Shown: piece after piece, positions 1 to 4,837 of the stretch
Position numbering within the stretch: the first letter of the stretch is position 1
Layout: every line of letters begins with the position of its first letter
DNA from: a virus
Lineage: Duplodnaviria; Heunggongvirae; Uroviricota; Caudoviricetes
Length of the DNA stretch: 4,837 nucleotides
Direction: 5' to 3' (one strand)
Virus record (IMG/VR): IMGVR_UViG_2660238126_000002
Coordinates: 1 to 4,837 of that record
The notes under the pieces: model-generated
Databases searched by the model: none
What the model was told of the DNA's origin: nothing
Seen by the model: the letters and a program-made list of their open reading frames with translations, nothing else
Position numbers and translations under genes: made by a program

Positions 1-123
1 ATTTTTCCTCCATTGAATTTTATGTTTCGCATCTTAAAACAGACGAGGGAAAATAAAATGTACATGTCGCTGTTTCTGGACCCGCCTCGAGAAATTTTTA
101 TTATTTACTGTTGTGTAACAAGG

Positions 124-474
124 TTATAACGCCATCTGAGCCATTTTCTGATAATTCAATCTGTCTGCTGTATCACCGGGCAAGTGGTATTGTTTATTAC
201 GATAAAAAGCGGTGTCAGTAATCATTACGGCGGGAATATCGTGTTGCCAATAATTCAGGTGGTCAGAGAAATCAATACCGGGAATAAACCATGGGGCATT
301 CATAGAATAAACAGATAAATCCCGGGATGATAACAATGCCGTTTTTACCTGACGAACGGCGTTGATATCCTGTATTCTGCCGACCAGGCAATAAAGTCCC
401 CCCGATCGGGATAAAGCCAGGACATTGCGGGTAAGGGTAATCCTGGCTACCAGGCGCAGAGTCGTAATAGCCAA
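124..474 (-). pseudogene. M28-family zinc peptidase-like gene, C-terminal segment
   Basis: Translation contains NVLALSRSGG and then DFSDH...IPAVMITD...YHLPGDTADRLNY, matching the conserved C-terminal motifs of M28 aminopeptidases as I recall them. The expected catalytic core between the two motif groups is missing. Family assignment is by motif recall, not alignment. Confidence 0.4.
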
Positions 475-815
475 TCGGGGACGCCCTGCGCGGTAACTCT
501 GGCACCGCTACTGACAAAGAACTCTTTTATATACTCTACGGACCTATTCAGATTATCAATATTGTCGGCATTACGTGGATGCACAGTTTGTGTAAGATAA
601 CGAACTGTTTTTTCTAATTGCTCAGGACTGACGTGTCGGGGCGTTGGCGATAATGCAGTGACCCAGGGTTGGTAAAAATAATCAGAGGGAGTGAAATCAG
701 AAATAATATAACAAAAGGAGCGCGAAAATACCGTCAGCATGGTATTGCGGGCGGTCATCGTCTGCTGGTTGGTGATCCAGAAGGTTTTATAACCCGCCTG
801 TTTCATCATGTTCAT
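447..815 (-). pseudogene. Same M28-like gene, N-terminal segment in a different frame
   Basis: Translation ...RYLTQTVHPRNADNIDNLNRSVEYIKEFFVSSGARVTAQG resembles the N-terminal region of M28 peptidases. The frame is open upstream to 923 with no SD before the ATG at 815, and it overlaps the 124-474 ORF in another frame, implying a frameshift near 447-474. Confidence 0.4.
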
Positions 816-910
816 CAGCGACGGCTGCGTCAGATACAGATCCGGGTTCTTTTCATTGGCAAAGGTCAGCGNNTNTATCGCGCTGATTTGGCAATTGTGA
901 TGATAAAATA

Positions 911-929
911 AAGTGAAGTTTTTTCACTT
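911..929. promoter_or_regulatory. Perfect inverted repeat AAGTGAA-gtttt-TTCACTT, candidate operator just upstream of the HTH gene
   Basis: 7-bp arms with a 5-bp spacer read directly from the sequence, 16 bp upstream of the ATG at 945 and next to a plausible SD (aaagg at 934-938). Confidence 0.3.
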
Positions 930-944
930 TTTCAAAGGTGTTTT

Positions 945-1196
945 ATGACTGGCTGGGAACTGCGAATCTGGCGAAAAAGCATGCTCTGGTCACGCGAAAA
1001 AGCGGCCAGAGAATTTGGCGTGACGCAGAGAACATGGCACGCCTGGGAAAATGCGGAACAGGTGGACGTCACCGTCTGGAGGACCACCCAGGCACTTTCA
1101 GTCCGTGACCTGCTGCCTCACATGCAGGGGATGCGCAAGGCAGATATCATCAGGCGTCTGGAAAATGAACTGGGGGAAACGGCAGAGGATGTGTGA
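945..1196 (+). CDS. Small HTH DNA-binding protein (XRE/Cro-like), 83 aa
   Basis: ATG at 945 with SD-like aaagg 6-10 nt upstream; stop TGA at 1194-1196. The segment REKAAREFGVTQRTWHAWENA fits an HTH pattern of the XRE/Cro type. Confidence 0.6.
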   Translation: MTGWELRIWRKSMLWSREKAAREFGVTQRTWHAWENAEQVDVTVWRTTQALSVRDLLPHMQGMRKADIIRRLENELGETAEDV

Positions 1197-1207
1197 GCGT
1201 GATTCAC

Positions 1208-1228
1208 AGCCTGGCAGAATGCCAGGCT
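1208..1228. terminator. Hairpin between convergent genes (AGCCTGGCA-gaa-TGCCAGGCT)
   Basis: Perfect 9-bp stem with 3-nt loop between the HTH gene stop (1196) and the stop of the minus-strand small ORF (1227). No clear U-tract on either strand, so terminator function is inferred from position only. Confidence 0.35.
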
Positions 1229-1433
1229 ACTGCTCATCAGGAAACAGTTTTTTCAGTTCTTCACCGGAAAGTCCGGCTGCCTCCTGAATCCGTTCCGGCG
1301 TCCAGCCCATATCCCGCAGCCGGCAGGCTGCTTCCCGCGCCACTTCAAGCGCACCTTTCTTAAAACCTTCTTTAAAACCTTCGTCGAAACCTTCGTCGAA
1401 ACCTTTCTGTATAAGACGTTCTGCAATCGTCAT
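1227..1433 (-). CDS. Orphan Rpn-family C-terminal-domain-like small protein (DUF4351-type), 68 aa
   Basis: [60 protein letters not shown] matches the C-terminal tail of YhgA/Rpn-like (transposase_31) proteins: repeated (E/K)G units followed by a ...GLS.EEL segment. The N-terminal nuclease domain is absent; the frame is open only to 1511 upstream. Confidence 0.55.
1359..1406. repeat. Four tandem copies of a ~12-bp unit (aaaccttcgtcg-like) inside the small ORF
   Basis: Read directly: ttaaaaccttct / ttaaaaccttcg / tcgaaaccttcg / tcgaaacctttc, encoding the [17 protein letters not shown] repeat. Confidence 0.7.
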
Positions 1434-1456
1434 ACTGTTTTCTCTGCTCCTGCTGG

Positions 1457-1482
1457 CAAAAGGCCCGGTATTTTGCCGGGCT
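1457..1482 (-). terminator. Candidate intrinsic terminator on the minus strand
   Basis: Minus-strand read is AGCCCGG-caaaata-CCGGGCC followed by TTTTG: a GC-rich 6-bp stem plus a short U-tract. Confidence 0.4.
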
Positions 1483-1512
1483 GTGAGGTTCTCATCAGTG
1501 AATGATTTTCTT

Positions 1513-1698
1513 CAGTTCAACCTGCTCGACACCCCGGGGCACGAAGACTTCTCGGAAGATACCTATCGTACCCTGACGGCGGTGGACTGCTGCCTGATGG
1601 TTATCGACGCTGCAAAAGGTGTTGAAGATCGTACCCGTAAGCTGATGGAAGTTACCCGTCTGCGCGACACGCCGATCCTCACCTTTATGAACAAAGAC
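1513..1698 (+). pseudogene. prfC: Internal fragment of peptide chain release factor 3 gene (about 60 codons)
   Basis: Translation [59 protein letters not shown] matches the G-domain region of PrfC (about residues 78-137 by recall). Flanking residues on both sides do not match PrfC, and there is no native start or stop. Confidence 0.75.
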
Positions 1699-1882
1699 CA
1701 GCGATCGGTGAGATCGTGCCGCCCGGCGTCGATCAGGGTGATCGCGTCGTTAAACTTCACTACGCCGCTGCATGGCTGGCGGCGATACTGCGGCGAGCGC
1801 CGCGCTCTGGCGCAGGCCGCGCACTCGCAGCCCCATGCCGGAACGCCCTGTGCGCCGCCAGTGCCGGTGAGCGTGAGGGTNA

Positions 1883-2248
1883 GGCCANNTCTNCNTCTCG
1901 CATGTTCTGCATGATGATGCGACGGCGGCGGTAAGCCGGGTCCGCCAGATTCTGCGGATCTTCATCCGGCAGGCGACGCAGGGTCATCTGCGGATTCACC
2001 TCATGCTTGGGTTTGACATATCCCGGCGTAAATTCAGAGGTGGAGCCGCCACGGGAACGGATAACCTCACCGGAAACAATCGGCGAAACGTACAGCGCCA
2101 TGTTTACCAGTCCCGGAATTTGTGAGAGATAGACTTTCTCCGTGGTGAAGGGATAGCTCTCACGGAAAAAGAGACGCAGAAACAGCGGATCAAACTTAAA
2201 TTTCTGCTCATTTGCCGCCAGCAGCTGGGCGGTTGTGTACATCGACAT
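1883..2248 (-). pseudogene. E: Lambda-type major capsid protein gene, 5' fragment (first ~122 codons)
   Basis: MSMYTTAQLLAANEQKFKFDPLFLRLFFRESYPFTTEKVY...PAYRRRRIIMQNMR matches the N-terminus of lambda gpE. Similarity stops after about codon 122, at the N-containing stretch 1881-1895, and the frame continues into unrelated GC-rich sequence. Confidence 0.9.
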
Positions 2249-2268
2249 AAAAAAATCCCGTAAAAAAA

Positions 2269-2282
2269 GCCGCACAGGCGGC
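2269..2282 (-). other. Short hairpin in the D-E intergenic region, followed by a T-run on the coding strand
   Basis: Minus-strand read is GCCGC-ctgt-GCGGC then TTTTTTT (plus-strand A-run 2262-2268), ending about 14 nt before the E start codon. No SD is visible for E. Confidence 0.3.
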
Positions 2283-2303
2283 CTTTAGTGATGAAGGGTA
2301 AGG

Positions 2304-2636
2304 TTAAACGATGCTGATTGCCGTTCCGGCAAACGCGGTCCGTTTTTTCGTCTCGTCGCTGGCAGCCTCCGGCCAGAGCACATCCTCATAACGGAACGTG
2401 CCGGACTTGTAGAACGTCAGCGTGGTGCTGGTCTGGTCAGCATCAACCGCCAGAATGCCAACGGCAGTACCGTCGGTGGTGCCATCCCACGCAACCAGCT
2501 TACGGGTGGAGGTGTCCAGCATCAGCGGGGTCATTGCAGGCGCTTTCGCACTCAATCCGCCGGGCGCGGTTGCCGTATGTGCCGGGTCACTGTTGCCCAG
2601 CGGCTGGTAATGGGTAAAGGTTTCTTTGCTCGTCAT
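2304..2636 (-). CDS. D: Lambda-type head decoration protein, 110 aa, intact
   Basis: [56 protein letters not shown]...TAISIV is near-identical to lambda gpD as recalled. SD AAGGGA lies 5 nt upstream of the ATG at 2636. The 9-nt gap to the upstream stop and 55-nt gap to E match the lambda spacing I recall. Confidence 0.95.
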
Positions 2637-2645
2637 AAACATCCC

Positions 2646-3041
2646 TTACACTGGTGTGTTCAGCAAATCGTTAACGGCATCAGATGCCGGGTTACCTGCA
2701 GCCAGTGGTGCCGGTGCCCCCTGCATCAGACGATCCAGCGCAGTGTCACTGCGCGCCTGTGCACTCTGTGGTGCAGCTGCCAGAATGCGGCGGGCCGTTT
2801 CCACGGTCATACCGGGGGTTTCGGCCAGCACACGTGCCTGTTCTTCGCGTCCGTGAGCTTCCTCACAGTTGAGGATCCCCATAATGCGGCTGTTTTCTGC
2901 CGCAACCGCAGCGGTGATCTGCGCGTTCACGTCCGGCTGCGCCGCGCTGGCGTTTTCGCCCTCCGTCGCTTGCACCACGTCAGTAACGTCAGCCTGCGAA
3001 GCAGTGGCTGAAACAGTTGTTGATTGAGTCTCTTTGGTCAT
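2646..3041 (-). CDS. Nu3: Lambda-type scaffolding protein, nested in-frame in the C-like ORF, 131 aa
   Basis: Internal ATG at 3041 is preceded by a strong SD (AGGAGG, then gcgaa). Product MTKETQSTTVSATASQ...NDLLNTPV is Ala/Gln-rich and scaffold-like. It contains GGATCC at 2873-2878 and GGTTACC at 2690-2696, which I recall as lambda landmark sites. An alternative in-frame ATG exists at 3251. Confidence 0.8.
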   Translation of the reverse strand: MTKETQSTTVSATASQADVTDVVQATEGENASAAQPDVNAQITAAVAAENSRIMGILNCEEAHGREEQARVLAETPGMTVETARRILAAAPQSAQARSDTALDRLMQGAPAPLAAGNPASDAVNDLLNTPV

Positions 3042-3617
3042 TCGCCCTCCTGAGAGACGGGATTTACGTGCATCCAGTGCATCACGCATAACGGTGATCG
3101 CATCGGTGCTGTTGACAAGTTCATCAGCCAGTCCGGCATCAATGGCCTCCTGACCGCTGTACATTGCAGCCTCGGTATCCAGCACAGCCTGCACGGACAG
3201 GCCGGTATATGCCGACACCTTCTGCGCAAACATCCGGCNGGTTGCATCCATCCGGGNCTGCAGTGTCTCGCCGTCATAGGTAATCGGGTTACCGCACGCT
3301 TCCGGGTTCCAGCCCAGCAGAGCCTTAAAGAGCATCTGCCGGACATCGTCCACCACATCATACGAGGCAAACTGACCGCGCTCATCACGCCCGTTACTCA
3401 GTATGACAACCACGGAGAAGCCCTCTTTCAGCTCCTGCCAGTAGTCGGTCTGGCTTTTGTTTTCTCCCGGAGAGTCATCACCCGGTACCACATACGCCGC
3501 CGGGAGTCTCAGCTTTCCGACCTCCGGCAGATTTTTGAACTGTGCCGCGCCTGCTACCCGGTTTTCAAAATACGGGCAGCGGGCACGCAGCGCAGCAATA
3601 ACAGGCGTCAGTTTCAT
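2646..3617 (-). CDS. Chimeric ORF: non-lambda N-terminal ~110 aa joined in-frame to the C-terminal part of a lambda C-like (S49 prohead protease) gene plus Nu3
   Basis: Continuous 323-codon frame. Residues from about 110 onward (...ETLQ.RMDAT.RMFAQKVSAYTGLSVQAVLDTE...) match the lambda gpC C-terminus. Residues 1-110 (MKLTPVIAALRARCPYFENRVAGAAQ...) carry no S49 catalytic-core motif that I can recognise. The ATG at 3617 overlaps the upstream ORF stop (ATGA, 3614-3617). N bases sit at 3239 and 3257. Confidence 0.6.
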   Translation of the reverse strand: MKLTPVIAALRARCPYFENRVAGAAQFKNLPEVGKLRLPAAYVVPGDDSPGENKSQTDYWQELKEGFSVVVILSNGRDERGQFASYDVVDDVRQMLFKALLGWNPEACGNPITYDGETLQXRMDATXRMFAQKVSAYTGLSVQAVLDTEAAMYSGQEAIDAGLADELVNSTDAITVMRDALDARKSRLSGGRMTKETQSTTVSATASQADVTDVVQATEGENASAAQPDVNAQITAAVAAENSRIMGILNCEEAHGREEQARVLAETPGMTVETARRILAAAPQSAQARSDTALDRLMQGAPAPLAAGNPASDAVNDLLNTPV

Positions 3618-4018
3618 CTGTGTCGTCGCTCCGGCTTCAGTGATTTACGCAATTCCCGCGCCAGAAAATAGCGTGTCCAGCTGCGGTTCTTTTCAAGCGT
3701 TTCCACCATAAAGTTATTACGTGGAGCCAGCCGCCAGCCGCTGCCACCGGATGCACCACGATGATGACTACGACGACGTTTTGCTCCTCCCCGGACACCA
3801 AAAAACAGAAACGCCGGATAGAAGTCACCAGAGATCATCCGGTTCCCCTTCCCGTTGCGCTGGTTAGGGGCAATGCGTGTCATAAAACCGGCTCGCTTTT
3901 TACTGGCTCTCGGCACCATGTAACCAATCGAACGAGCCAGGCGTCCGGTCTGATAACCGGGGTTTTCACCCGGTGCCGACCGCGCACGGCGCATCACCAG
4001 CCGACGGGCATCACGCAT
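3614..4018 (-). CDS. Arg-rich basic ORF, 134 aa, unknown function; possibly the 3' remnant of a longer phage gene
   Basis: Only open frame on this strand here, with E. coli-like codons (cgt, ctg, ccg, ggt). Stop overlaps the downstream start (ATGA). No SD before the ATG at 4018, which sits exactly where the sequence becomes AT-rich. Frame is open upstream only to 4084 with no further ATG. Confidence 0.35.
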   Translation of the reverse strand: MRDARRLVMRRARSAPGENPGYQTGRLARSIGYMVPRASKKRAGFMTRIAPNQRNGKGNRMISGDFYPAFLFFGVRGGAKRRRSHHRGASGGSGWRLAPRNNFMVETLEKNRSWTRYFLARELRKSLKPERRHR

Positions 4019-4034
4019 ATGACGCTGACCAATC

Positions 4035-4370
4035 GTGACAAACGATAGATTTATAAAATCTTCATTACCGATCCCTGAACTATACTATCTACCACAGAGA
4101 AAATTTACTGGGATTTCTTTAAAATACAAAGGAAAAATCCCATATACACCAGCTAGTTCAAAAATGAAATGGGATATAGTACAGTCTCTTTTGCTGAAAC
4201 AAACATCCTTATTTATATCAAACAACACAATGCAAGGAAGTAGGAGGAAAAACGAGTTCATCATAAACTCAATAATATGGAAAAAAAATGAAACCTCAAA
4301 TTGCGAATATTCAATCGAAGGAGGTGTTTATGCTCTGTTTAGGTATACTGGTAAGCCTGCTGGCTATTAG
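4035..4370 (+). CDS. AT-rich ORF (111 codons from GTG), possibly the 3' remnant of an acquired gene
   Basis: Stop TAG at 4368-4370 is immediately followed by an intrinsic terminator. There is no SD at the GTG start or at internal ATGs. Lys/Asn/Ile-rich, with no recognisable domain. Confidence 0.2.
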   Translation: MTNDRFIKSSLPIPELYYLPQRKFTGISLKYKGKIPYTPASSKMKWDIVQSLLLKQTSLFISNNTMQGSRRKNEFIINSIIWKKNETSNCEYSIEGGVYALFRYTGKPAGY

Positions 4371-4497
4371 ACCCTGCTTCGGCGGGGTTTTTTTATGGGC
4401 ACGGTGCGGGGTGAGTTGTCGGATGCGCTTCGCTTATCCGACCTACAGGGGAGGATATTGTAGGCCCGGTAAACGTGGTGCCATCGGGCAAAATTAG
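4330..4497 (+). CDS. Candidate small ORF (55 aa) with a near-perfect ribosome-binding site
   Basis: AAGGAGGTG at 4318-4326, 3-nt spacer, ATG at 4330. Product begins MLCLGILVSLLAI (hydrophobic). The frame runs through the terminator hairpin and both REP units, which argues against a conventional gene. Confidence 0.2.
   Translation: MLCLGILVSLLAIRPCFGGVFLWARCGVSCRMRFAYPTYRGGYCRPGKRGAIGQN
4371..4394 (+). terminator. Rho-independent terminator, plus strand
   Basis: Stem ACCCTGC / GCGGGGT (7 bp, one G-U pair) with a TTCG loop, followed by a 7-T run (4388-4394). Confidence 0.6.
4416..4489. repeat. Two REP-like palindromic units in opposite orientation (BIME-like)
   Basis: Unit 1 around 4418-4442 is GTCGGATGCGCTTCGCTTATCCGAC, followed by CTAC. 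Unit 2 around 4460-4489 is GTAGGCCCGGTAAACGTGGTGCCATCGGGC. Both resemble the enterobacterial REP consensus (GCCGGATGCG...CTTATCCGGCCTAC) as recalled. Confidence 0.6.
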
Positions 4498-4533
4498 CTC
4501 GGAGTAACAGGTTTTGATTATTTAAGGAAGTGA

Positions 4534-4728
4534 TGGTGGTGGGGGAAGGATTACTCAACGCTGCGCGCTTCGCCCTTCGGGTCGTTGCCTGCGGCAACGC
4601 TCTCTCGCTGCAAAATGAGTCAGGGAAAACGACACAATCAGGCGCTTATCGCCCTGGCGAGACGACGCTGCGACGTTCTGTTCGCCATGATGCGCGACGG
4701 GACTTTTTATACCCCGCAGGCGTCATAA
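4534..4728 (+). mobile_element. Probable 3'-terminal remnant of an IS110-family transposase gene
   Basis: The frame ending at TAA 4726-4728 encodes ...[34 protein letters not shown]. The spacing GK-9-AR-10-RDG and the hydrophobic pattern match the conserved C-terminus of IS110/IS116/IS902 transposases as I recall it. There is no start codon or SD, and no upstream transposase body in the window. Confidence 0.4.
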
Positions 4729-4837
4729 CATGCTTGACAACTTAATAGGGGTCCCCCGCTTCAGCCCCGTAAAACGCATCTGACTCCCGCACAACACGCA
4801 CTTCAGCGGGTCAACCTTTAGTAACCTCTGATACATC

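Follow-up and report, generated by a model that had tools for sequence, protein, structure and literature searches.

The window analysed comprises the entire 4,837-bp contig CCBV01000687.1 of the draft E. coli assembly GCA_000936365.1. Alignment to the best-matching E. coli parents divides it into eleven pieces of 84–1,387 bp, each of which matches an unlinked E. coli locus perfectly or almost so; the sources are the chromosome, two plasmids, two different prophages and two IS elements (Table 1). Only three genes are intact, namely the head decoration gene D, an HTH regulator and a 68-aa ORF, while all remaining genes are truncated. Outside the clusters of N, the ~4,700 other bases contain no N and agree with their parents at essentially every position. 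The contig has neither a replication function nor a selectable one.

Table 1. Pieces, genes and N clusters of the 4,837-bp window, with identity to the best-matching E. coli parent
Feature	Position	Strand	Content	Identity and parent
Piece 1	1–719	-	yfbM-elaD region, M28-like aminopeptidase pseudogene	719/719, strain 120899 chromosome 3,933,521-3,934,239
Piece 2	720–871	-	152-bp internal fragment of eptC (phosphoethanolamine transferase CptA)	152/152, strain 120899, 2,006,269-2,006,420
N cluster 1 (NNTN)	872–875	.	fills the 4 nt between pieces, exactly at join 2	
Piece 3	876–1518	.	plasmid fragment; 3' end of hypothetical gene, last 24 nt of Rpn-family gene	643/643, O104:H4 plasmid
HTH regulator (piece 3)	945–1196	+	complete, 83 aa	
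68-aa ORF (piece 3)	1227–1433	-	complete	
Piece 4	1519–1695	+	177-bp internal fragment of prfC (release factor 3, GTPase domain); Pfam GTP_EFTU	177/177, strain 720632
Piece 5	1696–1885	-	~190 bp, 5' part of phnP	189/189 called bases, strain 120899
N cluster 2 (five N)	1881–1895	.	straddles join 5 (phnP / lambda E), 1-9 nt away	
Piece 6	1883–3269	-	lambda-like head genes: major capsid E, N-terminal ~121 codons; S49 peptidase/scaffold C-Nu3, C-terminal ~208 codons	1,381/1,381 called bases, strain S51 prophage
D (piece 6)	2304–2642		complete head decoration gene	
323-aa fusion ORF	2646–3617	-	in-frame tail-terminator N-terminus + lambda C/Nu3 C-terminus, across join 6	
N cluster 3	3239, 3257	.	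inside lambda-like piece, 30 and 12 nt before join 6 (3269/3270)	
Piece 7	3269–4044	-	fragment of unrelated, tail-sheath-encoding prophage; tail terminator, N-terminal ~116 codons	775/776, strain 135 prophage
134-aa ORF (piece 7)	3614–4018		5'-truncated gene upstream of tail terminator	
Piece 8	4045–4368	+	internal fragment of plasmid gene for HTH-domain protein	322/324, ETEC plasmid p600468_158
Piece 9	4368–4610	.	chromosomal narI-tyrT spacer + partial RtT repeat; Rfam RtT match	243/243, strain JML285
Piece 10	4610–4757	+	final ~145 nt of ISEc20 (IS110-like), to right terminus	142/142 over 4610-4751
Piece 11	4754–4837	-	IS91-family transposase gene, internal fragment to contig end	79/84, IS91 copy on plasmid CP031548

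In piece 1 the annotated gene is missing its first 11 nt; its CDS is annotated as frameshifted in the parent, and the match to Pfam Peptidase_M28 is weak, slightly under the curated cut-off. Of the places matching piece 3, 1,440 out of 1,455 lie on plasmids. Piece 6 matches Pfam Phage_cap_E and Peptidase_S49. In eight of the nine other contigs among the matches listed, an intact 186-aa tail terminator, DUF2635 and a tail sheath gene come after the 134-aa gene of piece 7, and the ninth contig stops at that gene; among the same listed matches, the present contig is the only one from GCA_000936365.1, with no second copy of the 134-aa protein. In finished genomes, neighbouring segments of the contig map to distant, unrelated loci. 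In the single genome of strain 120899, the loci of pieces 1, 2 and 5 map to 3.93, 2.01 and 1.85 Mb, which places the locus of piece 2 1.9 Mb away from that of piece 1, and phnP and prfC are 339 kb apart in strain E2863. A megablast search with the whole window, run against 5,426 complete E. coli genomes, showed that the best single place accounts for 29% of the window (piece 6 alone), and that every genome has at least four separate matching places.

The pieces meet at ten breakpoints (719/720, 871/876, 1518/1519, 1695/1696, 1882-1886, 3269/3270, 4044/4045, 4368, 4610 and 4752-4757). All are blunt joins whose microhomology, 0-4 nt, is at chance level, and they cut genes at arbitrary internal positions. 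Segment searches with neighbouring pieces found none of the ten joins in any of the 5,426 complete E. coli genomes. Moreover, GTDB representatives, IMG/VR and JGI metagenomes all lack the strings across 1695/1696 and 3269/3270, the string across the E/phnP join at 1882-1886 is missing from IMG/VR, and join 10 is absent also from PLSDB plasmids. A 122-aa chimeric ORF across join 1 was found in one contig only, that of the window, among ~15 billion proteins. Within the collections searched, the joins are not reproduced in independent assemblies. No repeat common to both parents was found at the joins, the best being chance 8-12-mers within +/-300 nt, and inspection of the parent sequences at all joins revealed no shared restriction site or linker. 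GTT|AAC, seen at join 3, stands alone and is coincidental.

Join 10 coincides with the right terminus of ISEc20, copies of which at five different sites have a common sequence that stops at AATAGGGGC[A/C]CCC; the nine remaining joins fall inside genes or IS elements. The RtT piece stops 6 nt short of the next difference between repeat copies, the core-gene pieces are without repeats, and the ISEc20 piece alone terminates at a repeat boundary. Join 10 could be a genuine IS insertion. As regards IS-mediated rearrangement, a single IS end is present, that at join 10.

Lambda-like head genes lie beside the genes of another phage type, and one ORF spans the boundary, as in lambdoid phage mosaicism. 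However, real lambdoid mosaic boundaries recur elsewhere, coincide with the borders of genes or modules and preserve the order of genes from head to tail, and none of these properties was found here: E is truncated after ~121 of its 341 codons and abuts phnP, C/Nu3 is fused inside the tail-terminator gene, and both joins are unmatched in the collections searched. On the minus strand the tail-terminator sequence stands upstream of the scaffold, D and E genes, an order not known from any real phage. As a control, the N-resolved lambda sequence to the left of join 6 was located in 88 IMG/VR contigs, all of which (88/88) continue as the lambda C gene and none of which (0/88) continues as the window does to the right of the join. 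The 323-aa ORF, with Pfam matches to Phage_tail_terminator (aa 3-121) and Peptidase_S49 (aa 117-181), is an accidental fusion.

The window contains exactly ten N, at 872, 873 and 875, at 1881, 1888, 1889, 1893 and 1895, at 3239 and at 3257, and this list agrees with the positions given by a sequence-only reading of the same DNA. Every N is 0-30 nt from a breakpoint, and three of the ten joins carry N. Random placement of three clusters with the observed spans (200,000 trials) put every member no farther than 30 nt from a junction at P = 0.0012, and the sum of the distances to the nearest junction returned P = 0.00025. The association between N and junctions, proposed in that earlier reading, is therefore real (P ~0.001). 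Since seven further junctions are N-free, every N signals a junction, but not every junction is marked by N; the junctions which that reading had placed at its three N sites all exist, but they belong to a total of ten. It had also described 872-875 as the meeting point of the M28-like gene and the HTH gene. The join to an HTH-bearing plasmid piece is real, but its left partner is the eptC fragment, the M28-like gene having ended at 719.

In cluster 1 the continuation of eptC reads CCTG and the sequence upstream in the plasmid reads TATT, with N at the three differing positions and T where both parents have T. In cluster 2 all five N fall where the parents differ, GGC at 1883-1885 is common to both, and the called bases pass from the left parent (1880 and 1882) to the right parent (from 1886 on). 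Taken together, in these two clusters 8 of 8 N occupy parent-differing positions and all parent-agreeing positions are called, although the pattern is weak as a test when the end positions that define the clusters are left out (P = 0.09). The two N of cluster 3, 3239 and 3257, correspond to G and A, respectively, in the parent, in six lambdoid relatives and in all 88 IMG/VR contigs with the flanking sequence. At N 3239 both parents have G, so that a clash between them does not account for it. All six N positions within the lambda-like piece are invariant among the six lambdoid relatives, and a reading of the N as SNPs between prophage copies was rejected on the basis of this invariance.

The proximity of N to abrupt changes of homology had been ascribed to collapsed repeats or mixed prophage copies, that is, to a misassembly in which paralogous repeats or lambdoid prophage copies were merged, leaving N at copy differences and joins within shared repeats. 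Several pieces do derive from multi-copy elements (lambdoid prophage, ISEc20, IS91, RtT repeats and plasmid DNA), and the IS terminus at join 10 is a typical repeat boundary. Nevertheless, such a collapse is very improbable, given that shared sequence is absent at every join, that the eptC, prfC and phnP pieces are single-copy core genes, and that non-phage DNA takes part in two of the three N-bearing joins (eptC with the plasmid piece, phnP with lambda E). Neither a shared repeat at a junction nor, in the lambda-like piece, an N at a copy-differing site was observed. Collapsed repeats or mixed copies are thus unsupported as the cause, because no repeat is shared and the N positions of the lambda-like piece do not vary. 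Ordinary sporadic low-quality calls that happen to lie near joins would fit the small number of clusters (three), the seven N-free joins and the position of 3239 outside the parent clash; with permutation P values of ~0.001 or lower for proximity, and with the rest of the contig N-free and parent-identical, this coincidence is extremely improbable.

A different possibility is that the contig represents a real molecule of the strain, either a locus or a small replicon, in which serial illegitimate end joining in vivo brought together fragments of chromosome, plasmid and prophage. Seven joins with a clean consensus, blunt junctions with 0-4 nt of microhomology that resemble end-joining products, and one join at an IS end are consistent with such an origin. 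However, this origin would require ten separate illegitimate joining events in 4.8 kb of DNA in E. coli, a species without classical NHEJ, and would have to account for ambiguous calls that are concentrated at the joins, suggesting disagreement between reads, as well as for the lack of any replicative or selectable function. The joins occur in none of the 5,426 complete genomes, and those scanned in other collections are absent there as well, which leaves a real molecule with very little likelihood. Its most specific form, a scrambled locus or episome produced by serial end joining of shattered fragments in a chromothripsis-like event in E. coli, with the N incidental, is similarly doubtful in the extreme.

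The contig is very probably a false end-to-end, overlap-free concatenation of unlinked E. coli fragments, and as such a sequencing or assembly artefact rather than a product of phage biology. The sequence-only reading was right to suspect an artefact, but its proposal that the mosaic is partly artefactual understates the case, as the whole contig is chained from eleven unlinked fragments. Under a false concatenation, the N would be consensus ambiguity codes, most likely a sign that reads at the joins conflict or are sparse. At clusters 1 and 2, reads from both genuine loci would overrun the false join by a few bases and contradict each other; at cluster 3, read support thinning beside the join may yield N. 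N 3239 remains a counter-point, lying outside the clash model. Masking of a contaminant or adaptor by the database was rejected as a source of the N, since it would yield contiguous runs and those observed here are scattered single N.

Chimeric draft contigs likewise have adjacent segments at unlinked loci, joins unique to one record, arbitrarily truncated genes and ambiguity codes at joins, but the present case differs in having unusually many joins (10 in 4.8 kb), all of them blunt. Graph or overlap misassemblies typically run through a shared repeat, which is absent in the window. Two origins may be envisaged for the concatenation: (i) a scaffolding or gap-closing step that concatenated short contigs without overlap; (ii) a physical ligation concatemer of sheared fragments, either amplified or captured by a single long read that was then polished with short-read data. 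A literature search on the accession and neighbouring WGS prefixes brought up nothing relevant to the sequencing and assembly method. The second origin resembles in-vitro ligation concatemers and library chimeras in its random breakpoints, blunt joins with chance-level microhomology, fragments of ~0.1-1.4 kb and lack of a linker; it differs in that a single chimeric molecule needs amplification or a long read to give a consensus this accurate. The seven clean, N-free blunt joins together with the random breakpoints lean slightly towards a physical in-vitro concatemer. Purely in silico joins should show gap characters, and seven joins are clean. Chimeras of the MDA type, which typically join nearby inverted segments via microhomology, were rejected because the parents are unlinked and the joins blunt.

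The main relevance of the contig is to data quality, CCBV01000687.1 being a chimeric record in public GenBank (GCA_000936365.1) that may be misread as phage mosaicism or as horizontal transfer of host genes into a prophage. Scattered N beside abrupt homology changes can serve in practice as a warning of false joins, and concatenation or ligation chimeras can be told from repeat-collapse misassemblies by the lack of a repeat shared across the join. Spurious fusion proteins from the contig are already present in protein collections, including the 122-aa eptC/M28-like ORF, the 323-aa tail-terminator/S49 fusion and ORFs called across the E/phnP and prfC/phnP joins.

Whole-window megablast searches showed that all 5,426 complete E. 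coli genomes match the window in at least four separate places, and that the largest share of it found in any one place in these genomes is 29%. Segment-by-segment searches, after which the best-matching genome sequences (parents) were fetched and locally aligned, resolved it into eleven consecutive pieces, and these assignments are consistent with Pfam and Rfam scans of the window. The only complete genes are D, the HTH gene and the 68-aa ORF. Very probably, unrelated fragments have been falsely strung together in this contig, and the apparent phage mosaic and the fusion ORF are artefacts.

Pieces of the window and their agreement with the parent sequence
Piece	Position	Content	Match to parent
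1	1–719	Chromosomal yfbM–elaD region with M28-like pseudogene, frameshifted in parent too	719/719
2	720–871	eptC, internal fragment	152/152
3	876–1518	Plasmid: intact 83-aa HTH regulator, intact 68-aa ORF, final 24 nt of Rpn gene	643/643
4	1519–1695	prfC, internal fragment	177/177
5	1696–1885	phnP, 5' part	No mismatch outside N
6	1883–3269	Lambda-like head genes: E codons 1 to ~121, complete D, last ~208 codons of S49 peptidase/scaffold C-Nu3	No difference besides six N
7	3269–4044	Tail-sheath-encoding prophage: N-terminal part of tail terminator and 5'-truncated upstream gene	775/776
8	4045–4368	ETEC-plasmid HTH-domain gene, internal fragment	322/324
9	4368–4610	narI–tyrT spacer including part of RtT repeat	243/243
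10	4610–~4757	ISEc20, last ~145 nt	142/142 across 4610–4751
11	4754–4837	IS91 transposase, internal fragment	79/84

The pieces are unlinked: within one genome, that of strain 120899, pieces 1, 2 and 5 map to 3.93, 2.01 and 1.85 Mb, respectively, and 339 kb separate phnP from prfC in strain E2863. Piece 3 is plasmid-borne at 1,440 of 1,455 matching places, and pieces 6 and 7 belong to two different prophage types. Segment searches of the 5,426 complete genomes, in which a join-bearing record would score above single-piece matches for every neighbouring pair, found no neighbouring pair joined in any record. Strings over the joins at 1695/1696 and 3269/3270 were not found in GTDB species representatives, IMG/VR or JGI metagenomes, nor was the E/phnP join found in IMG/VR. 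A positive control used the 39 nt to the left of 3269/3270 with Ns set to G and A; this string was found in 88 IMG/VR contigs, all of which run on as CCGG... (lambda C gene) and none as the window does. Of ten places listed for the 134-aa gene (piece 7), one is the window contig itself; in eight of the other nine, the genes that come next are an intact tail terminator (186 aa), DUF2635 and a tail sheath gene, while the ninth contig stops at the 134-aa gene. Among these ten, the 323-aa tail-terminator/S49 fusion follows it in the window contig only. The 122-aa ORF across 719/720 (447–815, minus strand) occurs, among ~15 billion catalogued proteins, in a single contig, the 4,837-bp CCBV01000687.1 of GenBank assembly GCA_000936365.1, which is the entire window. 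No mention of this accession was found in the literature.

All ten joins are blunt or have 1–4 nt assignable to either parent, as random juxtaposition would give. Over the 300 nt on either side of a join, its two parents share no similarity above chance 8–12-mers, and inspection of the parent sequences at the joins revealed no common restriction site or linker. Nine joins fall at arbitrary points inside genes or IS elements. The exception, at 4752–4757, lies at the ISEc20 right terminus as set by five copies, each at a different site (...AATAGGGGC[A/C]CCC); piece 10 stops there and adjoins internal IS91 sequence (4745–4760). This join, which was not found among 72,556 plasmids, may have arisen when ISEc20 truly inserted into an IS91-family element, or may be no more than a repeat boundary. 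The T at 4752 agrees with none of the parents.

The ten Ns (872, 873, 875, 1881, 1888, 1889, 1893, 1895, 3239 and 3257) stand exactly where the sequence-only reading had placed them and, as it had proposed, adjoin junctions: all lie 0–30 nt from the nearest join (P = 0.0012 for three same-span clusters placed at random; P = 0.00025 for summed nearest distance). The junction that it drew at 872–875 between the M28-like gene and the HTH gene does exist, but joins an eptC fragment to plasmid sequence, the M28-like piece ending 152 bp earlier. There, in NNTN, eptC continues as CCTG versus TATT upstream in the plasmid; the three Ns are the three parent mismatches and the called T is the one shared base. 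At 1881–1895, all five Ns fall on parent mismatches, all parent-agreeing positions are called, and the called bases change from left-parent to right-parent across 1883–1885. With cluster-defining positions left out, the enrichment of Ns at mismatches is only suggestive (P = 0.09). The Ns at 3239 and 3257 fall within the lambda-like piece, at 30 and 12 nt from the join. A parent clash does not account for 3239, where both parents have G; this cluster more probably reflects thin or poor read support beside the join.

The same reading had suggested collapsed repeats or mixed prophage copies as the source of the Ns. An artefact is upheld, but not by that route, which requires repeats shared across the joins, with Ns where the copies vary. 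No repeat occurs at any join, and the six N positions of the lambda-like piece are invariant in six lambdoid relatives (98–99.5% identity); wildcards at 3239 and 3257 recover the same 88 IMG/VR contigs as the G/A string. Moreover, non-phage DNA (eptC, phnP) is a partner in two of the three N-bearing joins. That the patchwork is a real molecule formed in vivo is highly improbable, since this would need ten independent illegitimate joins, none seen elsewhere in the collections searched. For a false concatenation, short contigs might have been joined without overlap by scaffolding or gap closing; alternatively, sheared fragments might have been physically ligated into a concatemer and then amplified, or such a concatemer captured in a single long read that short reads then polished. 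A physical in-vitro chimera is slightly favoured over in-silico joining because seven of the blunt joins are clean and free of N and because the breakpoints are random. The apparent mosaic is not a real biological feature, and the worth of the result lies in flagging a public record as chimeric, along with the spurious fusion proteins derived from it. The 122-aa ORF, an eptC/M28-like chimera, is now in public protein collections.

At 124–815 (minus strand), the broken reading frames of the M28-like gene of piece 1 are genuine and no part of the artefact, since the gene is already a frameshifted pseudogene in the complete parent genome (strain 120899). The best parents at 1–719, 720–871 and 1696–1885 are ETEC reference strains (Gambia, Bangladesh, Pakistan) and that of 4045–4368 is an ETEC plasmid, which suggests, from sequence matches, that an ETEC-like strain was sequenced. 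In an unrelated assembly (GCA_017978465.1, DADVZY010000088.1, 1–3493), the 134-aa gene comes straight after a lambdoid lysis cassette (Q, holin, lysozyme, Rz1) at a contig end, in place of head-completion genes; this, too, is an unusual adjacency, which may reflect mosaicism or misjoining. The 68-aa ORF (1227–1433, minus strand) has 74% nucleotide identity over 126 nt to the 3' end of the adjoining plasmid Rpn gene (2116–2241 of the compared stretch, L003) and resembles a free-standing copy of the C-terminal tail of Rpn. It holds a short repeat (10 residues), seen as a tandem 12-nt repeat near 1375–1400. The Rfam RtT match at 4534–4649 (minus strand; 49.7 bits versus a gathering score of 45) runs 39 nt beyond 4610, where piece 9 ends, and takes in bases derived from ISEc20; RtT is truncated here, and part of the alignment to the full-length model is spurious.

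Follow-up and report, generated by a model that had tools for sequence, protein, structure and literature searches.

A stand-alone Rpn tail gene in a mosaic viral record and its probable place among the RpnSs genes of IncI plasmids

The window, that is, the whole stretch of 4,837 nucleotides that was analysed (positions 1 to 4,837 of virus record IMGVR_UViG_2660238126_000002), contains a small gene of the family of Rpn recombination-promoting nucleases, a recently described toxin-antitoxin and antiphage family in which repeat number tunes neutralisation. Its product looks like the tail of an Rpn protein, and the locus raises the question of where such a tail comes from, and whether it really stands alone. 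In this family, rpn genes encode from an internal start a small protein, RpnS, which neutralises the toxic full-length nuclease, RpnL; separately encoded copies of RpnS, termed RpnSs, occur on chromosomes and plasmids, for example ypaA, which is rpnESs, and rpnCSs (Zhong et al., 2023, PNAS, PMC10400941). The literature on short C-terminal Rpn antitoxins on which the original prediction drew is real, the class in question was already described in 2023, and the gene itself is annotated in RefSeq. The features of the window on which the following sections draw are these:

876..1518, no strand: block derived from an IncI1 plasmid (100% identity to pESBL-EA11)
945..1196, plus strand: convergent gene for an 83-aa helix-turn-helix protein, WP_000148285.1 (match to Pfam HTH_31 with E = 7e-5, which does not reach the gathering score)
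1208..1228, no strand: hairpin with a 9-bp stem, AGCCUGGCA-UUC-UGCCAGGCU, abutting the stop of the small gene, between the convergent genes (RNA fold z-score −3.0)
1227..1433, minus strand: rpnSs-type small gene for a 68-aa stand-alone Rpn C-terminal (RpnS-like) module (ORF listing, BLASTP, TIGR01784, PGAP, survey)
1353..1400, minus strand: four in-frame 12-bp units, residues 12-27, variable in copy number, in predicted helix 1 (Tandem Repeats Finder and allele comparison)
1430..1495, minus strand: 21-codon upstream frame, whose ATG overlaps the rpn stop (TGATG) and whose stop overlaps the small-gene ATG (ATGA) (three-frame translation)
1463..1481, minus strand: conserved GC-rich hairpin GCCCGG-CAAAATA-CCGGGC in the spacer between rpn and rpnSs, followed by a T-run at 1458-1461 (T4 here)
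1495..1518, minus strand: end of full-length rpn (RpnL), last 7 codons ELKKIIH plus stop (blastn against the pESBL-EA11 locus L001, and translation)

An Rpn tail without the nuclease domain

The small ORF starts with ATG and ends with a TAG stop at 1227-1229. The range of 1227-1511 first ascribed to it holds a real ORF of 68 codons, but its right limit was too wide: the ORF ends at 1433, 1434-1494 is spacer and 1495-1518 is the end of another gene. With an in-frame stop 26 codons before its ATG, the ORF stands by itself and does not form the last part of some longer gene. Its product is identical to RefSeq WP_000150314.1, which carries the newer PGAP name 'RpnC/YadD family protein'.

In BLASTP, this product proved to be 59% identical (E = 5e-19) to the end of the Rpn protein of plasmid pESBL-EA11, covering residues 244-302 out of 304; that protein itself matches PF04754 (Transposase_31/YhgA-like) with E = 5e-78. 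The register of the alignment places Met1 of the small ORF on Met244 of the plasmid RpnL, within the start motif MTIAERL. The Rpn family profile of NCBIfam, TIGR01784, also matches, with residues 13-63 aligned to positions 223-273 of its 273 (E = 1.7e-6); the score of 28 bits, against a cut-off of 52, falls below the family threshold because the tail alone is present. The PD-(D/E)xK-type nuclease domain of PF04754 found no match in the small ORF in a Pfam scan. Taken together, the alignment and the profile bear out the first reading of the product as a homologue of the Rpn C-terminal domain that lacks the nuclease.

One of the profiles proposed for checking that reading, DUF4351 (PF14261), fared otherwise, as a Pfam hmmscan returned no match at E ≤ 1 for the small ORF; at E ≤ 0.1 there was none for three homologues and the neighbouring RpnL. 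Precomputed matches to PF27070 (HTH_Rpn_C) are clear on neighbouring RpnL tails and faint on many close homologues of the stand-alone protein, which we refer to as the S module; for the exact 68-aa protein no such match is recorded, and the local Pfam hmmscan gave none at E ≤ 1. PADLOC had no match for either the small ORF or the neighbouring RpnL. Other weak matches were set aside. Sub-threshold matches to Yae1_N, RepB_primase_C, RecX_HTH1 and Raf1_HTH, and matches to the NCBIfam profile FliH, coincide either with the repeat, which is rich in (E/K)G, or with a helix-turn-helix stretch of a generic kind, and we regarded them as compositional; sequence matches in the PDB, to a designed 'CAP REPEAT' protein and to the DotG/IcmE repeats, reflect a short helix-turn-helix-like stretch that is repeated in the target, and are uninformative.

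The kinship with the tail of the plasmid's own Rpn extends to the DNA. The first 21 nt of the small ORF differ very little from the sequence at the internal start of rpnL (ATGAC.AT.GCAGAACGTCTT), and the 3' ends of the two genes retain a paralogy of 82-84% over 56-71 bp (84% over 56 bp). MTIAERL or MTIADRL stands at the start position in K-12 RpnA, RpnB, RpnE and YpaA, RpnC having MMTLAQW instead. When ranked by identity to the S module, the three tail types of IncI RpnL proteins that are described below come first (type A, 59%; B, 44%; C, 40%), before YpaA (37%) and K-12 RpnC (32%). The chromosomal RpnC, which the PGAP name would suggest as the closest relative, was rejected on these figures, namely, 32% identity against 59% to the tail of the plasmid's own Rpn. 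Over full-length alignments, none of K-12 RpnA-E exceeds 37%, and the 47% obtained for RpnE covers the first 34 residues only.

The original prediction had noticed four internal 12-bp tandem repeats, and these are indeed present. Tandem Repeats Finder reports a period of 12 with 4.4 copies and 87% matches over 1353-1405, of which the four complete units read, on the coding strand, TTCGACGAAGGT twice, TTTAAAGAAGGT and TTTAAGAAAGGT. Published Rpn proteins, RpnSs included, have four-residue repeats whose number differs widely between strains and whose tract sets in 8-20 residues after the Met (PMC10400941); in the small ORF the repeats span residues 12-27. The window allele corresponds to the 3-unit allele of another surveyed locus (L003) with one duplication of TTCGACGAAGGT.

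The AlphaFold2 model of the product is helical (mean pLDDT of 70), with helices at residues 3-11, 18-41, 46-53 and 57-63 and low confidence in the repeat region. A Foldseek search of this model against the PDB gave no match with E ≤ 0.001; the published crystal structure of RpnA-S, 7TH0, a compact bundle of three helices of which the first is long, appeared at rank 31 with a non-significant E of 4.1 and a TM-score of 0.67 by target length, and the later helices gave matches to helix-turn-helix-like folds that were likewise non-significant. Profile sequence search retrieved 7TH0 marginally, with E = 0.089 over 12 residues.

A mosaic window and the native locus on IncI plasmids

The small gene had been taken for an orphan. 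This is literally true inside the window, but not biologically, since native loci have the end of an rpn gene some 61 bp before the small ORF. The small gene seems an orphan because the window is a mosaic in which rpnL is cut at 1518, the plasmid block stopping 24 nt into the rpnL 3' end. The window is pieced together from seven or more unrelated fragments, each of about 150-1,400 bp. Besides the plasmid block, we recognised chromosomal sequence (1-719), a cptA-like piece (about 720-815), a prfC fragment that adjoins the plasmid piece (about 1519-1695), phnP (1696-1885), lambdoid head genes (1883-3273) and a different phage region with a tail-terminator gene (3274-4044). Runs of N lie at or near two of the junctions (872-875 and 1881-1895), and the core genes prfC and phnP are present as fragments of less than 200 bp. 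Complete E. coli genomes match at most 29% of the window at any single place, and none of them carries the junction between plasmid and prfC: among 5,426 searched, none covers 80% or more of 900-1720 in one place. One could still suppose that the window is faithful to a real genome in which the small gene became a true orphan when a rearrangement split it from rpnL, as the given sequence holds no full-length rpn gene. However, the unrelated fragments, the N runs, the reduced prfC and phnP and the lack of any matching complete genome all speak against it, and we regard this reading as highly improbable. The orphan appearance is an artefact of chimeric sequence, and arguments from context, such as 'orphan' itself, are unreliable when drawn from a chimeric window.

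Where the gene does belong can be read from the plasmid block, whose 643 bp are identical to IncI1 plasmids, for example pESBL-EA11 of E. coli O104:H4 (4977-5619 of locus L001; blastn), and which has 1,443 matching places on plasmids among complete E. coli genomes. In pESBL-EA11, psiA, ardA, three hypothetical genes, a full-length rpnL (304 aa; CDS at L001 5596-6510), a 61-bp spacer and the small ORF follow each other in this order on one strand. The small ORF faces the convergent helix-turn-helix gene, beyond which lie a DUF4942 gene and nikA/oriT. We take this DUF4942 gene to be that of the M.EcoGIX methyltransferase, a name found in PMC12672017. The rpn locus is thus part of the plasmid leading region, between nikA/oriT and ardA/psiA. 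The same layout is found in IncI1, IncI-gamma/K1 and IncK2/Z plasmids and in cointegrates. Wherever a native locus includes upstream sequence, the small ORF follows the end of an rpn gene at a distance of about 61 bp; this rpn gene is full-length if the contig is long enough and is otherwise truncated by the contig end, and the only exceptions to direct adjacency are loci with a second free-standing tail module between rpn and the small ORF. Of the loci that are long enough to include it, nearly all have the helix-turn-helix gene annotated at the same position; in a few it is shortened or uncalled. The IncI rpnL upstream of the small ORF also has an in-frame internal Met at the RpnS position.

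The 61-bp spacer contains elements that are conserved among its alleles. Each of the 21 distinct spacer alleles has the hairpin, in the form GCCCGG-CAAAATR-CCGGGY, with a T-run of T4 to T7 after it; in one allele the stem contains one mismatch. RNA folding forms this hairpin, the z-score of the whole 101-nt stretch being only −1.68, and a scan for consensus terminators passed over it on account of the short T-run; we describe it as terminator-like, and termination would be its presumed function. A CAGCAGGAGCAGAG-like stretch precedes the ATG by about 12-13 nt, again in all 21 alleles. The upstream 21-codon frame behaves differently, in that its ATG is in frame with the small ORF only at some lengths of the T-run. 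This variable offset accounts for the database gene calls of 89, 85 and 81 aa, and we rejected such an extended product, whose extension is out of frame in many alleles, that of the window included. The upstream frame is probably no conserved coding extension.

On the other side of the gene, the hairpin at 1208-1228 folded as well in only one of 200 shuffles; it may serve as a terminator, and a U-run after it is absent on both strands. Immediately before the small gene, a scan for sigma-70 promoters detected nothing promoter-like; the sites that it did detect are one inside rpnL and one further downstream. The small gene is therefore presumably co-transcribed with rpnL, through or past a weak terminator.

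The IncI resistance plasmids that carry the gene are very common. A tblastn search of PLSDB located the module on 2,029 plasmids from Escherichia, Salmonella, Shigella and Klebsiella, of which 1,891 are conjugative, and the exact 68-aa protein is indexed in 13,321 blocks of an assembly collection. For closer comparison we surveyed 85 loci, sampled non-randomly and comprising at least 26 DNA alleles. All 85 have an uninterrupted S-type ORF, with no further Rpn module after it. The suspicion that the repeat tract varies in copy number between strains was confirmed, the number of units ranging from 0 (52 aa) to 6 (76 aa) with indels solely in multiples of 12 bp; S alleles of equal length may differ, different units having been duplicated. 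In the repeat-free core, pooled pN/pS is 0.22, and 14 of the 24 variable sites are third positions. As judged from these substitution patterns, the S gene is under purifying selection, and is no decaying remnant.

Tail types and unequal repeat numbers

The tails that precede the S module, inside RpnL, are of three types. In type A, G-R-M/Q-E repeats are followed by ALEKALAIACQLQKMGMTPEQ; in type B, G-I-Q-Q repeats by ALQKAREIARELRNAGMP; and in type C, G-I-Q-K/Q repeats by GRMEEKQDIARQLQKTGMP. The S type has G-F-D/K-E repeats and ends in KKLFPDEQ, and was found inside no full-length RpnL among the sampled loci, so that no obvious cognate toxin is known for it. Some plasmids carry triple arrays, B5|A1|S3 and C6-7|A2|S5, where letters give tail types and numbers give repeats, with a type-A tail standing free between RpnL and S. 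These arrays suggest that tails have been replaced by recombination, the old tail being left downstream as an ORF of its own. If this holds, the S module would be the oldest displaced layer.

The repeat numbers of a type-A tail and the S module next to it do not match. The S allele of the window has 4 repeats, and the adjacent RpnL tail 2 or 3. Among the 16 distinct combinations of a type-A tail with S, equal counts are found in none, and the two counts are negatively correlated (Spearman rho −0.61); permutation gave P = 0.046 for the lack of any equal pair and P = 0.006 for a rho as low as that observed, figures that refer to a non-random sample and carry no phylogenetic correction. For type C the baseline of counting is arbitrary, and the single C3/S3 'equality' is not meaningful. 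Published experiments on RpnC found neutralisation only by RpnS of the same repeat number (PMC10400941). Given this rule, the unequal counts suggest that the neighbouring RpnL may have a cognate antitoxin other than the S protein.

Published Rpn systems and the possible role of the small gene

The nearest likeness to the S gene is found in rpnESs/ypaA and rpnCSs, which, like the small ORF, lie directly 3' of a full-length rpn gene and are homologous to its C-terminal domain. This position, which defines the RpnSs subtype, is that of the small gene in the native plasmids, and the window keeps the last 24 nt of rpnL. YpaA also starts with MTIAERL/MTIADRL, has its repeat tract near the N-terminus and a repeat number unlike its neighbour's, and is closest to its own upstream gene; in the published phylogeny, downstream RpnSs copies cluster with their own upstream gene, and RpnESs is detectably synthesised (PMC10400941). 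However, the small ORF is only 37% identical to YpaA and is plasmid-borne, in the IncI leading region. The gap between rpnE and ypaA is 12 bp, whereas the IncI spacer is of 61 bp and contains the conserved hairpin, and the IncI copies differ further from those of the YpaA type by their repeat range of 0-6 and by the two stacked free-standing modules of some plasmids.

The intragenic RpnAS, RpnBS, RpnCS and RpnP2S share with the S module the same domain, the same start relative to the Rpn tail and a repeat tract that in S is predicted to lie in helix 1, but S has a gene of its own and need not co-evolve residue for residue with the toxin. RpnP2LS, from an ECOR13 plasmid, protects against T-even phages (PMC10400941) and is, like the IncI pair, a plasmid Rpn toxin with an RpnS, the IncI rpnL having an internal in-frame Met as well; the published tests, however, concerned the intragenic RpnP2S and not a downstream copy. 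A further likeness is to the orphan antitoxins which, together with anti-defence genes, are enriched in plasmid leading regions, all on the T-strand (Samuel et al., 2024, PMC11541004). The IncI S gene is small, antitoxin-like and oriented as ardA and psiA, but it adjoins a toxin-type rpnL and is not an orphan. In our literature search we found no later paper on the function of RpnSs, and no report of expression or interaction for this protein.

On balance, we consider it probable that the small ORF is an IncI-plasmid member of the RpnSs class, displaced from the tail of the plasmid's own Rpn, whose product acts as a dimerising, antitoxin-like partner that modulates RpnL, and whose orphan look is artefactual. 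The native block comprises a hypothetical gene, rpnL, the terminator-like hairpin and, as its last member, rpnSs, which has the orientation of ardA and psiA. The S module would derive from the plasmid's own Rpn tail, most likely as the former C-terminus that was displaced when a new tail recombined into rpnL. By analogy with the proteins of Zhong et al. (2023), S would dimerise through its long first helix, the length of which would be set by the number of four-residue repeats, and would bind Rpn C-terminal domains, thereby modulating or neutralising the toxic nuclease RpnL. In favour of this explanation are the homology, the Met at the internal-start position, the tract that begins at residue 12, its copy-number variation, the purifying selection and the constant synteny, and the triple arrays with a free-standing type-A tail argue for the displaced origin. 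Against a cognate neutralisation of the neighbour stand the unequal repeat counts and the difference between the S unit, G-F-D/K-E, and those of RpnL, G-R-M/Q-E or G-I-Q-Q; neutralisation of the neighbour is therefore not assured. Further points against the explanation are the moderate confidence of the structural model, which had no significant match in the PDB, and the lack of DUF4351 and PF27070 matches for the exact protein.

It is because of the published same-number rule that the unequal counts keep two other readings alive. The S module could be a displaced relic or cassette, inert on the adjacent RpnL, that is kept as a recombination substrate for swaps of tail and specificity, or for another role, such as DNA binding of the helix-turn-helix type or autoregulation. 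Its repeat counts, which never equal those of a type-A neighbour, the stacked arrays with two free-standing modules and the three RpnL tail types before a constant S module would all suit a cassette, and exchange could be mediated by the homology that S and rpnL share at their 5' (ATGAC.AT.GCAGAACGTCTT) and 3' ends; Zhong et al. also remark on losses through deletion or fusion, and on a resemblance of RpnS to helix-turn-helix motifs in HHpred (PMC10400941). However, a pN/pS of 0.22 and 85 intact copies in 85 loci point to a function at the level of the protein over passive DNA, and the expected product of a swap, that is, an RpnL with an S-type tail, occurs in none of the sampled loci. We therefore hold a mere relic or cassette to be rather unlikely. 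Less likely again is a form of the action in trans that the original prediction had suggested, in which S would be an anti-Rpn factor, made early from the leading region, that neutralises Rpn nucleases encoded by the recipient or by rival plasmids. The site between oriT and ardA/psiA, in the same orientation, the richness of leading regions in anti-defence genes and orphan antitoxins (PMC11541004) and an S repeat number that varies independently of the neighbour would all be expected of such a factor. But S is 59% identical to the tail of its own neighbour and at most 37% identical to K-12 RpnA-E and YpaA, save for the first 34 residues of RpnE (47%), and the block of S itself includes a toxin gene, rpnL; the specificity of RpnS is narrow, as RpnAS does not block RpnBL (PMC10400941). 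In addition, the text of the paper on the early-conjugation transcriptome of pESBL is without rpn genes, and that of PMC11541004 likewise leaves Rpn unmentioned.

Beyond the probable RpnSs partnership with RpnL, a bolder proposal can be drawn from the arrays, which we offer as doubtful. The IncI rpn locus would be a stack of exchangeable tail modules, in which each new rpnL tail leaves the old one downstream, still selected, and selection would keep the repeat count of S unlike that of its neighbour; S would then provide immunity against the Rpn nucleases of rival IncI plasmids, or a reservoir for switches of specificity, and would not silence the plasmid's own toxin. The repeat mismatch and the stacked free-standing modules go beyond what was described by Zhong et al. 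(2023), and bear on the evolution of Rpn specificity. A mismatch is seen in the chromosomal pair as well, K-12 YpaA having one repeat unit more than the tail of RpnE.

Repeat counts and tail modules behind rpnL

The 68-aa free-standing RpnS-like gene studied here (the S module), whose repeats occupy window 1353-1400, was compared with the C-terminal tail of RpnL, the full-length Rpn nuclease encoded immediately upstream on IncI plasmids. Repeat counts of type-A RpnL tails and of their adjoining S modules were equal in none of the 16 distinct combinations, and the two numbers were negatively correlated (rho -0.61), both values coming from a non-random sample of the IncI-type loci L001-L089 with kinship ignored. 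A one-repeat difference is also found between the chromosomal RpnE of K-12 and YpaA, its separately encoded downstream RpnS copy.

Some plasmids (L022, L066-L075) carry two free-standing Rpn tail modules downstream of rpnL, in the stacked arrays B5/A1/S3 and C6-7/A2/S5, where letters denote module type and numbers denote repeat count. These double modules suggest repeated tail replacement, by which old tails were left as separate small ORFs.

Gene neighbourhood of the small gene

The following features lie around rpnL and the small ORF:

L001 (plasmid pESBL-EA11) 6507-6896, (-): 129-aa hypothetical gene, upstream of rpnL
Window 945-1196, (+): 83-aa XRE/HTH_31-like gene, convergent on the small ORF
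Window 1208-1228: hairpin with a 9-bp stem, between the stop codons of the 83-aa gene and the small ORF

In many IncI plasmids the 129-aa gene shares 4 nt with the start of rpnL, an overlap suggestive of a three-gene operon. Neither Pfam nor NCBIfam assigned this gene to a family, and its sole match in PADLOC was a weak one to 'PRTase_III-A' (E 6e-4). Other plasmids lack it, and there an 88-aa gene directly precedes rpnL. On the opposite side, the 83-aa gene is annotated beside the small ORF in nearly all loci that reach far enough.

Between rpnL and the small gene lies a terminator-like hairpin (window 1458-1481, including its T-run), which is conserved in 21 spacer alleles, with T-runs ranging from T4 to T7. 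An upstream ATG overlaps the rpnL stop codon, and whether it shares the reading frame of the small ORF depends on the length of this T-run.

The exact 68-aa gene, together with its IncI neighbourhood, is also carried by four chromosome-sized records of 5-6.4 Mb (L039, L040, L046 and L047), which suggests plasmid-chromosome co-assemblies or integrated IncI plasmids.

Mosaic composition of the window

Positions 1-4837 combine at least seven mutually unrelated E. coli fragments, comprising chromosomal and cptA-like sequence, IncI1 plasmid DNA, pieces of prfC and of phnP, head genes of lambdoid type and a tail-terminator region from a phage. Junctions fall near 719/720, 875/876, 1518/1519, 1695/1696, about 1883, 3273/3274 and about 4044; runs of N occupy 872-875 and 1881-1895, with lone Ns at 3239 and 3257. 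At most 29% of the window was found in one place in any complete genome. The whole has the appearance of an assembly that is chimeric or of low quality.

Its phage part and right-hand end comprise:

1883-3273, (-): lambda-like head genes, namely an S49 peptidase gene, a head decoration gene and the 5' part only of a major capsid gene
3274-4044, (-): phage fragment whose annotations are a tail terminator and a hypothetical gene
4585-4728, (+): 47-aa ORF whose product closes with ...[28 protein letters not shown]

At 3273/3274 the head genes are joined directly to the tail-terminator fragment, which is of unrelated phage origin. The 47-aa ORF may correspond to the C terminus of an IS110-family transposase. 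The stretch at 4045-4370 is AT-rich, and about 4370-4500, ahead of this ORF, the sequence resembles REP-type palindromic units.

Follow-up and report, generated by a model that had tools for sequence, protein, structure and literature searches.

A mosaic E. coli contig that carries an internal fragment of prfC is very probably an artefact of assembly

A short internal fragment of prfC, the E. coli gene for release factor 3 (RF3), lies in a 4,837-bp stretch of DNA (hereafter the window) among ten other pieces of genuine E. coli sequence to which it is unrelated. We consider it very probable that the window is a chimeric contig, created as an artefact of assembly, and that it does not record a biological rearrangement. 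The window is the entire contig CCBV01000687.1 of the draft assembly GCA_000936365.1, seen in a single sample; to judge from the contig's own number, the assembly has 687 contigs or more. Both of its termini are formed by IS and pseudogene fragments, and it has no link to any genomic context. Its composition is mosaic, its junctions are sharp, its ambiguous bases follow a pattern set by these junctions, it stands alone as a contig and its junctions were absent from the collections that we searched elsewhere.

The window was cut into segments, each of which was searched against the complete E. coli genomes and then locally aligned to the native loci that had been fetched. Eleven native E. coli pieces, with sizes from 85 to 1,395 bp and identities of 98.7–100% to their source loci, tile the whole window except for positions 872–875. 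The first of these (1–719, minus strand) derives from the chromosomal yfbM-elaD region with its frameshifted hypothetical-protein pseudogene and is identical at 719/719 positions to E. coli M8 (NZ_CP019953.1); it abuts, with zero bases in common, an internal piece of eptC (cptA) that corresponds to about nt 884–1035 of this 1734-nt gene (720–871, minus strand; 152/152 identical to strain 120899). After the letters 'nntn' at 872–875 comes a segment of an IncI-type plasmid (876–1518, plus strand), which matches the O104:H4 plasmid NZ_CP027395.1 at 643/643 positions and contains an HTH regulator (945–1196, plus strand), a 68-aa hypothetical protein (1227–1433, minus strand) and, of a gene of the Rpn family, only the final 24 nt (1495–1518, minus strand). 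The prfC fragment (1519–1695, plus strand) is the fourth piece, and antisense to it is the fifth, nt 5–194 of the phnP coding sequence (1696–1885, minus strand; 189/190 identical to strain 120899), the sole mismatch of which is an N at 1881.

Sequences of two different prophages make up the middle of the window. Lambdoid head genes occupy 1883–3277 on the minus strand (1395 nt, 99.4% identical to strain S51 when N's are counted as mismatches) and comprise the 5' 366 nt of a major capsid gene, a head decoration gene (2304–2636) and the 3' part of an S49 peptidase gene (2646–3277). The second prophage, one with a tail sheath, supplied 3260–4044, also on the minus strand (99.5% over 785 nt to strain 135), where the 5' part of a tail terminator gene (3260–3617) and part of a hypothetical gene (3614–4044) are found. 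The remainder consists of four small pieces: an internal part, about nt 353–676 of 861, of a plasmid helix-turn-helix domain gene (4045–4368, plus strand; 99.4% identical to p600468_158, NZ_CP025850.1); the intergenic region between narI and tyrT on the chromosome, with part of the RtT sRNA (4368–4610, minus strand; 243/243 identical to strain 120899); the 3' end of the transposase gene of ISEc20 (IS110-like) together with the end of the element (4610–4762, plus strand; 98.7% over 153 nt); and an 85-nt fragment, annotated on plasmids as IS91-family transposase, which reaches the end of the contig (4753–4837, minus strand; 97.6–98.8% identical to several E. coli plasmids). Human diarrhoeal isolates are among the closest strains and plasmids.

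A first-pass annotation of this DNA had placed an internal fragment of prfC, limited to the G-domain region and devoid of start and stop, at positions 1513–1698. The similarity to prfC is perfect: in a local blastn alignment, 177/177 nucleotides of window 1519–1695 are identical to prfC of strain M8. The limits first proposed were too wide, the true extent being these 177 nt; for example, the bases 'gttc' at 1515–1518 form part of the plasmid piece to the left. The rest of that description was accurate. The fragment corresponds to nt 253–429 of E. coli prfC, that is, codons 85–143, within the G-domain, and its in-frame translation is RF3 residues 85–143 of 529. The Pfam profile GTP_EFTU recognizes this translation with an E value of 4.8e-18, at profile positions 72–130 of 188 only. 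A megablast search with window 1480–1720 gave matches to the annotated prfC gene in 5,424 of the 5,426 complete genomes of E. coli (E 1e-86; median, one place per genome). Genuine prfC sequence is present, far beyond what chance could produce.

E. coli RF3 is a translational GTPase, and the fragment is identical to its gene and protein over the stretch that it covers, but it differs from the complete gene in having no promoter, no start, no stop and no P-loop (G1). Instead of a 529-codon frame with the GTPase motifs G1 to G5 it offers only codons 85–143 (59/529); the DTPGH motif is present and the NKLD motif is severed after N-K. A functional GTPase cannot be encoded by such a piece.

The first-pass annotation had also described the fragment as lying next to phage remnants, and here the neighboring sequences contradict it. 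On the left is the IncI-type plasmid segment (876–1518) that ends in the truncated Rpn-family gene, on the right the antisense phnP fragment (1696–1885), and lambdoid head-gene sequence begins only at 1883.

The question of a phage connection deserves attention nonetheless, since prfC is a genuine integration site of Stx phages, at the 5' end of the gene. The prfC stretch of the window was found in 27 records of Stx1a/Stx2c-converting phages in the phage collection, which identifies prfC as an integration target and could be taken to suggest that the fragment is the remnant of a prophage attachment-site duplication. The coordinates refute this proposal. One such record, LC727876, has a 14-bp sequence (ATTATTTCTCACCC, record positions 50001–50014) annotated as 'duplication due to insertion', and the prfC sequence beyond it is simply a 400-bp host flank. 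This attachment core aligns to nt 52–65 of the prfC coding sequence, whereas the fragment comprises nt 253–429; it starts 187 nt downstream of the core and does not contain it. Moreover, no prophage DNA directly abuts the fragment, which is flanked by plasmid and phnP DNA and not by an Stx phage. The phage pieces of the window, although they might recall an integration at this same host gene, are lambdoid head genes and tail genes of a tail-sheath phage, neither of which is joined to prfC. We thus reject an attachment-site duplication, to which we give practically no chance. The first-pass annotation had dismissed it as well, correctly, on the argument that a duplication would carry the 3' end of the gene; that reasoning was mistaken, the duplication lying at the 5' end (nt 52–65). 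As a separate observation on the integrated phages, positions 2275–2716 of the sequence fetched from LC727876.1 correspond to prfC nt 24–465. In this prophage record, similarity to prfC already starts 28 nt upstream of the core, and it thus seems that prfC receives a substitute 5' end from the Stx1a/Stx2c-converting phage.

The loci from which the eleven pieces come are widely separated. Besides scattered chromosomal loci, the sources comprise plasmids of at least two types, two distinct prophages and a pair of IS elements, and the segments that are contiguous in the window are non-adjacent in reference genomes, where their loci are megabases apart or on different replicons. In strain E2863, for instance, prfC lies at 5.33 Mb, phnP at 4.99 Mb and RtT at 1.49 Mb; in strain 120899 the first piece lies at 3.93 Mb, eptC at 2.01, phnP at 1.85 and RtT at 0.04 Mb. 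The chromosomal pieces nevertheless show zero divergence from these native loci (100% identity apart from N's), and hence no sign of age as pseudogenes.

These facts bear directly on the possibility, raised together with mis-assembly in the first-pass annotation, that the fragment is a scar of illegitimate recombination. Under such a scenario the window would be a genuine in vivo mosaic, a scrapyard locus built up by repeated illegitimate recombination or IS-mediated events, and its prfC sequence would be a second, partial copy of the gene. Rpn-family, ISEc20 and IS91 sequences do occur among the pieces, mobile elements are able to promote rearrangements, and prfC is a known site of Stx-phage integration. 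Yet within 4.8 kb the chromosome, plasmids, two prophages and IS elements would have to be connected by about ten independent joins, and none of the pieces would have diverged from its parent locus; the prfC fragment itself is still 100% identical to native prfC. Just three of the eleven pieces come from recombination or IS genes, and these three are not involved in six of the ten junctions, among them that between prfC and phnP; the prfC attachment core, at nt 52–65, is outside the fragment. Microhomology at the joins is slight or nil, N's occur at the junctions only, the contig is linked to nothing else in the surrounding genome and its junctions are absent from all of the collections searched. 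We consequently regard the in vivo mosaic as highly improbable, and of the two explanations offered initially it is mis-assembly that the evidence sustains: eleven unrelated pieces tile the window, the joins are blunt, N's fall where the parental sequences disagree and the junctions are unmatched elsewhere.

The anatomy of the junctions was revealed by overlaying the native continuation of each piece on the window at all ten of them. Shared sequence at the joins amounts to 0–3 nt in 9/10 junctions, the other being the join of lambdoid and tail terminator sequences, where there is an 18-nt zone of partial similarity. Ten positions of the window are N (872, 873, 875, 1881, 1888, 1889, 1893, 1895, 3239 and 3257). 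All ten are within 20 nt of three junctions, in a zone that amounts to 9.4% of the window, so that the ambiguity is concentrated at joins. Nine of the N's fall in aligned junction views, and at every one of these the two native sequences disagree, while the columns of agreement inside the superimposed zones were called normally. For example, the 'nntn' at 872–875 overlies 'cctg' in one native sequence and 'tatt' in the other: its N's are mismatches between native eptC and the plasmid, and its 't' is a match. This pattern is the one that a consensus over two different, superimposed sets of reads would show, and the location of the N's at native mismatches implies that the data also contained reads that ran on into the native sequences. 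At the seven remaining junctions the pieces abut exactly and bluntly without any N. A ligation at restriction sites (e.g., Sau3AI, HpaI) was considered and rejected, since the native and window sequences, read at all of the junctions, have no site in common.

The bluntness of most joins raises a different possibility, namely that the window corresponds to a real in vitro molecule, formed when sheared DNA of the strain was ligated during library construction and subsequently sequenced and assembled; it would then be a physical artefact. Joins without microhomology at most junctions do resemble blunt-end ligation, and fragment sizes of 85–1,395 bp resemble those of sheared DNA. But for a lone 4.8-kb chimera with eleven inserts to be assembled, it would have to be covered by sufficient reads, and the N's at native disagreements imply that reads of the native continuations were piled on the junction, which a clean ligation product would not produce. 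A physically chimeric library molecule would otherwise look similar to a software join, and we think this origin very unlikely, if somewhat less so than an origin in the cell.

None of the junctions could be recovered from independent genomes in the collections searched. No place in the 5,426 complete E. coli genomes covered 80% of the window or 80% of its segment 1480–1720. In PLSDB there was no match across the prfC junctions, the plasmids matching window 1300–1518 (the Rpn region) only, and in the phage collection the prfC junctions were likewise missing and the prfC part was matched on its own. Exact 30–31-mers spanning 1518/1519 and 1695/1696 were absent from 185,579 GTDB species genomes, and the exact 31-mer across 1695/1696, the prfC/phnP join, was absent from the JGI metagenome contigs. 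The search of the E. coli genomes had returned 202 places on plasmids, which made a plasmid-borne prfC fragment a candidate; it was rejected, as no PLSDB match reaches the prfC part.

Several features of the source loci are peculiarities of the native sequences in their own right. On IncI-type plasmids a full-length nuclease gene of the Rpn family is closely followed, on its downstream side, by the 68-aa ORF (window 1227–1433, minus strand), which stands alone. DNA in the region of this ORF (window 1233–1357) is 74% identical to the 3' end of the Rpn-family gene, and the two stretches, ORF and Rpn 3' end, are located at 1828–2034 and 2092–2217 of the fetched native plasmid locus. On account of this resemblance in sequence the ORF seems to be a separate copy of the C-terminal tail of Rpn. 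Its position beside the Rpn gene is a native structure of the plasmid and not part of the artefact. The frameshifted pseudogene region between yfbM and elaD (window 1–719; 1101–1733 of the fetched locus) is shared at 100% identity by the contig and several E. coli isolates from humans and animals. On p600468_158 (649–2324 of the fetched locus) the HTH-domain gene of the eighth piece adjoins a recombinase pseudogene and also a disrupted primase-domain gene of a 'TOTE conflict system'.

How might such a contig have arisen? We propose that eleven short genuine stretches of E. coli DNA were strung together during the assembly, scaffolding or gap-closing of a fragmented draft genome. The prfC piece would have been a short contig or a cluster of reads that was joined to unrelated neighbors, and it would most likely have originated from the strain's ordinary prfC, or else from another E. 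coli present in the sample at low abundance. From the pattern of the joins we infer with strong confidence that software, rather than events in a cell, created them. As a unit the prfC piece has no function.

The window has much in common with the mis-joined contigs of fragmented short-read drafts: there too, short, unrelated and otherwise perfect segments are concatenated with ambiguous bases at the joins, and the product is a small orphan contig among many hundreds, with junctions unique to one record. It departs from them in one respect. Errors in de Bruijn graphs share k-1 bases, typically through repeats, and scaffolders leave N's. Most of the joins in the window, in contrast to typical de Bruijn mis-joins through shared repeats, have no shared sequence, and neither a de Bruijn error nor a scaffolder usually leaves joins that are blunt and free of N's, a point that counts against the explanation that we prefer. 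Candidates for the step responsible are the merging of scaffolds, gap closing and the concatenation of contigs.

The consequences of mis-assembly extend to the gene calls on record for CCBV01000687.1, among which three are false fusions. The first, of 138 aa (1498–1914, plus strand), is composed of plasmid sequence, RF3 residues 85–143 and antisense phnP; another, of 323 aa (2646–3617, minus strand), is an in-frame fusion of the tail terminator and the S49 peptidase; and a third, of 122 aa (447–815, minus strand), fuses eptC to the yfbM-elaD pseudogene region. An exact look-up with the chimeric 323-aa protein led to a single record, that of CCBV01000687.1 with its length of 4,837; in a collection of 15 billion proteins the exact sequence was absent as a cluster member. 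Entries of this type can contaminate protein databases and surveys of domain architecture, and they can mislead work on gene fragments or pseudogenes. Scrutiny of this kind is probably needed for the other small contigs of GCA_000936365.1 as well.

Should the contig nevertheless correspond to a real molecule of the cell, E. coli would have to possess a hitherto unrecognised capacity for end joining or fragment capture, one able to link about eleven captured pieces of chromosome, plasmids and prophages in series in the absence of homology; we rate the existence of such a molecule as extremely doubtful. The prfC fragment has no biological significance, and its practical value is as a warning that CCBV01000687.1 is chimeric.

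Follow-up and report, generated by a model that had tools for sequence, protein, structure and literature searches.

Joined fragments of phnP, prfC and a lambdoid capsid gene in a draft Escherichia coli contig: most likely an assembly artefact

The DNA analysed here (the window, 4,837 bp in full) corresponds from end to end to a GenBank WGS contig, CCBV01000687.1 (assembly GCA_000936365.1), as found by look-up of its exact products. It tiles fully into about 11 pieces of E. coli DNA, 80-1387 bp each and unrelated to one another (Table 1). Their sources are the chromosome, plasmids, IS elements and two different prophages, and every fragment has 99.3-100% identity to a known E. coli locus. Neighbouring fragments overlap by 0-5 nt, and at each breakpoint the similarity to the source locus ends. 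The fragment ends fall within genes nearly everywhere, as in prfC, phnP and the capsid gene E (portions retained are given in Table 1); eptC and a plasmid HTH gene are likewise represented by interior pieces. Our main concern is the central portion of the window, in which a piece of phnP is enclosed between pieces of prfC and E.

Table 1. Features of the 4,837-bp window (coordinates are those of the window)
Feature	Coordinates	Strand	Remarks
Frameshifted pseudogene adjoining yfbM	1-719	-	
eptC	720-871		internal piece
Plasmid HTH regulator gene, 68-aa ORF and 3' end of Rpn gene	876-1518		
138-aa spurious ORF	1498-1914	+	prfC frame; crosses three junctions (plasmid/prfC/phnP antisense/E antisense); called gene
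prfC (release factor 3) internal fragment	1519-1695	+	nt 250-426 of 1587, codons 84-142
phnP 5' fragment	1696-1885	-	nt 5-194 of 759, PhnP residues 4-64
162-aa spurious ORF	1760-2248	-	E codons 1-122, then 40 phnP codons out of frame; called gene
phnP/E junction zone	1881-1895		five Ns straddling the switch; GGC (1883-1885) common to both sources
Lambdoid E, D and part of C	1883-3269		
Lambdoid major capsid gene E 5' fragment	1883-2248	-	nt 1-366 of 1026, codons 1-122 of 341
323-aa gene call	2646-3617	-	in-frame chimera, fused at 3269
Second, sheath-bearing prophage	3269-4044		tail-terminator gene and neighbour
Plasmid HTH gene interior	4045-4368		matches two plasmids, one being p600468_158
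RtT/tyrT region	4368-4610		
ISEc20	4610-4757		3' end
IS91-family fragment	4753-4837		

The capsid gene E lies on the minus strand, with its ATG at 2248-2246. Ns aside, its retained portion is identical to a prophage gene of strain S51 that is annotated as the major capsid protein, and it has 98-99% identity to lambdoid phages. The translation matches PF03864 (Phage_cap_E) over profile positions 1-108 of 329 with 70.5 bits, well above the gathering cut-off of 22.9, and the neighbouring gene matches PF02924, the family of the lambda head decoration protein D. The fragment falls far short of a complete lambda-type E coding sequence, which has about 341 codons. The preliminary description of this DNA had placed the end of the similarity to E at about 1883, inside a cluster of Ns spanning 1881-1895. 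That observation holds exactly: the similarity stops at 1883, after E nt 366, and the Ns are present in the deposited record.

The sequence beyond this point had been described as a very GC-rich block without a recognisable translation and of unknown origin. Its G+C content is indeed high, 0.70 over 1704-1882 as against 0.53 across the window; its origin and coding content are readily identified. In a megablast search of complete E. coli genomes, 1698-1882 is 100% identical to phnP, and the phnP match is present at 90-100% identity in 5,390 of the 5,426 genomes. A local blastn alignment against phnP of strain E2863 extends the match to the full 190 nt of the block, and the N at 1881 is its sole mismatch. 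When translated from the minus strand, the block is identical in 61 of 61 residues to WP_000059926.1 (BLASTP). It also matches the NCBIfam equivalog profile for PhnP, TIGR03307, over positions 2-62 of 249 (E=3.3e-25); the score of 88.9 bits is below the curated cut-off of 272 bits, and the block thus does not qualify as a full-length PhnP. The absence of a visible protein in the earlier reading is probably explained by the translation in the frame of E, which gives nonsense, as phnP lies out of frame with that gene. The high G+C content is the native composition of this part of phnP: nt 1-194 of the native gene also have a G+C content of 0.70, compared with 0.59 for the entire gene. Only a portion of the gene is present, and therefore the phnP sequence of the window is a gene fragment, not a functional copy.

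At the junction itself, the prophage gene E and phnP of the chromosomal phn operon have only the trinucleotide GGC in common. The called bases around it change allegiance sharply, with 1882 agreeing only with phnP and 1886, 1887, 1890 and 1891 agreeing only with E. The two reading frames differ: nt 1 of E is at 2248 and nt 1 of phnP maps to 1889, a distance of 359 nt that leaves a remainder of 2. The join lies inside both coding sequences, and we found no att site, no IS end or terminal repeat and no target-site duplication there. Joining at a restriction site was considered and rejected; the GGCC found at 1883-1886 forms a HaeIII site in E that has no counterpart on the phnP side. Further, no common motif or restriction site recurs across the junctions of the contig.

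On the left, the block is bounded just as abruptly. Its edge there had been put at 1704; the actual position is 1696, where phnP meets prfC in a second junction. The prfC fragment, on the plus strand, is 100% identical over 177 nt to its source gene, and RefSeq annotates prfC at the matching locus. Its translation matches NF001964/TIGR00503 over positions 84-142 and also PF00009 (GTP_EFTU). A base-by-base comparison with both source loci finds no shared bases and no Ns at 1695/1696. In the closed E2863 chromosome (NZ_AP018802.1), a distance of 339 kb separates phnP from prfC, and the two occur in the order opposite to that in the window. Thus, a simple deletion cannot produce this join. The order and orientation would fit the junction of a 339-kb duplication. 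Neither a tandem duplication nor a deletion involving phnP and prfC is nevertheless accepted here, because other unrelated joins are present just 177 and 190 nt away.

These two junctions belong to a larger set. Further abrupt joins, at least eight in number, are found at 719/720, 871-876, 1518/1519, 3269, 4044/4045, 4368, 4610 and 4753-4757. The fragments between them have some features that we record for their own sake. The first, on the minus strand, matches at 100% identity a gene located between yfbM and elaD, which RefSeq annotates as a frameshifted pseudogene in strain 120899; its translation may correspond to the C-terminus of an M28-type peptidase. In the first plasmid piece, the 68-aa ORF (1227-1433, minus strand) contains a motif partly encoded by a 15-nt tandem duplication (cttcgtcgaaacctt), with the repeat at about 1381-1410. 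This ORF is annotated as a hypothetical protein, and in the reference plasmid it directly precedes a full-length gene for an Rpn family nuclease, of which the window keeps approximately the last 24 nt (~1495-1518). The RtT/tyrT fragment takes in a portion of the RtT sRNA region that lies downstream of tyrT, where RefSeq annotates the RtT sRNA, and has a 25-nt internal repeat, such that 4528-4552 matches a second place in the reference locus. Two non-adjacent fragments, 4045-4368 and 4753-4837, match the same two plasmids, NZ_CP127033.1 (strain TW10690) and p600468_158, which carry the counterparts approximately 4.7 kb apart. Human stool isolates of the accession series CP0258xx-CP0259xx match several of the chromosomal fragments at 100% identity. 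We take these isolates to be ETEC strains, and on that basis the source strain is probably ETEC-like.

The ambiguous bases of the contig are not scattered. Those of the phnP/E junction zone are at 1881, 1888, 1889, 1893 and 1895, all of them positions at which the two sources differ. The others are at 872, 873 and 875, by the join of eptC to plasmid DNA (871-876), and at 3239 and 3257, by the join of lambdoid C to the second prophage (3269). Hence none of the ten Ns is farther than 30 nt from one of just three junctions. Because 12.6% of the window is that near to any junction, the probability of this arrangement by chance is approximately 0.002 when the Ns are treated as three independent clusters. 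Weighing against an assembly artefact, seven junctions are without any N. We also considered whether the Ns mark disagreement between sources. Nine of the ten are at positions where the two sources differ, as against the approximately 7.5 expected by chance, and we dropped this as independent evidence. At 3239, both candidate sources have G, and a conflict between left and right therefore does not explain that N; it may come from several near-identical copies of lambdoid prophages. In the phnP and lambdoid segments, local blastn gives the Ns as the sole mismatches to the best references. The consensus is thus clean except at the joins. Ns at joins within an otherwise clean consensus are expected when conflicting read ends have been merged, and are not expected of a real junction that is well covered.

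The joins have given rise to a number of gene calls. Besides the 162-aa and 138-aa ORFs of Table 1, the 323-aa call combines an N-terminal part from the tail-terminator protein of a sheath-bearing prophage with a C-terminal part from lambda C (S49 peptidase/scaffold). A 122-aa call joins eptC sequence to that of the pseudogene beside yfbM, and CCBV01000687.1 itself is the sole contig recorded with this junction-spanning product. The look-up of a 65-aa junction-spanning ORF (1563-1760, minus strand) returned no record.

None of the junctions checked is reproduced in the other records searched. Among the 5,426 complete E. coli genomes, no genome has a place that covers more than 29% of the window. 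None of the 5,424 genomes that match 1440-1720 covers at least 80% of that interval in one place, and no complete E. coli genome spans 1-900 or 4020-4837. Exact-word scans of viral, genome and metagenome contig collections for a 29-nt, N-free word across the prfC/phnP junction gave no hit. When 1519-2248 was compared with 50,697 phage and 72,556 plasmid records, no match extended beyond the E portion.

The preliminary description had called the E/phnP boundary a junction between unrelated DNAs. For the deposited sequence this is correct, E and phnP being unrelated apart from the common GGC; as a feature of the organism it most likely does not stand. A segment that maps to another locus had been named there as the sign of a chimeric join, and such is the case: in complete genomes, phnP, prfC and the prophage head genes each have a location of their own. 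Given these separate loci and about nine similar joins in the same contig, the junction is most likely absent from the organism, however genuine it is in the record. Three of the four marks by which a misjoin is defined are found together at this site: the two sides map to separate loci, the junction is not reproduced, and the base-call quality drops where the sides meet. Further, none of the three genes E, phnP and prfC is complete, and E enters phnP out of frame; for these reasons nothing functions at this stretch.

We therefore favour an explanation in terms of genome assembly. We consider it highly probable that the E/phnP join (1883-1885) and the prfC/phnP join (1695/1696) are both assembly artefacts, in a contig that is a chain of about 11 pieces. 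Its number in the assembly, 687, indicates a very fragmented draft. A plausible course of events is that a short-read assembly was broken into numerous contigs only 80-1400 bp long, which would then have been linked, by way of spurious read-pair evidence, during scaffolding, gap closing or consensus building. The gaps would have been closed to zero length, and isolated Ns could have been left where conflicting read ends were merged. Misjoins in a de Bruijn graph typically show overlaps of k-mer length. Such overlaps are absent at the joins, and thus the error would be one of scaffolding, gap closing or consensus merging, not a plain error in a de Bruijn path. The exact software step is a presumed one, suggested by how such pipelines generally work.

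Blunt joins with 0-3 nt of microhomology would also be expected from in-vitro ligation or from illegitimate recombination, and both must be weighed. In the former case, sheared genomic fragments would have been ligated to one another during library construction and the chimeras then faithfully assembled. The blunt joins with overlaps of 0-5 nt, the absence of adaptor or filler sequence, and fragment sizes of 80-1387 nt, which are like those of sheared DNA, are all in keeping with this account. It would, however, require many independent and consistently overlapping chimeric inserts to place 11 fragments in 4.8 kb, and a clonal product should give clean base calls instead of Ns concentrated at the joins; nor is a common restriction site or motif seen at the junctions. 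We regard ligation as unlikely, and note that, if right, it still makes the contig an artefact. More improbable again is a genuine scrapyard formed in vivo, in which chromosomal, plasmid and prophage fragments were serially joined by an illegitimate process (microhomology-mediated or nuclease-driven, e.g. of the Rpn type) within a chromosome, plasmid or defective prophage, with E being fused to phnP through the GGC microhomology. The 3 nt shared at E/phnP, the 0-5 nt at other joins and the pieces of mobile elements on the contig (ISEc20, IS91, the Rpn nuclease gene and two prophages) can be cited in its favour. Set against them is the absence of the checked junctions from all of the complete E. 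coli genomes and phage and plasmid records enumerated above. Moreover, the essential or core single-copy genes prfC, eptC and phnP are represented only by internal snippets of 150-190 nt, the IS fragments are internal pieces and not ends that flank joins, and the ambiguous bases cluster at the joins. This history has a very small probability in our estimation.

The adjacency of lambdoid E, D and C to host DNA could also suggest a lambdoid phage that captured the host phnP beside its head genes, in the manner of specialised transduction. Aberrant excision takes up DNA beside the attachment site, not within a capsid gene, and a capture inside E conflicts with that mechanism. A phage in which E is cut at codon 122 would be unable to form heads. 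In addition, the host piece is just 190 nt long and is followed directly by an unrelated piece of 177 nt, the join occurs in no phage record, and the prfC/phnP junction word is absent from viral contigs. This reading is effectively refuted, and we give it the least credence of those discussed here.

The biological interest of a contig that very probably arose by misassembly is near nil; its use is in database housekeeping. The gene calls of 162, 138, 323 and 122 aa from CCBV01000687.1 are on record, and their products are absent from nature. Such chimeric ORFs seed false novel families and false fusion proteins in large protein collections, and chimeric contigs can lead astray a search for horizontal transfer or for the boundaries of prophages. 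Errors of this type would be prevented if CCBV01000687.1, and probably the whole assembly, were flagged as chimeric.

Comparison with known systems places the parts, and then the whole. The parts are unremarkable representatives of familiar families (PhnP, RF3 and lambda E, D and C), each preserved as a fragment and hence none a working gene. The E. coli phnP gene encodes a phosphoribosyl cyclic phosphodiesterase of the C-P lyase operon. The block is identical to its counterpart in that gene and has the same G+C content of 70%, but it amounts to a quarter of the gene and includes neither the start codon nor the phnO context that lies upstream. The lambda head cluster (C/Nu3, D and E; PF03864 and PF02924) is matched in the order and orientation of C, D and E, and the head-gene stretch of the window is 99.6-100% identical to E. 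coli lambdoid prophages. The departures from the cluster are that E stops at codon 122 of 341 and that C is cut at 3269, where it is fused to the tail-terminator gene of another prophage. For the window in its entirety, the closest likeness is to misjoined draft contigs, a known class. Runs of Ns as gap placeholders and k-mer-length overlaps, which can accompany that class, are lacking here. In all other respects noted the resemblance is close: matches of approximately 100% to separate loci, abrupt breakpoints internal to genes, ambiguous bases at joins, junctions (those checked) unique to one record and a highly fragmented assembly.

Follow-up and report, generated by a model that had tools for sequence, protein, structure and literature searches.

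Does the AT-rich block near one end of this stretch of DNA mark an acquired gene, a small membrane peptide or a small-RNA locus, or does its appearance follow from the way in which the stretch came to be put together? The 4837 bp analysed here (hereafter the window) are the whole of contig CCBV01000687.1 of draft assembly GCA_000936365.1, in reverse orientation, as an exact look-up of one of its junction-spanning ORFs showed. The contig is number 687 in its assembly and occurs in one sample only, and a literature search on the assembly accession found no paper. A preliminary description, made from the sequence alone, had drawn attention to an abrupt change of composition, to an open reading frame (ORF) whose stop is followed directly by an intrinsic terminator and, in another frame, to an SD sequence with an ATG that opens a hydrophobic peptide.

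Composition and boundaries of the AT-rich block

That the block is AT-rich is confirmed by its GC content of 32.7 % (4045-4368), which compares with 57.1 % on the left (3269-4044) and 56.2 % on the right (4369-4610), the two steps having Fisher p values of 1.4e-13 and 3.3e-8. The switch had been placed at 4018/4019, exactly at the start codon of an Arg-rich ORF, and this placement does not hold. The homology break lies at 4044/4045: prophage identity, at 99.8 %, continues to 4044, and identity to a plasmid gene begins at 4045. Positions 4019-4044 are 50 % GC, and their minus strand still encodes the phage-gene residues R-F-V-T-I-G-Q-R-H. Composition alone locates the break no more finely than about 4030-4044, and the apparent agreement with the start codon arises by chance, the two lying some 26 bases apart. 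On the right, the block breaks off at 4368. The neighbouring pieces share 0 bases at the first of these joins and 1 base at the second.

Three pieces of different origin

The DNA to the left of the block belongs to a myovirus-like prophage. A query of 3560-4060 finds matches in over 1000 genomes of E. coli, with identities that reach 99.8 %, and each match ends at 4044. This piece holds a fragment of a tail-terminator gene and a hypothetical gene (3614-4044, minus strand) that in intact prophages sits between the head-closure and tail-terminator genes and that here is cut within its coding region at 4044. In intact prophages it continues for 76 bases beyond this point to an ATG preceded by GGAGG, which is the start of the PGAP version of the gene (507 nt, 168 aa). 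The ATG at 4018, where the 134-aa ORF 3614-4018 begins, is internal to that protein (residue 35 of 168) and has no SD, and the true start is most likely 34 codons farther upstream, behind a GGAGG that is absent from the contig. Annotations differ on this start, with 168 aa from PGAP vs 134 aa from other callers, and the 168-aa version overlaps the gene upstream of it; 4019-4044 is prophage DNA whichever start applies.

The AT-rich block itself is an internal fragment of an 861-nt plasmid gene annotated as "helix-turn-helix domain-containing protein", whose complete copies reside on plasmids of enterotoxigenic E. coli (ETEC). Its matches, at 96.6-99.4 % identity, fall on plasmids only, in 3 of the 5426 complete E. 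coli genomes and in 7 PLSDB records, and all of them end exactly at 4045 and 4368. The closest, which include p600468_158 and the TW10690 plasmid, differ from the window at 2 of 324 bases (99.4 % identity), and pE275a_90 stands at 96.6 %. Of this gene, which encodes 286 amino acids, the window holds the portion between base 2 of codon 118 and base 1 of codon 226, both included.

The parent protein matches the Pfam families HTH_18 (residues 30-106, E = 3.7e-17), HTH_AraC and GyrI-like (residues 133-270, 29.0 bits against a cut-off of 26). In this it resembles Rob, the right origin-binding protein of E. coli (PDB 1D5Y and 7VWY; AraC/XylS family, MarA/SoxS/Rob branch), which also combines an N-terminal double-HTH AraC domain with a C-terminal GyrI-like domain and is of similar length (289 vs 286 aa). 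Residues 9-254 of the parent align with Rob (7VWY/1D5Y) at E = 2.7e-23, a GG-Y-F-Y-G motif included. The parent is not Rob itself, however, since it reaches 130.9 bits with the NCBIfam RobA equivalog model, whose cut-off is 380; it is a distant, plasmid-borne Rob paralogue that differs from Rob also in being AT-rich and carried on ETEC F-type plasmids. The fragment in the window, beginning only at codon 118, has neither start nor stop and lacks the AraC-type double-HTH DNA-binding domain, and because it ends at residue 226, its GyrI-like domain is incomplete. Pfam gave no match for the 111-aa and 69-aa ORFs of the window.

Regulators of this kind form a family of 286-287 aa on ETEC F-type plasmids, with 75 PLSDB records that include pCoo, and the 8 copies that we compared share 64-100 % amino-acid identity. 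The gene adjoins an Rns-type AraC regulator in p600468 and pE275a and, in pE275a, an ANR-family gene as well. A literature search for AraC regulators with a GyrI-like domain on ETEC plasmids found no paper.

The piece to the right of the block equals a chromosomal stretch that starts 18 bases past the narI stop codon, narI being annotated just upstream in the chromosomes concerned. The clean intrinsic terminator of the preliminary description is real, with a stem of 9 pairs (5 of them GC), a 4-base loop and a T-run of 7 (-15.2 kcal/mol, z = -2.75), and because 4368-4610 shares 100 % identity over its whole length with the DNA that follows narI, the hairpin is the narGHJI terminator, whose stem in intact chromosomes lies 19 bases past the narI stop codon. 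The hairpin and T-run are the same in both settings, but in the window narI is missing and the terminator trails a foreign gene fragment only through the join. The same piece contains a palindromic stretch that we take to be REP-like and the 3' part of RtT (minus strand), which is cut at 4610. Beyond that point (4611-4757, plus strand) lies the 3' end of the IS110-family element ISEc20, with the last ~38 transposase codons and without the 5' non-coding region, abutting an IS91 fragment. Rfam reports RtT at 4534-4649 (minus strand, 49.7 bits), a match that overruns the 4610 join into ISEc20; the true RtT is 4534-4610 only, the 5' part of the model having been aligned to unrelated DNA.

These identities also settle what the ORF at 4035-4370 is. 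An ORF and a terminator directly behind its stop are both present, as had been described, but the stop is made by the join and the terminator is that of narI: the TAG at 4368-4370 consists of the last plasmid base and the first two chromosomal bases, and the plasmid gene has TCT (Ser) at this point. The suggestion that the ORF is the 3' end of an acquired gene was right insofar as its reading frame is the annotated, true coding frame of a foreign AT-rich plasmid gene, but the portion is internal (codons 118-226 of 286). The exact 111-aa product has no record in the gene collection. Because the fragment is joined to unrelated E. coli DNA on both sides, the AT-rich ORF, the SD and the terminator are not one functional unit.

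The contig as a patchwork

The block is one piece among many. BLAST and family scans resolve the contig into 11 or more unrelated pieces, drawn from E. coli chromosomal, prophage, plasmid and insertion-sequence DNA (Table 1), with joins near 719/720, 864-876, 1518/1519, 1695/1696, 1883-1885, 3269-3273, 4044/4045, 4368, 4610 and 4754-4757. Overlaps at the joins across the contig measure 0-5 bases, and two single-copy housekeeping genes, prfC and phnP, are cut mid-gene. The contig has 10 N bases, which form three clusters, and none of the 10 is more than 32 bases away from a join (chance about 0.003); the joins at either end of the AT-rich piece carry no N.

Table 1. Pieces of the contig and features of the AT-rich region (window coordinates).
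Feature	Position	Strand	Basis or remark
yfbL-locus variant	1-719		
cptA	720-864		
Plasmid HTH gene and Rpn nuclease gene	876-1518		
prfC (RF3 residues 82-142)	about 1519-1695		
phnP	1696-1885		
Lambda-like major capsid, decoration and S49 protease genes (E/D/S49)	1883-3273		
Second prophage, myovirus-like piece	3269-4044	-	up to 99.8 % identity, E. coli genomes
Chimeric 111-codon ORF	4035-4370	+	GTG start in prophage, body from regulator fragment, TAG at join
Internal fragment of Rob-like regulator gene	4045-4368 (324 bases)	+	plasmid matches
SD-like AAGGAGGT (4318-4325), GTTT, ATG (4330-4332)	4318-4332	+	sequence motif
55-codon "hydrophobic peptide" ORF	4330-4497	+	crosses join at 4368; gene call on source contig
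narI-tyrV intergenic chromosomal piece	4368-4610		100 % identity to intact E. coli chromosomes
narGHJI intrinsic terminator (stem-loop 4369-4390 and T-run)	4369-4394	+	folding and homology
ISEc20 3' end	4610-4757		
IS91	4754-4837		

None of the joins was encountered elsewhere. In the 5426 complete E. coli genomes, no query made up of more than one piece is covered to even 80 % at any one place; in PLSDB, no match to a query of 3950-4460 crosses either the 4044/4045 or the 4368 join; and the junction 27- and 28-mers of both joins of the AT-rich piece are absent from genome and metagenome contig collections. A horizontally acquired chromosomal island was considered as well and is rejected, as no genomic place covers even that share of a multi-piece query, and the two flanks, one from inside a prophage gene and the other from the 3' region of narI, adjoin in no complete genome.

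The gene caller applied to the source contig called at least four ORFs that span junctions, 4330-4497 (+), 2646-3617 (-), 447-815 (-) and 1498-1914 (+). One of the junction-spanning calls is a protein of 323 aa that begins as a tail-terminator protein and ends as an S49 protease, and another is a fusion of cptA with the yfbL locus. Artificial fusion proteins from this contig are now in public protein collections.

Origin of the joins

We consider it highly probable, at roughly 0.93, that the window is a chimera that arose when the library was prepared or the contig assembled, and we infer that its joins were formed at one of these stages and not in a cell. Chimeric or misassembled draft contigs are likewise made of short unrelated fragments with overlaps of 0-5 bases and ambiguous bases clustered at the joins; they likewise have joins that are unique to one contig of a fragmented assembly, and junction-crossing artificial ORFs that are called as genes. 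In the window, the 324-base scrap of the regulator gene has a truncated prophage gene on one side and, on the other, the chromosomal DNA that directly follows narI, and the sharp steps in composition are the joins of a 33 % GC plasmid gene to DNA of 56-57 % GC. The arrangement of an ORF with a terminator and the long SD-led hydrophobic ORF are both by-products of the joins. As to the route, ligation of sheared fragments, an overlap-consensus misjoin and concatenation are all possibilities, and overlaps of 0-5 bases are not the usual output of a k-mer assembler. Restriction-site ligation was considered as an origin and set aside, no shared motif being visible in the junction contexts.

The strongest competitor, although an improbable one, is a mosaic that truly exists in the source strain, where illegitimate recombination would have left part of the Rob-like plasmid gene as a decaying pseudogene scrap between a prophage and the narI 3' region. 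The ETEC plasmids that carry the parent gene are full of IS elements and gene remnants, the contig ends in fragments of ISEc20 and IS91, and the joins around the regulator fragment are clean and free of N, all of which would be in keeping with such a history. Within 4.8 kb, however, some 10 blunt joins would have had to arise independently, several of which interrupt prfC, phnP, RtT and other genes midway, and this reading would have to accommodate the ambiguous bases at three joins and the failure to find any join in the 5426 complete genomes, in PLSDB (3950-4460) or in the genome and metagenome contig sets. Even if the mosaic were real, the fragment would still be without a start, a DNA-binding domain and the end of its GyrI-like domain.

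The SD-led open reading frame

The near-perfect SD and ATG exist as sequence: motifs of the form AGGAGG-N3-9-ATG number 3 in the window, with 0.14 expected. In the parent gene, the bases concerned are the codons GAA GGA GGT GTT TAT GCT (Glu209-Gly-Gly-Val-Tyr-Ala214), and the GG-Y-F-Y-G motif that holds the SD-like bases aligns with QGGEYVMFTYEG of Rob. The frame opened by the ATG at 4330 runs in p600468 and pE275a for 16 codons, MLCLGIPVSLLAILII, and then meets a stop; it is 55 codons long in the window because the join removes this stop.

Conservation was compared among 8 plasmid copies of the gene family (64-100 % amino-acid identity, pCoo included). In paralogues of 64-75 % identity the codons at the SD site are GAG GGC GGT, GAG GAA GGC or GAT GAA GGT, and the SD is lost; the overlapping peptides in these genes read MLYLDMQAIQMVILLT, MHDLHIKVSKMVILLI or MRALHIKER followed by a stop. 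The overlapping peptide thus varies freely or shrinks to 9 codons, and the main frame of 286-287 aa is open in all 8 copies. Conservation of either frame in related genomes was part of the test set by the preliminary description; the regulator frame stays open, and conservation is seen neither for the SD nor for the overlapping peptide.

Both of the other motifs of the AGGAGG-N-ATG kind are on the minus strand within the lambda-like protease/scaffold gene. That at 3039-3051 is in frame (…SGGRMTKETQ…) and is presumably an internal Nu3-like scaffold start, and that at 3137-3151 is out of frame.

If the mosaic were real after all, it might express a chimeric small protein, either a fragment of the Rob-like effector domain or the SD-led ORF fused to the narI terminator region, and, separately, the 16-codon ORF of the p600468 type might be a lineage-specific small protein; we regard these proposals as very unlikely. 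Less credible still is that the ATG at 4330 and its SD belong to a genuine small hydrophobic protein encoded out of frame within the Rob-like gene, with MLCLGIPVSLLAILII as its 16-aa plasmid form. The geometry is near ideal (AAGGAGGT, four bases, ATG), the motif is far above its chance expectation in the window, both close plasmid alleles contain the ORF, and the gene caller had called 4330-4497 on the source contig. Yet the SD falls on codons for Glu-Gly-Gly and the ATG on those for Tyr-Ala, within a motif common to Rob, the SD is lost in the paralogues of 64-75 % identity, where the peptide shows no conservation of its own, and the out-of-frame AGGAGG-ATG in the phage gene at 3137-3151 demonstrates that the motif can arise by chance in coding DNA. 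The small membrane peptide proposed at the outset is therefore not borne out, being 16 codons long in the nearest plasmids and, like its SD, unconserved in paralogues. The proposal of a small-RNA locus with its end at the 4369-4390 hairpin, to which the clean terminator at the 3' end had lent some support, we dismiss as next to impossible, since the terminator is narI's own and arrived with the chromosomal piece, the body is protein-coding sequence of the regulator gene, a permissive Rfam search of the whole window (E <= 1) has RtT as its only real match and none in 4019-4394, and a promoter scan of 3600-4837 found no plus-strand promoter-like site and, with 2 minus-strand sites against 1.2 expected, no more than chance on the other strand.

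Implications

The narI terminator and this kind of assembly artefact are both already known, and the arrangement seen here is not a real feature. Because its layout of ORF, terminator and SD-led ORF is a by-product of the joins, no function attaches to it. The case is a caution that, in the short contigs of fragmented draft assemblies, steps in composition, ORFs made by junctions and terminators taken from elsewhere can mimic acquired genes, small proteins and small-RNA loci. The sole biological lead to come from the window lies outside it, in the uncharacterised family of Rob-like regulators on ETEC virulence plasmids.

Follow-up and report, generated by a model that had tools for sequence, protein, structure and literature searches.

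An ISEc20 right-end fragment beside a REP pair in an Escherichia coli draft contig: a probably artefactual juxtaposition

The 3' end of the IS110-family element ISEc20 lies close to a pair of REP units in a draft contig of Escherichia coli. This closeness is very probably coincidental and not the outcome of a REP-targeted insertion, because the fusion that brings the two together, at 4610/4611, is most likely non-biological. We infer that the ISEc20 end and the chromosomal spacer block carrying the REPs were very likely joined artefactually. The window, that is, the whole stretch of 4,837 nt that was analysed, is the entire contig CCBV01000687.1 of the draft assembly GCA_000936365.1. The first-pass annotation had described 4416-4728 as the decayed 3' remnant of an IS621-like, IS110-family transposase gene, adjacent to the REP units that such elements prefer as targets. 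Both features do lie inside that span, and a 3' remnant of an IS110-family transposase is indeed present, but the IS-derived sequence starts at 4610/4611 and not at 4416, and the element is ISEc20, which is related to IS621 only distantly.

A mosaic contig and its narI-tyrV spacer block

Judged by its matches, the contig is composed of no fewer than 12 unrelated E. coli pieces, and no contiguous cover of more than 29% of the window was found among complete genomes or PLSDB plasmids. The tail of the contig (4045-4837) resolves into four unrelated blocks with sharp borders when compared with 5,426 complete E. coli genomes and by local blastn. The features are:

1-719: yfbL-like chromosomal locus, 719 nt, 100% identity
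720-864: cptA-like piece
876-1518: plasmid HTH/Rpn region
1515-1695: interior of prfC, 181 nt
1696-1885: interior of phnP, 190 nt
1883-3273: lambdoid head genes E'/D/S49 protease
3260-4044: part of a contractile-tail (myovirus-type) prophage with neck and tail-terminator genes
4045-4368: interior of a plasmid-borne helix-turn-helix protein gene, 99.4% identity to the enterotoxigenic E. coli (ETEC) plasmids pTW10690 and p600468
4368-4610: narI-tyrV spacer block, 243 nt, 100% identity to positions 3001-3243 of the reference chromosomal locus (local blastn)
4369-4398, plus strand: intrinsic terminator downstream of narI, a hairpin plus T-run (terminator scan)
4417-4446, plus strand: REP1
4460-4490, minus strand: REP2
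4534-4610, minus strand: 3' 77 nt of the RtT sRNA (tyrT/tyrV operon repeat unit), Rfam RF00391, cut off at 4610
4610-4611: point at which RtT gives way to internal ISEc20 sequence
4612-4725, plus strand: ISEc20 transposase residues 361-398, stop codon at 4726-4728
4729-4752, plus strand: ISEc20 non-coding right end
4753-4837, minus strand: target flank of ISEc20, a C-run (4753-4757) and then an IS91-family (ISEc37-like) transposase fragment

The core-gene pieces (the yfbL-like locus, prfC, phnP and the narI-tyrV spacer) are single-copy and far apart in E. coli genomes, and in the contig they are interleaved with plasmid sequence and with two different prophage modules. Three of the joins coincide with clusters of Ns, at 871-875, 1881-1896 and 3239/3257. 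In an exact-product look-up, CCBV01000687.1 is the only contig on record with the junction-spanning ORF 447-815 (minus strand), and the product of another junction-spanning ORF, 4035-4370, has no exact record.

Two further observations concern the contig as a whole. The 323-aa ORF at 2646-3617 (minus strand), a look-alike of the lambda C/Nu3-type S49 protease, is a hybrid: its head-gene homology ends at about 3273, the sequence from 3260 belongs to the other prophage module (a hypothetical protein and a phage tail terminator), and Ns at 3239 and 3257 mark where the two meet. As for the source, the best matches of 1-719 and of the RtT block are to ETEC strain 120899 (100%), and the plasmid piece is 99.4% identical to plasmids of ETEC strains 600468 and TW10690. 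Because the best matches are ETEC strains and plasmids, they suggest that the source isolate was an enterotoxigenic E. coli.

The spacer block has a homologue in the reference chromosome that begins 18 nt past the narI stop codon, and the REP pair and RtT are nothing unusual in this narI-tyrV spacer. REP1 (TGTCGGATGCGCTTCGCTTATCCGACCTAC) is a palindromic unit with a CTAC end, which matches the published E. coli REP GCCTGATGCGCTACGCTTATCAGGCCTACG (PMC11208160) at 22 of 25 aligned positions and, as DNA, is predicted to fold into the expected stem-loop. REP2 (GCCCGATGGCACCACGTTTACCGGGCCTAC) is inverted and more degenerate, with the same architecture as REP1. The two units lie tail to tail with 13 nt between them, extragenic and 3' of the narI terminator, a narI-tyrV location that is also seen in reference genomes, while the K-12 RefSeq record has no repeat feature annotated at this site. 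By similarity to published REP sequences, the pair at 4417-4490 is a REP/BIME, and here the first-pass annotation was right. Like the REP/BIME elements of E. coli, the pair consists of imperfect palindromes of about 30 nt with CTAC/GTAG ends, which lie in inverted orientation to each other in an intergenic region just past a terminator; unlike them, it has a degenerate second unit.

The target of IS621 in REPs is ATCAGGCCTAC, with a CT core (PMC11208160), and a scan for this 11-mer finds a near-match in each unit. These are ATCCGACCTAC at 4436-4446 in REP1, with 2 mismatches, and ACCGGGCCTAC at 4460-4470 in REP2, with 1 mismatch to ATCGGGCCTAC. Both near-matches are unoccupied and uninterrupted, and both REPs are intact.

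The remnant had been called adjacent to the REP units. The REP pair is certainly nearby, but positions 4491-4610 intervene, and the RtT 3' end that they include had been overlooked. The RtT fragment scores 49.7 bits against RF00391, for which the gathering score is 45, and it is 100% identical to the RtT annotated at 3167-3298 of the reference chromosomal locus. Within it, 4534-4552 repeats 19 nt of the tRNA-Tyr 3' end, and the K-12 repeats also match the fragment in local blastn. Rfam reported the alignment as full-length (4534-4649), but its 5' third (4611-4649) falls in ISEc20, where the alignment is poor; genuine RtT is confined to 4534-4610, and the remainder of the alignment is spurious. 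Like the 178-nt repeat of tyrT-tyrV (rttR-tpr in K-12), the fragment has the identical sequence and lies above the Rfam gathering threshold; unlike the repeat, it keeps just the 3' 77 of about 132 nt. No tRNA gene was found in the window by ARAGORN, the tRNA-Tyr-like 19-mer being a repeat-borne 3' end only. Since the RtT copy is truncated at 4610 and the window is without a tRNA-Tyr gene, this copy is a fragment and not a functional member.

The ISEc20 fragment and its two junctions

Positions 4610-4762 match the 3' end plus right end of ISEc20 with 98.7% nucleotide identity over 153 nt. Identity ranges from 96.8 to 98.7% among the copies listed; 1,563 genomes match 4600-4837, a count that also takes in matches to the IS91-family piece. 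PGAP annotates the element as "IS110-like element ISEc20 family transposase", and it belongs to the IS110 group of the IS110 family. The last 143 nt of ISEc20 are present in the window, or about 10% of the roughly 1.45-kb element. They encode the final 38 residues of the 398-aa transposase with 38/38 amino acid identity. The count of approximately 35 codons given in the first pass is thus 38 codons plus the stop codon, and its description of the frame as a C-terminal tail only was accurate.

These residues lie past both Pfam domains of the transposase and contain no catalytic residues. PF01548 (DEDD RuvC-like), found at residues 14-168 of intact ISEc20, and PF02371 (Transposase_20, with the conserved serine), found at residues 277-358, are both missing from the window. 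Pfam searches of the ORFs 4585-4725, 4530-4742, 4288-4494, 4370-4597 (minus strand) and 4726-4836 (minus strand) returned nothing meaningful; the remnant draws a blank because of its short length and its position outside the domains, and its identity as ISEc20 is based on near-identity to that element. When the window was compared with six intact copies by blastn, 4610-4762 was the only match, and the left end of about 227 nt had no counterpart in the window. The fragment is inert, because it is without both the bridge-RNA-encoding left end and the two catalytic domains. It had also been proposed that the element had decayed in place. The 98.7% nucleotide and 100% amino acid identity to live copies instead indicates a truncated element, not a decayed one.

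The right-hand boundary of the fragment was located by seeking out intact copies and comparing their ends, as the first-pass annotation had proposed, and the six copies fix it at 4752/4753. The non-coding right end reads ...CTTGACAACTTAATAGGGGT, and ISEc20 homology stops at ...AATAGGGG(T), exactly as in the six aligned copies. In the window, a C-run target follows the right terminus ...CTTAATAGGGG, as it does at other insertion sites of this element: the homology to the IS extends exactly as far as the terminus AATAGGGGT, then CCCCCGCTTCAG... follows, and the right flank begins CCCCCG. The flank itself (4753-4837) is 98.8% identical to positions 6862-6946 of plasmid pTW10690. In this uninterrupted homologue, a run of 17 C occupies the position of the junction (about 6947-6963), beside an IS91-family remnant. 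Because of the exact terminus, the C-run and the 17 C in the uninterrupted homologue, the right junction looks like the product of a genuine ISEc20 insertion whose target was a poly-C tract adjoining an IS91 remnant. It is the only junction of ISEc20 itself that is visible in the window. The exact sequence joining the ISEc20 right end to the IS91 flank has zero matches in GTDB genomes and JGI metagenomes, and therefore the right junction with exactly 5 C is also unique to this contig. The 17-C homopolymer, which lies beside the IS91-family remnant on ETEC plasmids at the position of the window's ISEc20 right end, may be a preferred landing site of ISEc20.

The right end has two other features of its own. 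At 4750-4752, the right end closes with the bases TC, where the six intact copies have CA or CC, and this TC variant is an exact match to the internal left-end segment TAATAGGGGTC. In addition, the right end contains a perfect, outward-facing TTGACA hexamer at 4734-4739. In a circle junction, this hexamer would sit 18 nt upstream of a TACTTT located at the start of the left end. A junction promoter has been described for IS110 elements, and the arrangement of TTGACA and TACTTT resembles it. In the window, TTGACA faces the IS91 flank and has no good -10 hexamer.

The left join, at 4610/4611, is of a different kind. It is internal to both partners (codon 360/361 of ISEc20 and the interior of RtT), whose sequences stand side by side with a 1-nt overlap (G), and neither a C-run nor a REP is present there. 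When a 101-nt query across the join was run against 5,426 complete E. coli genomes, no match spanned the join, not even with sensitive blastn; the two halves of the query were matched separately only, in 5,280 genomes. An exact 32-mer across the join has no counterpart in either the 185,579 GTDB representative genomes or the JGI metagenome contigs. The 4610/4611 join is probably non-biological.

Target and putative guides of intact ISEc20

The six intact copies that were aligned interrupt rtcB, a tail tape-measure gene, cah, a DUF1266 gene and others. Intact ISEc20, of about 1.45 kb, has a non-coding left end of about 227 nt before the ATG, an ORF of 398 aa, and a right end of about 25 nt after the stop codon, which ends ...CTTGACAACTTAATAGGGG(CA/CC). 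C-runs flank all six copies, and no REP was found at any of the six insertion sites. At cah, both an empty and an occupied allele could be compared. The empty site, GGCTGTCCCCCCCTCC, has a run of 7 C, and the occupied site shows a duplication of CC: the empty allele reads GGCTGTCCCCCCCTCCAG, and the occupied allele reads ...GGCTGTCCC, then the IS, then CACCCCCCTCCAG. The target of ISEc20 is therefore a C-run, of which two C are duplicated as the core.

IS110-group elements encode a bridge RNA in their non-coding left end (PMC11208160). The left end of ISEc20, read from the record of one intact copy (892-1122), contains four segments with matches of interest. The segment ACTGCCCCC is the same sequence as the left target flanks, and GGGGGGTGA is complementary to the right-hand C-run. 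The segment TAATAGGGGTC is the same sequence as the right-end terminus, and GGTAAC is complementary to GTTAC at the start of the left end. Based on these matches, ACTGCCCCC and GGGGGGTGA (for the target), together with GGTAAC and TAATAGGGGTC (for the donor), are consistent with bridge-RNA guides and can be regarded as candidates. When the left end is folded by minimum free energy (MFE), the two guide candidates, C-run and G-run, pair with each other, a result that neither confirms nor refutes a bridge-RNA architecture. No Rfam family matches the element, searched as left end, CDS and right end of one intact copy (850-2400). Literature searches turned up incidental mentions of ISEc20 only, and no citation of the assembly accession in the papers covered. 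Presumably like other members of the IS110 group, the parent ISEc20 would first be excised to a circle, and bridge-RNA-guided recombination would then take place between the ISEc20 donor (RE-core-LE) and the target.

IS621 and several other IS110 members target REPs (PMC11208160; PMC1525189). Like full-length ISEc20, IS621, the bridge-RNA-guided recombinase element of E. coli, belongs to the IS110 family and has the PF01548 plus PF02371 architecture, and in both the non-coding left end is long and the right end short (for IS621, PMC11208160). On the other hand, the relationship between the two is only distant: a phmmer comparison of ISEc20 with IS621 (PDB 8wt6) gives E = 1e-14, with a significant alignment over the C-terminal domain only. 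The targets differ as well, with a CT core in REPs for IS621 and a CC core in C-runs for ISEc20. No IS end abutting the REP target ATCAGGCCTAC/ATCGGGCCTAC at the CT core was found in the window, and the IS base closest to the REP pair is 120 nt away from it and internal to the IS.

Origin and meaning of the juxtaposition

Taken together, 4611-4837 would be genuine DNA of the source strain, comprising the ISEc20 end and its right junction with the poly-C tract and IS91 remnant of an ETEC-type plasmid. This piece would have been fused at 4610/4611 to an unrelated piece of 243 nt from the narI-tyrV spacer, which brought with it the terminator, the REP pair and the truncated RtT. The fusion most likely arose in a chimeric read, clone or assembly, like about ten other joins in this 4.8-kb draft contig. 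An artefact is favoured because core-gene bits of 180-240 nt butt-joined to plasmid and phage pieces would be an implausible natural structure. Against an artefact, there are no Ns at either 4368 or 4610, and the same contig contains the natural-looking ISEc20/IS91 junction. IS-rich ETEC plasmids hold natural mosaics of IS fragments.

As to the route, adjacent pieces share just 1 nt at 4368 and at 4610. Misassembly by de Bruijn repeat collapse is not favoured as the sole cause, since such 1-nt overlaps are unlike collapse. Either chimeric inserts or reads, or errors of gap filling, could have produced the joins.

Among the alternatives, the one that survives best, while still unlikely, is that the RtT/ISEc20 junction is a real rearrangement, in which a copy of the tyrT-repeat region became fused to the interior of a plasmid-borne ISEc20, through a deletion or by illegitimate (microhomology-independent) recombination. 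The natural appearance of the neighbouring ISEc20/IS91 junction, the lack of Ns at 4610 and the many truncated IS pieces on ETEC plasmids all speak for such an event. However, it would need a second blunt join at 4368, into the interior of the plasmid HTH gene, and internal prfC and phnP pieces are present in the contig too. Moreover, the junction is absent from the 5,426 genomes and from two large collections (the GTDB representatives and the JGI metagenomes), and 4610 has no C-run resembling an ISEc20 target. More specifically, it is improbable that a real off-target or illegitimate recombination cut ISEc20 internally and captured the 243-nt tyrT-repeat/REP spacer on an IS-rich plasmid of an ETEC-like strain.

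Far less credible is the reading that an IS621-like IS110 element inserted into the REP pair by target preference and then decayed to its 3' end. It draws on the known REP targeting by IS621 and other IS110 members (PMC11208160; PMC1525189) and on the near-matches to the IS621 target in the REPs of the window. Yet neither REP is broken and the two match the empty chromosomal locus with 100% identity, the IS piece is from ISEc20, whose insertions lie at C-runs with a CC core, and the boundary between the IS and the REP block falls at an internal IS position within RtT, 120 nt away from the REPs. The genuine right end of the element is directed away from the REPs, into the IS91-family remnant, and the fragment, with 100% amino acid identity, has no mutational decay. 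Hence the intact REPs, the C-run targets and the internal IS position at the join are at odds with the suggestion that the adjacency fits a preference for REP targets.

Finally, ORF 4585-4728 (47 codons) and ORF 4530-4745 (71 codons) are open frames with start codons, but the idea that either is an intact small gene unrelated to transposases can be set aside, as 38 of the 47 codons of the former are identical to the ISEc20 C-terminus and its first 9 are antisense RtT, neither ORF has a Pfam match, and neither junction-spanning product is on record in an exact look-up of a 153-billion-gene index.

ISEc20, the REP units and RtT are all catalogued, and there is nothing new among them. The fragment is uninformative about bridge-RNA recombinases or REP targeting, because it is without the bridge-RNA region and the catalytic domains. 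If the RtT/ISEc20 fusion were true, the contig in its entirety would preserve a natural mosaic of short fragments from chromosome, plasmid and phage. The case also calls for caution, in that small contigs of fragmented drafts can juxtapose unrelated elements and so give rise to false accounts of target preference. For the parent element, the C-run sites with a CC core and the left-end matches to target and donor would fit the bridge-RNA model for an IS110 member of E. coli that does not target REPs.
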